A stretch of DNA of 63,994 nt, counting the filler. It is 12 parts of 12 records of this genome, joined end to end, with 100 filler letters (N's around TTAATTAATTAA, not from the genome) between each part and the next. Parts side by side here need not be neighbours in the genome. Positions count along the whole stretch, not along the records: positions 33,263 to 36,895 come from SRR7504441_17748; 11 more parts are not named here. One strand, given 5' to 3'. Shown here one piece after another: positions 1-63,994 of the stretch. A model generated the notes under the pieces. The model did no database searches and was not told where the DNA came from. It saw nothing but the letters and a program-made list of their open reading frames with translations. A program made the translations under genes and the position numbers. How positions within the stretch are numbered: position 1 is the first letter of the stretch; every line of letters begins with the position of its first letter.

Positions 1-1258
1 TTGTCTCATACTCCTGCACCGCCTGCTTCACTGCCTCGGCTGTCAATTCAGACTGTGGACCGGTATCTGTAGCGGCCCCGCCTGCCTGCTTCTCCGGAGC
101 AGCAGTGGCTGGCTTGCATCGTTCCAGCAAGGCCACATGCTCCTCGCGCACCCAGCTCAGCTCGAGCTCCATCGCTCTGCATTCGGCCAGCAGCCAGTCA
201 AACTCGGTACTCATCCGAGCCTCAACTCCGGCCCGAGCCTCCTCCCACCCGCCTGGGCCGCCCCACACTGGCTGGCCTTGCATGTCAGCCTCCAGCTGCT
301 GCAGCGCCGCGCGCTCGGCCTGCCAGTTCGTCTTTTCAGCTTGCAGCTCCTCCACTTCCTGCAGCAGCGCAGCCCTCTCGCTCCACAACTCTTCGAGGTC
401 TTGTTCCCGCTCCTCCTGCTTAATCAGCTGCTGCTCCTCCTGTGCAGGGCTTCGGGGCGACTTGCTCTCTGAGCAGCTGTCCAAGAACCGGGAGGTGGCC
501 AAAAGCTGCCGCCGGGCACTGATGAGCTCCTTGTCCTGGTCCTCCAGCGCCGCCACTGCCTGCCCGTACTTGCCCTCAAGCTCTACCACTTGCGCCCTCA
601 GCTTCTGAATCTCGGTCGCATCAGCCTGCCGCTCCACCTGCCACAGGCTGAATGCCTGTTCCTGGCCGGTAGGCAGCACCTCGCGCTGCCTCAGCTGCTC
701 GGTGAGCACAGCACACGATGCCTCCTGCTCCATCAGCCCTCGCTGCACGCTCTCATCTCCCGCAGTGCCGAAATCGTCAAGCTCTGCTCGGAAGCCTTCG
801 CATCCGGCCGCCATCCCGTCCAGCTCTTGGCTAATCGCGCGCTCCATGCTACTGGCCTGCTGCCCCAGACTAGCACACTGATCCTCCAATGCCCCGAGCC
901 CCTCTTCGCTAGCCGCAAGCTGCTCCGTCAGTCCAGCCCTCGCGCTATTCTCCGCGGCCCCAATCAGCGCAGCCCGCACCCCATCGGCCTCCTCCGCCAT
1001 TTGTTCCGCCTTGGCCCGCTGGGCTGCACTGACGGCCGCCAGCTCTTCGAGTGCAGCGGTGTGCCCCGCGAGGATTTCGCAACGGCTTAGCATCTGCCGG
1101 AGCGCCTGCGCAGTCTCCTCCAACCCCGCCGCCTTTCGCGTGCCTTCTGGCGTCTTGTCGTCCCTTGTGAGCGAGGCCTGCGCGTGGTGCAGCTCCTCCG
1201 TCAACCTTCGGCACTGCTCGAGCTGGGTTTGGACCCTCTGCCCCAGCTGGCCCGCCAT
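1..1258 (-). CDS. Coiled-coil hypothetical protein, 3'-truncated by the window edge
   Basis: An open minus-strand frame runs from ATG 1258 (MAGQLGQRVQTQLEQCRRLTEEL...) towards the window start. It is E/Q/A/L-rich with heptad character. It is absent from the ORF track because it has no stop. Small in-frame introns and a further upstream exon are possible. Confidence 0.65.
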   Translation of the reverse strand, partial: MAGQLGQRVQTQLEQCRRLTEELHHAQASLTRDDKTPEGTRKAAGLEETAQALRQMLSRCEILAGHTAALEELAAVSAAQRAKAEQMAEEADGVRAALIGAAENSARAGLTEQLAASEEGLGALEDQCASLGQQASSMERAISQELDGMAAGCEGFRAELDDFGTAGDESVQRGLMEQEASCAVLTEQLRQREVLPTGQEQAFSLWQVERQADATEIQKLRAQVVELEGKYGQAVAALEDQDKELISARRQLLATSRFLDSCSESKSPRSPAQEEQQLIKQEEREQDLEELWSERAALLQEVEELQAEKTNWQAERAALQQLEADMQGQPVWGGPGGWEEARAGVEARMSTEFDWLLAECRAMELELSWVREEHVALLERCKPATAAPEKQAGGAATDTGPQSELTAEAVKQAVQEYET

Positions 1259-2172
1259 GGCCTCGCACTAGGCCATCCGCCACGCGGTTCGACTCTCCGG
1301 AGCTGTCCGGCGACGGAGTGATACGGACTGCACCGTTGGTAGCTGCATGTGCTACGAGCTTGCAGAGGCGATTTTAATTTAATTATTAATAGTCCTAATT
1401 AATTAAGTATACGTACGTGTTTACCAAAGTACGACTACACTACGACTACACGGACTGCATAACTAAATCGTCCAGTTGAGTAACAATGTAGCTCACATGT
1501 ACACGTCCGCCATGCTCTTGGCGACCTTGGCGACTTTGGACTCATCATGATCATACGCAATCATGATGAATAACATTACAGCGCTAGACGACATTTCAGT
1601 CACTGAAGCATCGGATGGGTGTTGCTGAATATTCATCTTTCTGTTAACCGGCTCAAAGCTCGTCCCTTCGACCCCGTGGCTTTGGTGCCTCAGGTGCCAC
1701 GGTCCTTGCAGCCATGTAGCCAAGCTCGACAGCCCTCATTCCCTTGAACTGAAGCTTTATGTTTCCGCTTGGCCTTCCATGCCTTCCAAACTTGTGCACA
1801 ATGTTCGATTCAGCAACAAATAAGAAATCGCCAGAGGAAGCCATGCCCTTAGCGCTCATGCCACGTGAGACCACGTGAGCCACTCGGTCCCCTCCCACCG
1901 CTGCAACGGCAGACACCGCATTTTTGCTATGTTTGGCATTGCTGATTGTCAGACTTCAGTTCGCGAGCGCCGGCGCTATAACTCGCGCAGTCGGGCCACT
2001 ACGCGCGTACGTCGATGGTACTTACGTCGACGTCTGACGCAATTTAAAGTATGAGACTTTTGCCGAATAATGTAACATTACATATAATCGAGAAGGCAAT
2101 GACGTGATGCGAGAACGTCTTATTACAATCATGTAACTCCATTTGTACATGTACAATCAAGTAGTGCTCAAG

Positions 2173-3358
2173 CTAACCAACTAGCTTGGGCATCACACTG
2201 ATATTACACTCGACTCGAGCTCTCTTTCTCATCTTGCTCGACGTGGCTTGGTTAGCATCGACAGCCCACCTCAGCCCGAGCTCACAACCCACACGTAGCC
2301 GCTCCGGCTGTGAAAGGGATAGTCCACCGGCGTTCTGATAGAAGCCAGTCTGATCCTTTTGGAGCATGTAGCTCAATTCTAGAGTGTGGAATACGATTGG
2401 CGGTAGTCCCCAGTCTACGTTACGGTGAGCCTGCCAGACGCTCCTGTCGATCTTCCGGAGCTGTGACTGTTGACGCTTCTTACCCATCACTTTGGATGCC
2501 TTGAACAGCGTGCAGTGAGGCGTCCACCCCTTGCAGCTGAACCCTGCCTCGGCCAGCCCTTCTTGCTCAAACCTTCCTGGCCAATCAGTGCCAGCCGCTA
2601 GCCACAAGACCTGCTGTGCACCGCCGCCGCAAACTTGCCTAGCTGTTGCTTGTGTGAGTCTGGCACCACTGCCGCATACAGCGTGGCCTGACCGAAGCTG
2701 TCGAGCCCTCGCATGGTGCACTGGGCTGGCGCCATAGCAGAGAAGAAGCCCGCTACGAGCTCAGCACAGCTCGCCAGCACCTGCCGTCGGGTGAGCAACC
2801 GGCACCGGCCTGACTGGCCTGCTGGGCGCGCGCCAGCTGGTCGGGGCTGTGCAGACCCATGACGAACAGCGTGAGGTGCGCGCTCTCGACCGGCACTGCC
2901 ATCGGCCGCAGCCCGGGCGCCGCCGACAACAGCTCGGACTGCACCCTCCGAAGACCGGCCATCAGCCCGGGATGGTCCGCCAGCCGCAGGCTCACAAAGT
3001 AGTTTGGCCGAACCCGCTTGCCTGGGCTGCTCGCTGCCGGTAGCGGGGCTGGTAGCGGGGCTGGCGGTTCTGCCCAGCTGGCCAGCATGGCTGCACGCAC
3101 CACATCGGTCGCTGCAGATGATGCAGGCCCGCCGATGGTCAGGCCGGCGGCCTCACGGACCAGCAGAGCCTCGGCCGCCGCCCGAACGGCCGGGTCAGTG
3201 GCCTGAGCGGCCTTGCCCACCGCGGCGGCCGCTGCGAGCAGCAGCCGGGCGCGCAGCTGCTGGTCATTGCCCTCAGGGCTGCACCCAGCCCGCACAGCCG
3301 CGCGCTCCAGCTCGGCCCGGCCCCACGCCTCGACAGCCACGCCGGCGGGCGACCTCAT
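2173..3358 (-). CDS. AKAP7-like 2H phosphoesterase (2',5'-phosphodiesterase-like) with N-terminal SAP-like motif; 2 introns
   Basis: Motifs RPNYFVSLRL, HLTL and PHCTLFK (two HxT motifs). Two 38-nt introns, one GC-AG near 2781-2818 and one GT-AG near 2573-2610, join three ORF-track pieces in frame. Confidence 0.85.
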
Positions 3359-3425
3359 GGCGTGGCTGTGCTCCAGGGACCTTGGGGGAGAGGCAGGTGC
3401 AGTTGTTGCCGTTAGATCAGACAGC

Positions 3426-5087
3426 ATGGATACGGGCGATGATACCACCGATCAGCCCACTGAGGCGGTAGAGCAAGCGGACGCGCCGGCGGCTCAGGCT
3501 GAGAATCCGGCGGCCGAGGAGGAGGCGATGGACTGGGCCGAGGACGACGAGGAGACCGACTCGCTCCGTCGGCAGAGCTCGGCCGCCCAGCAGGCGTACG
3601 AGGCCGCGCTGGCCGAGGAGCGACTCAAGAACCAGAAGCGGTACGGCACGCCTGCTCCTCGGCCGGGTGCGGGACGAGCTGCGGGCCAGGGCCGAGCGGT
3701 TCGGGGTGCCGGTGGTCGAGCCCAAGCCCGCCAGGGTAATGGGCACCAAGCGGGCGGCTGTGCGGGAGGGATTCGTCACTGGGATCAATTTCACTGACCA
3801 GGCCGAGGCCGCGCGCCGGAAGGCCAGGGCCGAACGGTTTGGGAGCGACACGCTCGAAGTGCGCACCGCCAACAAGATCGCCGAGGAGGTGGCCGGCTCG
3901 CCTGGGTGTGGGCGAGTGGCGCGGGCAGCGGCTGGAGTCGACCGCCGAGGTGGCGCGGTGCGCGGCCCGGGCCTCCAGGTTCGGGATCGACGAGGTGAAC
4001 TCAGGCCGGATGGAGGCGCGGCTGCCGGTCAGGCTGGGCCGAGCGGCGGGCAGATGGACGTGCTGGAGGCCAAGCGCAAGGTCGACAGCGAACTCGAGGA
4101 GCCGCGAGAGCTGGCCGTCCACCTGTGCGGCCGGGGCCGGCTGGGCTGAGCGGCCGGGCAGGCACGGGATCGACGCCATGTCCACCCAGGACATTCTGCG
4201 ATACTTTGACGGTGCGGGGCCTAAGTTTGGGGACTGACGCGGTCGAGCCAGGGTACGGCCCTTCGTGGGTCGAGTGGATAAACGACTCGTCGTGCAACGT
4301 GGTGTTCGAGGACGCCCCGTCGGTGCTCCGGGTGCTGCATGTGTGCGCCATCCCACCGGACAACGACGAGAGCATGATCGAGCAAGATCCGCTCGTCTGG
4401 CGTGAGGCAGTCCCTTTCGTCAGGAGGAATGGCGAACAGGCCCGCCCAGCCGGCGACCGCTCGGGCTAGCGGGGGGCATGCAGGTGCCGATAGACATGCG
4501 CCAGGCCACCTCGCTGGATGTTCGGCCTGAGAGGCCCAACCCCAACTCGGCCTGGGCTCGCTCGCTCCAGGTGTGCTGCGACCCCCACTGCTGCATGACT
4601 CGGGTGGCAGAGGAAGCACAAGCAGAACCAGAGCCGCGGGCGGGCCAATAGAAAACGCCGGCATCGGGAGGATCGGGAGCAGGAGTACTACGAGGAGGAG
4701 GAGGAGGAGGAGGAGGGAGAGGAGCAGTCTAAGCGGGCCCGAACGGAGGTGCTGTGACTGGCGAGGCTGGGCGAGCTGGGGCAGGGGGCAGACGGAGAGG
4801 AGAGCGAGCGGCAGATGAAGCTTAGCTCCGATGATGCCAAGGCGATGGCCTCGATGCTCGGGCGGGACCTGAGGGCAATCATATCGCAACGCAAGCAGGA
4901 GGTACGAGGCGTTGGAGCTGAGTGCGGAGCCTGAGTGGTTGGGCAGGAGGTGGCGCCACAAGCCGCCCAAGACGAGGAGATGGGCGAGCAGGACGGCGCT
5001 GTGGACGGAGAAGAGCCTGCGGATGAAACAAAGGAGCCGGAACCGGCCGTGCAGGAAGATCATGAGGAAGATGACGACGAGCTGTGA
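3426..5087 (+). CDS. NCBP3: Nuclear cap-binding protein subunit 3-like; multi-exon
   Basis: RARAERFG occurs twice, plus GFVTGINF and the spliced RRM-like segment AVHL|HGIDAMSTQDILRYFD|GYGPSWVEWINDSSCNVVFED. The C-terminus is acidic and R-rich; stop TGA 5085-5087. Confidence 0.88.
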
Positions 5088-5466
5088 TGCTTGAGATCAT
5101 CTTACCACTATAATCATCTTATGGTCTAGGATGTGTTCTAGGACAGATCTAGCCAGTCCGCGAGGCCATGTGTGTGCATCACAACTCATTGTTACAATCA
5201 ATCAGCGCCAACAATAAAGTATTCTGTGTATCCGGCCGCGATCGAGAGTCGCTGGAGCTGGCCGTTGGGCACCCGGCGGATCAGACCGAGCCCGCCAGCG
5301 GTCGAGTCGCCCGCCGCCAGCCCGCACGTCAACCCGAGCAAGGACAAGAAGCGCATCACGCACACGCTCTCATGGCGAGGCGAGAGGTGGCCCAGTGCCT
5401 CCAGTATCAAAGGAGCCGTTACACCTCAACTGGGCCTGCGCTGAGTACACTCACTGTGCAGCCAGC

Positions 5467-6159
5467 ATGCCGGTGGGCACAAGGAACGCCCCTGTGGACC
5501 TGACCGGCGACACCCCGCCTGAGGTCCAGCCGTCACCGTTCAAGAAGCCCCGACTGTTCAGCTCGCCCCGGCTCCAGGCGCCCGCTCCGGCCGCTGGCAG
5601 CTCAGCCGCCCCTCCAGGAGCAACAGCTCACTGCCGAGCAGCGCCTGCGCAAGTACGAGGCCGAGCTGTACCGATGCCAGGACGCGCTCAGGCAGGAATG
5701 CCGCCGGAGTGCCAACCTGCTCAAGAAGGCGACCACGCCGCTGCCAGGCCTGGTTGAGTTTGCCGGCGGCAGGTGGCGCGTCTCGACATGCAGGCCAACC
5801 AGCGGGACCCGGCTGACGCGCCAGCTCCGACAGTGGTGCGCCCGGGGTGCCCGGGGTGAGTACAGCTGACTGGGCGGCAGCGGGTAAAGCAAGAGCCCGG
5901 CGAGATATGCGAGCGACCAGGGCCGACCGACGAGACAGCAGCCAGCAAGGTCCGAGCGCTCCAAGCCGAGCTGCGCGCCGCACAGGCCTCTGAGGGCAAG
6001 GCGGTGGCGGCGGCCAAAGCAGCGACTGATAAGGCCGCAACATTGGAGGGCGAGCTCAAGGCGATGAAGATGAATACCAGCAGGGCAGACGCAGCTGCCG
6101 CCAAAGCAAATGCTGCCATAGCCAAGGCAGAGGCAGCGGCCAAGGCAGCAACTGACAAG
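5467..6159 (+). CDS. Hypothetical Ala/Lys-rich coiled-coil protein, spliced, truncated at contig end
   Basis: MPVGTRNAPVDLTGDTPPEVQPSPFKKPRL... continues through short introns to AAAKAATDK repeats that run into the linker. The start is uncertain. Confidence 0.5.
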
Positions 6160-6259
6160 NNNNNNNNNNNNNNNNNNNNNNNNNNNNNNNNNNNNNNNNN
6201 NNNTTAATTAATTAANNNNNNNNNNNNNNNNNNNNNNNNNNNNNNNNNNNNNNNNNNNN
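6160..6259. other. Artificial contig linker
   Basis: N44-TTAATTAATTAA-N44, with stops in all six frames. Confidence 0.99.
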
Positions 6260-6683
6260 CGGCCCGGCGCCCGGGCTGCCTGGAGCCCGGTGATGTCCCT
6301 CTCTACTTGCTCCAGTTTGCCCATCAGCTCTGGCCGCGCCGTCAGGAGGTGCGGCAGGTCTATCAGCCACGCGCTGGAGGGGATCGTGCCCAACCAACCG
6401 GCGCCAGGCTGGCGGCTCTAGCCTGGGGCGCGGCTCACCGAGCAGCGCGTGGTGCTTGGCGCTTACCTGCTCGCACAGCCTGCTCCCAGTCAGCCAGTGG
6501 CCGCCCCTTGCGCGCACCGCTCAGCCTCGCCGCTCATACTTTGCCGCTCATACTTACTCGGCGCTCACTCAAGGTGGCCACTGGCCATTGGTCGGTTGCG
6601 CAAGCAACGGACATTCAATGGACATCTGCTGAAATGTCAGTCATGATCAGTAACGCTATCATATTTACGGTGGTCAACAATAT

Positions 6684-7841
6684 TTATTCAGCATACTCAG
6701 CCAATAAGTCATCCTCGGCCAACAAGTCATCCTCAAGATCAGACGAGGTGGGATAATCATCCTCATCAAAGCTAAAATCCTGACTGAAAGTCCGATCCGT
6801 GCCTGTCTCAACCTCAAGTGTCCAGCCGTCCCCTATTGTAACCACTACGCTCCGACAGATTCTAGTCGCCGAGTCCTTCTCGAGCTTGACCTCCGTGTCG
6901 GACGCCACATTCATCTGAGCCTTCGGTTCTAGATTGAAGCTACAACTCCGATGCATTTGGAACTTGCTCACTGGCCCAATATTGACGGTACTGCACGCCC
7001 CCAACACCACTGTGCCCTCGCGCTCGCTGCTGAAATTGGTCTGCGCTCGGAGCATGAGGCTGGCATCGCATTCGAGCGTCAGGCTGGTGGAAGCCCCCAG
7101 CTCCAACGACGCCTGCTGCTCGAGCGCAAACTGGGCATTTCGATGCACACACAGCTTGGCAGCCTGACCGAGCCTCAGCTGAGCTCCAGCTGCCAGACTG
7201 AACTCGGCGCCCGTCTCCACTAGCACCACTGCGCCCTTCTCCATCTTGAGCGCAGCCCCAGCGCATACTGACACCCGGGCGCCGTCCGCGATAGTAATCC
7301 CTTCAGCTCTGGCTAGTAGCTGCCTGCCATTCAGCGTGGCCTCCCGGTCCACGCAGCAGCCCGCCGGCCAGCCTCCCTCAAGCTTGCCCTCCGCCACAGC
7401 AGGCTGCTCACACGGGCTGGCCCGCGCACCGCTCACTATCTGCCCCTCTGTACACGCCTGCGAATCAGCCGCACTGGCGTCCACCGCATTGCCTGCTGGG
7501 GTGCACTGATCGAACGTCAGTCTGCGGACCACTCCGGGGCCAGGCTGAGCCTCCTGGTCCGACCCCGACTCCCTGTGCTCGTCCTCCGAGGACGAGGTCG
7601 ACGGGGGGGTTTGCCATCCATCGTCCGGGTCAAAGAACCGGTCATAGTCGTCCGCCGGGTAGACCTCCGGCGCTGTCTCTGCGAACCGGACCCGCCGGAC
7701 CCCAGGCACAAGCGGGGGCTGCCAGTGACTGAGCGCGGGGGGCTGTGCCCGACGGGTGCCAAGGATCTCGTCACCGCACAGGGTCGGCGGGCCACGGCCG
7801 GCGGTCAGTCCGTCCCACTCCTTGGAGCAGTCGCAGCCCAT
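6684..7841 (-). CDS. Predicted lipid-anchored protein with a PP1-docking motif and beta-solenoid repeats
   Basis: Single ORF. The N-terminus is MGCDCSK, followed by RRVRFAETAPEVYPADDYDR. The C-terminal half has 8-residue periodic repeats (GARVSVCA GAALKMEK GAVVLVET GAEFSLAA GAQLRLGQ...). Confidence 0.75.
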   Translation of the reverse strand: MGCDCSKEWDGLTAGRGPPTLCGDEILGTRRAQPPALSHWQPPLVPGVRRVRFAETAPEVYPADDYDRFFDPDDGWQTPPSTSSSEDEHRESGSDQEAQPGPGVVRRLTFDQCTPAGNAVDASAADSQACTEGQIVSGARASPCEQPAVAEGKLEGGWPAGCCVDREATLNGRQLLARAEGITIADGARVSVCAGAALKMEKGAVVLVETGAEFSLAAGAQLRLGQAAKLCVHRNAQFALEQQASLELGASTSLTLECDASLMLRAQTNFSSEREGTVVLGACSTVNIGPVSKFQMHRSCSFNLEPKAQMNVASDTEVKLEKDSATRICRSVVVTIGDGWTLEVETGTDRTFSQDFSFDEDDYPTSSDLEDDLLAEDDLLAEYAE

Positions 7842-7964
7842 GCGCACCCAGGCTTATGTCACGACTCGTCACTGGCCCGTGTCCTGCGCAACTGCATTGG
7901 AGTTGAACAAGCCAGAAAACAAAACGTTATTCGACTCAGACTGGCGAGAGGCTCTTGCGTCACC

Positions 7965-9155
7965 ATGATGGTCCGGACTCTGCTGCTGGGCTGCTGGGCG
8001 CTAGCGCTGGCGTGGGCCGGCCCGCCTGTGGACCAGAGCCTGTGCCCAGCGTCGAGCCGCCCCTGCCCGTCCCCGTGCCCACCCAACAAGCCCCCGCGAA
8101 CGAACTCGTTCGATGCACACACGTGCCCTGCTGCCCGGGCACCCGAGCCAGCTAGGCGGCCAGGTACAACATGGCCAGTCCGGACTACAACCGGATGCAG
8201 CAGGGGCTGGTCGAGGTGCTTCAGCAGGACGATCAGTTCCGGACCCACACCATTTTCTTCGAAAACCCCAAGCTGATCAGGATGCAGCTCCAGCGTGAGA
8301 ACGCTGCCCACCCCCAGGGCTAACCGGCGCATTCGGCAGCCTTCTGCTGCCACAGCGACGACGAAGTTAAGACAATGGAGAAAAGCGTAGAGAAATGGGG
8401 CTGGTCGTCTCTCAGAGACCTCAAATACGGGGTGAGACAAGCCTCGGCACCAATTGACCTTTGCCAGAACATCTCGTGCGCACCAGCAATCAGGATGACG
8501 AACGGACAACCCTATCCCGAAGGTGGCAGTTGTCCCGAAACCTACCCCCTGAGCCGGCCGGCAGGCGCCCGCTCGCTGGACGTTGGTGTGGACTCCGCCT
8601 CTCACGCGAGTCTCCTCCGGTTGACACGAATGATCCGCCATTACTCCAGCAGGGAAACTGGTGAACGCGACGAGCGTGGCTGTCGTGACTGTGCTGTCCA
8701 GGCATCGAGATCGAACCTAGAATAAGGAAATTCACAATGTGAGCCTCGTGGGGTTGTCAGCTGCTTGATTGCCTGAACGGTTCAGGCGGATTGCTATAGT
8801 CGATGACGAATTTGACATGCCTCGAGCGCTGGCGACGGTGTCACCCAGCCCATTCGCTCCTGAAGCGTGTTGCCCATAGTTGCAGAGGAAACTGGATTCG
8901 ATGGGCAACATCAGCCTTTCCTACGTTCAATCCTTCCAGGCAAGCCTTGCAAGGCGATCTGCCCATGATAATATTCGCTGTTTCAGTTTGGCAAGGCGTC
9001 TATGCACTCGAGAGGCTAAGGAGCGTCGACTCAGCGTGTCTCAGAAGCTCGAGGGTCCAGTCATGCACATGCCGTGCGTCGAGTATTGTGCAAAGGTCCT
9101 ATTCCGTCCTAAGGAGCAAAGCGCGACATATTTGCATACAAGATGCTGCTTGTAA
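7965..9155 (+). CDS. Secreted hypothetical protein, multi-exon; 3' end uncertain
   Basis: Signal peptide MMVRTLLLGCWALALAWA, a Pro/Cys-rich linker, then exons such as MASPDYNRMQQGLVEVLQQDDQFRTHTIFFENP and EVKTMEKSVEKWGWSSL separated by introns of about 40 nt. Confidence 0.5.
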
Positions 9156-9181
9156 TTGCATATACAGGTCTACCACCTCGA

Positions 9182-9748
9182 TTAAAAACAACTAATGCGC
9201 ACGATTTCATGCCCGGCTGCCGGTATTAGACCGACCGTTTTATTTAATCGGGTGATGCACTCCTGGCTACCCTGCCCGCCTGCCCTGAGATCTGATCGAA
9301 CGCAAAGAGCCCGAAGAGCCAGGCGACTCCGCCTAACTTGATATAAACCTGCGTGCGCGATTCCAGGTACGGCGGGCCCTGCCCCTCGGGCAGTGAGTGC
9401 GCCCAGCCCACTGACAGCGGCCACCTTCACCAGCTTGGCGTGGAACCGCCTGCACCACTCCGGCGTCGACGGGTCCTCGCCGCGCGGGTCCACTCCATAC
9501 TGCCGCGGCGGCCCCTTTCGGGCGAGGTCGATGGCGGCGCGGGCCATCGGGTCTTCCAGCACTCGATAAGCGCGCGATGCAGCCACGAACTTTGCATGAT
9601 CCCCTGTGGCCCGGTCCGGATGCCAGCGGTTGGCCTGCACCCGAGTCGGCCGTGCAGCCAGCCTGCCCACCTCTCGCAGGTAGGCCGCCCGGATCTCCCC
9701 CCGGGAGGCCGCCCGGCCCACCCGGAGAACACTGTACGGGCAGGCCAT
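9182..9748 (-). CDS. DnaJ (J-domain) protein
   Basis: MACPYSVLRVGRAASRGEIRAAY...RWHPDR...KFVAASRAYRVLED contains the HPD motif. In-frame short introns are likely, and the 3' end is approximate. Confidence 0.85.
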   Translation of the reverse strand: MACPYSVLRVGRAASRGEIRAAYLREVGRLAARPTRVQANRWHPDRATGDHAKFVAASRAYRVLEDPMARAAIDLARKGPPRQYGVDPRGEDPSTPEWCRRFHAKLVKVAAVSGLGALTARGAGPAVPGIAHAGLYQVRRSRLALRALCVRSDLRAGGQGSQECITRLNKTVGLIPAAGHEIVRISCF

Positions 9749-9861
9749 GACCCTGGCGACCCGCTCAGGACCGGGGGCGAGCTGCTGGTGCTGCCGCAAT
9801 AAAATAAAGAGAAAAATAAAATTGACCGGTCGCGATACGACCAGTAATAGCCTTGGCCGGT

Positions 9862-11443
9862 ATGCAGGGGATCCCGGCCGGAGAGCGACCCAAGGGGCTG
9901 GAGGCGGCGCCGGCGCACGGGAGCCTGGACCTGCCGGACGTTCCGTTCGAGCTGGACGACATGTCGAGCGGGTCCAGCCTGTGCGAGGAGGACGCCGGGC
10001 TCGAGGCTCAGTTCGACCGGATGGACGAGCAGCAGCACGGCCCGGCGGAGCCCGCGGCTCCCAGCCCGTTCTGTCAACCGGAATCGCCGGTCACCCTGCC
10101 CCAGATACCCCAGCCGGCGTTCAAACACAAGCGGCGCAGGAGGGGCCGGGTGGGGGTGGGGGTCCCCCCGAGCCTTCAGAAACAGAAGTGCTTCTCGACG
10201 GTATGGCGCACGGCCCGGTGAGGAAAAATGGCCACTGGCTCGGCTCACCTTTGGGGGCAGGTCCAACCTGGAGGGGGTTGGCCCAGTTTGCCCCGGGAGC
10301 CACAGGCTCAAGGGAGCCACACTGCTCCTGGCCAAGGGCGACGTCTCCAACTCCCCAAGCTACACTAGAGCACTGCCCGAGCTCGAGCGAAGGGGCGCGG
10401 CACCCCAGCCGGCCGAGTGGTGGCTTGGCTCCGCCGCAGATGAACCAATGCAAGACTACGACGCATGCCTGAGCTCGGCTGAAGCAGCTGAGGAACTGTG
10501 GCGTCAGCTACGGCGGCGCTTCCGTACATCCGGTGCGCTGTTCCAAATGGGCGACATCAACAGAGATAATAAATTGTCATGGACAGAGTTCAAGCAGGTA
10601 GTGGCGATGACCGGCTTGCGTCCAGTACCCCCAGACGCCGTTCTAAGAGTGCTCTTTGGAATGAAGGATGGTGATAATTCTGGATACTTAGAATTCGGCG
10701 AGCTGCTTCAGGCGCCGCCGCGACCAAGGCCCACCGTCCCTGTGCTGTCAAGACCACCAAAAGTGTGTCCAAAGCAGCGTGAAGCTCCTGCTGGACTGAA
10801 TCACACCATGGCAATGCGCCGCGAGGCTCTATTGCAAGAGGAGCAACGCTTGAATGAGATAAAGACAGTAACAAAAACCCCAAGCGCGCATGTTCCGGAG
10901 GGGCAGCAGCGCTTTAAAGTTCAGACACCACCTGTGGATAATGGCAACCAGCGCCTAATGATTGGCTTGCCTTGTGGCATAGCCCAAGGGATCGTTGATC
11001 GGAAGACTGGCTCGATGCTGCCTGCAAACTATCGAGGCTCATCTCTATTGTTTAAGAGCCTCAGGGCCCGAGTCTCGTCTGAGTATGCATCCATGCCCGA
11101 TCCATTTGCAGATGAAAACACGGAGCTTGGCATTCTCTCAGGGCTGAGCCCATTCAGACTTGATGCGCTCCGAAGACGCTGGTTCCAAGTAATGATACAC
11201 TCAGGGCCACGCGCAGGGATGGTAGACCTGAATGGCTTCCGCAAGATGTACCAAGCTGCTGGCATTCAGAACCCTGCGCTAACAGGGGCAATCTTCAATT
11301 TTCTGGACAGGTCAGGATACAACGCAGTGCTATTCAGACAGCTTGTAGCTAGCACACTGCTCTTCAGTGGCAGGTGTGAATCCATGCACCGGCACTCTTC
11401 CGAGTCAAACACCACGCTAGTTATTTGCAGCGATGGATGCTGA
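9862..11443 (+). CDS. EF-hand calcium-binding protein, probably spliced from a first exon at 9862
   Basis: EF loops DINRDNKLSWTE, DGDNSGYLEFGE and a degenerate DRSGYNAVLFRQ lie in ORF 10448-11443. That frame is open upstream of 10448, so linkage to the 9862-10221 ORF is inferred. Confidence 0.7.
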
Positions 11444-12720
11444 TTCGCCTCCAATAGGTGAGCTTTGCCCTTAGAGTCAATCATGACATCTAGGCCGACT
11501 AAATGAAAGAACTGGTCCTGCAGTCGCTGTTGGTCTGCACCCAGCAGCACCTGAGCCTCATCTCGTAGCACTGGGGCCATTGCCTGCAGTGGCTCGCCCA
11601 CAAGCCAAGCCACCGCACACCTCCACAGTCCCGCTCACAATGCGCTTTAATTCTTGCTCAAATCCAATTTGATCGACCAGGCCGGCGGCAACCAGTTCAT
11701 CCAGCACTCCGGATAGCAGCCGCTTACTGCCTGAGTTGAGGCAGTCACCGTCAGCCTCTCCGTGGTCAAACTTGTCCGATCTCTTGTTGAGGCTATAGTT
11801 GGTCAGGTGCGCAGTGACGTTGTGGAAATTCTGCGGGGCCGGCGGTGCATACGGCTCTGTGCAGAAGCGTGCCAGGCCCTCACGAAACAGGTAGACCGCC
11901 GACGGCGGACCACCTGGCCTCTCTCCCTCGCAAGCCACAGCTGTAACTCACCTTTGATCAGCACATAGACTCGAAAGTCAAACTTCAGTCCGTTGAGCAG
12001 CATGGGCCGGCCCAGGTAACGCTGCACAATCAAAGGCGAGGACCGCTGGGCCAGTCTCAGCTTAGATTGGAGCGCATCCCAGCTCTGGACCAGGCAAATC
12101 CCGTCGCCTTGTGAGCCGCCGTCCGGCTTGACTATGAACGTCTGACCTTTGCGCATCGCCGCCTGCAGCTGCGGGCAGCCCGACGGGCCAACAATCCATG
12201 TTTCGGGGTCTGGCGCCGGGAGTCAGCGCGGCCCGGGGCCAGCGGATTACAGAAATTGTATCGGAGTGGATCAACGCGAGCCGCCCGGTCCATCAGGGCC
12301 GAGAAGAGCACCTGTAACGTCATCAGGCCGGCGCACTGCGGCCGGACTGCCTTGCCGCAGCTGTGCGGTAAGCCAGGCACCCTGTTCACTTTGTGCTTGC
12401 GCCCGAGGGCCAGCTGGCCCGGCACACCCACCTGCGCCCGATGGCTGGGCCCGCGACCAGCTGGCGGCACGCACCACTGCCTCAAAGTCCTTATCGCTCA
12501 CCAGCCAGCTCACATCCGCCGGCTTCTTGAGCTTGACTTCCCGCCAGCCGGCCGCGGCGCAGCACCGGCCCAGCACATCGGCGGCGGTACGGGCGTAGCC
12601 AGTGCAGAGCGAGCGCGGCTTGCTACGGCTGAGCCGACCGGTGAGAGAGCCCGGCCAGCCGGCACCGCTTGGCTCGAGCGGCAGGAGCTGGGCACTTCTC
12701 AGCGGGCGCCCCCGGCTCAT
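11266..12720 (-). CDS. TTLL11: Tubulin-tyrosine-ligase-like polyglutamylase (TTLL11-like); multi-exon
   Basis: Motifs FIVKPDGGSQGDGI, VQRYLGRPMLLNGLKFDFRVYVL, EGLARFCTEPY, HLTNYSLNK, GSKR and GLDVMID...LLEANQHPSL. The subfamily call rests on remembered motif similarity. Confidence 0.85.
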
Positions 12721-13072
12721 CCTGATGGGAATCCATGAGCTTGATGAGGGGCTCCGATTTGCTTCCTGGCGGGAAGAAGAAGGCCTTCCATAATTGGAAC
12801 CACGCTTGAATTGACGAGAGGCAAGCGCGGCCGTGTGAGTGGGGGGGGGACATAGGCGGGACACGGCGAGTGCCGAGGATGCACCTAGCATGGCCTAGTT
12901 CACGTCATGAGGGGCAGCTAATGCCCGCGACGTTTAATAAATGAAAACTCTCTCTGCTTGTCATGCTGCTACATGCTGCTTGTGGCGAAGACAGTTTATG
13001 CAGTAGAGCGTTCTAGAGGCACTCTCTACTCAAATGAAAACGAAGTCCTTCTTGAAGCGCTCGAGTGCCGCA

Positions 13073-13172
13073 NNNNNNNNNNNNNNNNNNNNNNNNNNNN
13101 NNNNNNNNNNNNNNNNTTAATTAATTAANNNNNNNNNNNNNNNNNNNNNNNNNNNNNNNNNNNNNNNNNNNN
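13073..13172. other. Artificial contig linker
   Basis: N44-TTAATTAATTAA-N44. Confidence 0.99.
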
Positions 13173-13401
13173 ATGGTCCGGAGTGTCGGAGTGTCCCGGG
13201 GCTCAACGCCTACTGTAACGGCACACGGATGTATGACCCGGCACACGGATCTTCAGCCGCGCCACACTATAGGCGGCGGAACTCCTACCAGGTAGATCTA
13301 GTCTACGTACGAGACAGCGAAGGAGTGTTTCCTTCAGAAATCAAAAGCGGGGGGACACCTGCGCGCTGCTGAGCCGTACCTAGTACACTACAGCGCTGAT
13401 A

Positions 13402-15232
13402 ATGAGCTCGGAGGCGCTTGACGTGCGGGTGGGGGACCCGACTGACAGCGAGCTGCCCGAAGAGGAAGTGGAGCTCGACTCGCGCCGCGGCTACCACCAC
13501 GGGTGGCCCGGTCTGGCAGCGTGGCGGTTACTGCGGGTGTGCGCAGTAAGAACGTGCTGCTGCTGCCGCTCACAAGCGACAACGTCTTTGCCATCGGCGT
13601 GATCCTGCTGCTGGCGCTGATCGGTGCCTCCCGCTGAGGCGTGGATGAGCTAAGCGGTCGGTGGCCAGGCACGTTCTACCTGTACAAGCTGATGACCCGC
13701 AAGACGTGCACCTGCGACCTTTGCCGGGGTCGCGTGGTGGTCGGAGATCTGATTGAGACCGGCTCATTCGGGAGGTGCGGCCCTGGGCTGGCCGCGGGCT
13801 CACCGTGCTCCCCCCGGCAGCGTGTACACCGTGACCAACACGGTCAGCAACCACGGTACCCCCTGCGCGAACCGGTCGCGTTGAGCTCTCCGGCGGGTGC
13901 AGACTACGCACTGAAGAAGATCTACGTGGACACTATGAACGATGCGCAGGACGCGCACAATGAGGCGAGCTCCTCCGTGTGGCCGCGCGCTCATCTGTGG
14001 CACAGGCCCGCAAGCTGCAGGCACTTAGACACCCAAACATTGTGAGATATCATAGCGACTTCCTCCATACAGAGTACGGTGCGATCGGCCCTGAAATCGC
14101 AGTGCCGTTCAGAGTTTGAGGCTGTTCCAGGGATCGAGCAACGGCTGTACGTGTGCATCATGATGGAGTGGTGCCTGGCCGGCGACCTGCACTCGAGGAT
14201 CATTGAAGCATCGGATGGGGGCAAACCGTTCAGCCAGCAGGTGGGCTTCAGGGGGTCAGTCTTGACTGTATCGGGCAGGTCCTGCTCAAATGGTTTCGCC
14301 AGATCTGCTCAGCTGTCAAGTACCTGCATTCTAGAAACATCCTGCATAGGTGGCTCGCATTTGTCTGGCAAGGGATGATAAAGAATACAGGGATCTCAAG
14401 TCTGCCAATGTTTTTCTGACAGGCAGGGGTGTGATCCGACTAGGTCTCCAGCCCTTGCCGTCCAAGCATCACTGGGTGGGGCACACAGGCGATCTGGGAC
14501 TAGCCAGAAAAACCCGGCGCACCGCTAAACTCACCAAGTGCGGTAGCAACTGCCAGCCTTCGTGATTTCAGGCTCGAATCTGCCAGGCACGGACTGTTAT
14601 ATGGCCCCCGAGATGATTTCCGGAAAGCCATATGGCAAGAAAGCAGATATTTGGTCTCTGGGCTGCATCTTATTTGAGATGCTCACTGGAGTTTTCATGT
14701 CGGTATGTGCCTGCATTCTATGGCAGCGAATGCTTAGAGGGTCCTCACAGGAACTACCCACAAATCTTGGTGCTCGTGCGATTCAAAACAAGGACTTTAT
14801 TGCGCAACTAGTGCAAAGAATCCCACAGGCAAGCAGCTCATGGGCATCAGCATGAATGCCGCTTGGCAGGACTTGCATCCTGGCTTCACCAAGCTGTTAC
14901 GGGATATGCTACGCAGGAGCCCCAACAAGCGATCCACTATTGATGGGGTGCTATTTGAAGTCGATAAGGTCGAAGTGGAACTCCATCCTGTGGGCAGACC
15001 CCGCTCTAATAGCGACACGCTACACACAAGAGGGCCGGAGAAGCTATTGAAATTGCCCACACCAAAGCAAGTAGCAAATGGTAGTGAAGCTGAATCTCCC
15101 AAACGTCTGCCTGTGAACACCAATGCAAGGAGGAATAATCCAGTCGGTAATCAGCGTACAAAAAATAGTACAAAAAAGAAGAAAAGGTTAAATTTCCATG
15201 GACGAAACGGAGGCCCACCGAACTCAACGTGA
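13402..15232 (+). CDS. NEK/NIMA-like Ser/Thr kinase with an N-terminal transmembrane segment; more than 10 short introns
   Basis: Spliced motifs [61 protein letters not shown] and [14 protein letters not shown]. The hydrophobic stretch [19 protein letters not shown] precedes the kinase domain. Confidence 0.9.
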
Positions 15233-15542
15233 CGCGTGAAATAAATTGAAATCATGCCGAATTATACATGTACATAACGATTATTACGATGCATCTTGAA
15301 ATCAAGGCATCAGATTTATTCTCTTGTATTGTACGAGTATTGTACGAGTAGCTGGTAGCTCAAGTTATTAGTTCATCGAATGCCTTGCATGTAATTGTTC
15401 AATCAATACGCAATCATCATTGTAGTAATAACATTACACATTGATGTACGCAGTACACATTGATGTGTCATACTTGATAGTACATGTTTTATTTATACAT
15501 CTGATCTACATCTGATCAAATGTTCTGTCTATTTCGAGCGAA

Positions 15543-18500
15543 TCACCCGCCTTGAGAAGCTCGGAATTGACCTTCACAAAGGCCCGGTGCATCGACCAAA
15601 GTTACTTTCCAACCCGGTCTGTCCATGGACTCTTCGAAAGCTCGTTTTAATGCACTCTCTGTCCCCCCAGACTTGAAGGCTACTGTACACACACCATTAC
15701 TTTGGGCAGGCATATCAGATGAGAAGGCTTTGGGTCCAACATGCCATTTGATTCCTTTTCCAGTGCTCTGAACCTCCACAAGCGGCAGTTGTGGCGGTGG
15801 TGTGCTCAGTTCAGCCAGCAATTTTCCGGCAGATTCCAGCTCGAGTTTGAGCATGTCGACTCTTGTCTTGGTGCTTTTGATTCGCTGATTCGCGTTTGTC
15901 GCACCTTCTTGATCCTTAGCCCGCTGAGCACGCTCAAGAGCAATCTCCGCCTCTTTCAATTGTGCTGTTGAGACCTCCAAGTGTGCCTTTTTACTGTTGA
16001 AGTCGGTTTGCACTTTTGCTAATACTTCTGCAGCTGCATCTGTATCTGTACCCTCGCTGTTCTCATTGGCAGCTTGCTCTTCTGCTTTGGCGGCAATAGG
16101 AGGCAACGGCTCTGCAGGGTCGACAGCGACATCATCCGACTTTCCCTTGTCGGTTGCCTTGACAGTTTCTGCATCGCCAGGAAATATTGTCTTTGCAAGC
16201 CTGCGTTCTTGCTCCAGTTTCGCCTTTGCGGCCTTCTGAGCTTCATTCACAATCATCTCTGCATGAGACGCAGCACGTTCCTCTGCTGTGGGCCCACTAT
16301 CTGTTCCTTTGCCTCTGCTCAGGCTGAGAATGTTGAATGACCCATCGGTGCTACCCCAGTATTCATTTATTCCCAGTGATGGTGCCGTGACATCTGGCTT
16401 CTGGAGACATGCTTGATACCATTCTTGCCGAACCTGGCGGTACACTGCCTCTGCAGCTTGTGGTGGGGCCAAAGCATTCCGCTCCAATGCCGCTCGACTT
16501 TTTGCGATGGTGCTGCTGGTCTGTATCCACTTCATAAAACCAATCCAACACATAGCTTCTGGATCAGGGATGGCCTCAGCATCTCTCAGCCGCTGCGTGA
16601 ACGTGACAGCTGTTGCATTGTGCTCTGGAATCTGGCCTTGAACAAAGTTGCTCTTGAGGTGTCTAACAGACAGAGGCTCGAGCCCAACCATCTGCATACT
16701 GCCGTGGTTACAGCGGCACACCAGCCAGTCTGCGAGCGTGTGGTTGACTACGTTGTTGGATAATAGATAGCGCGCGCGAAAGACTTGGCCCCGCGTACAC
16801 GCTAGACTTAGTCTACCCTCATGGCATTCGGCTTCAGCATATGGCTCACAAGTTGATGAACAACTGCTCGTAATATTTGGATGGAGGTATCCGTTCTCGA
16901 AACCGTTCACCTGCCCATCCACAGAATACAATGCCCCGTCTGCCCGCATATCCCAGGCTGCAATGCTTCCAGGTCCCTCTGGTGTGCCATCTGGTTGCCA
17001 AGCGGCAACCACGCGCTGGAATACAGCTCGCTTCATCCGATGAGATTCAGTCAACTTGGGCATGAGTTGCTCCTTGTTACTCCATCCCCATCCTTCCATT
17101 ACTCGGTGCCGCAATGCAAATAGTGACTTGTTCTGATAGGAGGTCTCCTGCAATTCCACCATGCCTTGACTTGCCTTCACCTCTGCCTCTCCTATATGGA
17201 AAGCTGTGATGGCATTAAGACGTTCAGTATTACGAGCAACAAGGGCTTGTTTGCATTTCTTTCGATATTCAAATTGCGTTTCTGTCCGGAGCTCATTTGA
17301 TCTCATTAAAGAGTCTTGTTCTGAAAACATGAATGCCCGCGCTTTCCACTCCAGCTTTTGTGCGATTGTATAGGATATTACTGGTACCTTTGCACGCTGG
17401 TCTGCAACAGTTGCCTTCCTGAGGCGCATTTTGTGTTCCTCAACCATGCTCACCGCCCATTTCTTTTGCATGTCGCGATATTTGATCATCAGCTCCAAGT
17501 AGGGTGCTGGTTTTGCTTCAAATGGAGTTGACGGCGTGTTGCAGCCTGCTTCCACCATTGCAAGAACCCTTTCTTGCACCAGTGTCAGCTGTTCCGCCTG
17601 AGCTTGCATTGTCGCAAGCGAATCTGCTAAGGCTGCCTGTTTCTCAGGGAGAGCGTTCACAGCACTGATGTGTGCTCTTACAACTCTTTTGAACTTCTTT
17701 TGCTGCTCGCCTGCATAGGGCTTGAAGAGCTTTAATCGCTCCTCCCATTCGATCCTTGTTGCTTCTGCTCTGGCCAGATGCCTGGATTTGCTCTTGGCGT
17801 ATTCTACAGCATTCGACAGCATTTCCGTCACATTGCGGGTATCAGCCTGCTTGGCCAGCATGTCTTGATATTTCATTTTGTGCTCCTTGACTGCTCGATT
17901 ATACATTTCATCTGCAGTTTCAGCATGCCTGGTTGCATTTCTCTGATATTCGTCACAAGCAAGCGCAGTAGCTTTTGAGCGTTCAGTTGCATTAATCGCA
18001 AACATAACCATGGGCTTCAGACGGTTCAAGTACCATTGTAATCGAGCACCCTTGCTCTGCGTCTTATTAGCAGCAGCAATAGCTATCTGAAGGTTCCGTT
18101 GAGCTCCAGCTGCTTGTTGAGTTGAATAATACAGAGTGTTGTTCGCATTCTCTAGAGCCTTCTCGGCATCGACTTCCTTGTTTGCACTATCTTGCTTGTT
18201 TTCCTCATCTGCCTTTTTCTGGGCATCCCCCTTCAGCACACCGTCTGCCTGCATTACATCAGCTTCCTGAGCAATTTCCTTTTCCTCCTGCGTTTGCTTT
18301 TTGGCGTCAACCAGATTCTGCTCTGCATCCTCAAGTTCAACTCGCTCCTTGGCCAAAGCTTTGACTTGCTTCTCGAGATCCTCCTGTTCGAGCCTGATCT
18401 CTTCTTCTGACTCTTGTCTGGCCACATCAATGACACTTTGCAAATGCTCGCCTGATTGGTGCAATCGGGTCACCTTAGTCTCAAGATAATAGGTCTTTTT

Positions 18501-20664
18501 CCATATAGCCCGCCGCAATGCCTCTGACTTGATCACTGCTGCTTTTGCGAGCAGCTTAGCAGCTTCAGCCGAAAGCATGTCACGACGCACTTGAGCCTCA
18601 GCAGCTTCTGCCAACTTCTGGATTTGACGACGCTGCTTGAGCTCAGCACCCCACAGCAGTGACACATTCTCGGCCTGAAGGTACTCCACATGCGATTGGT
18701 ACTTGTCTACTTCGGTCTCATGATACCACTTCTCGGCATGTTCGAGCAATTTCAAAGCTTGGAGGTGAACGAGCGAAGTCCCCTTCAGTGTGTGGTTCAG
18801 CTGGCTGGCGGCGAGCTCAGCGTTCTCAAGTTCCAGCCGACTTGTCATGTATTTCTGTGTCGCTTTGAAGACAGTCTCCTGCTGTGCATCCTCCTCGTTG
18901 ATGCCTTTCTCCGCTTCTTCCTGTTTGGCCTTGAATTCTTCGGTCTTTTGTTTCATGCCCTCCTCAATAGCCTCCTTCTGAGCAGCCGCTTCATTCATTG
19001 CTGTTTGCTCGGCAGCAGCTTTCTCTGCAGCCAGCTTACCACCTGCAAGAGCTTCTTTCGCAACATTCACTGCACTTGCCGGGTCATCCTGGGCTGCAGC
19101 AACAGCTTCAGCAGACCGCTTTGCGTCTGCAGCAGCGGCCTCTCCCTTCCTGGCAGCGATCTCCAATTGCTGCTTTTGCGTTTCCTTGTAGTCTTCTTCC
19201 CTCTTCACAGCCTTCATCTCTTCAAATTTGCGAGCATCAGCAGCTGCAACCTCCTCGCTCGATGTATCATCAGCGGATTCACTAGCCTCTTTTGCCACTA
19301 TCTCAGCTTGTTCCAGTTCTGATGCTTGCCGCTCCTTTTGGGACCGGGTCGTTTGGTGCTTCATCTTGGCCACCTTGAGCTTATCGGTCACGATCATGTA
19401 CCTGTGCTTGGCCTGACTCTTCTCCATGTGAGCTGTCCATGTTGCACTTCTCAGGAAGATCGATGATCCGTCATAGCTTTCCTGCGCGTTCTGCAAGTCG
19501 ACCAGTGACTGCTTGTACTTGCGCACGGTCACTTGCTGCGCCTCCTTCAGCTTGCCAATTTGCTGCTCACTCTCCTTGAGCGACTCCTGGGCTGACTTAA
19601 AGTCACGCTTCTGCGCCTTGGCCTCCTGCCGTCTCTTCTCTACGAATTCAGACTCCATCGGGCAGTTTTTCTTTGTGAGCATTGTGGCCTCGTAGTGCAG
19701 CGAGTGCGCGTGCTCGACTTTGGACCAGGCCAGTGGCACCCACTGATCGGTCTTCGCAGCGGTTTCGATCCCTTGACTAGTCTTTTGCAACACGATTTCC
19801 ATCTGCTCCTGGGCCTGCTGGATGAGCGACGCCTGAATCGTGAAGCTCTGGTCGCTGCTCCCGGTGCCGCCCTCGGACACAGCAATCGCACGCAGTCTGA
19901 TCTCTTGACGGTGCATCCCAGCCATTTTGATTCCAAGCTTCGGGTCATACCGCAGCGATCTCTTAGTCGGGGCAGACCCGTCTGTCGTGTAGTAGATGTC
20001 CCGCGCTGCGGCCACCGAGACTGCTCTTAGCTTTGCTTTGGCAGTGCCGAGCGCGTCTATGCTGTTCTGCACCTGTTTCTCGGCCGCGACCACGGCCTGT
20101 TGTTCGAGCTTTAGTTTGTCCCCGTCTGCTTTCGCGTTCTCGCCCGTCCGATCGGCCTTGAGCATCCACTTTAGCTGCTGGACTCTCCGCTCGCTGTCGA
20201 GCAGCTTGCGCTTGGCCGCCTCGCGCTCGGCCGACTTGTTGTGCACCGCCTGCTGGGCCGCCTCCACGTCGTCCGCCTGCACAACGGGCTCAACCGGACC
20301 GGCCCGGCCGCCAGGCGCTCACCGTGGGCACCATGTACACCCGCGCCCCCTGCTGGATCTTGCCCCCATCCGGCCGGAAGCTCAACGCATCCTCAGGCCG
20401 AGCCCCGGCGCCGTCGCCGAGCACGCGAGCCGGTCGCGCACGGCGGAAGATGGACTCGGCCACCTGGGCGTACGCGTCGAAGCTTGGCTGCGGCCCGAGC
20501 GCGTCAAGTTGGGCGAACCCCTCCTGGGTCCTGCTATCGACCGGCTCCTTGAGCACCCCGACCAGCGGCGCGGCGTCCGCCGCACCGAGCTCGGTCAGCA
20601 CCTCGCCGGAGCTGGCGAGCGCCGCCATCAGCCCGGCCCCCAGCCAGACCAACCCCCATCTCAT
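15543..20664 (-). CDS. Very large secreted coiled-coil protein (about 1690 aa) with a CHB_HEX_C/Fn3-associated-like domain
   Basis: Signal peptide MRWGLVWLGAGLMAALASS. One GT-AG intron (20277-20322) joins it to the 1579-aa ORF. It has the motif IYYTTDGSAPT...IRLRAIAV, long heptad regions and a Cys-rich segment near the C-terminus. Confidence 0.85.
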
Positions 20665-20719
20665 CCTTCGCGTTTTGCTGGTGGAAAAAGTCCTCAACGG
20701 GTCGAGCTGCACGTGCAAG

Positions 20720-22038
20720 ATGCTTTGGCAAGGCCTGGCGCTCGGATTGTGTTTGGCGCTCGCGGCCGGAGAAAATGAGGACACCTGGCTAAAGGAGGAC
20801 ACCCGGCCCTTCCCAATCTCTTACGTGCACGTCCAGATGTACAAGCGCTCATGGTGCGCCCCCGCGTGACCCGGCCCGAGCGCGGGGGGCAGCACCCCTG
20901 GGAACGAGGTGGATTACCTCACGCTCATCCCCAAGAGCCACTGGTCGAGTTGTACAACCTACGCCAGGTACCCGCGGACCGGCGCGGCATGACCCGGCCG
21001 GGGTGCAGCTTTGGTACCGACACCTGCACCAGCGACCACCCGGAAAAGACACTGAGCCAATGGTAACGCTGGTCGCGCGCGTCCCGACGTGGGGGGTCAG
21101 CCGGAACACGTTGAGCTCGGTGAACACGGTGGTCGACGGCACATCTGGGATCTGGGGAGAGACGCTGCGCTGGTATTCTGACCTCGAGTGCAAAACCCTG
21201 GTGGTGGAGCAGCCGGCCGGCAACTGCGTGTCCCTGGTCCGCCCGCGGCTGCTGCGACAGACCTGAGTGGTCGATCTGTCTTACAGGGACATGACCTGTA
21301 CGCCAAGACAGTAAACCTCGACAACGATTTGCCAGGGCAGGTGGCTGGCCACAACGACCCAAAAGGGGCAATCGCGACACTCACATCGCACCAAGTGTAT
21401 ATCAAGTACCAAGCCAACCCGAACCCGTACGATGGCGCAAGCACCTGCACGATCAGGAATGTGCGCTGCCTGCTCGGAGCGGGCGCCTGACCGGGGCGCA
21501 GCACTACTACGAAGCGTACCGGTATGGCACCTGCGCTCGAGTGATGTATTCTGATGCAGTCATTTACAACATGGACGATAATGTCGACCAGACGTCAGTG
21601 AATATTATGATGCGGTCTTACAAGACACGAGACTGCTCCGAGAGCGCCACCGACAGAGTGATTCACAATACCCGATGGAGGCGCGACGCCTCGAGACTGC
21701 TCGACAACTTCAATACAAATTGCAACACCGCAAGGGAACATTGTTTGCAGGGCAAGACTGCACAGCAAAATGTTGTTGAGGCTGCTCTGCTACAGAACCT
21801 ATGCGTGCAGGGTCGCTGTCGGCCAGGGAACGTGGGTGATATCTGCAATGAGGACAATGACTGCAAGACGAACATTTGCGGCGTCAGTGGTGATAATTAC
21901 AACTGCGAAAATCGGTGCGTGGCCCTGGACGCGGTCAGCGGTGAGACCGCGGCGCGCAACTGTCCGCACATGCTTGTACACGACATGCACTGTATTGATC
22001 GTGAAATGGGCTGGCCGGGGCTAGCCAAGCAAAAGTAG
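20720..22038 (+). CDS. Secreted protein with Cys-rich C-terminus; multi-exon
   Basis: Signal peptide MLWQGLALGLCLALAAG. The last exon contains CVQGRCRPGNVGDICNEDNDCKTNIC, and the stop is TAG at 22036-22038. Confidence 0.75.
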
Positions 22039-22253
22039 CTATAGCTATTATACGTACAAGTTTATATATATATCAAGGGCTTCTCGAAATAGATGCCTTG
22101 CTCCAATAAAAATCAGGTTGTTGCGGTGTTATGTTGCAGCAAAATGCGTACTCCACTCGTCCACTACTAGTAACTTATGCACATTCATTTGGCACAGACA
22201 CTGGCGTAGACCGTAAACTTGTGCCCGAGGTCGGCACGTGCACCCGCTTCGCC

Positions 22254-22353
22254 NNNNNNNNNNNNNNNNNNNNNNNNNNNNNNNNNNNNNNNNNNNNTTA
22301 ATTAATTAANNNNNNNNNNNNNNNNNNNNNNNNNNNNNNNNNNNNNNNNNNNN
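22254..22353. other. Artificial contig linker
   Basis: N44-TTAATTAATTAA-N44. Confidence 0.99.
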
Positions 22354-23042
22354 CCAAGGAAGAGACACCGAAGGCGTCTGCCAAGGTTGATAAAGCTACT
22401 GAAAAGGAGGCTAATAAGTTGGAGGACACGGCCAAGGAATTGGAGAAAATGCCGTCAGGTTCTGAGAAGCAAGCAAAGATGAAGGAGTTTAAGAAAGAAG
22501 CAGCCAAGGCAATTGCTCAACTGCCCGCCGGTGAGGTGAAGGATGAGGCCAACAAGGAGTTAAAAAAGGAAGTCAAGAAGATCAAGAAGATTGAGAAAAA
22601 GACGGACGATACCGAGAAGGCCAAGGAGGTTAAGGAAGAGGCTGAGGAAAAGGCGGAGGCTAAAGCAAGCAAGGAGATGGACCAATTGAAGAAGGAAGCT
22701 GAAGGTCTGCGCGCAGACAAGAAGCAACTCGTGGAGCAGGTCAAGACTCTGAGAGCAAAAGTAGCAGCGCTCAGTGCCAAGGACGCCAGTAAGCCATTGC
22801 CCGATCTGGGATCGATGGACGTCAAACAACTGGAAGAGCTCAACAAGAAGCTGCGGAAACAGCTGGGTATGGACACTGCTGAAATGGCAGTGTTGAGTCC
22901 GGCAGAGCTAGCAAAAAAGAGTGAGGCAGAGCTCCACCAGCTAAACGAACAACTCAAGGGGAAGGTGTCGACGAAGGGTGCTGACGCCTCCAAGGGTGCT
23001 GCGAAGAGTAATGGGACGGGGGGAAAGGCTGCCTTGCGGTAG
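22354..23042 (+). CDS. C-terminal fragment of a Lys/Glu-rich coiled-coil protein
   Basis: Open from the contig start to TAG 23040-23042, with K/E/A-rich heptads. Confidence 0.75.
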
Positions 23043-23370
23043 TGACCGCCGGCGTACTCGTACAATAAGTCGTCCGCTTGAAATCTAAATCTGCCGCGCA
23101 GTAGAATGGCGTAGAATAACAAAAACACCGGCTGAGAAAGGTGACAAAGAACCATATCTAGAATCTTGTCTTTGGTTTTACAGTTTGTACGTGTAGCGCG
23201 TGGTCGATGCATAGTAGGCGATGCCGTGATTGTTGTCGCTTGATCGATACTTGTGTCACAACGGCAAACGGAAGGAAATATGGCGGGACTCGAAGGGTGG
23301 ATCCCGGGCTAATGCACGGGTAAGTAGGGGCGCAGGTTGCTCGCATGGTGCAACGACCAGATCCCGGTGC

Positions 23371-24365
23371 ATGAGCGTCCGGGCTGGCTCGACGGGCCGG
23401 GCAGGGCTGCGCGGTCTACGATTTCACCTCCAGCTGGGCCGACGGTCAGGCGCTCACCGAGCTCGCGGCCAGCCTCACCGGCCAGCGGTGCTCCTCCCTC
23501 CCTCCTGCGCTAGCCCAGACAGACCCTCCCCCGGTCGGGATCCCGCCAGCCGCATCGCCGCAGCCATCGGGCTGCTCCAACGGCACCTCGGTAGCCCCGG
23601 CGGTGACACTCTCTCTCAGCCAACCGACAGACATCCCGCCATATCTGGACCCAGCCAGGCTGCCGTTCGGGCGGAAGCAGATGGTCCGCTCGGCCCACCC
23701 GGCCGCCGATCGTCTATCTGCAGGTGACCTACCTCTGCCTCCTCCGGAACGCCGCAAGCGCCCGGGGAGCGGCCCGCTCGGCCAGCGTGGTCCCAGGCAC
23801 CTTCAGGCAGAGCTCGGCCCCAGGGTGGGTGGCGGGGCCCGGGATATATAGGTCAGCTAGGCTGCAGGTTGGCCAGGATGACCAACAGGGCGCCGGCGCG
23901 GATGCTTTCAGCGGACATGCCCGGTGAGGAGCTGCGATAGAGCAGGCTGTGAGGCTCAGGCCAGCGGACGACATCATCAGGCTAGGATACATGCAGCTCA
24001 AGAAGTGGCTAGTGGCCCAGGGGTGCCCCGGCCCCCGGCGGTCGGCTCAGCACGCAGCAGGTGTGATGTGCACTACGTGTCACGCTGCACTACTCACGAG
24101 CAGTTACTGGAGATCGCTCAATACCATGGCTTCCTGACGCTCCCGCGCCGGCCGGACGAGCCCCAGATCTACCGCGAGGAGCTCAACAGGCTCCCGGACT
24201 ACAAAGACAAGAAGACAGCTCTCCACGTGCGGCGGGCCTGGCCGATTGGCCAGCCGTGCTCAGGTGATGAGGAACCACCCGTCAAATAAGCTCCAAGTCC
24301 CGGCCGCCATCCCGCCCCGGCACCGCGAGTCGCTCTCGCCGCTCGGGTACAAGCCGCAGCCGTGA
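23371..24365 (+). CDS. Hypothetical protein, multi-exon
   Basis: Exons such as LRPADDIIRLGYMQLKKWLVAQGCP, CTTHEQLLEIAQYHGFL and VMRNHPSNKLQ...YKPQP* are separated by typical short introns. The start is uncertain. Confidence 0.5.
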
Positions 24366-24793
24366 GTCGCTCTCGCGGGCTGCTGGGTGATCGGAGGCAG
24401 GTCCGGCTACTCTCCAGGCAGGCCGGGCGCTAACTATGAGTATGACGGGCGCAAGACCCCCCGCAATGTCTGAGCGGCCACCGTTTACGACTGCATTACT
24501 CAATAGTTTGATCAGTTTGATGAGCTGAGTGACCGCGAGTGGGTCGTGAGTGACGGATGGAGTGACGAGCATTAGCCGGCCCGTACTAGCACGATTATCA
24601 GGAGCTAAGCAACACGATAAGCGCATTATTAACGCGAGGGACCTTGAGCGGATTCGGAGTCCAATTCTAGATAAACTCATAGTAACTACATAGGACCGAG
24701 CGCATCAAGGGCTCCGGAGTAAGCACATCGTGAGGCATTTTATATAAATCACTTAATCAGCTGGATCCAATGTGCCTGGCTGTCCGGGGCCGG

Positions 24794-25716
24794 CTAGACC
24801 GCCTTGCCTAGCTCGTTCTGCAGTTTGGTGATCCGGGACATAATCGACAGGTCGACGTGCTTGTCCCCGATCTCGACCACCAGCCCTCCCAGGATCGAGC
24901 TGTCTGTCTTGACAGACATCGTCAGTGTCTGGCCTGCGGTCAGGAAGCTCCCGAGCGACTTCTCGAGCGACGCGGTCTGCGCCTTGGACAGCTCCTCGGC
25001 CACAGTCACCTGAGCAAACACCTGCCGGCCGCTCATCCGAGCCTGATCTGCCGGCTGCCTGGCCCCTCGCCGCGCGGAGCAGCTCCTCAAACTTGGCAAA
25101 AACAGCCTCCAACTCGCCCAGCCGGTTGTTCTCGGCCATCACCGCGAGCAGGTTCTTGGTCAGATCGTTGTATCCCGACTTGGCGTTCAGCGCCGAGATC
25201 GCGTCGACCTGTCAACGGCGGCTCGTCGGGGGGCACCGGGGGCTCCTTGCCTTGGCGGCCTGCGGGATCGAGGGATTGTTGACCAGCTCGGCCAGGGCTT
25301 GGCTCCCCGCGATCGCGCCCTGCCCCTCGCATCGGCCCCGCCGGGTCGGCAGCGGGCGCCGTCAGATTCTTCAGATCAGCCTCCACGTTGTCGACCGCCT
25401 TGTTGCGGGCAGCCACCGTGTAAAGCGAGGTGGCGTACCTGCCGGCCGGTGAGCCACCATGGTTGGGAGCAGCTTACCGCCCGTCAAGCCCGTGGAGCTT
25501 GATCGGGACCTGCCCGGCGCTCGCGGGGGACACCCCCGCCCGGCGAGCCACACCTCGACCGGAGCGTCGGCCTTGGCGGCTTTCGCCTTGGCGGCAAGCG
25601 CGCGCACCCCCTGCGCAAGCGGCCAGGGTTAGACCAGCCCGAGGTGGCCCGGCTAGGCTACGGCCAGGCCGGCGGTGGCTTGCCTGCGGGAAGCGAGTAC
25701 ACAGGGCCCGGAGCAT
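24794..25716 (-). CDS. ATP5PO: Mitochondrial ATP synthase OSCP (subunit O/delta family); 7 exons
   Basis: The spliced product contains VPIKLHGLDGRYATSLY, NPSIP, TKNLLAVMAENNRLGEL and DSSILGGLVVEIGDKHVDLSI. Introns: 25611-25683 (GC), 25510-25553 (GT), 25439-25477 (GT), 25320-25359 (GC), 25209-25250 (GC) and 25022-25058 (GC). Confidence 0.95.
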
Positions 25717-25826
25717 CTTCGACAGAACTGACAGCGAGCAACGGATCAAGGCCTGACGTTGAAAAAGAGAAATTCAGTGAAACGATCAATTTGCCGATTT
25801 GGTTGCGCTCGGCTCCTGTTCACACA

Positions 25827-28800
25827 ATGGCGAATCGAGCTTTATGTCTAGGCGCTGTGTGTCTGGTTGGAATCGCGTGCGCCGCCATGTACGGTGTATG
25901 GATATCGAACGCCCAGTACGGCTGGTGGTATTCGGATGACGATAACAACCACTACCAACAGCAAATCGATTGCTTCCCCGGGCTCAGCGACTGCAACAAG
26001 GACTATGGCGATTACAACCCCCCCGGTGCAAGGCTGGCCGCCCGGGTTCTGAGCGCGCGCAGAGGCGGGCTACACCTGGGATCGGCTCGCCCCCGGGTTG
26101 GGGATTGCGATCTTCTTCCTGGCCGTCTGTCTGATCGGTGTGTCCGTGTGTGGCCGCGGCGGTCTGAGATGTGGTGGACTTGCAGGATGGTACACCTTCG
26201 TGTGCTGCCGGTGCTTCGCTAGGTGCTGGGGCTGCTCGTGCTGCCGTGGGGCCATGTGCCGCTGGTGCCTCCCGAACCGCCCCGATGCTGCAGCTGACCG
26301 GGTGGGCAGCTGCTGCGGTGCCGGCAGCCCTGAGATCAAGGAGTATTGCACCGAGGAGCGGTGGGAGGAGCAGCAACAGCAAGGTGAGCTCGGGTGGGCC
26401 GGGTCTGACCAGGGTGCAGGGCTCGAGCCTGAGCGGTCCACCCTCACTCAGAGGTTGGCGATGGTGCACACGAGCAGCGGGTGGCTCTGATGGCGCCGCA
26501 GGTGTTTGCTCTGTTCTTCTCGTTCGTGCTTCTGGGCGCCTCGGCCGGTATTGCCATCTACGGAGGCCAGAAGGTGTATGATGGAGCGGTGGATTTGCTC
26601 AATGAAGCTGACGCCGCCGTCGGAGGCATGAAAACACTCAACAACCAGGTCGCCTTCCCCGCGTTTCAGGTACGGCATCGCGGCCCGGGCCGGTGTGCTG
26701 ATGCGGCTGGTGCAGGGGCTGTCTGGGGTGATGGGCACTGGCACTGTTGCCTATGACTATGCTTCTATCAATAACGAACTCAACGATATCATCGATCACA
26801 TCAACGATTTCAAGGCACTCGCTGCTGCTGAATTAATCCAGCATCTGAGCTCGGTGCGGCAGAAAATGCTGGACGATTACAAGGACTACTTCGACTACGG
26901 CTCGTATGCCTTCTACTGCGTGCTGATGTGCATCTCACTGATCGGCATCTGTGCTTGGTTTTGTGGCAACGGTGTGTGCACGTGTGCTGGGTCGTGTGGA
27001 GCTGCCCGGCCAGGCACCACCTCCATGGTCATGGGCGTGATCGGCGTGATGCTCTTCTTTGTGATCTGGGTTTTATTCGCAGCCTTCTGGGTTACGGTAC
27101 TCAGCGCGTGTGGGCCTGAGGCTGACCCAGCGTGTGCTCGCAGGGCAGCTTCATGGACGATACCTGCGTTTATCTTTCCAATTACTACTACACTGACTGC
27201 ATGGCGGTCCCTGGGTACACCTGTCCTGCGAATCCTCTGACCGAGCTCTTCCAGTATGTGCCCCAGATAATCTAAGCTTTCTGACCTGCCGGGCGCAAAC
27301 AGGTGTCCTGAAGTCACCAAAACATACGGCAGTAACACTCTGGCGGGGTACTACGCAATCGCTTACAATTTGCTGGACACTGAAACCACCAACGGCGCCG
27401 GAACGAACATGTGAGCCTGAGCTTTCATGCAGCGCTCACCGCTTCGGTGCAGATATGCTGACGGTGGCTCTGCGGGGCTAAAAGCAAATGCCGATCCTTA
27501 CACAATCAATGCCGCCTGGACCCAGCACGCTACTGCTACCCCTCAAGGTACCAAGGCTGCAGGTCGCCTAGTGCGAGCCCTTTGCTGCAGGATGTGGTGG
27601 CACCGATGCAACCGCGCCGATCGTCACCACAGCAACCTGTGCCGATAGCAATATGCTGGGAATGCAGCCGTGGACAACTTGCACCACTGAGTACAAGTAT
27701 TACAGTGGTTTGAGCGATACAGGCTCGGCTTCAGTGCCACCAAGGTAGCGTTGTGTGGCCAGAGATGCTGAGCACGCTGGCAGGTTCACGACATGCAGCA
27801 GTGCCAGCACCAATACTGGCCGGACCGGTCCGCAGAACAGTGGTCTGACAGCTGTCGCTGGGAGCACCAATCCAGGCTGGGCATACACAACAACAGGGCT
27901 CCAGACGTGCGCGCATGCATGCCTCAACAACTCTGCCTCAACCAGCGGCCAGATTCTGGACTCAGCCACCAATTTTGGGGGCAACGGTGTGCTGGCTGGC
28001 CAGCTGCAGCTTGAGCCCAGTGGCGGCTGGCAGCCATGTTCCGTAAGTTTCTGTATGAAACCATGACTTCGACGTCGGGGTCTGCAACTTGCGGCGGCAC
28101 CATCGCCTGGCAGGACAACACCTACATCCCTGATTACAACCTCTACCAGGTGAGGCTTGAGGCTTGGGCGTGGTGTGACACTGTGTGCTGGGCAGAACTA
28201 CACCAACTGGATGGGCACCTACTCTGCATTGCAATACAGCTCTCCGTGTGTTGCATCAGGGGCCGCAACAACCCAATGTCAATACACCACCAGCACCGCA
28301 ACTGTGGACGGCACTGTGGAGAGCTACTATGTGTCGACCACCGCCTGCCTGCCTGCTGATCCCTGCGAGCTAGGTGATTGATACCAACGCCTGGACTTCT
28401 CCCACCGAGGGCTGCATCACTGCTGCTGCCATGGCAGTGAGCGACCTCATGTTTGTGCTCTCATACATCAGGTGTGCCCTGCTGCCTGCGGCTGGCTGAT
28501 TCGGCTGGTACAGTTCGTGCCAGTACATCAAATCGTTCGCGCTGCTCGCAGCAGTGGAGGATGATGGCTCGTGCTTCAAGCTTGGCGACGGGCTGCTTTA
28601 CCTGATCTGCGCTCAGGGTGTGATTGGAGGCTGCTACCTCGTGGTGGTGTGGGTCGGAATTGTTGGGTACCGTTGCTTCAACGACGACAAGCAAGCTGGG
28701 CGGGCTGTCAGTGGACTGATCGGTGTGCCAGGTATGCACCCGAGTCTGAGCCTCAAGACATCGGAGCCGCCGCCTCAAAGTCTCCGCCGGCACGCCCGCT

Positions 28801-29083
28801 GGCAGACCATTCTACTGACCTGGCAGGCTCAGTTGGAGGAGGCCACGACGTACCCTCAGGACGGCGTCACCCCGTGAGCCTGTCAGGGTGGCTCGCTGTT
28901 GACTGGTGGGGTGCAGCTACCCTGGCAACGAGCAGAGCGTACCACTGGACACCCTGGACCAACCGACTGTTGAGGGTATAACCCCTCGCGCCGATGAAAG
29001 GGATACTTGGGTGTGAAGCCTTGGCGTGTTCAGAGAGAGACGTCTGGGTGGACACCTATGATGGCCCCCCTCCACCCTGCTGA
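25827..29083 (+). CDS. Tweety/prominin-like multi-pass membrane protein with a large Thr/Cys-rich extracellular insert; intron-rich
   Basis: Signal peptide, then about 5 TM segments: LGIAIFFLAVCLI followed by a CCRC-rich loop, VFALFFSFVLLGASAGIAIYG, FYCVLMCISLIGICAWFC, MGVIGVMLFFVIWVLFAAFW followed by DDTC, and LICAQGVIGGCYLVVVWVGIVGY. The family call is based on topology only. Confidence 0.6.
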
Positions 29084-29723
29084 TTGAGAACAACTTTACC
29101 AAGCAGCACATAGGAAGTGGCGGTGGCTAGCAATCGATGGATTCGAGCTACTGCCTTATTTAGATAGATTTGACCGCTCTTGATATGACACAGCAAGGGA
29201 GGTCATATCATGATTTCATGCACAGAGTCTATTGGCTAGTTTATGACGAGAACGAGTCTGACGGACGGGTATAGATTCCACGACTGAAGAATTCAAGTGA
29301 TCAATTAAGTTTACTAGCATCATTTGAATATCATTTGAAAGATTAGTGAGTCAATTTCATTTATTTAGAGTCAGTTAGCAGCATAGCATAATTTCATCAA
29401 GGAGAATCAAGGACACTTTCATTCATGAAGTACTCGTATGTACTCGTACATGATTGTAATGAGGTAACTGCTAACTAGTCGTGAACTAGCGAGTTAGAAT
29501 ACTCAGTGTCAGTGGTTAGTTGACCTCTGCGGAAACTAAGTAAACGTAAACGAAGTAGCCTTTGATCTCGGCTAGGCAAGCCTTGCGTCGTTTGCATAGA
29601 GCAACAACGAGCAGAGAATAATGCAATTGCGTGGGCTCGCGCGAGCAGCTGCAACGACTTACGTCCTTTCCGCTCTGTCAAATTGAATGGACTACACGAC
29701 GGCTGTAGACAGCATGGAGCGAC

Positions 29724-29823
29724 NNNNNNNNNNNNNNNNNNNNNNNNNNNNNNNNNNNNNNNNNNNNTTAATTAATTAANNNNNNNNNNNNNNNNNNNNN
29801 NNNNNNNNNNNNNNNNNNNNNNN
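29724..29823. other. Artificial contig linker
   Basis: N44-TTAATTAATTAA-N44. Confidence 0.99.
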
Positions 29824-30287
29824 AGTACAAGACAAACAAGAAGTCGGGTTGAGGTCTACCGACTTGTCAACTAACTTATTATTTCATAAAATTTGTATGT
29901 ACATACGCCCTATTTTTGTTATTGCCCCTTTGTGACGGCACTGGCACACTGAATAGCTTCTATGTGTGATCATAGCTGGTGTTTAGTTTGCCTTGCCGTT
30001 GAGAGACCCACTTGCGTCTTGTAATCATGATTGTTGTCCTCGGGATTTGGGCAAGGATTTGGGTATACCGTTAGAAATGAGAGACTTCATTGTGAGTTAG
30101 GCTGTTAGGCAACCTAGATATTGTCCTTAAAAACTAGGACAATCTCCTAAAGTACTCCTAAACTTTACAAATTGTACATGAGTGCACATCAGGGTCCGAT
30201 GTGATCTGACATTAGCGTACACACAATCACTTCCCACGCCTTTCTTGATTCAACAATGTGGTTTTCAGTCAACAGCATGCAATCAGC

Positions 30288-31500
30288 TCACAGAGTGGCC
30301 AGGCACGGGTAGTGGTCACTCAGCTCCTCACACATCTGATCGTGGATGATCTCCATACTCGAGTCATTCCGCAACTCCCCCAGTGCAGCGTTCACAAACA
30401 TGCCATCAATTCGTAGCTTGGGGTCCTCCTGCTGGTCCTCGCGCAGCGAGCTCGGATACGTGGGCAGCTCTTTGGTGGGCACTAGTTCCTTCATGTATTC
30501 AGCAACATGCTGCCATACACAATCTCACACACCGGGCAGCAGGCGCCCCACCTCCAGCGGCCGGTAGTCAACTGCCCAGTCATCTTCCAAAGTCTTCTTA
30601 CCCTCGTCCAAGTCGGTGCCGTCCACACAGTGCCGAGGGATCAGCTTGCCTTTGCGCACCACTGGGCCGCACCCAGTTAGCCACAAGCCTAGCAGGGTCC
30701 GCACCTCGAAACAGGCCTATGAGCTCCTCCTCGCTGTACACTGAGCCCTTCGAGGAGGGCATGATGCTATTCATGTCGCCCATGAACAGCAGCGGCTCGC
30801 CCGACAGCGACTGCACAATCTCCATGGCCGCCTCTAGTTCCTTCAGTCGCCCCTTAGCGTGCCGTGGACATAGATGTGTCTCCATAAAATGGATCCCCGC
30901 AGTCTTGACGTGTATCAACGCATGGAAGAACACGCCGTCCGTGCTGCCCAACCCGAGCTCGGGGTGCTCGATCACCTCGATAGGGCTCTTCGAGAGAATC
31001 ATTACATGTCCGCGAGTCTTTTTGGAGGCCAACTGCATGGCCGCATGAGGGTAGCCCAGTTTATTCTTGAGGGTATCCACGTCCCAGCCTTGCCAGCCAT
31101 TGCACTCGCAGAGTCCCACGACGTCACAGTCCTTCTCGGCCAGCCAGCTGGCTAATCGGTCCAGCTTGCTCAGCTCAGCCCCCTCGTCGCAGCCTTGCCC
31201 CACGTAGATGTTATAGTGCAGCACCCGCAAGGCCTGGCCAGCTCCGCCCGCTGGTACAGATGGCGCGACATCGGGCTGGCCGCCCTCGGGCTGGCCCTCC
31301 CCCTGTGGGTCGCTGATTTCGCTCCCCGGCGCGTTAACTCCGGCCATGGCCGCGGAAGGGGCCTCCTCCGGCTGGCCCGGCTGGGGGGCGGCCGGCGGCT
31401 TGGCGGCAGGTGGCTCCGCCGGCTCCGTTGGACCGGTCTGGGCCGTCTTGGCGGGCTCCGCCTTTTTTGAGCCCGGTTGGGCCGAGGAGCCACAACCCAT
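30288..31500 (-). CDS. Endonuclease/exonuclease/phosphatase (EEP) family protein with an N-acylation motif
   Basis: Starts MGCGSS. Motifs LRVLHYNI, DVVGLCE, ETHL, MGDMNS, RID and LSDHYP. Introns lie in about 30500-30700. Confidence 0.88.
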
Positions 31501-31951
31501 CTGCCGAGGAGTGCCCCGGGTGCTGAGATCAGTGATTGAAAAGCGTGGCCTTGCCAAGAATAGCAGAACGGAGTCGCTGAACCCCGGTGCAATGTTAAGC
31601 GGTGCAAGTGTACAATATCACGAACTATCACATAAGATGCAAACTCTGACACTATATTCAGATCAATTAACATCCGGGCATTTCTAAGTTTTGGCATGAT
31701 TGCGTTGTCGAAGATCGAAGCGAGATCGAAATCTCCGCGAACACCTAGCCGACGCTCGCCAAAGGAAGGATGAGGGCAACCGTGATACCTCCATGCAGAG
31801 CGAGAACTCTAGAGTGAGCTCGGCGGTCACACATCCCGCACATCCACTGCAATATTAATTGTTAATAATATCCGTGCTTCAGGCGCCACCAGGGCTCCAC
31901 ACTTCCGTTGTTGCTTGAGAATCTCCATGCCGGCAACCTGAGCGCGGGGGT

Positions 31952-32320
31952 ATGGGCCGAGTGGAGACGAGCGAGATCCTGCTGGCCGGCTGGGAGGCCG
32001 GGCAGCGGCGGCGAGCGTCCATCCTCCAGTCCGACGACGCGCTGCTCGCCCGGCGGCTGGTGGTGCTCGGAGTGACCACCGCCACGTTGGCCACAGCCTG
32101 GATGCTGGCCACGCAGCCCCGGCCCGGGCCGCACGTTCACCGGCTGTCCCCGCTGACCGCTCCACTGCCACCCACGTGGGAGGTGGCGATGCTGAATAGT
32201 AGCGCGCCCGAGCGCTGGAGCGAGATGCCGGGAGAGGAGCAGTGGGCGGAACTCGGGGCCGAGCCTCCGCCCGCTGGGCGGCTGGCGCGGGCTGGGCCAG
32301 AGGGGACGGGCTGGACCTGA
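31952..32320 (+). CDS. Small single-TM hypothetical protein
   Basis: GC-rich 122-aa ORF with the hydrophobic stretch LVVLGVTTATLATAWMLAT, followed by an AT-rich 3' spacer. Confidence 0.45.
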   Translation: MGRVETSEILLAGWEAGQRRRASILQSDDALLARRLVVLGVTTATLATAWMLATQPRPGPHVHRLSPLTAPLPPTWEVAMLNSSAPERWSEMPGEEQWAELGAEPPPAGRLARAGPEGTGWT

Positions 32321-32613
32321 CAGGGCATCGTGTGTGTGGGGGGGCTGTGGTGCACCGGTGCTGCTTGTTACTACTGTATGAGTAGGCTGTCATCAAACCA
32401 CCGTCTTACTACTGCGTACTCGTATAGGAGTACTCGTACAAGTAATCATTGATGAGATCTATTTCATTTATTGGTGTATTAGTAGACTAGTAGTCGAGCG
32501 GGTCTGCGTCCTCACCACATAACCAATCTGTCATTATCGTTGATCCGTTTTAGTCAACCAGTTATCTATTCTACTTTTGTGACCAGTCGTACGTAAGCAA
32601 GTTGGGACCCTCA

Positions 32614-33162
32614 TCACTTGCACCAATCGGTGCTGAGCTGCATTGCAAAGAAATTGCCCGAATCTGGGTTGGGCGGGTTAGCCCGCACTGCCGTCTGGGA
32701 CGACGACCTCGCACTGCTGTCGAGCGGATGTGATCCATCCTCCCATACCGCCAAGATTCTACCGTTGGGTAAACTTACCATGTCGCTGTAGCCGCCGCGA
32801 TAATCACCATTGACGCCCTCAGATTTTGGCCAACTCTTGCCTTGGTCTCGCGAGCAATGCACTGTCATCTTGGTCCTTTTATCGCCCTGAGGCTCAAGGA
32901 AGTAGAGCGTATTCTGGTGGTTGAGTACAGAGCCCTCGCAGCCGCCGGGGTCGTCGGCAAGCACAGACTTCTCACCGGCCGACCAGCTGGCTCCGTTGTC
33001 GTCACTGTGGTAATCCGTACGCTGAGGGCTGAACCTTTTACCTCCACGGCCATTCATGTACAACTGACACCGGTCGGCAGTGCAGTTAGCAGCATCAGCC
33101 ACTGCCCGATCGATCTGCCGCGCAGGCTCGCTAGTGCAGTCTGTATCAGCCAAGCGCCGCCC
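32614..33162 (-). CDS. Sialidase/neuraminidase-like (GH33, Asp-box propeller), C-terminal fragment
   Basis: Asp-boxes SDDNGASW and SRDQGKSW, plus LYMNGR, GCEGS, RTKMTV and GGYSDM (catalytic Tyr context). Confidence 0.85.
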   Translation of the reverse strand, partial: GRRLADTDCTSEPARQIDRAVADAANCTADRCQLYMNGRGGKRFSPQRTDYHSDDNGASWSAGEKSVLADDPGGCEGSVLNHQNTLYFLEPQGDKRTKMTVHCSRDQGKSWPKSEGVNGDYRGGYSDMVSLPNGRILAVWEDGSHPLDSSARSSSQTAVRANPPNPDSGNFFAMQLSTDWCK

Positions 33163-33262
33163 NNNNNNNNNNNNNNNNNNNNNNNNNNNNNNNNNNNNNN
33201 NNNNNNTTAATTAATTAANNNNNNNNNNNNNNNNNNNNNNNNNNNNNNNNNNNNNNNNNNNN
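33163..33262. other. Artificial contig linker
   Basis: N44-TTAATTAATTAA-N44. Confidence 0.99.
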
Positions 33263-36200
33263 ACTCCGAATTCCTTCTCACCCTCGCCGTCCTGCCACAA
33301 CCAGCCGCATCTAACGACATTCAACGGCATTCAACTGGCACCTCAGGTTCGATCGTGACTGCCACCACAACCGACACTCGAGGGAGCAGTTTCCCGTCCA
33401 ACAACGACCTGAAGCAACCTACAAATGCCGTTAAATGCCGTTAAATACAGCCGAGGCCTCACCTATATCGTCGCTCTTGAAGTTCGCCGCCTCCTTAATC
33501 ACAACAGTCAGCCCTGGCAAAGGAAAGTCGCTCCGGAGTCGCGTGCTCGCGAGCTCGGTTGGAGATATATACGGCCGGAATAATAGCTTGAACTTGCTGT
33601 CTGAACCGGCTTCATTCGCTTCATGCGGCTGCTCATTCCACTTAATGCTCTGCCGGCGCGGAGTGCTCTGCGCCGTCCGGATTAGGGACATAAGTTAACA
33701 TCTGTAGCTGAACACCTTCCTTTTATATTATTAGGGCGTGACCTGCATCTCTGTGGCCAGGCTGGTGAGCCGCCGCTGCCGCCGCTGCGGACGCTCGGTG
33801 TTTGTGTCACCGTGGCACTGGCACATTGTCCTGGGCACAGCTGTTAAGCTAGCCCATGCCCTAATCGGGACAGCGTTAAGCTATTCAGATTCCTAATTAG
33901 GAAGGCGGCGTTAAGCACCGGAGTTTGTGGAGGCACATCCGCTTGCTCAGCCAGACCGATTCCCTCAAGAACGCCGTGTCCAGCAGCCACCTGCCGCCAA
34001 TCAACGGCATTTAACGGCATCTAACTGCATCTAACGGCATTCACCAGCGCTTGCTGTCCTCGACCAGCGCTTGATAAAAGTGGAGCGCGCCTTGGTCCAT
34101 CAAGGAGACAACGTTCGGGTCGGCTTGCTGCAGATACTCCCACGCCCGATCTCGGGGCGAGAGGGCCAGCAGGGCGGCCTCGCGCTCCTGTCACTAGCTT
34201 AACACCTTCCTAATCGGGAAAGCGCTTAACACCTCGGTCGGCATGGCATCCAGCACCGACTCACGCTGCGCCAGGGTGGTTAGATGCCGTTAGATGCCGT
34301 TAAATGCCTGCGCTAACGGCATCTGGTGGAGCTCAGCTGCAACGTCCAGAACTCGCTTGTTGGCCAGCGTCGCTGATACCGAATCAAAGTTAGCGGATTA
34401 AGATTAAAATTGATATCAATTGCCTGCAATCTCCTCGGAGCTCCTGCAACTACCGTCGAGCGACTCGAGCGACTCCTTGGCATTTAGGACCTAACCCGGG
34501 GGTTATTTCCTTTTAAGGCAAGTGTGACGGGCCTGCGCGAGAGCATGGCTGCTGTCCTGTCGGTCGGCCTGGAGCAGCTGGCCGAGCCTGAACCGCATCT
34601 TCATGGTGGCCACGCCGCAGCCCTGTGACAGTTGCCCGGTCAGGTGTTAAGCTAGCCATTGCCTAATCGGGAAAGAGGTGTTAACCTGGGTCATCTCGCC
34701 GTAAAGGCAGAGAGAATCGGAATTGTTCCGCATAAACATCTGGAGCAGCGCCCACGAGCCCGGATACTCCTGTCACTAGCTTAACACCTTGCCTAATTGG
34801 GAGATTGTCTATGTTAACAGTCTATGTTAACCTGCATTGAGAGGATCTGGTGCAGGTAGAAGCCGTTGACCAGCTTGCGAGCCTTCAACTGCCCAGCCAG
34901 CTCACAAGCAGCACACAACACAGATCACGCCACACTGTGCACACAGCAGCAGCGCACTAGGCACACTGTCTAGCGACAGGCTACAGCACGTAACAGTACA
35001 GCGCAGCGCTATTTCAAGGAGAGCGACCGTCTGGCGGCCAGTGAAGGGCAGGAAGTGGCCCATGTGGATGAACTCCAACAGCTCCTTGGTAGGCACCTGA
35101 ATGCCGTTAAATGCCGTTAAATGCCGTTAATTGCGCCTCGCAGCTTGCGAGTGCGCGGAGGTTGTTGGCGAAGGCCACGAACACGAGATCGTCGTAAAGA
35201 CTCCAGTGCCTGCCAATCCGCTCAGCCAGCACTGCTGCTGGTGCTACTAGTAGTGCGTATCATACTGAGCTATTGTAGCATAGCAGTATAGAGTATAAAG
35301 CGTAGCTCTATTTGCCTGAAGAAGTCCTCATTGATTAGTTCCTTTAGCGGCTGCAGTTTAGCGTAAATAGCCACAAACATCAAGAGCACCAGCACCAGCG
35401 ACACCGTCAGGTACCTACACACACCCGCACCAGTCAGCTCCCATGGCTGACTGGGGACACATTATTCTTACTATTATCCGCTATGTAATTAGTATGTATT
35501 AGTATGTATTAGTGTGTTACCCCAACAGCTTGCAAAGAGCTCCTAATAGAGAGCTGCCGTAAAGCTGCTCCTTGAGCATTTTCATCTGCACCCAACGGCA
35601 TTCAACGGCATTCAACGGCATTTCACGCACCTGAATCGAAAAGTTGCGCGTCTCGAATGATGTGATGATCTGAAGCAAGTTGCGGTCGGCCACCTGCCAG
35701 GAACAGTTAGGCGTCGGTGTGAAAGGAGCACGGTCGCAGTTACTAGGCAGAATGATGACTGCGGCAACTAGCTGTGGCTACAGCCATGCTGCTATAGCCT
35801 CTATCACTAGATAAATACAGTACTAGTAAAGCATCCGAGTATAGCCACCTGCTGCAAGTAGAATGCCATGTTCTTCGCACTGACCACCATGTGCGCATAA
35901 GCCTGCCCCACCACTCACCCCAACCACCGCCGCCTCCAGTGACAGCCCCATATACCAGTACTACTAAACCATACTCCGGTAGTCGTATACACTAGCTGAG
36001 TAAGCAACCTGTCGGCAATCCCGCTCCTTGCACCGCTCCTCAGCCCCAACCTCCATCCCCTCCAGCTCATCCACCGGACCTGCCCCACCGCCCATTATTC
36101 CCTTATTAGGCAGGTGTGACGTCCATTATTTCCTAATTAGGCAAGCACCCCGCCCGCGGTGTATCCAGTCGCTCAACCCATCCGGCTCGGACTCCAGCCA

Positions 36201-36758
36201 CCTCCAACGACATTCAACGGCATTTAACGGCATTCCAACGGCACCAGAACAGCCGGCCAGCGCAGTAGCACGACCCACCCACCGCGCCGAGCACCCACAG
36301 CGCTTCCAGCGCCGCTGCGACGCACATGAGCACCTGCGGCCGGTAACGGCAATCCGTTGGACGGCGCACGTTGTGGAAGCCGTCGAAGCGGTCCGGCTCC
36401 CACCAGTACTTGTGGACGTTGGCGCCGACGAACACCATGTTCAGCATGCAACGGCAGGCCTGTCGTCCGTTAGATGCCGTTGGAGCCGGCCGGGGCGCCA
36501 GGGCGGAGGTGACGAGCCGGTGCAAACCGGTTTGGTTTCGGTCAAAGTTGACAAACTTGAAGATCCGGCGCTCCTGCCAACGGCATTTCAACGGCATTTC
36601 AACGGCATTTCACAACGGCCACCTGGTCAGACGGGTAGTAGGGGAAGGTGCTGATGTCCGTCAGGAGCGGTCGCCCACTGGCGCTCGCTTCTCCGAAGCT
36701 GCCCCCAACAGCATTTAACGGCATGACAACGGCAGGGCCACCGCTCGCGCAGCCGCAT
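33263..36758 (-). CDS. Multi-pass membrane protein (at least 634 aa, 25 exons, 3'-truncated), possibly entering a C2 domain at the contig end
   Basis: Manual removal of 24 GT/GC-AG introns (1592 nt in total) leaves 1904 nt of uninterrupted frame: MRLRERFGEASASGRPLL...VLMCVAAALEALWVLGAVGG...GYLTVSLVLVLLMFVAIYAKLQ...DLVFVAFANNL...GLTVVIKEAANFKSDDIG. The start may lie further upstream (ATG 36872 plus a 30-nt intron at 36840-36869). Confidence 0.85.
33292..36741. repeat. Intronic repeat family A: tandem 10-11-nt (A)ATGCCGTT(A/G)A units in 11 introns
   Basis: Introns 33292-33341, 33419-33462, 33991-34044, 34266-34307, 35097-35136 (three perfect ATGCCGTTAA), 35586-35630, 36202-36244, 36334-36369, 36460-36498, 36574-36622 and 36699-36741. 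Confidence 0.9.
33668..36148. repeat. Intronic repeat family B: CCTAATTAGG-type palindromic core with GTGTTAAGCTAG or GTCACAC arms in 7 introns
   Basis: Introns 33668-33742, 33831-33918, 34188-34232, 34491-34532, 34623-34685, 34770-34831 and 36080-36148. Cores lie at 33860, 33892, 34209, 34662, 34792, 36101 and 36132. Confidence 0.88.
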
Positions 36759-36895
36759 CGCTGCTCCGGTCGCCCGACGGCAACACACCCGGCGACCAGC
36801 CGCGGACCTGCCCCAGGAGCCGCGCCGATGTGCGGAATTCTGCAGATCCGTTAAAATCAACGGACAAACCATGGCCGAAGGAGCGAATGGAGAAC

Positions 36896-36995
36896 NNNNN
36901 NNNNNNNNNNNNNNNNNNNNNNNNNNNNNNNNNNNNNNNTTAATTAATTAANNNNNNNNNNNNNNNNNNNNNNNNNNNNNNNNNNNNNNNNNNNN
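36896..36995. other. Artificial contig linker
   Basis: N44-TTAATTAATTAA-N44. Confidence 0.99.
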
Positions 36996-36997
36996 AG

Positions 36998-39900
36998 GCT
37001 CGCCGAGAAGCCAAGGAAAAGTTCAGCTCTCTGCCAGAGGATTCAAAGCTGACCATTGAAGGCATTGCAAATCGTCAGGTCCAGCTGCTTCAGAAAAAGA
37101 GGGAGCTTAATACTGGTGTCACTCGTATCTCTGACCTCTCGGCACAGCTCTCTGCGGCACAATTAAGAAGAGAAGAAGCTGCTCAGGTCGTAAAGGAACG
37201 GGCTTCTCAACTGGCAATTATGCAAGACAAGGTATTGGAAGTGAATCTGGCGATCAAAGAGGAAGTGTCTGACAGCGAGACCAAGATCGAAACTTCAAAA
37301 ATCAAGAAGGTGGCGAAGAAGCTCGAATTAGAACGCAAGATAGTAGCACAGGTGAATCGCACAACTTTGCCACAGAAGGAGCTTGAGTTGCTGAAGAAGG
37401 TCACTCAGCAATCTAAAGGTCCACTGGTCCCTCCTGAGAGACCCCGAGCACTCCTTATCTTAAGAAAGGGCTCCAATTGGATGAGAGTTGCGTGGGCCTC
37501 GAGTACACCTGCAGAACAAGCCACGCAGTATCAATTTCAATGGAGGGCATCGTCTGGAGGTATCTGGCAGACCATAAAGACGAAAAAGCTAGCACGAAAA
37601 TTGCTGGTTCGTGGACTATGGCCGCGAATGGAATATATGTACCGCGTGAGGGCCAAAAACATAAAAGGTTGGAGCAAATGGAAGAGGTCAGCGCGGGCTA
37701 TAGTGCCAGATGCAGAATGGTCTTGTCCGTCGCATCGAGGCATGTCCGCAAAGTTGGGAGTAAAAGGAGGCTACTGCAACGCAAATATCGAAGTACAAAG
37801 CGTCTCAGACGCAGCTGAGGTACAGATGCTAGGTCTCTGGGGCTCGGATTCGTCCCCAGAGATAATGCAGGGGAGCTTTGCACTGGGCAACACTGAAAGT
37901 GCTCTGCCGATGAAAGGTACCTCTTCTTTGAATCCAGCTTGTCTGCGCAACTTTGTTGCGTGGACAGCTCGTCAGCTAGCAGAAGTTCTGAACAGCTATG
38001 CGGATGGTATGGTCGCTTGTGGGGCAAAACTCAAAGAATCACGACCTCGTGTGAGACAACGAGTCAAAGCAATTTGGTCGCAAACACGCAAAATGCAGCA
38101 AAAGGCGAGGCAGGAGGAGTCAGATGCTGTCATGCGTGCTGCGCGCTGGAAGTCTAGAGTAACCAAAGAGTACAACAAGATTGTCCGCGATGATTCTGTT
38201 GATGAGAAATCGAAGCAGACACTTGATGGAATCCGCAGTGCTCTAGACAAGCTTGAAATCCTGGAAGAGGCATACTCTAATTCTTCGAGAGTTCTTGTCA
38301 TGGTCGATAAGTGGCAATGCACGGCCAATCCCACGCAAACTGCCAGCATTGCTGCCCGTGCAGGTCCCTGTGAGGCAGCAATCGCGTTTTCCACCAAAGT
38401 TAGTGGGGACTTGTCACCGGTCTGCCAGAGAGAGCTGCAAGTAGCGTCTGCAAAGCATACCTCTCGTGCGCTTGAGGCGTTTGCCACCAGCACATCAGAA
38501 TGTGATGCGCACTGGTATGCAAGGCGTCCAAAGGGGGCTCTTAGGGGCGTTCTGCACCCAGCACGGATACTTTCACAGCCACCCTTGGCTGAGCCACAGT
38601 CAGATCGAATCTTGTCAGAGCCGCTCCAGGCCATTGGGCCAATTAGAGCAAGCGGGATGAATGACCCCGAGCTATTGCAGAATCGACTCAAGCCAATCTC
38701 GACAGGTCCCCCCGCAATAACTACAAGACCTGTCACTGATAACGGTGGGGCAGAAACGATTGCCCAATTAAAGCGCACATTTGTTCGCCTTAGTGTGCGG
38801 CTGGCTGACCTCGAGGCTGCCCAAATGCTTCACAAGAAAGAGGGTCAAATAGCCAGGTAACCGTGAATTTTTCTTAATTAGATGATGGCGATTTGAGTAA
38901 CTGGCTGTTCCTACAGGCGTGAACTTGTCAAACTGGCTCAGGAATTCCATCAATATGTGAGAGACGAAAAAAGCAAATGGAAAGAGGCAAAGGGCGCAGC
39001 GGCAACTGCTAGAGACCTCCTGGCTGAAGAGCGGAGCACAATGCAGACTATTGAGTGGGCGTGTCCTGACGACCACAATGTGAATGGGACGATTCGAATT
39101 GGCAAAGCACACCGATGCGGGTCCACTCATGGTATGGGTGTGCATTTCAGCAGTCAGCTAGCGGCGTCAGGTGCTGACAACATTCAGTGTAAAATGAAAT
39201 TTGCAAGTGAGTCGTCTCGGCACTTTGGTGAGACTCTTTTGATGTACTCGAGACAGATTCGGGAATGCTCCCATCTTGAGATATCAGCAGATGATATTCA
39301 GAGTAGAGTCGACGACCTAGCACAAGCAATGGCAATGAAGACGTTCTCACCAGCTGTTGTCAAGATGTCTAAATTACTCTCCAGCTTTGGTCAACGGGCC
39401 CAGATTATTCGTGAGACTGCACAAATAAAGTTACGGGGGTTTAAGAAATCAAGCAAACTTCATGATGTTCCTACAAAGGCTGGAATCCTGCTAGATCGGG
39501 TACGAGGGTTGTTGCAAGCAGCCCAAGCATCAGAGGCAAAGGCTGCAGGCTTCACACAGGCCAAGAAAAAGTGGATGGATGTGCGATGGACGTGTAAAGC
39601 AAATCCTAGTGAGGAGGCCACCTTTACTGCAGTGCCCATGCGCAAATATTGCAATTCTTACCTCACGTTTTCGAGCAAAGATGTCAGTGTGAAGACCCCA
39701 AGGTACCCCAACTGGCTAGAGCAGGGCTTGAGAGTGCTGTGCTTTAGGTGCCGGACAGAGTATTATGCTGCATCTGCAAATTTCTACGGCGCAGCACTTG
39801 TCGAATTCTCAATGCAAACTGCCAAGTGCATCGCTCTTCAAAATAGGAATCAAAAGTTTCATGACACGAGCCTGGCAATCCTGGCAAAAGTGCAAGCTGC

Positions 39901-40348
39901 TCAGAAAACGATGCTTTCCAAGCTTTCCTCGAGCCTTGATTCCGCGTCAGCTGTTGAATCAGAACTCGGAATATCATTAAATCAAACGCAGAAACTCGAA
40001 GCTCGGACTAAGCGGCATATTTTGCGTGTGGAGCAGAAGACTGTCAAACTTTTGAATGCTTTGAAGATTCCATCCGTGCCGACGCTGGAAAAGCCACTCT
40101 ATCCGCCAATCATTGACATAAGGAGAAATGCTAGCCTGATGGTGCTTCTCCCCGAGCGGAATTTTAATGGGAATGCACCAATAACACAAACACAGGTACA
40201 ATGGCGACCCTTGTGTAGCGAGTATGAAAGATGGGCGGAAGTTTCCACTAAAAATAAACGGAAGGACGCGCTGGCCGTGGACTACAGTAAGACAACAGGA
40301 ATGACAGTAAAAAAGCGTTTCACTGTAGAAGGACTCTGGCCTTTCCAG
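36998..40348 (+). CDS. Large coiled-coil + FN3 + repeated four-Cys module protein, truncated at both ends
   Basis: One FN3 domain (PPERP...VAW...YQFQWR...LLVRGLWPRMEYMYRVRAKNIKGWSKW) and a second starting near 40070 (NGNAPITQTQVQWR...FTVEGLWP). Introns 38857-38916 and probably 39703-39747. Confidence 0.85.
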
Positions 40349-40448
40349 NNNNNNNNNNNNNNNNNNNNNNNNNNNNNNNNNNNNNNNNNNNNTTAATTAA
40401 TTAANNNNNNNNNNNNNNNNNNNNNNNNNNNNNNNNNNNNNNNNNNNN
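40349..40448. other. Artificial contig linker
   Basis: N44-TTAATTAATTAA-N44. Confidence 0.99.
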
Positions 40449-40604
40449 TTCAAAAAGACTATGCACAGCTGCATACTCCAGTTTCTATACCGAGCTCATC
40501 AATCTTGTCAGTCAACCTGGGCATTAGGCCATTACGATGGACAATGGATAATCCTGAAAACTTGAGCGTTCGGATAGTCACAGGCAAGCGGTCGGAAAGG
40601 CAAC

Positions 40605-41483
40605 ATGAGCTTCCCAGGCTTCGCTGTGCTGGCAGCAGCAGTCCTCGCCGCGTCGTCCGGGCGGCCGCATCCTCCGGCGAAGCTGTGGCGGTGGCCGTAC
40701 CGCCCGTCTCCCTTCGTGATCGAGCGCAACCCGCGGGACGGCCTGCCCGACTTCAGCCTCGAGGGCGACGCCAATTACACCAGCGCGACAATCGCTTGCC
40801 CGCGATCGATGCAGCGCGCGTGCTGCGGTCGGAGCGGTCACGGCGATGAGTTTTGCGGCCCCAAAACATGCACGACGCGCCCTTGCGACAATGGCCTGTA
40901 CTGCGCCAACTTTGCCAACGCCAGGAAGTGGAACACCACGCAGTATCTCCCTCACATGAACGCTTCCGCTAGCCATCGCCCGGCGATGAACCGCACGCGC
41001 AGGAACATCCTCCAGCGCGCGGTCGGGTGGCTCGCCGTCCACGCGCCGTACCTCAAGTGTCACACGCCCGACGTGAAGTACGGCCTCGCGGAGACCTGCG
41101 CCGAGGACGACGGCGAGGCGTGCCCGCGGTACGGGCACACGGGAAGCTGCGAGGGCTACGTCACTATGGCACACGGCGCTCCCGGGTACGACGACGGCGG
41201 CGACCGAACGATCATTCCGTGCGCGTCCATGCGCCCCGGGGACGGCTGCTTCCACCACGACAAGTACCCCGGCGGCGGCGTCAATCACGTCTGGATGTTT
41301 CGCGAATGGGTCACGAGCGGGAACACCAGTGCGAAGCAGCTCATGCGCCTGTACCAGATGGGAGGCGGCGGCGGCGCGGTGAACATGCACACGCAGACCA
41401 AGGAAACAAAGGACTGCGGGGTGACCAAGAAAGGGCCGTGCATTGTCTGCTTTAAATACGCGCACATTGTGGGTGACGACTGA
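40605..41483 (+). CDS. Secreted NlpC/P60-superfamily-like protein (putative peptidoglycan peptidase), intronless
   Basis: Signal peptide, then RRNILQRAVGW...PY, GSCEGYVTMA (compare DCSG), MRPGD, HVWMFREW and LYQ in NlpC/P60 order. Confidence 0.65.
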   Translation: MSFPGFAVLAAAVLAASSGRPHPPAKLWRWPYRPSPFVIERNPRDGLPDFSLEGDANYTSATIACPRSMQRACCGRSGHGDEFCGPKTCTTRPCDNGLYCANFANARKWNTTQYLPHMNASASHRPAMNRTRRNILQRAVGWLAVHAPYLKCHTPDVKYGLAETCAEDDGEACPRYGHTGSCEGYVTMAHGAPGYDDGGDRTIIPCASMRPGDGCFHHDKYPGGGVNHVWMFREWVTSGNTSAKQLMRLYQMGGGGGAVNMHTQTKETKDCGVTKKGPCIVCFKYAHIVGDD

Positions 41484-41795
41484 TGGCTCTGGTGTGTCCT
41501 GTGTCTCCTGGTGTCCGGGTGTCCTCGTCAGTCCTCAGCTCCTCAGCTCCTCTCGATCGCTCTCTCTGCTCTCTGCGTCTCTCGTAACTCGTTAGAAAAA
41601 GAGTAAAAGTAAAAGTGTAGATTGGATATTCTTTGAATTAAATTTATACGTGCATGCACGCTAATTTTTATGGTCACTGTATCCATGGCCATTGGGTCAT
41701 GGGGTTTAGGTCAAGTACCGGTCGTGTACCGGTCAAGTATCGGTTGCATGTATCGATTAATCGATTGGTACGGCTATACTCGCTTGCACTGCATG

Positions 41796-43046
41796 TCAGC
41801 ACACGCGGCACTCGCCCTCCCTAAAGCAGTTGTTGCACAGGCACGCGCGCTGGCAGCACGACGGCGCCACAACCTGGCCGCTAACGCTAGTCAGCTCCGC
41901 ACCCTGCGACGAGCCATGTCTGTTGCACGTGTTGTTGGCCTCAAAGTGGCACCAACTCGCGGTGCAGCCGTTCTCCACCGGGCTGGCCAGCGCCGCGGGG
42001 CTGGGCGGGGCTCGATTCATCAACAAGTACCGCCAGACAGGCATAAGCACAGGCAGCCCGGTCGCTTGATCGCGCGGCTGCCAGGCGTCGCACGGGCCTA
42101 TGCACATGTGGCTGCTGGTCGTGTTGGCACATACCTCTGCGTCCCATATCGCCCGAGCCCCCGCCAGCCTATCGGCCAGGCCCGATCCGTTACGGGCAAG
42201 GTCAGCCAGCCCGAAGCTCCCGTTGCCTCGTTGCGCGTCCACATTGAACGGCGAGACGGGTGCGACCAGGCCTGGCGCACCAGTGAAGGACGGGTTGAGC
42301 GAGTAGAGCGCCTCGGCCGGGACCAGCTCCGGCCAGCGCTGCCACGGCACCGGCAGGTGCGGCCCACCAGAGCTTTGCTGTTCAAACGCTCCGTCGCCAC
42401 CGGTCATGATGAGCCGCTCCGCCGGGAAAAGCTTGGACACGAGCGCGGGGTAAGCCGAGCCGCGCGAGTGGCCCATTAAGGCCACCTTGGGCCAGGCCAG
42501 CCCGCCGTCCTGGGTGAGGTACCCGCCCCAGCCGACTCGTGGCTCGGTCCGGTCCAGGTAAGAGAGCAGAGCAGTCACGCGGCCCACGATGGTCTCATTG
42601 GCCACGCTCACCACCGGCCGGGCGACCGAGCCCACCAGCCGGCTCATCTGGAGCTGGTGGGTGCAGTTGGCGATCGCCGGTGTGATGATTCCGGTGCGCC
42701 CTGGATCGAGTTTCTCTTGGCAGGCCGCAGCCGCGCACGGGTGGTTGTCCCAGTCGGGCGCCAGCGCGTGCAGCCCGAGCACGGCGGCCGTTTTGACGAT
42801 GGCGGTGTAGTCGTTGGTGCCGGTCCCCCCGAGGAAGACCAGGAGCCGGCCTTGGTGCAGCCCGGACGGCCTGCAGCTGTAGTGGCCCCAGTGCTGGTTG
42901 ATGTCTCGCCGGCCGGTGTCCGACGGCCGCACGAACTGGCAATCGGCCGGGATCGGGAACACCGGCGGAGGCGGCGCGCTCGCGGCGCACAGCCCGACCG
43001 CCAGCACGGCGCGAAAGAGCCGCACCTCGATGGGCAGGCGCGTCAT
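41796..43046 (-). CDS. Secreted alpha/beta hydrolase (BPSS1187-like), intronless, with a Cys-rich tail
   Basis: Signal peptide, LLVFLGGTG, IVGRVTALLSYL...GWGGYL...WPKVALMGHSRG (GxSxG nucleophile elbow), and a candidate catalytic His in SSHMC. Confidence 0.75.
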   Translation of the reverse strand: MTRLPIEVRLFRAVLAVGLCAASAPPPPVFPIPADCQFVRPSDTGRRDINQHWGHYSCRPSGLHQGRLLVFLGGTGTNDYTAIVKTAAVLGLHALAPDWDNHPCAAAACQEKLDPGRTGIITPAIANCTHQLQMSRLVGSVARPVVSVANETIVGRVTALLSYLDRTEPRVGWGGYLTQDGGLAWPKVALMGHSRGSAYPALVSKLFPAERLIMTGGDGAFEQQSSGGPHLPVPWQRWPELVPAEALYSLNPSFTGAPGLVAPVSPFNVDAQRGNGSFGLADLARNGSGLADRLAGARAIWDAEVCANTTSSHMCIGPCDAWQPRDQATGLPVLMPVWRYLLMNRAPPSPAALASPVENGCTASWCHFEANNTCNRHGSSQGAELTSVSGQVVAPSCCQRACLCNNCFREGECRVC

Positions 43047-43139
43047 GAGTGCAGCAGCGCGCAGTCGGTGCGAAAAGGCGCCGCACGGCGCTTCACGGCT
43101 TGGTGGTGCTGTGTGTTGGACACCTGGGGCGGGGCTGCG

Positions 43140-44752
43140 ATGGAGAGTGCCACCGACGCCAACCTGTGCAGCAGCGTGTGCCACCGGTACGAGATGCGCA
43201 CCGCGTTCAAGCCGGCTCAGCGGCCGGAGCTGCCGTGCCTCGTCCTCACCGGCTTCCTCGGGAGCGGCAAGACCACCGTGCTCGAGCACCTTCTCCGCCG
43301 CAAGTGACTGCCCGGCCGGGTGCCGGCGACGGTGGGCAGGGCGAATCTCCGGGTGGCGGCGGTGGTGCACGACGCGGCTGCCCTGAACATCGATAGCCTG
43401 ATTGTCGGCCGGGCTCTAGACGAGCAGTACACCAACTCAGAGGCGCCTGTCCACCGGCCGGGCCGGGCGAGGCGGGACAGGTGCTCGCCCTGCAGGACGG
43501 CGGATGCGTCTGCTGTGCGGGGCCGGGCGGGGGTGGAATCAAGAGCGCAGTGCAGAAGCTGCTGGCGGAGGAGGTGGTAGCCTCAGGGGCCTGGCTAGAC
43601 TATATGATCGTCGAGACCTCCGGGGTAAGCGACCCGGCCCCGCTGGTGGCAACCCTCGACCAGCGCTTCGGGGTGATGCACACGGTCCGTCTAGACTCTG
43701 TGGTGGTGGTGCTAGACACAGCGGCAGTGGCGGCGCGGCTCGCAAGCGGGGAGCCGATGGAGCCGGCGATGCTGCGGCAGCTCGAGTGGGCGGATGCGGT
43801 GCTGCTGAACAAGGCGGACCTAGTTAGCTCCGATCAGATGGCTGCAGTGCGCGAGTGGTGCAGTGAGGCCAGACCTGCAGCGAGGCAGCTGGAGAGTATC
43901 ATGGGCAGGGTGCATTTACCGGACCTGCTAGACGTAGTCTCCACCAGTGTAAGCGAGCCGGCTGCAGTCTGGGGCAAGAGCGGCCGGGGCAAGTTCCAAG
44001 AGCACAGCTGGCAAGTCCGGCTCAGCTCCCCTCGCAGGCAAGCAGGCACTACCAAGCAGTCTCCCGGGCACCACCACCACCATCACGACTCGCCGTTCGA
44101 GACAGTGACGTTCGAGCTGCCGAACGGGCGGCTGTGGCTGGCCCGGCTGCTCGACTGGGTGTTCCAGGGGCTCGCGCCCGGCGTGCTCAGGCTGAAAGGG
44201 TACGCAGCGGTTGCAGAGCTGGATGGCGGCAGCTTGCTGGTGCAGATGTCTGGGCAAGCTAGGTTCTCGTTCGAGCCGGTGCCCGAGGCCCGGGGAGGGG
44301 TGCAGCTGGTGGTGATTGGGGCCGGGATGGACGTGCCGTTGGTCCGCTCTCGGCTTGAGCTGCTGTGTGAGCCACCAGCTGGACCTGTCAGCAGCCTCCC
44401 GTGCTTGGGCCGCGCGCAGGGGCTGTTGACGGCCGGGGAAGCCGGGCAGACCGGCTGTGCGCTGGTGCATTTCGAGCCGATGAGTAAGTTTGGTCGGTCC
44501 GCAGATGAGGCGGCGAGCCTGTCGGGGGTCAGCCTGGGGGAGGCCAATGAGATGCTGGCCCGGGCTGTGAGCATGAGTGCCGCCCCAGTGGTGGCGGTGC
44601 CCTGGGAGGCGGCGGGGGTGGTCGGTGTGCTGGTGCCGCTAGCGAGCGATCCGGCTGCGGTGGACCGGCTGGTGGAATCGCTGGCGGAGAAGGCGGAGTG
44701 GCTGCTGAATGAGCATTTCAAGCAATTGTTGCAGTGCGCTTGTGGCTGGTAA
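43140..44752 (+). CDS. CobW/COG0523 family metallochaperone GTPase; 2 introns
   Basis: Motifs VLTGFLGSGKTT, GCVCC, IVETSGVSDP, LDSVVVVLD, ADAVLLNKADL, a His tract HHHHHH and VLRLKG. There is a C-terminal extension ending CACGW. Confidence 0.92.
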
Positions 44753-44773
44753 ATTTTTTTTTTTTTTTTTTTA

Positions 44774-44873
44774 NNNNNNNNNNNNNNNNNNNNNNNNNNN
44801 NNNNNNNNNNNNNNNNNTTAATTAATTAANNNNNNNNNNNNNNNNNNNNNNNNNNNNNNNNNNNNNNNNNNNN
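44774..44873. other. Artificial contig linker
   Basis: N44-TTAATTAATTAA-N44. Confidence 0.99.
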
Positions 44874-47005
44874 CTTTTTGCTCTACTTGCTGGCGGTGGA
44901 GTGGGCGCCTTAACCCCTGCCCAGACGCCTTGAAATATTTTCATGTGAGCTTGTTCAGCTTGCTCAGTCTGCTTTTCAAGATCTGGATCTGGTTCATGCA
45001 CCAGCTTACGCTGCTTGCGCGTGGCATCTATAGAAGAGGCGACTGCATCTGCATCCGCTGCCATTCCGTCAACCTTCTGAACTTCATGATCAGTCGCCCA
45101 CGACGAGGTGACTATCGGGACCTGCATAACATATGTCGGATTGCTGTGAATAACTATTAGGGGCGGTTTTGCCTCAGGACTTGAGACAGCTTCTCCAGGG
45201 ATGGAATCGTGCAGCCAGCTACCGTAGCTCGGTGTGTGGTCACTAGAAAGTCGGCCCGTGTTAAAGTCCTCGAGCCGAATTGTTGGCGTACCATCAGCTA
45301 CATAACTCAGAGCCACAGTTTCACTTGACCAGCCCCCAAGATTGGCGCTAGATCGGTGAATAGTCCATCCTAGATGGACTGTTGCATCTCCTGACACCAC
45401 AAAACATTTGAGCGCAGAAGATAACGCTGTAAAAGGTCCTAAATGTGTGGGGAAGCACCCGCAGCCAGGTAGCCCGGAGAGCTGATCTGAAAACTGCCTG
45501 CAATACGCGAGTCCTCAATGTCCCAGCCTGACCATGCAGTTCGATGCGATTTGGTTGCAAACTGTGGTAGCCCCATCTCTGGCTCCTGGTCCACCACAGC
45601 AATTGAAATCGTTACCATGCGCTCTGTTTCAAATGGTGCTGCACACATGCATGCCTTCAATTCTGTCACACTATTGACATAGAATTACCTGCAGTGAGGT
45701 CTGCTGCCCAGCCAGTTTCATGATCCCCAGGACTCTTGACCGTCCTGAACCTTCAGTTGAAGCCCCACAGCCAAGCAAACAAGTCACCAGATATCATGGT
45801 ACAACCGGAGCTGCGAAGTTCCGAGCACTGCTGAAGCTATATCTACTAGCCTCTTGCTGTTAGCCAAGAACTTCAGACCTGCTGAAAGCTCTGCCAGTTT
45901 GAAAGCCCTAAAATCATTCCACGTAAGTCGGTGATGGTGGGCGCTGGGATTACCTCTTATGAGGCTGATGCTCCTCCGACTCCGTTGGCTCGTTCTCCTG
46001 CGACAAAGCTTCGCTATGCTGCAGAAATTTGAGTACCCCCTTAGATTGGGGCCAGACCTGGGCCGCTGGTAGTGCGTTAGCTCGCACCTGTGGCGTCAAA
46101 ATCACACACGCTAGCATGGAATGTTAGGTGACCTGCGCCGCCTCTCGTCGGCTGAGCACTCCCCTGATCGTTGCATGGCCCTGCAGCTGCACCACCTCCC
46201 CAAGAGCCTTTCTCGACTCCTCTGATGCCTCAAGCCAGCGCCCGAGCAGCTGCACTGCTAGAGGCTGCTCAGGCGGGCCTGGGTCGTGCCCCTTCCACCC
46301 AGTGGCGTTCGGTGGCTCGGGTGGCACTGCCGCCTCCAAAGGAGACGCTATCCTATGCTCTGCTGTAAGTTCAGCACGGTTGAACAGCTTCTCCGGCACT
46401 CGGCCCCGCTGGATCAGATACTGACGGTGTTTCAACTTAGCGGCTTCCCGCCCGTCCAAGTTGCCCATCTTTGCCGCTAGCTGGTCCACAGACTGCTCAG
46501 CAGCCGCCTTCAGCTCACCCACTTCCTCAGCACGCCGCTGCAGTGCCAGTAGCTTCCTCAGTTGCTCCGGGCTGCCTTCGTACTGTGCGGACCGCTGGGC
46601 GTCCTCCGACGCTTCCAGCACCTGCCGATGCTCTGTGCTCAGCCTGGCTAGCTTTTCCTGGGCCGCTGCCATTGCCACCGGGCTGACCACTTGCTGCACG
46701 GCCACCTGCTCCTCCATCGGCGGCTGTGTTGTCGGGCCTTGGGTCGGACGCGGGGCGCGGGAGCTCGGGAGCCCCCCGAGCGCAAATGTGAGCAGCAGCG
46801 CGCCAACCACTGTGATGATGGCCAGCCAGCGGCTGAGCTCTAGGTCGAGCTTGCTGTGCCGCCGCCGCCTGGGGCTCCCTCCGGCCCGCTTGCTGTCCCG
46901 GGAGCCGGCCGACCGAGTGGAGCGGGCGCTTGGGCTCCGGACTGGCCGACGGGTGTACAGCGAGTCCGGGGTCTCGGGCAGAGCCCAAGAGCGCGAGTGG
47001 TCCAT
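44874..47005 (-). CDS. Type II membrane protein (single TM, coiled-coil stalk, spliced luminal domain), 3'-truncated
   Basis: MDHSRSWALP... then TM WLAIITVVGALLLTFALGG and a coiled coil. The first ORF ends just after a CAG|GT donor near 46130, and the downstream ORF pieces 45439-45669 and 44874-45400 are inferred to be further exons. Confidence 0.55.
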
Positions 47006-47084
47006 CCCCCGCTCCTCACATCGAGTGCCCGGGGTCTCCAAGTGAAGTCCGTTGACGCGCCAGTTGCTGCAGCAGTGCATCTCA

Positions 47085-48126
47085 ATGAGGCGTCCGCTCC
47101 CCGGCCCCGGCTACATGCCCGGCCCGCCCGGGCCAGCGTACACGGCGCCCCTGGGTCCAGCGCTGCCGCGGTCGTTTGGGCTGGGTCCGAGTTGGCTCGA
47201 GCTCCGGCAGCAGCAGGAGCGGGAGCGGGTGGCAGCGCTTGTGGACGCCGTGGCTGAGAGTGCGCGGCTGGCCGGGGTGGCTCTAGCTGGGGCAGGCTAC
47301 TCGGACGCGGACCGGGCCGGTAGGATCGAGCAGAGGCTGGCCGAGATCCGTTGGGAGCAGAAGCAGCTAGCCAGGGAGGCGGCGCTGTGCGGCAGGCGGC
47401 GGGAGTGGCCGAGCGGGGGGCAGGCTCCAGACCCAAGAGCTGGCCTCCGCGCTGATCGATCGGGCCTCTGCAACGAGCTCCCCGACCGAACCGGATCAGC
47501 CCGCCCAGCGGGTGCTGATTCAGCACGAGCCGCCGCCCGAGCCCGAGCCAGAGCCAGAGCCAGAGCCCGAGCCAGAGCCCGAGGAGCCGCCCTGTGCGAC
47601 CGAACAGCCGGGCGACCTGGCGGCGGCGCTGGCGGCGAAGAGCTTAGCTGACGGGCGGGGCAAGCTTTTGGCGCAGGAGATGGTTAAGGAGCAGATGAAG
47701 GCGAAGAACCAGGAGCTTTACGAAATGGAGTGTGAGATGCTCGAGTCACCCCGGAGCGAGAGAGGAGAGATGATGCTGCCGATCGCACAGCTGGACCAGC
47801 AAGCCAAGATGCTCAGGGACCTGCACGCGAGTGACCGGACTGAGCCGAGCGATTTGTTGAGTCTTGACGAGTTGCTTCAAGTGTTCGACCAGACTGATCA
47901 AGCCGGCAACGGCGACAAGACAGGTGCCCGCCCGATCCTACAGCCGGGACCGGCTGCAGGGTTTTGCGCCACTTCGGGCCTGAGAGATGAGCTGGCCAAG
48001 CTGTCATTAGAGGGTAGAAGTAGAGTCGCCGAGCTTGTCGAGATGATCGACAAATTCGACACGAAGATCCTGGTAGGCAGCGCTGTTGATAGGCGCGAGT
48101 TGGGGCCAGGATCGAGACGAGTTTGA
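47085..48126 (+). CDS. Hypothetical Pro-rich/coiled-coil protein with a (PE)8 tract
   Basis: Two ORF-track frames (47085 onward and 47512-48126) can be joined by an intron of about 40 nt ending near 47523. Confidence 0.55.
47536..47583 (+). repeat. Coding hexamer repeat (CCMGAG)8 encoding PEPEPE
   Basis: Directly visible tandem repeat. Confidence 0.9.
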
Positions 48127-48542
48127 GCGTACAGCAAATGCATGGCTGACCTACATCGTTCCTGTTCAATTAAGCCCTTGAATGCCTTGATTGACCCCAA
48201 TTTAGCTTGTACGACACTGACCAACATTGGTGCCCGCCACATCAATTGTATTATTATATACTAGTACATCATTATCGTGACATGTCGGGTGGTGCGCTCG
48301 AGCCTATCGTAGCCGAGGGTCCTGTAGTACAGTGTAAGCACCCTGCAATGGCACGCGACCCCCCTTCACCCACCCCTCCTTCTCCGGCCGCGCCTCGTTC
48401 GCAAAGTCACACGGACGCCCGCTCGCGCGTCATTTGTGGCTCAGACGGGCTTCTCCTCAATAATCAGCAACGGAAGCCTCTGCGGACGAGGGCCTCGCCC
48501 GAGCAAACCGTCTTTACCATTGCTGCAGGCAGAAGCATCATC

Positions 48543-48729
48543 ATGCAGGTGCCGTGTCCCCGTCGCTCAGACTAAAGGGGGGGGGGGGGCAGGTTGTTCA
48601 CATCGCCGTCTTTGCCCTCCTGGCCGCCCATGCCGCCTTCGCCCTCCCGTCTTCGGACGTGGTCCCCGAGGTGCCGCGCCCGCTCCTCTCGCTGAGCCCG
48701 ATGGGTGGTAGACCGGCCTGTTGCAAGCC
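48543..48729 (+). CDS. 5' fragment of a secreted protein
   Basis: ATG CAG, then an intron, then VVHIAVFALLAAHAAFALPSSDVVPE, then a donor. Truncated by the linker. Confidence 0.5.
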
Positions 48730-48829
48730 NNNNNNNNNNNNNNNNNNNNNNNNNNNNNNNNNNNNNNNNNNNNTTAATTAATTAANNNNNNNNNNNNNNN
48801 NNNNNNNNNNNNNNNNNNNNNNNNNNNNN
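48730..48829. other. Artificial contig linker
   Basis: N44-TTAATTAATTAA-N44. Confidence 0.99.
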
Positions 48830-49028
48830 CTGCCCACGCCCGGAGCTCTCGCTGCCGAGCCTCGCCTGAGGTTAGTTCGTTAGTTCAACGCGCACGCGCG
48901 CTTGCAAGCGATCAGACGGATGCACCCGGTGCGCGCTCCGCTGTCGGGCGCTCCTCCGGTACTATGTCGATTAATCAATTATGCCAGCGTATCAATAGCA
49001 TCATGATTACAGCATGCATTACACCAGA

Positions 49029-50384
49029 TTACACGAGCGCAGTTGTCGTCCCTGTGAACGTATTGCAATCGAGCTTGACCGTAGCCTTGGACCACTTCCT
49101 CTCAAATACCCCAGGCGCACTCTCACTGCACAACTCTTGCGGGGCTCCATAGTCTTGATCAAACTCGACCGGGCGAGGCACTCCATGGGGGAGCGGTGGG
49201 AGCTCCCCATGCGCCGGCTCCGGGTTGAAAGGCCAAGTCATTCCCCACACACCCCACCCGAGCCAGGCAAACGGTCCGCGTGCGAGCAGGAAGAACGCCA
49301 GGTCCTGCTTGAGCTGCGGCAGCGACGAGCCGTTCACAGTCACGCCGACCAGCCGTGCCGTAGTCTGCCAGGCATTGTCCGGTCCCGGGCTGCAAGCAGC
49401 CCTCAACTGATCAGTGCAGGTCGAACGTGAGATCAGAGTGGGCGCCGCGTTGGCGTTGGCTTGGCCGTTCATCAAGGACCACGTGTATCCGCCCTTTGCC
49501 AGGATGGCCCGCTGCACAGCGCCCATTGTGGTGGCCCATGCACTGGTGAGCTCCTTGACTTGCTGGTCGGTTAGTCCCATGTCCAGCTGTTGATACTTGT
49601 CGACCTCGGTGGCGCCCTGCACCGGATCGCTGCAGCCTGGAGTAAGCAAGTCGCTGCACCAGAAGTCGTCGATGAAGAACCCAGAGATTGCTGGGTCTCC
49701 GAGCCCAGTCGGGCCGCATATATGCTTGTCCACTATCCAATCCCGCAGCATCGACCCGTTTCTGTGATCAAACAGGTACTCGCCGCAAGGCAGCCCGTCT
49801 CCACAGTCGCACCCAGAGGGCCCGCAGGAGCCGTCAGGGTGAGGATCCGCGGTGGTGGGGACCTCAGGGGTCTGCTCTTGGTCGTGGTAGAACTCGGAGC
49901 ACTTGGATTGATTCTCCGGGGCGCAGTTGGGGACGTGGTAGCTGCCGTTGGTCCAGCCCTGAGCGCCGCCCTTGTTGAACTTGAGGAACCAGCCGGCGTA
50001 CTGGGGGTCGAGAAGCTTCTCGCGAACCGACGAAAACCAGGGTAGGGCTTTGACAACATTCCTGTACACGAACACCCGGCGCTCTGTCTTGCCGGCGGCC
50101 TTTGCCGCGGCTACGGTGAGACGGGCCTGCTGTTGCAGCCGCTCCTCGCAGTCCATTGGCCGCTGCCGGGCCCACTCTGCTTTGCCGTTGCTCCAGTCGT
50201 AGCTGGTGATCCCGAACTGGGCTCCGCGCTGCGGGGAGCTCCAGCCGGAGCCGTTGCACTGCATCGTCAGGGTGGCCGACATGGCGTAGGTGGGTTGCCA
50301 TGGTGGAAGCGTCGGGGGGAGCAGCCCGCCACTGGCCGACTGGAGCAACGGCAGAAGCAGCACCGCCCGAAAGCCTGCCATCAT
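49029..50384 (-). CDS. Secreted putative glycoside hydrolase-like protein (TIM-barrel type), intronless
   Basis: Signal peptide MMAGFRAVLLLPLLQSASG. Motifs SYDWSN, VFVYRN, YLFDHRN...LRDW and GFFIDD, with a C-terminal beta segment GVFERKWSKATVKLDC. The CDS is secure but the function is inferred. Confidence 0.65.
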   Translation of the reverse strand: MMAGFRAVLLLPLLQSASGGLLPPTLPPWQPTYAMSATLTMQCNGSGWSSPQRGAQFGITSYDWSNGKAEWARQRPMDCEERLQQQARLTVAAAKAAGKTERRVFVYRNVVKALPWFSSVREKLLDPQYAGWFLKFNKGGAQGWTNGSYHVPNCAPENQSKCSEFYHDQEQTPEVPTTADPHPDGSCGPSGCDCGDGLPCGEYLFDHRNGSMLRDWIVDKHICGPTGLGDPAISGFFIDDFWCSDLLTPGCSDPVQGATEVDKYQQLDMGLTDQQVKELTSAWATTMGAVQRAILAKGGYTWSLMNGQANANAAPTLISRSTCTDQLRAACSPGPDNAWQTTARLVGVTVNGSSLPQLKQDLAFFLLARGPFAWLGWGVWGMTWPFNPEPAHGELPPLPHGVPRPVEFDQDYGAPQELCSESAPGVFERKWSKATVKLDCNTFTGTTTALV

Positions 50385-50493
50385 GTCGCGCAGATCGCCT
50401 AACCCCGTCGGACCGCGTTCACAACGGACTTTTGGCTGCCACACAGTGAGCACACCGTGACCGGCTCCTCCGCGCTTGAGAGCTCGGCCTGAT

Positions 50494-52056
50494 ATGGGCT
50501 CACGCGGGTGGCTCCGGTGGTGCTGCGCGGCTCAGGCGGTGGCGCTGTGGGCAATCGTGGTGGCTGTCTGGTGGGGTCGTCTCAGCCCTGACAGTGGCGC
50601 CGAGAGCCCGTGCTCGACAGACGCCCAGCTCGGCGCAGTGGTGTTTTGCGACCGGATGGTGCTCCCGGGTGGCGTCCGCGCCGCATTCCTTCGGGTGAGC
50701 TCTACGGGCCGGATACAGGCGGTAACCCACGGCGACATCGCTGCGGCGAGGGAAACCGCTGCCCGGCTGCAGCTGCCGCTGCGCGACCACACCGGCCGTG
50801 TGTTGAGCCCGGGATTGATCGACGTGCACTGTCACATCTCAGCGGTGGGCCAGCGGGGCTGGGAGGGCTACAGCAGCGCCACCATGGCAGCTGCAGCCGG
50901 CGGGGTGACCAGCATCGTCGGGATGCCGTTGAACTCGCTGCCCCCGACCACCAGCCTCTCGGCGCTGGAGGGCGAACTCCGTCAGGCCGCGGCAGAGAGG
51001 CTGTGGGTGGATGTCGGGTACTGGGCTGGGATTGTGCCAGATAATGTGCATGACGGCTCGCTGGCCGAGCTGCTGGCTGATCCGCGAGTGCTAGGTGCTA
51101 AGGCCTTCCTCTCGCCGCTGCCGCCCGCAGCCGGCTACACAGCGGTGAGTCCGGCCGAGCTCGCAAGCGGAGCCGGTGTGCTGGCAGCCGCTGGTCTGCC
51201 GATGCTGGTGCACTGTGAGCTGATGAGTCCTGAGGAGATGGCAAGCCTCGAGGCCAGAGCTCGCGAGCACGGCGACCCGAGGCGTTTCTCTAGCTTCCTC
51301 AGCACCAGACCAGCCCTATTTGAGCAGCGAGCCATCGGGGTCCTCGTAGACACAATGGTCCGGACACCCGGGCTGCGAGCGCATATTGTGCACTTGAGTG
51401 ATGCCAGCAGCCTGGATCGGATCGTTGCGGCAAAGGCTCAGCTGCCCAAGAGGCAGCTGACAGTTGAAACGTGCCCGCACTACCTGACTTGGTCGGCTGA
51501 GGAGATTCCCGAGGGCGAGACCCGTTTAAAATGCCTGCCTCCTATCCGTGATAGCGCGAACCGCGACAGGCTGTGGGAAGGGCTGCAACGTGGGCAAATC
51601 GACATGCTTGCAAGCGACCACTCGCCCTGTGAGCCAGCGATGCGCCAGCTGGAGCGAGGCAACTTTTTCGAAGCTTGGGCCGGGATTTCTGGGCTCCAAA
51701 TGAACCTCGCGGCCAGCTGGAGCGCTGCCCGGCAACGTAACGCCAGTTTGGTCGACCTTGCCCGCTGGTGGAGTGAAGAGCCGGCTCGGCTGGCTGGGTT
51801 GTGGCCCTGGAAGGGCAGTTTGGATGTTGGCAAGGATGCTGACTATGTGGTCTGGGCTCCTGACGAAGCTGCGCTGGCAGATCACGTTTACCACCGTCAT
51901 CCAGGCACGCCGTATGTGACTCGGCAGCTGGTTGGCGACGTGAAGGAGACCCGGTTGCGAGGTAGGGAAGTGTTTAAGAATGCCGGACAGGGGCCGCTGC
52001 ATGCGGCCGGGGCCGCTTGTGGTCGAATCATTAGACGAGAAACCCAAGGCGGCTAG
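50494..52056 (+). CDS. allB: Allantoinase (cyclic amidohydrolase) with an N-terminal membrane anchor, intronless
   Basis: Motifs PGLIDVHCH, WEGYSSATMAAAAGGVT...MPLNSLPPTT, LVHCE, TRP, HIVHLSD, VETCPHYL, KCLPPIR, ASDHSP and AWAGISGLQ. Confidence 0.92.
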   Translation: MGSRGWLRWCCAAQAVALWAIVVAVWWGRLSPDSGAESPCSTDAQLGAVVFCDRMVLPGGVRAAFLRVSSTGRIQAVTHGDIAAARETAARLQLPLRDHTGRVLSPGLIDVHCHISAVGQRGWEGYSSATMAAAAGGVTSIVGMPLNSLPPTTSLSALEGELRQAAAERLWVDVGYWAGIVPDNVHDGSLAELLADPRVLGAKAFLSPLPPAAGYTAVSPAELASGAGVLAAAGLPMLVHCELMSPEEMASLEARAREHGDPRRFSSFLSTRPALFEQRAIGVLVDTMVRTPGLRAHIVHLSDASSLDRIVAAKAQLPKRQLTVETCPHYLTWSAEEIPEGETRLKCLPPIRDSANRDRLWEGLQRGQIDMLASDHSPCEPAMRQLERGNFFEAWAGISGLQMNLAASWSAARQRNASLVDLARWWSEEPARLAGLWPWKGSLDVGKDADYVVWAPDEAALADHVYHRHPGTPYVTRQLVGDVKETRLRGREVFKNAGQGPLHAAGAACGRIIRRETQGG

Positions 52057-52489
52057 CTAGCATACGAGTACGTACATGTTATTAATACATATATGTCCTT
52101 GACAATTACTTGACAATGTGTACAAGTAGGAATAACATTAGTGATTAGTCTCCAATAATGTTAACGATGTCAAAGAGGCAGAGAACTCGTGCTAGGCACG
52201 TACAATCATGTTGGTGTATACGATTACATGTATGGATCGGAGTCTTTATCACATGCGGGGGCACTTCATATTTACTAAGCTTACACGTACTATTTACAAT
52301 CATGACGTTGTACTAGATAGTACAAGTACATGATTGTACGAAGCTTCCACGGTGAACGGACCCATTTAAATTGGTCAAAGCCCTGCAGCTTGAACGTAGC
52401 TTGAAACAAAGAGACAAGGCTGGCCAAGAATGTACTATCTATATTTGTTTGAAGTGCTCTCAATCATTGTCTGTGATAGATCCCCGTGA

Positions 52490-54466
52490 TTACACTTCCT
52501 CGGTGTTGCTCAATTCTTCGAGACCCCTGAGAAGTTTTCGAGCGTGCTTTATTGCATTTGAACGAGGGCATGCACAGCTCCTGCACTCCTCCAGCTCTGC
52601 TACTTGGCGATACCATTCTTTCGCCTGCGCGAGATCCTTCTTTACACCACCTGTACCATTCGCGTAGCAACTGCCGAGCTTCATTTGGGCGTCTAGATCG
52701 CCCAGGTCTGCGGCCTTTCGGTAAAGTTCCAGCGCCTTTGTCAAATCCTGTTCCATGCCATCGCCACTCTCATACCACTCGGCAAGAATCAGAAGCGCAT
52801 CTTCATCCTCTTGGTCGACAGCCTTCCGCAGCCACGCCACCGCCTGCCCCTTGTCCTGCTTCACGCCATCGCCATTTGAATAGCACAAACCTAGGCTTCT
52901 CTGAGCACTGGGCGCTCCGTTTTCTGCAGCCTTGCGGATCCAGCTGACGCCCTTGGCCATGTCCTTCTCAACCCCCCTGCCACTCATGTAGCAACAGCCC
53001 ATCACACACTGTGCGTCCACATTGCCCAGGTTGGCTGCCTTGCGCAGCCACTGGACTCCTAGCGCTGAATCCTGCGCGACGCCATCGCCGTTCAGGTAGC
53101 ATTGGCCCAGGCAGTACTGTGCGTCTACATCTCCAAGCGTTGCTGCCTTACGGAACCACTCGGCAGCCTGCGCCATATCTGCATCCACGCCCTCGCCATT
53201 TAGATAACAGCAGCCTAGGCTGTACTGCGCGCTTGCAAACCCCTGGATGGCTGCCTTCCGGTACCACTTGACTGCCTCCCTCATGTCTCGCTCCACGCCA
53301 CTGCCCTCCTCATAACTCGTGCCGAGGTCCCACTGGGCGCGCGCGAAATTCTGGGCCGCAGATTTGCGGTACCACTCGATTGCCTGAACCATGTCCTTCT
53401 CCACGCCGTCGCCATCCTCGTAGCATTCGCCCAGGTAGGCCTGCGCACGGGCATTGCCTGCTTGCTCTGCCGATTTGCGGTACAACTCGGCTGCCGTGGC
53501 TACGTCCTTTGCCACCCCCACGCTGTTCTGATGGCAGGTGCCAAGAATCAGCTCAGCCACTCCCCGGCTGTCAGGCATCGCCTCCCTTAGCATCTGCACG
53601 GCCTGCTCTTCGTTGCATGCTCGGCCGCCCAGTCCCTTGAGCACGCAGTACGCTTCAGCCACAGCGCTCCCTGCATCTGCGGCTGCCCCTATGAGAATCT
53701 CGCCTCTCGCCAAGTCTTTTGCCAACTTGTCACCAAAGTGGTAGAACTCGCGGCCCTCGTCAAACAACGAATCGGCGTCCAAACGGCGGTGCTTTCCCGG
53801 CTGGTCCTCCTCGCCCAATTTTTCTTGCAGCGATGTTGCCTTCTCCTGATATATGGCTCTCACACGCGCAAACTCGGCCGGCAGCGCCTCCTTCCCCTGA
53901 AGGTCCTTCCCCAAAGCCGTCAGTTCCTCCAGCGCCTGCTTGCTCCTGCTCTCGGCCTGCGTGGCCGCCACACTCAACGCCCGCATCGTCCGGAGCTGCC
54001 CCTGGAGCCTCTGGGTCACGGCCGCGGCTGTCTCCTCCAGGGCCTGGAGCGCCGCCCCCACCTCCGGCGACCAGACCATCTGCACGCCCTCTAGGCAGCT
54101 CTTTAGTCGGCGCAGCCTGTCTCGAGGCATTACAATCGAGCGCTCAGACACCCAATCGGCTAGCTTGCCGAGTTTTTGAACCGCCTCTCCCCCCGTGGAC
54201 ACCCAGAAGACCCCGGCGAGCAGCCCAGCCAGCCGGCTGTCCTGGTCCTCGCGCCAGCGGCTGATCATGGCGCTGAGCGTGTGGTTGGGGACGAGCTTGG
54301 TGTGCGCGAGCGGCTGGTTGGTGCTCGGCGACCTGTTGCTTGACCGGAGCCAGCGCTGGATCGCGTCGTGCTCGTAGGTGTACCCGTCGGCCGCGAAGAC
54401 CGGTGTGTGCATCACATCGTGGGTGATGGGGCACGTCATCTCCGGCACAATGTTCTCCAGCTCCAT
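52490..54466 (-). CDS. U-box domain + Sel1-like repeat protein, intronless
   Basis: CPITHDVMHTPVFAADGYTYEHDAIQRWL...SPSTNQPL...LVPNHTL, followed by about 11 36-aa repeats of the form AQxxLGxCYxxGxGVxKDxxxAxxWxRKAA. Confidence 0.93.
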   Translation of the reverse strand: MELENIVPEMTCPITHDVMHTPVFAADGYTYEHDAIQRWLRSSNRSPSTNQPLAHTKLVPNHTLSAMISRWREDQDSRLAGLLAGVFWVSTGGEAVQKLGKLADWVSERSIVMPRDRLRRLKSCLEGVQMVWSPEVGAALQALEETAAAVTQRLQGQLRTMRALSVAATQAESRSKQALEELTALGKDLQGKEALPAEFARVRAIYQEKATSLQEKLGEEDQPGKHRRLDADSLFDEGREFYHFGDKLAKDLARGEILIGAAADAGSAVAEAYCVLKGLGGRACNEEQAVQMLREAMPDSRGVAELILGTCHQNSVGVAKDVATAAELYRKSAEQAGNARAQAYLGECYEDGDGVEKDMVQAIEWYRKSAAQNFARAQWDLGTSYEEGSGVERDMREAVKWYRKAAIQGFASAQYSLGCCYLNGEGVDADMAQAAEWFRKAATLGDVDAQYCLGQCYLNGDGVAQDSALGVQWLRKAANLGNVDAQCVMGCCYMSGRGVEKDMAKGVSWIRKAAENGAPSAQRSLGLCYSNGDGVKQDKGQAVAWLRKAVDQEDEDALLILAEWYESGDGMEQDLTKALELYRKAADLGDLDAQMKLGSCYANGTGGVKKDLAQAKEWYRQVAELEECRSCACPRSNAIKHARKLLRGLEELSNTEEV

Positions 54467-54565
54467 GGCCGGGTTGCCAAGCCTGGTAGCTGTATGATGT
54501 CCGTTACATGTATCTACCGGTAGTCGAACCAGCGCCCAGCGCAGAGCTGAAGCGCGGACGATGTG

Positions 54566-54665
54566 NNNNNNNNNNNNNNNNNNNNNNNNNNNNNNNNNNN
54601 NNNNNNNNNTTAATTAATTAANNNNNNNNNNNNNNNNNNNNNNNNNNNNNNNNNNNNNNNNNNNN
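54566..54665. other. Artificial contig linker
   Basis: N44-TTAATTAATTAA-N44. Confidence 0.99.
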
Positions 54666-57642
54666 GACCAGGAGCTCAGCTTCGGGGTGCGGATGCGCGA
54701 CCTACCGATCACGGCCAGCCTGCACGTGTCCGGCCGCCCGGCGCAGCCCACCGCCGGCCAGGTGGAACTCTCGGCGGTGATCGGCCCGTCGCGCAGCGCG
54801 GTGCTGGCCCGGACCAGCTGCCGGCTGTTCGGCAAGAACGACACACTCAAGCGGGGACGGTGGCCGCAGACCCAGGCGCGCTGAGCCATCGGACAGGCGC
54901 AAGTTGCTGCTGATGACTCCCGAGCAGGGTGCGTTGGATCGCCGGCCGGGGCGAGCTGCGGTGGGCAGAGGCGGCATACAAAGAGCGGCCAGTGGATGAG
55001 AGGGGGCACATCGAGAAGATGCTAAAGCGGCTGGCCGTGGGTGCGGGCGGGCAGCCGACGGTGTGGCGAGCTGGGCCACAGGCAAGATCCCCAAAGTGCC
55101 CTGGCTGGACACAATGACGCTCAGCCAAATAGAAGAGATGGGCAAGACCGAGCCAATAGGGCGCGCTGGCGGCTCGGGGGCTGAGCGCGAGCTGGGGGCA
55201 GTCGGGACCGGCTGTACTTGATGCTGGAGGTGCACTGCAAACAGAAGGACCTGGCAGTGGTGTACCAGGCAGATGGAGGCTTGACAGGCCTCAGCCCGGC
55301 TGCAGGTGGCAGAGAAGCCGGTCTCACTCCCGACCGAGTGGTGCCCGATCGCCGACCCGGAGGCCATCTGCGAGAATCCGATCGAGGCGCCTCCCGCTGC
55401 GCAGCCCCGCTCACGCATGCTGCCAGGTCAAGAGCGTCATGTGTGTGCGGCACATTTCGTCGGAGGTGAGCCCCGCGGCCGGGCTGGCCGTGAAGGCTCC
55501 GGCCAGGACTCGCACCCGAACTCGCTCGAGAGGGGCGAGCTGGAGCGGCTGGTCCGCCGACTGCCCACTCACGAAATCAACAAGTGCGCAATCGGCTGGT
55601 CCTTGGGGCGATCTTGGGGCAGGTTCCAGCAGCAGCTGATGTACAAGTATCGGCACTTCCTGAAGCGTGACCCCAGGGCGCTCGCCCCTTTCCTGCGGTA
55701 CGGTTGGTCCGACCGGCGGCTGATGCTGGGTGGGCGCAGATCTGTGGACTGGAGCGCAGTGCACACTTCAGTGGCCGATGAGGCAGCGCGCCCGGCTGTG
55801 GGTCTGACGGCAGGGCAGGTAGTAGAAATGGTCTGGACATGGAGCACACCAACCCCCGCCGACGCGCTGGAGCTGCTCGCCCACGAGCACACAGAGCCGA
55901 TGGTCCGCCGATACGCGGTTGGGGTGCTGAAGGTGACCCGCCGGATCAATTCGAGTGATTGAGTGGGCGGCAGGTCGCGTCCGATCAAGATCTGCAGATG
56001 TTCTTGCTTCAGGTACGCTTACCGGCCGTCCGGCAGTTGGCTGAGCACTGCTGGTGTTCCCAGCTGGTGCAAGCTATCAGATACGAGGCCGATGACCATT
56101 CGCCCTTGTCTGAGTTTCTGATGCAACGTGCGACCAGGCGAGCCAAGCGGCTGCCCGCCGGGCTTGAATGCTGCTCAAGGTCGCCAAAGCTGGCCAATTT
56201 CTTCTACTGGTACCTGTGTGTGGAGCAGGGGAACAAGGTGCCCAGGCGGGGCGGGGCTCCAGTTTAAGCTGGTGGCAGCTCAATCCAGGCCAGAGCGCTC
56301 GGTTCGCCAAGGTCCTCTCGCGGTTCATGGAGAGGGAACTGCCCGCGACCGCACAGGTGAGCTCAGGCCCGCACTCGACTGATGCACGCCCAGGGCCTAG
56401 AGATAAAAGAAAAGCTAGAGAGTGGCCAGAGATTGGTCGAGCTGTGCCGGTGCCAGCCTTGTCAGGCTCATCTGTCTAACTGGTTTTCAATCGGTCCAGC
56501 CACGCATTCAAGGCCACAGAGGAGATACGAGGCGGTGCCGAACGCAAAGCAGCTCTACGGGAACTGCTTGCAGCAGAGACCTCGGAGTTCGTGGAGATAA
56601 CAGACAGCGCTGAACTGATGATTCCAGTGACTGCTTGTGTGCGGCTGCGTCTGATGCGCCATCGCAGGTCCAACCAGAGTGGAGCGCGACCCAACTGCTG
56701 ACCGACAAGGTGTCCGGCCATTCCTCTCAAGTTCACCTGAGCCGCAGGCTTCAATTTGGGCGTCTGCCAACGCACCGCTTCGTATCGTGTTCCGATGCGC
56801 TGATGGAGCTGAGCGAGGCATCATGTACAAGGCTGGCGACGATCTGCGACAAGACCAGCTTGTGCTGCAGGCGCTCGGCACTCGCTCGGGTGGCAGTCGA
56901 CTGTGGGCCGGTGCAGGTGATCCAACTCTGCGACTTCCTACTCAAACGGGAGAACGTGGATCTCGAACTGATCACGTACAGTATCCTGGCCACGGATGTT
57001 TCAGAGGGGCTGGTGGAGCTGGTGCCAAACTCGCTTACCCTGTACGACATACAGAAGCAGAACGGGAGCATAATCAACTACCTGCAGCAGATGAACCCGC
57101 AACAGGAGGATCTCTCGCAGGTGCTCGAGCGCTACCTCAAGAGCTTGGCCGGGTTCTGTGTGATCACTTACTTGCTCGGGGTGGGCGATCGGCACCTTGA
57201 GAATCTGATGCTCACCACCGACGGACGGCTGTTCCACATCGACTTCGGGTATATTTTAGGCCGCAAGCCCTTCGCAGGCGCTGCCCAGACCCGTATTACG
57301 CACGAGATGATTGAGACGCTTGGCGGCTTCAACTCGGACGAATTCACGCGGTTCACGTCGTTCGCTAAAGAGACATTCAATTGCCTCCGTAAGCACGCCG
57401 GACTGATCATTAGGCTGTTGCTGATGATGAGCGATGCTGGTATTGTGAACGGGAACTCACCGCAGAACGACGATTTCTCCCCGAAGTACCTGCAAGAGAT
57501 ATTCGAGGCCCGGTTCTGGCCCTCAAAGAGCGACGAGGACGCTGCAGCAGAGTTTGAGCGGATTTTGGTGGACAGCCCGTATGTGCTCGGGTCGAGGCTG
57601 CACGACTTCTTTCATGACATCAAAGTCAGGAACAAGGGTTGA
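54666..57642 (+). CDS. VPS34: Class III phosphatidylinositol 3-kinase, 5'-truncated, intron-rich
   Basis: C2 region (RDLP, KVPWLD); helical domain (ENPIE, PRALAPFLR, DALELL, VRRYAV, QLVQAIRYE, ANFFYWYL); kinase domain (YKAGDDLRQDQLVLQ, SLAGFCVITYLLGVGDRHLENL, LFHIDFGYILGRKP). Confidence 0.95.
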
Positions 57643-57839
57643 TCAATTAAAACAATCTATTATAGCTACCTTTACTCGTGATACTGTATGAGAATTAATG
57701 AGAATCTCATTCTCTCATACAATCATACAAGTACCGCAAGATAACGAGAACTCGTGACATAATGATTAGTACCGGAGCCCCACGCTTGTCACTGCTCCAC
57801 AGTAATCGAACCAATAGCCGAACATCATATATGCTAGTC

Positions 57840-58400
57840 TCACGGCGCTTCGTGGTTGCACGGGGCAAATTCGTGGCAGCTGTTCTGCACCGGTCGGATC
57901 CTGCCCTCACCTTCGTACCGCACGTTGCACTGCTCGCAGAATGCTTCGCCGCCCGGCCACCTTTTGTCGGGCAGTGGACCAGGGCCACGGGCGCTGTCCT
58001 CCCGGACGTTCCTGGCATGATGCTGAACGTCGAAGAATTTCACACAGAAGTCCGGTCCGGCGATGGGCGAGAGCTCGAATCTTCCGGTCTCCTTCTCCCC
58101 GCGCTGTTCGCCGTGGTGGTCCTTGTATCGGTACCACTCGTAGCTGCCGTCGCGGCCCAGCGTGAACCGCACCCCGGCGTACGCGGCCCCGGCGCTAAAC
58201 ACCAGCTCCGGCTCGCCGTTTGCAAACAGCCGCGCCATGTGCCCCTCGCTCGCGCACCGGCCCAGCAGCAGCCGGCCGCAGCGCTCGGGCAGCAGCGCGG
58301 GAGGCGGTGGAACGCCGTCGTACAGGCTGGCCGCCGCGTCGTCGAGGTGCCGCGTGGCCGCCTCAAGGCGCGTGACCGGGGTGGCAGCGAGAGCACTCAT
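57840..58400 (-). CDS. Hypothetical protein
   Basis: 186-aa GC3-rich ORF flanked by AT-rich spacers, with a C-terminal CxxC...C...C. Confidence 0.6.
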   Translation of the reverse strand: MSALAATPVTRLEAATRHLDDAAASLYDGVPPPPALLPERCGRLLLGRCASEGHMARLFANGEPELVFSAGAAYAGVRFTLGRDGSYEWYRYKDHHGEQRGEKETGRFELSPIAGPDFCVKFFDVQHHARNVREDSARGPGPLPDKRWPGGEAFCEQCNVRYEGEGRIRPVQNSCHEFAPCNHEAP

Positions 58401-58562
58401 TGGACGGTACTCTAGTAGGACCACCGTAACGGCAATGTGAACTCGACCTGATTGTGACGGTGATACTGCACGCTGAGTCGCTGACGCTGTACTGACGCCG
58501 TAGTGCTATGATTGTTTGATTGTTTACTTTACATGTATAATGTTTTTACGTATGTACAGTAT

Positions 58563-60162
58563 TTATCCGGGTTTGTCGTTGTCCATCACGACGGCCTCGT
58601 CGTTGAATTCCTGAAGAGCGTGTGAGATAAAGCACGGCATAGGCACGCGCTGAAGGAGGCTCCATCGCATCTTCTTCCGACGTGGTGGGGCCATACTGGA
58701 TGCGTGCGGTGGGTTGTTTAGACTCAAGTCCAAACTGAGGCCTGAGCCTGCACCGACGTTGCAATCATTAATACTCAGCGGACTGCATGCTGAGTCATCG
58801 CGCCCGTCACACGGCTCGCACTGCACTTCGGTAGCTTCAGCAAAGGCTCCCTCCTCAAGTGGAGCCAGTGGTTGTGGTAACAGCGGCTCAACTCCGTCGG
58901 CCGGCCGAGCCCCGTAAAGCGAACGGGTGAAGACTTCCGGGGGGAAGCCGATCTCCGAGTTGTTGGGCGACCGGAGACATCGTTTGATTCCTAAATCATA
59001 CAGCAACGGATTGTACCGGTAGATTTCATTCAGCTGGTCTGCTTGCTCGCTGGTCAGAAAGCCAAGCCGAGCAAGCTTGTGAGTGTGCACCACCATATTG
59101 ACACACGGCACCGGGTAGTCCGAGCCGTAGACCAGCCTGTGGTGCAAGTCCCGCCTCTCCAGCAAATCTGCTGTGTACCGACCCACTCGCCGGAAGGCAA
59201 TGATGGCACTAATGTCCCCAAACAGCAGCCCGTCGTACCGAGACTCGCCCATCAGCCGGATAAACAAGTCAAAGTTCTCCACAGTCGGCTTGTCGTCGCC
59301 TGGCCAGTCCAGATCGAGATTCTCGCCTTCTGTGGCGCAGTGAGCGGCGATCACAGTCACACCCGCATCGAGCGCAGCCCGCAGACGTAGCGGGTTCCCC
59401 AGCGCATTGTCGACCCCTCCTGCATCGACGCTTGTCTCGTTGCCAGTGTGGCAGAGCAGCACTATGCCACGGGCTGCCATCAGCTCGTAGAACGGGCGGC
59501 AGCGGCGGTCGGACGGGTTTATGTTCATAGAATTCGGCAGCCACTTGATCATCCTCACCCCCTGATCGGCCAGCTGCCCCAACTGCGCCAGCCCGTCCCG
59601 ATTGTAAGGATGCACCGAGCCGCACGGCCAGCTAGACCCCGCGAACCGGCTGTGCAGCTCCAGAACGTACCGGTTCGGGGTGCAGAGGCCGGTGGCCGCC
59701 ATGTCCCGATGGCCGTCCTCGCTGTACGTCGCACTGAATGCGAGCATGCAGATCCGGCCGATGCAACCAGCGTGCCGCTGCAGCGTCATCAGCCGGGCAA
59801 CGTACTGCTCGTCCGCCTCGGCCCGTCGGTCCACCCCAGCGGCCTTGAGGAAAATGGAGAGTTTTGCCGCGTGGTACGGGTTGAGGGACGTCATCTTGGG
59901 ATGCACCGAGCAGCCGCTGCCCCCGCTGCCACTGCGCCCGGCTCAGCCTCCGGTCGGGCGGGGGCGCGCACAGTCCCAGGATGTGCACGTGGTGGTCTGT
60001 GACGGACTGGCCGCCGGGGAACTGTGTGAGGTTGTGCAGCAGCTGCCGGGCCCCGGGCGAGATCTGGCTCTGCATCTGGTCCGGCTCCAGGAAGCTGCCG
60101 GCCAGCGAGACAAAACTGCCCCCAGCTCAGCCCAGGCACAGCCCAGGCCAGCACTTTCCCAT
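58563..60162 (-). CDS. Amidohydrolase-family metallohydrolase (Amidohydro_2-like); 2 introns at the 5' end
   Basis: Spliced start MGNFVSLAGSF..., then DHHVH, SVHPY, MIKWLP, LLCHTGNE, VIAAHCA, LFGDISA and LVYGSDYP. Confidence 0.88.
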
Positions 60163-60191
60163 CCTGAGAGATCAGCGCCCGTTAAAACGGA

Positions 60192-60291
60192 NNNNNNNNN
60201 NNNNNNNNNNNNNNNNNNNNNNNNNNNNNNNNNNNTTAATTAATTAANNNNNNNNNNNNNNNNNNNNNNNNNNNNNNNNNNNNNNNNNNNN
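60192..60291. other. Artificial contig linker
   Basis: N44-TTAATTAATTAA-N44. Confidence 0.99.
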
Positions 60292-60409
60292 CAAATCTAA
60301 ATAAAGCTGAGATGAACGCCTCGATAGAATTCGAGAGCGGTTGCTTGTAGTATTAGGGACTAGATTGAGTGCGCATGTACGTCGACGTCATGGTAGCGAG
60401 GCCATTCGC

Positions 60410-62955
60410 TCACGGCTGTTTTTGAATTGATACTCCGTCTTGTGCGCTTGTGACCGTATATAAGCCACCCTTGATCCGCACACCACTCAGCGAGCCATTG
60501 AAGCCCCTCGGAATATTGGCATCTCGGATGAAGCTTGCAGGCTTGTCTCCATTGATTCCGGGCTCAACTCCGAACAGACCTGCGTACAAACAGTATAACT
60601 AATACTTACAAAGCCCATGCCAATTCCACTATAAATGCACACAACTATATAGTCGTGATAGTTTAGACCTGTTATGATGCGATTTGCTGGGACCGCCCCG
60701 GAGAGTTCAAAGAACTGCTGATCGGCCGCAGCTTTCATTGGGAGCTGGAGTTCCCTTCCGGCCTGGACAAACACTTGATGGGCTTGGCCACCAGGGCCGT
60801 CGTGATAGGCTCCGGCCATGCTTTGTACCATTGAGAGCGTCTCATTGTAACGAGCAAACAATGAAAGCGCTTGTAAGGTCTCACCGAGCCAGCCATCATA
60901 CGCACCGAGCGGCCCATGGTCTTTCCTGTTCGAGTTCGCCGACGGGACTTTGAGAGACGGATCTTGCAGCGAAAGCGCTCGCATCCAATGAGGTGTCTGC
61001 AGCTCTCGTTGCATGAACGCCACCATCGCATTCTGTTGGCTGGCAGAGAGGTCTTCCTTCAGCGAGGCTGCCACGGTGATGAAATCTATCACGTGTCTGA
61101 CTGGGACCACTGAACCGTCCGGCTGCTCACACTGCCAATATCCGCCCTCGTCCCCTTCCACAAACAGCTTCAACACTTGCGCCGAGAGCTGATCAGCCCA
61201 CTGTCGCAGCTGTTCGGCCTCGGGTCGGCTCGGGTTCACTGCAGCTGCAATTCTCATCATATGGCAGTTGGCTGCATTCAAGGAAGCTACTTTGTGCGTG
61301 TAGGTCGGTACACACTCCAGAAGGTTGGTGTTCTCTCCATAATCTGCCAGGCCGACAGTTGCATTCCCAGGCACAAGCTCACGCCACGCAGTAGCTGTCT
61401 GGTTCATCCATTGCCACACGGGCTTGCCTCCTATCAGGGTGCCGACACCACTCGGCAGCCACGAAGCAATTGTCTCCAGCGCTCGGAAAGCTTGCATGTC
61501 GTTGAAAGCATACCACTTGCCTACACCGGTGTTGCTCATCATGTCAAAGGCCAGCTCGCCGTGCAGCCCCTGTTCGCTAGTTAACCACTTGTCAACGTAA
61601 GAACTAAATATACTCGGCTGCAGCAACGTCAGCAGGATTGAGTTGAGAGTCGTGTCCCAAATGATCAGCTCAGCAACTGCACATACTGGCCCTCCCGTGG
61701 CAAAAATCGTCTGATTGTCCCACGGCCCGCCAGTTTGACTGGGTATGCCCACAACCTGCCTAGCATTGCCAAGAAGCGCCGCCACGTTCATGTAATAGAC
61801 TCGCTTGAGCTGACTGTCCTCTGTTGTGAGCACAGGAAGTTGCCCTTCAAATTTAAGCTTGGAAGGGACTGAGGGATCAAACACAGCGCCCCACCATGCC
61901 TGCCAATCATCACGCGAGGAGCTCCAAGCCGCGTCAAAGTGCTGCGCAATCGCGAGCACTTGGTTCGCCACAGCCTCAGTATCTCGTCCAATCGCCAGCG
62001 CCAATTCAATCACAAACGGCTCACTGAAATTGACTGCGTGCCAGTTCGCTGAGACCGTCGCACCATGCTCGTCTCGCTGCAACATTGGTGCGCTGGTGGC
62101 CACACTGAATGCAGCAGCCGAGCAAGCTGCCGAGCTACTGTCCTTAGTGACCACTGTGCCGCCCTGGACTGTCGCGACAAACCCCTGGGTCGATTGAGGC
62201 CGAACCACGTCCCATCCCCACGGCTTGCTCGTCTGCTCTGAAACCAGGGACGCGAGGCCAATTTGAATATCGACAGGCTGCCGCACGGAGGTGTTGCTAT
62301 GCCAGCCGAGCTCGAGCCGCATCAGCACCACCTGGTCATTGAAGCCCATCCGGACCTGCGACGAGCCCAGAAGCCAGCCGCCCGCGCTAGTCTGAAGCGA
62401 CGCGTTGCGCGAGATTTGATGAGGCATCCACTCGGTCTGCAGCCCAGTGGAGACGGCGCTGCTGGCGGCTGCATCTACCAGCAGCGCCCCAAACGAGGCG
62501 CCCGCATGTGGCAGGAGCAGGCCACCACCAGGGTCTCCGCACTTGCCCGCGAAAGGGGGAGCGGTGAAGCAGTCGAACGCCAGCAGGTCGCCGGTCCAGT
62601 CTGCGCTGAGCGTCCCCCCGGGGTTGGAGATGGTAGGCGCCTGCTGGAACGCGCCGTACGCCGTCTGGTTGGAAGCCCCCAGGCTCCCGCCGTTCGGGGC
62701 AAAGCACTCGCCCTGGTACGGACAGCAGCCGTAGTCCTCGCAGGGCGATCCGTCGCCGGGGCCCCACGGCGTGGTGCTAAGGTTACCGGCTGGGCACGGC
62801 TGCCGCTGGTCGGCCAGGGGTCGGCACATCCTTACCGTCTGCCAGTCGGATCGGAGGTCCTCGATTGCTGGCACCTGAGAGTGCACCGTCCGCGCCACCA
62901 GGAGCACCAAAACGGGCACGGCCGGCCAGCGCGCGAGCTGACCTCGCTGGAGCAT
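60410..62955 (-). CDS. Secreted six-hairpin glycosidase-like protein with an N-terminal trefoil-like Cys module; 1 intron (60580-60668)
   Basis: Signal peptide, CEDYGCCPYQGECF, IWDT, WYAFND, LADYG...LLECVPTY, WMRALS and DHGPLGAYDGW. The spliced last exon GLFGVEP...RGFNGSLSGVRIKG ends at TGA 60410-60412. Confidence 0.75.
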
Positions 62956-63210
62956 AGGACACTGCTGTCGAGGGTCGACGGTGCGAGGCCGGGTACCAAT
63001 TGCGAGTAACGGAATCGCAGTTCGACATTCACAGACGTGCAAAAGTATGTCGGACATTGGATGCCGAGCAAGTAGCGTGAATCGTCACCAACGCGAGCTC
63101 GAGACATGAGTGTAGTAGACCTACGTGTTTTATTGGTACGTATACAGGTTACTCGTAGCCTGAATTTATATTGTTAAAGCTACATAATTATCGTTGAGCA
63201 CCACGCGGCG

Positions 63211-63987
63211 TCACTCAGCCCGCCGCTCGCTCAGTGTGACATCCGGGTGCAGCTCGACCGCCTCCAGGCTGCGTGCCAGCCCGGCCGCCAGCTCCGACAT
63301 CTCGCCGGGCTCAAACTTCTCATGCCGCTGCCTCGGCACCATCACATCACCCGGCGGCAGCCCGCGCAGTGGCACCCCACCCACGTAGCAGTGCCCCGGG
63401 TCGCCGCGCCCGATCACGTGGACGTGCGGGGCGAACGGCTCGTGCGCGTTCCCCATCCGGATCGGCCGGGCGGTCTCTCCCGTTGGGAGCTCCACTGGCT
63501 CGCCGGCCTCGTGTGAGTTGTTCCCAAGCAGCTCGAGCGCCGGGTATATCCCGAGCCGCAGGTACGCGGCGGCCACCTGGCTGCTGGCCAACAGCACCGC
63601 CTCGTAGTCCCGCTGGCTCGGGACTCGGTTGAGCACCGCGGTGGGGTCGGTCCGGTCGGTCAGCGCGCAGATGACCGCGTAGCCTTCGGCCGACCTGACC
63701 AGGCACACCACCTCGCGGGACTCGCCCGGGGCGGACTGCACGCGCAGCACGCCGACGAAGTTGGGGGCGGTGCGGGGCAGCGCGCTACGGCACCAATGGG
63801 ACGGGTCGGAGTAGGATGTGCCTTTGGCCTGGAGCAGGTCGCGCCGGGCGACCAGAAGTGGATGGATGGTCGCGAGGGCGCGGCGGCGGGACAGCAACCG
63901 GAAGGTCAGCGCCGAGAGCCCCCCACCCAGCACCAGCCCCGACACCAGCCACGGCCACTTGCCCTCGCGCAGTGCCGGCCATTCCAT
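63211..63987 (-). CDS. HIT-like fold protein with an N-terminal TM anchor
   Basis: TM segment WLVSGLVLGGGLSALTF, and PHVHVIGR (HxHxx-type motif) preceded by LGNNSH. Confidence 0.6.
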   Translation of the reverse strand: MEWPALREGKWPWLVSGLVLGGGLSALTFRLLSRRRALATIHPLLVARRDLLQAKGTSYSDPSHWCRSALPRTAPNFVGVLRVQSAPGESREVVCLVRSAEGYAVICALTDRTDPTAVLNRVPSQRDYEAVLLASSQVAAAYLRLGIYPALELLGNNSHEAGEPVELPTGETARPIRMGNAHEPFAPHVHVIGRGDPGHCYVGGVPLRGLPPGDVMVPRQRHEKFEPGEMSELAAGLARSLEAVELHPDVTLSERRAE

Positions 63988-63994
63988 GGCTGTT

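Follow-up and report, generated by a model that had tools for sequence, protein, structure and literature searches.

The origin of new spliceosomal introns is a long-standing question. Among the routes to a new intron, introners, most of which are miniature DNA transposons, have the best documentation. In fungi, introner-like elements reportedly form families of near-identical short introns that carry neither terminal inverted repeats (TIRs) nor target-site duplications (TSDs); they are said to be full-length copies with a predicted stable structure, not tandem arrays. Intron gain accompanied by flanking direct repeats has reportedly been seen in Daphnia. A separate route, intron gain by tandem duplication, has been described (PMC4974935). 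Introners are known from Micromonas (IE-A to IE-D), Aureococcus and many aquatic protists, and the IE-C introns of Micromonas average 67 nt (Verhelst 2013, PMC3879977; Gozashti 2022, PMC9860276). Across published introner families, the median length spans 30-654 nt and GC donors make up 0-50%; TSDs and TIRs are missing from many of them, and the main text of that survey nowhere uses the word 'tandem' (PMC9860276).

The introns described here are like introners in that they are short, occur in an aquatic microbial eukaryote and share a similarity that extends inward from the splice site. Some introner families make common use of GC donors, which are also predicted for three introns here, and many families likewise lack TSDs and TIRs. 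In contrast to introners, the intron body is a 10/11-nt tandem array of variable copy number in either orientation, or is made of invertible modules, and the copies were seen in one gene only. With the fungal elements the locus shares short-intron families without TIRs or TSDs; tandem arrays are not known from the fungal elements. Tandem-array repeat introns are best read as a variant form of introner-like introns.

The window, that is, the whole stretch of 63,994 nt that was analysed, consists of 12 contigs joined by N44-TTAATTAATTAA-N44 spacers. The feature under study is exactly contig 6 (33263-36895), whose GC content of 0.56 compares with a range of 0.49-0.65 across the other contigs. On its coding strand, the longest stop-to-stop ORF is 131 aa; the other contigs contain ORFs of up to 1591 aa. 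When 21 short introns (18 GT-AG and 3 GC-AG) were taken out, 1916 nt remained, corresponding to 638 stop-free codons that begin with the ATG at 36758 and run off the contig end (Table 1). Thus, the hidden multi-exon gene proposed in the first-pass annotation was recovered with the same span of 3496 nt. Its exact model of 24 introns, 1592 intronic nt and 634 codons was not reproduced: the firm introns number 21 and total 1580 nt, and two further in-frame mini-introns, both inside exon 3, are optional. The introns are 40-156 nt long (median 62; 13 of the 21 are below 75 nt) and interrupt the coding sequence about every 90 bases on average. Their mean GC content, 50%, is below that of the exons, with only 2 of 21 falling under 43%; exon GC3 ranges from 0.62 to 1.00.

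Table 1. Features of the predicted gene model in contig 6, with positions counted along the window.
Feature	Position	Strand	Length (nt)	Splice sites	Phase	Remarks
Protein-coding gene	33263..36758	minus				22 exons + 21 introns (model), 638 codons; 3' end open at contig edge
Palindromic A-like half-units (CCGTT..AACGG)	36847..36864	.				upstream of ATG
Intron 1	36699..36741	minus	43	GT-AG	2	family A sense, degenerate units
Intron 2	36574..36622	minus	49	GT-AG	0	family A sense, three identical 11-nt units; alternative in-frame donor 6 nt downstream
Optional mini-intron, exon 3	36460..36486	minus	27	GC-AG		putative, in-frame; antisense A unit inside; third position G or C in only 3/9 codons
Optional mini-intron, exon 3	36334..36369	minus	36	GT-AG		putative, in-frame; A half-units, inverted arrangement
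Intron 3	36202..36244	minus	43	GT-AG	2	family A sense; donor GTGCCGTTG itself unit-like; 73% identity over 60 nt with intron 21 region
Intron 4	36080..36148	minus	69	GT-AG	1	family B (CCTAATTAGG modules)
Intron 5	35903..36008	minus	106	GT-AG	0	no 9-mer in common with other introns
Intron 6	35694..35848	minus	155	GT-AG	0	
Intron 7	35586..35630	minus	45	GT-AG	0	family A sense, three identical 10-nt units
Intron 8	35415..35520	minus	106	GT-AG	2	own 10-nt tandem unit (TATGTATTAG, + strand)
Intron 9	35210..35315	minus	106	GC-AG	2	without in-frame GT donor
Intron 10	35097..35136	minus	40	GC-AG	0	family A antisense, three identical units AACGGCATTT
Intron 11	34889..35027	minus	139	GT-AG	0	outside families A and B
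Intron 12	34770..34831	minus	62	GT-AG	0	family B
Intron 13	34623..34685	minus	63	GT-AG	0	family B; GTTAAGCTAG module in the opposite orientation to that in introns 12 and 16
Intron 14	34373..34528	minus	156	GT-AG	1	5' part B-like; could be two introns around a micro-exon
Intron 15	34266..34307	minus	42	GC-AG	0	family A antisense; GC donor inside unit (GCATTT)
Intron 16	34188..34232	minus	45	GT-AG	0	family B
Intron 17	33991..34044	minus	54	GT-AG	2	family A sense, 4 units; 97% complementary to intron 15 over 30 nt
Intron 18	33831..33918	minus	88	GT-AG	2	family B
Intron 19	33668..33742	minus	75	GT-AG	0	family B, degenerate
Intron 20	33419..33462	minus	44	GT-AG	1	family A antisense, behind unique GTGAGGCC donor region
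Intron 21	33292..33341	minus	50	GT-AG	0	family A sense

A stop-free path is by itself little proof of a gene, since a naive search yielded alternative open paths, including one with 18 introns, and the exact splice junctions, including the three GC donors, are predictions from sequence. The gene is real and under purifying selection in an aquatic microbial eukaryote, as judged by exon GC3 and by a comparison with a related strain, in which all but one of the listed exon differences were synonymous and indels in the gene were confined to introns. The contigs of this strain, all from one aquatic metagenome, are 95-97% identical and cover approximately 1.3 kb. In the modelled frame, 18 of the 19 listed exon differences were synonymous, and third codon positions accounted for 14 of the 19 (binomial p = 0.0004). 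Two indels were seen within the covered gene body, both of them intronic: the related strain lacks 15 nt of the tandem array of intron 8 and has 5 extra nt near the donor of intron 12. The 40-nt intron 10 carries five changes. The presence/absence polymorphism sought between the two strains was not seen over the approximately 1.3 kb covered, where every intron was present in both and no intron-free joints occurred. Searches with single exons returned no homologue, orthologue or Pfam match, and no family was assigned. As no orthologue was found in which intron positions could be recognised as new, they may be old.

Two repeat families, A (nine introns) and B (seven), account for 16 of the 21 introns. 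Counting both optional mini-introns, family A has 11 members, which matches the 11 A and 7 B introns counted initially. That the introns are built from shared repeats was confirmed by 10-mers in common on either strand, which occurred in 38 of 210 intron pairs, whereas 200 shuffles gave 1.1 pairs on average and never more than 5; at least one such partner existed for 15 of the 21 introns. Only 5 of 231 exon pairs had a 10-mer in common. Counted on either strand, the 8-mer core of family A, AACGGCAT, has 22 copies in this contig and a single one in the other 11 contigs (60 kb), and 20 of the 22 copies lie within modelled introns. One of the two A cores outside the modelled introns is in the mini-intron at 36460-36486, and exon 15 has an A core within its last 15 nt. 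Overall, 10-mers seen at least three times cover 11.5% of the contig versus 0-3.1% of the others. In this contig, both families are restricted to introns.

A family A intron consists of little beyond two to four tandem units of 10/11 nt, AAATGCCGTT(G), in either orientation (six sense and three antisense introns). The sense introns are bracketed 5' by G/GTG(C)C... and 3' by ...GTTGG(N)CAG/, where the slash marks the splice site. In antisense introns, the predicted GC donor is supplied by the GCAT of the unit itself; in introns 10 and 15, it lies inside or beside the units, with no in-frame GT donor there. Several introns retain no non-repeat sequence, and the donor is part of a unit. The seven family B introns have in common modules of approximately 30-45 nt, CCCGATTAGG and AAGGTGTTAAGCTAGTGACAG, some of them inverted. 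Variable unit number and use of both orientations thus held as first described. The description of the introns as mosaics, not full-length copies, was half right: the six sense A introns align over their full length, GGT donor included, and the last 21 nt of intron 12 plus 3 exon nt are identical in intron 16 (24 nt across the acceptor). The slippage suggested earlier is visible as well. Units are identical within the arrays of introns 2, 7 and 10, and the period or variable bases differ between arrays; because of this uniformity within and difference between arrays, and because of the intron 8 array deletion in the related strain, slippage is ongoing in the intron arrays.

We compared intron boundaries for hallmarks of insertion. 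No TIRs were found, the best TIR score being at most 7 in all 21 introns. In-register boundary duplications were barely in excess, summing to 77 as compared with 69.8 in permutations (P = 0.047), and duplications of at least 6 nt were present in three introns versus 1.7 expected (P = 0.23). Intron 6, with the only clear in-register duplication (GCAG/GTGGC, 9 nt), and intron 9 (CAG/GCA, 6 nt) were the only standouts. Boundary comparison and permutation revealed no clear TSDs, including the fixed 8-bp hAT type, in the 21 introns. A retroposition signature with flank duplications of variable length was seen in other contigs only. Of the intron-generating system that had been proposed, the shared repeat introns therefore stand, but creation of the introns by the repeats was not borne out by the TIR search, the weak boundary duplications, the strain comparison or the search for orthologues.

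The A unit also lies within introns of conserved genes on marine metagenome contigs, which have only the repeat unit in common with the window and whose organisms may be unrelated. In one locus (L041), the ABC_tran domain is split between profile positions 2-51 and 84-133, and the array (448-500) lies within a candidate intron (320-521); a Lactamase_B locus (L015) and an Ion_trans locus (L008) likewise carry the unit inside introns. Flanking direct repeats scoring at least 10 accompanied 6 of 36 metagenome arrays versus 38 of 1176 mismatched controls, and four of these six were true flank duplications of 15-35 nt. Over the related loci, flank duplications were 13-35 nt long and varied in length. 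The A arrays in L035, L064 and L031 have duplications of 15, 22-25 and 22-35 nt, respectively; in L064, the duplication begins at the donor GT and the AG comes from the insert. These three loci resemble intron gain with flanking repeats, in that the new sequence lies between the copies of a duplicated exon segment, which supplies the GT. Unlike that type of gain, the insert is a recurrent repeat unit and not unique filler, and none of the window's own introns has this structure.

Based on these data, we tentatively favour the reading, at a probability of roughly 0.45, that the introns form a family of introner-like repeat introns built as tandem arrays, most likely insertional in origin. Specifically, short array-bearing DNA would have been inserted repeatedly, in either orientation, at AG/G-type sites. 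The insert would have supplied the splice signals in part or in whole, and replication slippage would then have altered the unit number and homogenised each array. The occurrence of both orientations of A and B modules is easily accounted for by insertion and hard to account for by conversion alone. The insertion itself and any machinery behind it are conjectural, and the window contains no such machinery.

The alternative that fares best, although we consider it doubtful, is that the introns are old, that slippage-prone minisatellites grew in them, and that ectopic conversion spread the unit between neighbours, such that no intron was made by a repeat. Slippage and array turnover are seen directly, and the lack of TSDs and TIRs and the sharing of all covered introns by the two strains are consistent with this history. 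Intron 20 retains its unique donor region before the array. Further, all of the A and B copies seen (9-11 A and 7 B) lie in one gene, within 3.5 kb, as local conversion predicts. Nevertheless, conversion would not produce arrays in both orientations. The introns whose donor is part of a unit argue against colonisation of older sequence, as does the A unit in introns of unrelated genes on other contigs, where it sometimes has flank duplications.

It is unlikely that a hAT-type DNA transposon lies behind the introns, with the A and B modules as its subterminal transposase-binding arrays and the introns as its remnants or miniature derivatives. This possibility derives from a metagenome locus, L055, that was fetched via the A pattern alone and contains a 687-aa ORF that is uninterrupted and encodes a hAT dimerisation domain (E = 1.8e-18). 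One end of L055 has dense A-like arrays of AATGCCGTTAA and CCCGATAA units (positions 1-260) and the other has eight tandem copies of AAGCTGTTAAGCTA; intron 18 contains AGCTGTTAAGCTA, which matches the tandem unit of one end exactly. The B core GTTAAGCTA was found five times in the target contig, eight times in L055 and in neither the rest of the window nor the other 74 loci. Moreover, maize Ac transposase binds subterminal AAACGG repeats (PMC3260210), AACGG is present in the A unit, and the short AACGG-containing motifs of the Ac/Ds subterminal arrays are, like the A units, spaced at approximately 10 nt. However, the B match between the window and L055 is just 9-13 nt (pairwise E-value 0.16), and L055 is cut by the contig at both ends, such that its termini are not covered. 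Ac/Ds elements, which are not introns, carry 11-bp TIRs and create 8-bp TSDs (PMC3260210), whereas the window's introns have neither TIRs nor 8-bp TSDs. The variable duplications of 13-35 nt at related loci are unlike those of hAT elements, and tblastn detected no hAT-like ORF in the window.

We regard as improbable a broader proposal, that a lineage of marine and aquatic protists carries 'array introners' made by templated copying into staggered breaks. The 10/11-nt units (AACGGCATTT[T] and relatives, even telomere-type repeats) would be copied by a retroposition-like or repair-polymerase process that leaves duplications of 13-35 nt, variable in length. Since the unit itself contains a GT or GC donor as well as a CAG acceptor, such inserts could be spliced whichever way round they lie, and the window's gene would be an old, heavily hit target. 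Quite unlikely, too, is the specific mechanism, first suggested as templated repeat addition, by which units are copied into DNA breaks, whether a short repeat RNA is reverse-transcribed in a target-primed manner or a polymerase carries out templated repair. Arrays of differing unit number, insertion in both orientations and long duplications of no fixed length would be the outcome. Within the window, constant 3' ends with variable 5' parts (intron 12 versus 16; A introns ending in GTTGG..CAG) are consistent with this mechanism. Support from flank duplications is indirect and comes only from contigs of other organisms: those of the A arrays in L035, L064 and L031 agree with the mechanism, as do a 48-nt element with a constant 3' end (...CCGAAG), a variable 5' end and 8-20-nt flank duplications in five complete copies, and a (TTAGGG)4 sequence between 18-nt flank duplications in L001. 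Against it, the window's introns have no such long flank duplications, and no reverse transcriptase or template RNA was found (Rfam, 0 matches in the window; Pfam on few ORFs). The sample is also tiny, and the loci have nothing but the repeat unit in common with the window.

A last alternative, that these are compartment-specific short introns of the low-GC big outlier chromosome of Mamiellales green algae (BOC1), is most improbable. According to the published description, many introns of 40-65 bp divide each BOC1 gene (PMC3491373), and the many very short introns concentrated in this gene, versus long ORFs in other contigs, and the GC drop across the splice site are similar to the intron-dense genes of an otherwise intron-poor genome (PMC3491373, PMC3879977), but BOC1 introns are defined as shorter than 75 nt, as below 43% GC and as AT-rich singletons without mutual similarity (PMC3879977), whereas the introns here average 50% GC and mostly share sequence, and the best match of a CobW-like ORF in the window, 45% identity to a transcriptome protein, is a weak hint against a sequenced Mamiellales relative.

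Most introns of this gene amount to a short tandem array or to a small set of invertible modules, and splicing apparently works in both orientations. If the arrays created the introns, three copies of a 10-nt unit would suffice to found an intron, and slippage-prone repeats or templated break repair would feed intron gain. Array introners, if real, would make introns in another way than the introners described to date, which are cut-and-paste transposons. Had the repeats only moved into introns that were already there, the locus would be a curiosity about minisatellite turnover in very short introns. Together with the metagenome introns in ABC-transporter, glyoxalase-like and ion-channel genes, the locus provides a concrete sequence family for testing intron origin.

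Finally, the related strain has one further indel, upstream of the ATG: a 1-nt deletion at 36851, inside the palindromic A-like half-units.

The 12 contigs of the window are joined by N44-TTAATTAATTAA-N44 spacers, and the feature under study corresponds exactly to the sixth contig, 33263-36895. The longest ORF on the minus strand of this contig encodes 131 residues, in keeping with the remark in the first-pass annotation that it contains almost no long ORFs. When the reverse complement was read in three frames, GC3-rich coding stretches were seen to alternate with stop-rich repeat patches, the latter starting with GT or GC and ending with AG. Starting from an ATG at 36758, the gene model has 22 exons and 21 introns (I1-I21; 18 GT-AG and 3 GC-AG), and its CDS of 1916 nt, or 638 codons, is stop-free and open at the contig end. 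The span of 3496 nt is identical to that of the first-pass model, but the latter had 24 introns and 634 codons. The introns were 40-156 nt long, with a median of 62 nt and 13 of the 21 shorter than 75 nt; phases 0, 1 and 2 occurred 12, 3 and 6 times, respectively. Mean intron GC was 0.50 versus 0.48-0.76 for the exons, whose in-frame GC3 was 0.62-1.00. The GC donors of I9, I10 and I15 were forced because each of these introns lacks an in-frame GT donor. Exon 3 contains two optional in-frame mini-introns (Table).

An open path alone is cheap evidence for a gene, and an automatic path search also yielded an open path with 18 introns. The boundaries of the final model were therefore set by hand and then checked by script. 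Automatic models that minimised the number or length of introns were partly wrong, and a self-trained codon-score model placed most introns correctly, but not all.

One public run, consisting of aquatic metagenome contigs (X1), matches part of contig 6. Eleven of its records aligned at 90-97% identity and thus represent a related strain rather than the identical sequence. X1 covers 19 of 30 bins of the contig, and the following results apply to the covered parts. Based on the 40 differences listed among a total of 49, 21 fell in introns and 19 in exons. Third codon positions accounted for 14 of the 19 listed exon differences (p = 0.0004), and 18 of the 19 were synonymous. These data support the reading frame in exons 8, 9, 10, 12 and 20, and an assembly artefact is ruled out for the arrays covered by the related strain. 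Three indels were detected: in the related strain, I12 is 5 nt longer, the I8 tandem array is 15 nt shorter, and one nucleotide is missing ahead of the ATG. The first-pass annotation had suggested a search for intron presence/absence polymorphism; within the covered parts, none of the 11 records skipped an intron or contained such a joint. Across the covered parts of 33423-35606, there were 21 listed differences in 626 intron bases versus 18 synonymous differences in 715 exon bases; introns may be less diverged than synonymous sites, a comparison in which 9 of the 49 differences are unlisted and a contig-break bias is possible.

The safest statement is that contig 6 carries a genuine gene with introns that fall into repeat families of tandem-array or modular build, which confirms the overall observation of the first-pass annotation. 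Specifically, contig 6 (3.6 kb) holds 22 copies of the 8-mer AACGGCAT, its complement included, as against a single one in the remaining 60 kb of the window. Twenty of the 22 cores lie within introns, and the remaining two are in an optional mini-intron and in the last bases of exon 15. Similarly, Tandem Repeats Finder detected arrays of the 10- or 11-nt family A unit in the window only in contig 6. A 10-mer on either strand was common to 38 of 210 intron pairs (on average 1.1, and never more than 5, in 200 shuffles), and 15 of the 21 introns had at least one such partner. Only 5 of 231 exon pairs shared a 10-mer. Finally, 10-mers seen at least three times cover 11.5% of contig 6 versus 0-3.1% of the other contigs.

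Family A introns, made of the tandem unit, are in the sense orientation at I1, I2, I3, I7, I17 and I21, and antisense at I10, I15 and I20. Family B, built of shared modules, comprises I4, I12, I13, I14, I16, I18 and I19, and five introns (I5, I6, I8, I9 and I11) belong to neither. The previous count of 11 family A introns is matched if the two mini-introns of exon 3 are added. Sense family A copies align over their full length from the GGT donor onward and are therefore homologous introns, not mosaics only. The earlier description of the introns as mosaics instead of full-length copies is thus correct in part. The shared modules of family B are of the CCCGATTAGG type and the GTTAAGCTAG type, and I13 and I18 carry the latter in inverted orientation. 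A stretch of 24 nt spanning the acceptor is the same in I12 and I16. Among the sense family A copies, I3 and I21 have a donor, GTGCC(A)GTTG, that is a unit variant in its own right, and in the antisense I10 and I15 the GC donor lies within or next to a repeat unit. The units are identical inside I2 (period 11) and inside I7 and I10 (period 10) and differ between arrays, and I10 differs from the related strain at 5 of 40 positions; the arrays thus undergo fast turnover by slippage. The I17 and I15 arrays are 97% complementary over 30 nt at a distance of 243 nt; on this basis, they could pair in the pre-mRNA, looping out exons 16-17.

Insertion hallmarks and homologues were sought in the window. 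All 21 introns lacked terminal inverted repeats, with best scores of ≤7. In-register flank duplications at the splice sites stood out at I6 (GCAG|GTGGC, 9 nt) and I9 (6 nt) alone. Summed over all introns, these duplications amounted to 77 versus 69.8 when permuted, barely exceeding the permutation (P = 0.047), and 3 introns had a duplication of at least 6 nt versus 1.7 expected (P = 0.23). Pfam yielded nothing above noise for 7 minus-strand ORFs of contig 6, and Rfam yielded 0 matches for the whole window. With exon 3 (109 aa) as query, exhaustive phmmer gave three weak multi-stretch matches (best E = 1e-9), regarded as low-complexity, and the ESM Atlas gave no usable match. A word-indexed search of longer proteins with exon 20 (68 aa) gave no match, and no orthologue was found with single-exon queries. 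With no terminal inverted repeats, near-chance duplications, no orthologue and no RNA family, the window itself does not demonstrate that the introns were made by repeats.

Metagenome contigs were scanned for three family A cores at 10-11-nt spacing, which returned 75 loci. The majority were single arrays in which the spacer bases differed, or else long satellites. Three loci (L029, L030 and L054) are long satellites of the 11-nt unit GCCATGCCGTT, up to ~800 bp; they have an 8-nt core in common with family A and are otherwise different, and one adjoins a coding region. Fourteen short marine contigs carrying the unit AACGGCATTT(T) and variants in several arrays were chosen by eye (L001, L007, L008, L015, L021, L026, L031, L035, L041, L048, L053, L060, L064 and L068). 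Similar units also occur in L002, L014, L046, L047 and L055, further examination of these five being confined to L014 and L055. The window and the chosen loci have nothing in common except the repeat unit, so these loci may represent a different organism.

The arrays of the marine loci sit in introns of conserved genes. For example, the ABC transporter domain of L041 is interrupted, with Pfam positions 2-51 and 84-133 on separate exons; L015 encodes a metallo-beta-lactamase-fold protein and L008 an ion-transport protein. In a flank-repeat test of 36 arrays, with 3 near contig ends excluded, a score of at least 10 was reached by 6, versus 38 of 1176 mismatched controls. Internal repeats account for two of these arrays; the other four, one each in L035 and L064 and two in L031, have true flank duplications, 15-35 nt long. 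In L064, the donor GT starts the duplicated segment and AG ends the insert. The chosen contigs also contain an element of ~48 nt around CCATATATGG. Its five complete copies have flank duplications of between 8 and 20 nt, and they share the same 3′ end (...CCGAAG) but vary at the 5′ end. It lies inside coding sequence, such as that of an ABC transporter, and the duplicated target supplies the donor GT. From its flanks, the telomere-type block in L001 looks as if a run of repeats had entered the DNA at a staggered break. GGGGTT/AACCCC-type repeats interleaved with the motif CACTGTAGCGCACTGTTAACCCC appear to be another recurrent intron-filling repeat.

Coordinates of features in the window and in metagenome loci
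Feature	Location	Strand	Description
Optional mini-intron	36460-36486	-	Exon 3
Optional mini-intron	36334-36369	-	Exon 3
I17 array	34006-34035		
I15 array	34279-34308		
ORF, other contig	15543-20318	-	Uninterrupted, 1591 aa, chitobiase/Fn3-associated domains
ORF, other contig	52490-54565	-	Uninterrupted, U-box and eight Sel1 repeats
ORF, neighbouring contig	30598-31617		Endonuclease/exonuclease/phosphatase domain
Transposase ORF	L055 (1-3477):786-2849	-	Uninterrupted, hAT-type, 687 aa
Family A-type array	L041:448-500		Within candidate intron 320-521
CCATATATGG element	L041:554-640		
CCATATATGG element	L041:1006-1085		
CCATATATGG element	L008:1-90		
CCATATATGG element	L053:1153-1240		
CCATATATGG element	L021:~60-170		
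Telomere-type block	L001:1313-1381		(TTAGGG)4 between exact 18-nt direct duplications (CCTGGGACGGGGAAAGGC)
CACTGTAGCGCACTGTTAACCCC repeats	L015:760-800		Introns or spacers
CACTGTAGCGCACTGTTAACCCC repeats	L041:1-125		Introns or spacers
CACTGTAGCGCACTGTTAACCCC repeats	L048:1-50		Introns or spacers
CACTGTAGCGCACTGTTAACCCC repeats	L048:800-1050		Introns or spacers
CACTGTAGCGCACTGTTAACCCC repeats	L007:1130-1190		Introns or spacers

We tentatively favour, with a probability of roughly 0.45, an introner-like origin, in which insertion of repeat-bearing DNA would have generated the introns and slippage would subsequently have reshaped the inserted arrays. This origin is favoured because the arrays reach and supply splice sites, because they occur in both orientations, and because the family A unit also occupies introns of unrelated genes in other contigs, where flank duplications of fresh appearance are sometimes present. 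The strong rival, somewhat less probable, is that old introns were colonised by minisatellites and that conversion spread the unit among them, consistent with the lack of any insertion hallmark or observed polymorphism in the window and with the location of all copies in one gene. The intron-generating system proposed in the first-pass annotation is thus supported in part. A templated or retroposition-like process and a hAT origin are more specific versions, and the support for them is weak and indirect. The hAT version is at odds with the long, variable flank duplications in other loci, as hAT elements make 8-bp duplications.

Among the 75 loci, L055 encodes a hAT-type transposase and is a possible autonomous relative. 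One end of this locus has dense A-like arrays (CCGTTAA/CCGATAA) flanking the transposase ORF, and the other has eight tandem copies of AAGCTGTTAAGCTA, which contains the family B core GTTAAGCTA; the contig ends cut both arrays. The core occurs 5 times in contig 6, and 0 times in both the rest of the window and the other 74 loci. However, the longest stretch that family B shares with L055 is 13 nt (pairwise E-value 0.16), and the likeness is therefore a lead, not a result. In hAT elements, maize Ac among them, the transposase binds to subterminal AAACGG arrays (PMC3260210).

Among known systems, the BOC1 introns of Mamiellales are numerous, short and AT-rich and are described as singletons (PMC3879977, PMC3491373), whereas the introns of contig 6 are richer in GC and fall into repeat families; identity with BOC1 introns was rejected on both counts. 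Micromonas introner classes include one of 67 nt and one with 53% GC donors (PMC3879977). In a set of 548 introner families, median lengths were 30-654 nt, GC donors 0-50% and target-site duplications 3-9 bp, with some families lacking these duplications or terminal inverted repeats (PMC9860276). No account of introns consisting of tandem arrays was found in the literature outside supplements, of which SI Table 6 of PMC9860276 in particular may hold such data, and the word 'tandem' is absent from the main text of that paper. Searched as a text string, the unit gave, among the matches listed, apparently incidental strings such as primers. Emiliania introns may have 10-11-nt repeats and many GC donors, a parallel that was dropped as no supporting text was found in the literature.

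Other contigs of the window contain long uninterrupted ORFs (Table), and the remaining sample therefore looks intron-poor relative to the target gene. The ORF of the neighbouring contig was considered as a LINE remnant and set aside, there being no reverse transcriptase ORF nearby. The best match of a CobW-like ORF in the window was a transcriptome protein of 45% identity.

Follow-up and report, generated by a model that had tools for sequence, protein, structure and literature searches.

The origin of new spliceosomal introns is still argued, and introners are the best-documented source of them. In Daphnia, new introns flanked by short direct repeats have been attributed to double-strand-break repair, and the creation of an intron by duplication of an AGGT-containing segment is a known model. 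The Emiliania huxleyi genome paper is said to mention tandem repeats in introns; our literature search found no statement on intronic tandem repeats in this species.

Introners are known from Micromonas (IE-A and IE-C), Aureococcus, Polarella and Symbiodinium (ILE classes), and the metagenome-assembled genomes of Chrysochromulina and Florenciella, and in the excerpts of the literature on which this account is based they are transposon-like and range from about 60 nt (the shortest named has 64 nt) to several hundred nt. The same excerpts give a mean length of 67 nt for Micromonas IE-C and a GC donor for 53% of IE-A1 copies (PMC3879977), and a Chrysochromulina example of 70 nt by its coordinates (PMC9860276). 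They also state that some introner classes make introns in either orientation (10.1101/2020.10.14.339549; PMC9860276), that in some introners one or both splice sites come from an AGGH target duplication, and that the donor type can depend on the first base of the introner (10.1101/2020.10.14.339549), the target duplications reported being 3-8 nt. GC donors account for 56-65% of the checked junctions in Emiliania huxleyi (PMC4028052) and for about 14-17% in Aureococcus and Pelagomonas (10.1101/2024.10.30.620910), again in the excerpts used. A search for literature linking introners to minisatellites returned two papers, both apparently irrelevant, and the introner family catalogues that accompany PMC9860276 and PMC12130899 may already include families made of repeats only. 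The arrays described here, called family A, may represent such a family, i.e., repeat-only, minisatellite-type introners spread at the DNA level, and we give this reading about an even chance of being correct.

Host gene and repeat arrays

The window, i.e., the whole stretch of DNA analysed, is 63,994 nt long and consists of 12 contigs joined via linkers; the organism is an uncultured, GC-rich aquatic microbial eukaryote. The family A arrays lie in one contig of 3,633 nt (33263-36895; part SRR7504441_17748), which carries a gene on the minus strand and has a GC content of 0.56, compared with 0.60-0.65 for most neighbouring contigs. On both strands together, AACGGCAT was matched 23 times in the window, in comparison to a mean of 1.81 and a maximum of 6 in 100 dinucleotide-preserving shuffles, and 22 of the 23 matches were inside this contig. 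Tandem Repeats Finder (TRF) reported nine arrays there, with a period of 10-11 and 2.4-3.8 copies; the units were 100% identical within three of the arrays, and the arrays differed from each other. Rfam gave no family match anywhere in the window. An allantoinase on another contig of the bin had Prymnesium parvum (56%) and Pleurochrysis (59%) as its best named matches, and Micromonas and Ostreococcus were absent among its best 120 matches, which is evidence at the level of the bin, as the gene contig and the allantoinase contig are assigned to one organism only by the bin assumption. This sole taxonomic hint, based on protein similarity, points to haptophytes and away from green algae.

The gene was modelled by a splice-aware dynamic-programming procedure of our own, which is heuristic and whose final version uses a codon-trained splice model; a penalty-only splice model was dropped, since it over-used introns in GC-rich DNA. 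The model gave a single open frame of 766 aa (36835-33268) with 20 introns of 40-139 nt, and a possible ATG was found at 36872-36870. The GC content was 0.605 in exons (GC3 0.755) versus 0.483 in introns. The searches for homologues were negative: no credible Pfam match was obtained for ten frames with exons, phmmer with 131 aa against 1.84 billion proteins gave no family and two weak multi-stretch hits that were taken for low complexity, and a word search with 87 aa among longer proteins gave no match. The host gene, the family A introns and candidates (all intron calls being predictions from the DNA), and one additional hairpin are as follows, where E values and bits refer to the sequence model R1 described below.

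33268-36872, minus strand: intron-dense protein-coding gene without detectable homologues; 20 required introns and 4 to 5 more candidates in the heuristic model
36840-36869, minus strand: additional 30-nt hairpin candidate, UCCGUUGA-UUUU-AACGGA, 8-bp stem, z = -4.02; directly after the possible ATG
36699-36741, minus strand: family A intron, sense units (ATGCCGTT), 43 nt, GT donor; retention gives a frameshift without a stop; unused by the dynamic-programming model
36574-36622, minus strand: family A intron, sense, 49 nt, three perfect 11-nt units, GT donor; in-frame stop if retained
36460-36498, minus strand: family A candidate, antisense units (AACGGCAT), 39 nt, GC donor; 5' border ambiguous, with lengths of 27 or 37 nt as alternatives; multiple of three and stop-free, an intron by likeness only; E = 0.0043
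36334-36369, minus strand: family A candidate, both orientations, hairpin AACGG-AUUG-CCGUU, 36 nt, GT donor; fold z = -2.37; multiple of three and stop-free
36202-36244, minus strand: family A intron, sense, 43 nt, donor GTGCCGTT a unit variant, acceptor GAG; stop if retained
35586-35630, minus strand: family A candidate, sense, 45 nt, three perfect 10-nt units, donor GTGCGT; multiple of three and stop-free; best model hit, 47.8 bits
35097-35136, minus strand: family A intron, antisense, 40 nt, four units throughout, donor GCGCAA, acceptor GGCATTCAG; stop if retained
34266-34307, minus strand: family A intron, antisense, 42 nt, GC donor, the donor GCATTT lying within the unit; stop if retained
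33991-34044, minus strand: family A intron, sense, 54 nt, four units, donor GTGAAT; stop if retained
33419-33462, minus strand: family A intron, antisense, 44 nt, GT donor, TAG acceptor; stop if retained
33292-33341, minus strand: family A intron, sense, 50 nt, GT donor; stop if retained

The initial annotation of this DNA, made from the letters alone, had listed eleven arrays, and all of them were found at its coordinates as GT/GC...AG segments of 36-54 nt. Reading of the minus strand also bore out its six sense arrays with GT donors, its four antisense arrays of which three have GC donors (36498, 35136 and 34307 GC; 33462 GT), and its array with both orientations at 36334, where the AACGG-AUUG-CCGUU hairpin folds with the z given above. 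The hairpin at 36869-36840, which is absent from that annotation, sits upstream of the modelled open frame and may be an intron or a piece of the 5' UTR.

Whether the arrays leave the transcript was examined by frame analysis. Seven of the 12 candidates are required as introns, each giving an in-frame stop when retained, and these seven arrays must thus be spliced out to preserve the reading frame; splicing of family A as a whole is predicted from the frame and from the likeness among copies. Three other candidates (36498, 36369 and 35630) keep the frame, are stop-free, and were called introns by likeness only, and the unconstrained gene model reads through all three (36498-36460, 36369-36334 and 35630-35586). 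A conceivable but, in our view, very unlikely alternative is translation of the arrays, or at least of these three stop-free ones with lengths divisible by three, into short repeated peptides (e.g., MPLNAVECR): their seven sister copies break the frame or contain stops, the three have borders (G|GT or G|GC ... CAG|) in common with those seven, and the two orientations would encode unrelated peptides.

The gene was also compared with a relative that is roughly 95% (about 90-97%) identical, the comparison being limited to contigs of one DNA run (X1, share 0.10). The exon differences show purifying selection on the exons as modelled, with 19 of the 22 listed differences synonymous and 15 of the 22 at codon position 3, and all three indels (+5, -15 and -1 nt) lie within modelled introns or the hairpin. 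The 1-nt deletion is at 36851, inside the hairpin of 36840-36869, and this stretch is therefore not coding. The 15-nt loss is at 35494, in a 10-nt array outside family A. Taken together, the best explanation is that the gene on this contig is genuine, encodes a protein, evolves fast, and is interrupted by at least 20 very short spliceosomal introns.

The relative's contigs fully cover three family copies and the hairpin, and partly cover two more copies; all are present, including the array at 34266-34307, and neither an intron-less joint nor a presence-absence polymorphism was found in the covering contigs. The family A arrays have changed there by substitution with the copy number unchanged, and five of 15 differences in the relative's contig fall within the 40 nt of 35097-35136.

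Family likeness, orientation and splice signals

In an alignment, the six sense copies share one layout from end to end: GTG, then three units, then GTTGG, and finally (C)AG. A sequence model of 47 positions, R1, was made from these six copies; on the other strand it also picked up each of the four antisense ones, with E values between 5.6e-10 and 0.0043, so that 10 copies were recovered at E <= 0.0043. Self-BLAST of the exon-only DNA and protein returned the self match and one 12-nt palindrome, with no internal repeats; the likeness therefore ends at the intron borders, and duplicated exon-intron modules are not its source. These alignments support the view that the arrays form one family present in both orientations on the pre-mRNA strand, an arrangement that reverse splicing alone would not produce.

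The units themselves appear to provide part of the splice signals. The initial annotation's description of GCATTT at 34307 and of GTGCCGTT at 36244 as unit variants was confirmed, and, in general, unit variants provide donors (GTGCC, GCATT) and portions of acceptors. That annotation had further proposed that orientation goes with donor type. Within the 10 oriented family A introns the association has a Fisher p value of 0.033, which agrees with the proposal, but GC donors also occur in three of the other 13 introns of the gene (6 of 23 introns overall), a rate not distinguishable from that linked to the antisense orientation (p = 0.099), and the arrays with AACGGCAT in sense in related metagenome contigs mostly have GT donors when judged by eye. 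The link between orientation and donor is thus weak.

In the mechanism that we propose, the 10-12 introns would be copies of one family, each consisting almost entirely of two to four tandem 10-11-nt units (ATGCCGTTRA or its complement). The array DNA would have inserted into coding sequence in either orientation, by a process acting on DNA and at sites of the form ...G|G.... The spliceosome would remove the arrays because single-base variants of the unit create splice signals, which in one orientation would be a donor G|GTGCC and an acceptor ...GTTGGCAG, and in the other a donor G|GCATT or G|GCGCA and an acceptor GGCATTCAG, with UUAAC and CUAAC of the antisense unit as possible branch sites. 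The arrays would then evolve as minisatellites, the units of each array becoming uniform and separate arrays diverging quickly. That the arrays are spliced, that they were inserted, how this took place, and which sites serve for branching are what we infer here.

The distribution of the copies bears directly on this proposal. R1 found nothing at E < 0.1 in the remaining 60.4 kb (11 contigs) of the window, and all 10-12 copies lie within one gene, the window being a small and possibly mixed bin. The initial annotation had named restriction to this gene as a sign of local conversion only, and within the window the arrays are so restricted; contigs of other organisms were used to address this point (see below). 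This confinement, with no copies in the other 11 contigs, favours a rather unlikely alternative in which the introns are old and unrelated, and the repeat either arose in them or was propagated locally, through slippage and through conversion or template switching between adjacent introns of this gene, no intron having been inserted. The uniform units within arrays together with the fast change between strains show active local repeat dynamics, and a second intron family of the host gene, GTGTTAAGC/CCTAATCGGGA, is likewise restricted to the same gene. In addition, a sense unit lies in the exon beside two of the antisense-unit introns (34315-34322 and 36444-36456), which fits local template switching. 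On the other hand, copies in opposite orientation are not readily explained by conversion between introns, and at 35136-35097 the units make up the whole intron with both borders included, so that no sequence of an 'old' intron remains.

Flanking duplications in the window and in other metagenome contigs

To evaluate direct repeats at the flanks, arrays were scored against mismatched-flank controls with the 99th percentile as cut-off. None of nine window arrays exceeded the null (maximum score 8 versus a 99th percentile of 9.09), and this lack of target duplications also speaks for the local origin of the repeat within existing introns. When the fetched metagenome loci were analysed along with the target contig, direct repeats at the flanks exceeded this cut-off in nine of the 84 two-flanked arrays, of which five are independent and eukaryote-like: L064 (25 nt), L021 (20 nt), L035 (19 nt), L048 (15 nt) and L053 (15 nt). 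By eye, AG|GY was recognised within the duplicated segment in L064, L021, L048 and L053, and in these four one duplicated copy serves as donor and the other as acceptor. Removal of one duplication copy and the insert leaves open frames across the junction. In other eukaryote contigs, unrelated genes thus contain insertions of this unit, with its period, that have defined ends and duplicated targets, a result that speaks against the local alternative.

How far these contigs can speak for the window depends on the tie between them, which consists only of a 7-8-nt core and the 10-11-nt period. Applied to 75 metagenome loci, R1 mainly matched the unit core, as expected by construction for loci that were fetched by the unit, with no match across all 47 positions and no fetched locus scoring up to the best five copies of the window. 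Single arrays of the core in 25 records from bacterial genomes are chance-like and were treated as background and not as relatives, and two loci in viral contigs were matched. A 14-15-nt word common to the intron at 35520 and L048 was dropped, with about three such matches expected by chance. A search with the glyoxalase-II-like exon of L015 gave no informative names for the taxon of the marine contigs.

In general, the DNA-level route for family A is backed indirectly, by the duplications in other metagenome contigs. Orientation-independent insertion at the DNA level, as the initial annotation had put it, is favoured by the existence of one family in both orientations and by the five arrays with duplicated flanks elsewhere, but the window copies themselves are without target duplications. 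A broader form of this reading, which we hold only tentatively and consider doubtful, is that family A belongs to an undescribed intron-generating mobile DNA that would consist of a 10-11-nt minisatellite only, without inverted ends or coding capacity, would insert in either orientation at AG|G sites with variable target duplications of 15-25 nt, would yield a 30-100-nt intron via the duplicated AG|GY or point changes in the unit, and would be active in several lineages of uncultured marine and freshwater eukaryotes, the window being an old, locally dense colony.

The form of the inserts raises the question of the engine. Long duplications of variable length are typical of target-primed reverse transcription, and cut-and-paste transposases leave fixed short ones. 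Those in the related contigs are long and variable (15-25 nt), the inserts there are pure tail-like repeats of variable copy number, and a second short element, TTATTACCATATATGGAC..., occurs in the same contigs with duplications of 15-20 nt. These features agree with the improbable view that each array is what extreme 5' truncation has left of a non-LTR retrotransposon or SINE with the 3' end (AACGGCATTT)n, inserted by target-primed reverse transcription, although an unsystematic look noticed neither a reverse transcriptase or endonuclease gene nor a longer repeat-ended element at the loci, the window copies lack duplications, and repair of a staggered break with captured satellite DNA would look identical. 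Such retroposition would be one form of the DNA-level reading, driven by another machinery.

The units in the related contigs have drifted (AACGCCA, GACGCTG, AACCCC), and the array form is kept. This drift is difficult to combine with the least probable of the explanations considered, for which we see hardly any chance, namely that a Myb-type factor would bind the arrays at sites repeated every helical turn, and that they are kept as an orientation-free intragenic enhancer. The unit does contain C/TAACGG with a period of 10-11 nt, YAACGG is the Myb/MSA core, and DNA sites would naturally be independent of orientation; yet nothing ties the gene to regulation, and the splice-signal borders of the arrays would be left unexplained.

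Family A in comparison with described intron sources

If the repeat-only introner reading is true, a bare repeat of 3-4 x 10 nt can found an intron either way round, so that the minimum for intron creation would be far below what has been assumed, and introns could be gained through simple repeat dynamics. The related contigs, with their long duplications of variable length, point to an insertion route unlike that of the known introners with their fixed 3-8 nt, and family A offers concrete sequences for asking how little signal a GC-tolerant spliceosome needs.

Similar to introners, family A consists of many short introns that are alike up to the exon borders and not beyond. A key difference is that family A contains nothing but a 10-11-nt tandem repeat of 30-54 nt without terminal inverted repeats, and another is that its window copies carry no target duplication and are all in a single gene, while the duplications of the related contigs are variable and 15-25 nt long, in comparison to the 3-8 nt given for introners in the excerpts used. 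As bidirectional introners with duplicated-target splice sites are already known, family A looks like a repeat-only, very small form of them.

The BOC1 introns of Mamiellophyceae resemble those of the host gene in being many, very short, of lower GC content and densely placed on a stretch of lower GC content, but they are singletons without mutual likeness according to the excerpt of PMC3879977, whereas the host gene has at least two intron families; moreover, their host is mamiellophycean and the bin hint here is to haptophytes. The GC-AG-rich splicing of GC-rich algae differs in that the GC donors are not tied there to a repeat unit, as far as the excerpts of the two reports extend (PMC4028052; 10.1101/2024.10.30.620910). 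Ordinary intronic VNTRs share with family A the head-to-tail units, the uniformity within arrays and the fast change between strains, but a VNTR sits within a larger intron, whereas the family A array is the whole intron including the splice sites, 10-12 times and in both orientations. Finally, L064, L021, L048 and L053 are like the models of break repair and AGGT duplication in that a duplicated AG|GY supplies both donor and acceptor; those models use unrelated filler or duplicated exon, while here one repeat unit is found at many sites.

Family A arrays and the gene that carries them

Family A, which consists of candidate introns of 36 to 54 nt built from 10-11-nt tandem units in sense or antisense orientation relative to the pre-mRNA strand, was found on a single contig of the window (33263-36895, 3,633 nt, GC 0.56). 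On both strands together, AACGGCAT was matched 23 times in the window in comparison to 1.81 expected matches, none of 100 shuffles reached 23, and 22 of the 23 matches lie in this target contig, where TRF reported nine arrays with a period of 10-11, and in three of these the units are 100% identical. Each array described by the initial annotation was recovered at its position on the minus strand within a G[T/C]...AG segment. The single segment said to carry both orientations does form a hairpin (fold z = -2.37), and the donors at 34307 (GCATTT) and 36244 (GTGCCGTT) proved to be unit variants. Two candidates deserve separate listing:

36869-36840, minus strand: a hairpin-type candidate additional to the initial annotation, with an 8-bp stem (z = -4.02), abutting a possible ATG
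35136-35097, minus strand: an antisense intron candidate of 40 nt, in which four units span donor through acceptor

Aligned in full, the six sense copies read GTG, then three units, then GTTGG and (C)AG, at a mean column identity of 71%. A sequence-only model built on these six copies and run on the window gave 10 matches at E <= 0.0043, all in the target contig (six minus-strand, four plus-strand), the next-best match in the window reaching only E = 0.15. Comparing the exon-only DNA of the target gene with itself, and likewise its protein, revealed no internal repeat; family A members thus resemble one another only up to the exon borders, and their likeness does not stem from duplicated exon-intron modules. 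The upstream exon ends in G for 10 of 11 members, and the downstream exon begins with G for 8 of 11. At two sites, a sense unit in a modelled exon (34315-34322 and 36444-36456) adjoins an antisense-unit intron (34307-34266 and 36498-36460, respectively), so that an inverted repeat spans the exon-intron border; the real borders may differ at these sites, or fold-back copying may have produced the arrays.

The gene was modelled by splice-aware dynamic programming on a self-trained codon table (our own heuristic), which places 20 introns of 40-139 nt in a single open frame of 766 aa (36835-33268). These 20 include seven family A members, and retention of any one of the seven brings in an in-frame stop, while retention of 36741-36699 causes a frameshift but no stop. 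Because 36498-36460, 36369-36334 and 35630-35586 are stop-free and have lengths that are multiples of three, they are regarded as candidate introns by likeness only. The GC content was 0.605 for exons (GC3 0.755) in comparison to 0.483 for introns. Contigs from one public aquatic-metagenome DNA run (X1) cover parts of a relative with 90% to 97% identity, and 40 of the 49 differences were classified, 22 in modelled exons and 18 in introns. Among the 22 exon differences, 19 are synonymous and 15 fall at codon position 3, and all three indels (+5 at 34829, -15 at 35494 and -1 at 36851) are within modelled introns or the hairpin candidate. This excess of synonymous and third-position differences, with indels outside the exons, shows that purifying selection acts on the target gene in its modelled frame. 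Searches for relatives of the protein gave none in Pfam, none by word search and only two weak matches by phmmer.

Other repeated introns were observed in the same gene. A second family, confined to the target contig within the window, is marked by the motifs GTGTTAAGC... and CCTAATCGGGA/CCTAATTAGG; it is listed first below, followed by one intron with another tandem unit:

34188-34232, 34623-34685, 34770-34831, 33831-33918 and 36080-36148, minus strand: members of the second intron family, with shared motifs
35451-35520, minus strand: a 70-nt intron with a different 10-nt tandem unit, ACTAATACAT, in 3.5 copies, 15 nt of which are missing in the relative

Orientation and donor type

As had been claimed from the sequence, the donor is GT in all six ATGCCGTT-sense segments and GC in none, and the AACGGCAT-sense, or antisense, segments have three GC and one GT (Fisher p = 0.033, n = 10). 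Three of the 13 other introns of the gene have GC donors, and the antisense copies compared with these gave p = 0.099. The simplest account would be that the antisense unit start reads G|GCAT, that a single A-to-G change in ATGCC, the sense unit, yields G|GTGCC, and that both could be used as donors in an organism tolerant of GC donors; GC-rich algae with many GC-AG introns have been documented (PMC4028052; 10.1101/2024.10.30.620910).

Similar arrays in public metagenome contigs

A scan for three consecutive units across public metagenome contigs gave 75 loci, many of which hold a single, unrelated array, whatever the GC content of the DNA; in prokaryote genomes, the identical scan picked up 25 single arrays, which marks the background level. 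A GC-rich, clearly eukaryotic subset (L001, L007, L008, L015, L021, L026, L031, L035, L041, L048, L053, L060 and L064, with L068 the same locus as L007) carries several short arrays per 1-2 kb between coding segments, with units AACGGCATTT(T) and drifting variants. By sequence reading, the sense strand of this subset nearly always carries AACGGCATTTT (at least 10 loci vs one, L041) and most donors are GT; the window's link between orientation and donor type therefore does not generalise.

The two flanks of each of 84 arrays were compared, with 592 mismatched-flank controls (99th percentile 9.09). Nine of the 84 arrays scored above this percentile, four of the nine being one unrelated element at four loci, and independent direct duplications, each with at most 2 mismatches, flank arrays in L064 (25 nt), L021 (20 nt), L035 (19 nt), L048 (15 nt) and L053 (15 nt). 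In all of these except L035, AG|GT or AG|GC can be read within the duplicated segment, so that the predicted donor would come from the first duplicate and the predicted acceptor from the second. Deleting the insert and one duplicate copy gave open frames across the junction. The arrays with flanking duplications arrived by DNA insertion.

Further repeats were noted in these loci. In L031 (700-870), a 26-nt exon piece and a short array are duplicated in tandem, giving two similar mini-introns with the 26-nt repeat between them. A second short element, TTATTACCATATATGGAC...GATTCTGCTCC, occupies intron-like positions in marine contigs, twice in L041 (~540-640 and ~1000-1090) and also in L001, L008, L021 and L053; both L041 copies have 15-20-nt flanking direct repeats, the intron start repeating the start of the next exon. 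The near-identical L016, L028, L062 and L063 carry a (AAAACGGCAT)4 array between 21-23-nt direct repeats GCATCCTCTGCCCCCAGCGCA, an element distinct from family A and in lower-GC DNA. On the eukaryote-like contig L055 (1-260), a longer degenerate array of the same unit family (~260 nt) lies beside AT-rich non-coding DNA, and this satellite-like array outside any gene could be a source of array DNA.

None of the nine window arrays had a flanking duplication above control, and none of the 75 loci matched the window-family model across a full window-type element with its borders, which means that the window and the metagenome contigs are tied by shared core and period only. The initial interpretation holds in part, for one family with both orientations and unit-variant donors; its DNA-level insertion draws indirect support from the other contigs only. 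The absent duplications and the single-gene distribution would both be accounted for if the repeat had spread locally among pre-existing introns of one gene; this main rival leaves unexplained the two orientations and the whole introns made of units, and we consider it rather unlikely. That family A is a repeat-only introner we rate at about even chances. Array DNA would then have entered at G|G sites, in one orientation or the other, with splice signals supplied by unit variants in the window copies and by the duplicated AG|GY in the younger relatives in metagenome contigs, and minisatellite-type homogenisation would have followed. The last step is proposed because three arrays are perfect, yet the arrays differ from one another, and because 5 of 15 differences in one relative contig fall within the 40-nt array 35097-35136. 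The duplications in the relatives are long and variable, which would favour target-primed reverse transcription of a repeat-tailed element, or staggered-break repair, as the insertion engine over a classical transposase.

Host and comparison with known systems

The window (63,994 nt) comprises 12 contigs of 3.3-9.1 kb each, with linkers N44-TTAATTAATTAA-N44 (e.g., 6160-6259 and 13073-13172), and contig GC ranges from 0.495 to 0.650, so that the bin behind it may be mixed. An Rfam search of the whole window matched no family. Eukaryotic genes on other contigs have products such as a U-box/Sel1 protein, an EF-hand protein and an amidohydrolase:

50461-52053, plus strand: intron-less amidohydrolase ORF of 531 aa, an allantoinase, on which the protein atlas concurs

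Its best named matches were Prymnesium parvum (56% identity) and Pleurochrysis carterae (59% over 65% of the query), then Ectocarpus, a hint of a haptophyte-like host that is the sole taxonomic clue for the bin and depends on the bin being coherent.

The BOC1 introns of Mamiellophyceae are like the target-gene introns in size, density and lower GC, but they are described as singletons, whereas family A is a repeated family, and a Mamiellophyceae host does not fit the haptophyte-like hint. In the main article texts covered by the literature search, no introner was found described as a bare 10-11-nt tandem repeat of 30-54 nt, and no introner target duplications of 15-25 nt. Short introners are described in metagenome-derived Chrysochromulina and Florenciella genomes (PMC9860276), and in Micromonas, IE-C elements average 67 nt and 53% of IE-A1 copies have GC donors (PMC3879977). 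For Polarella, Symbiodinium and Aureococcus, introners functioning in either orientation have been described, and so have introners whose two splice sites derive from an AGGH duplication and classes in which the first base of the element sets the donor type (10.1101/2020.10.14.339549); the general logic of the initial annotation is thus already established for other elements.
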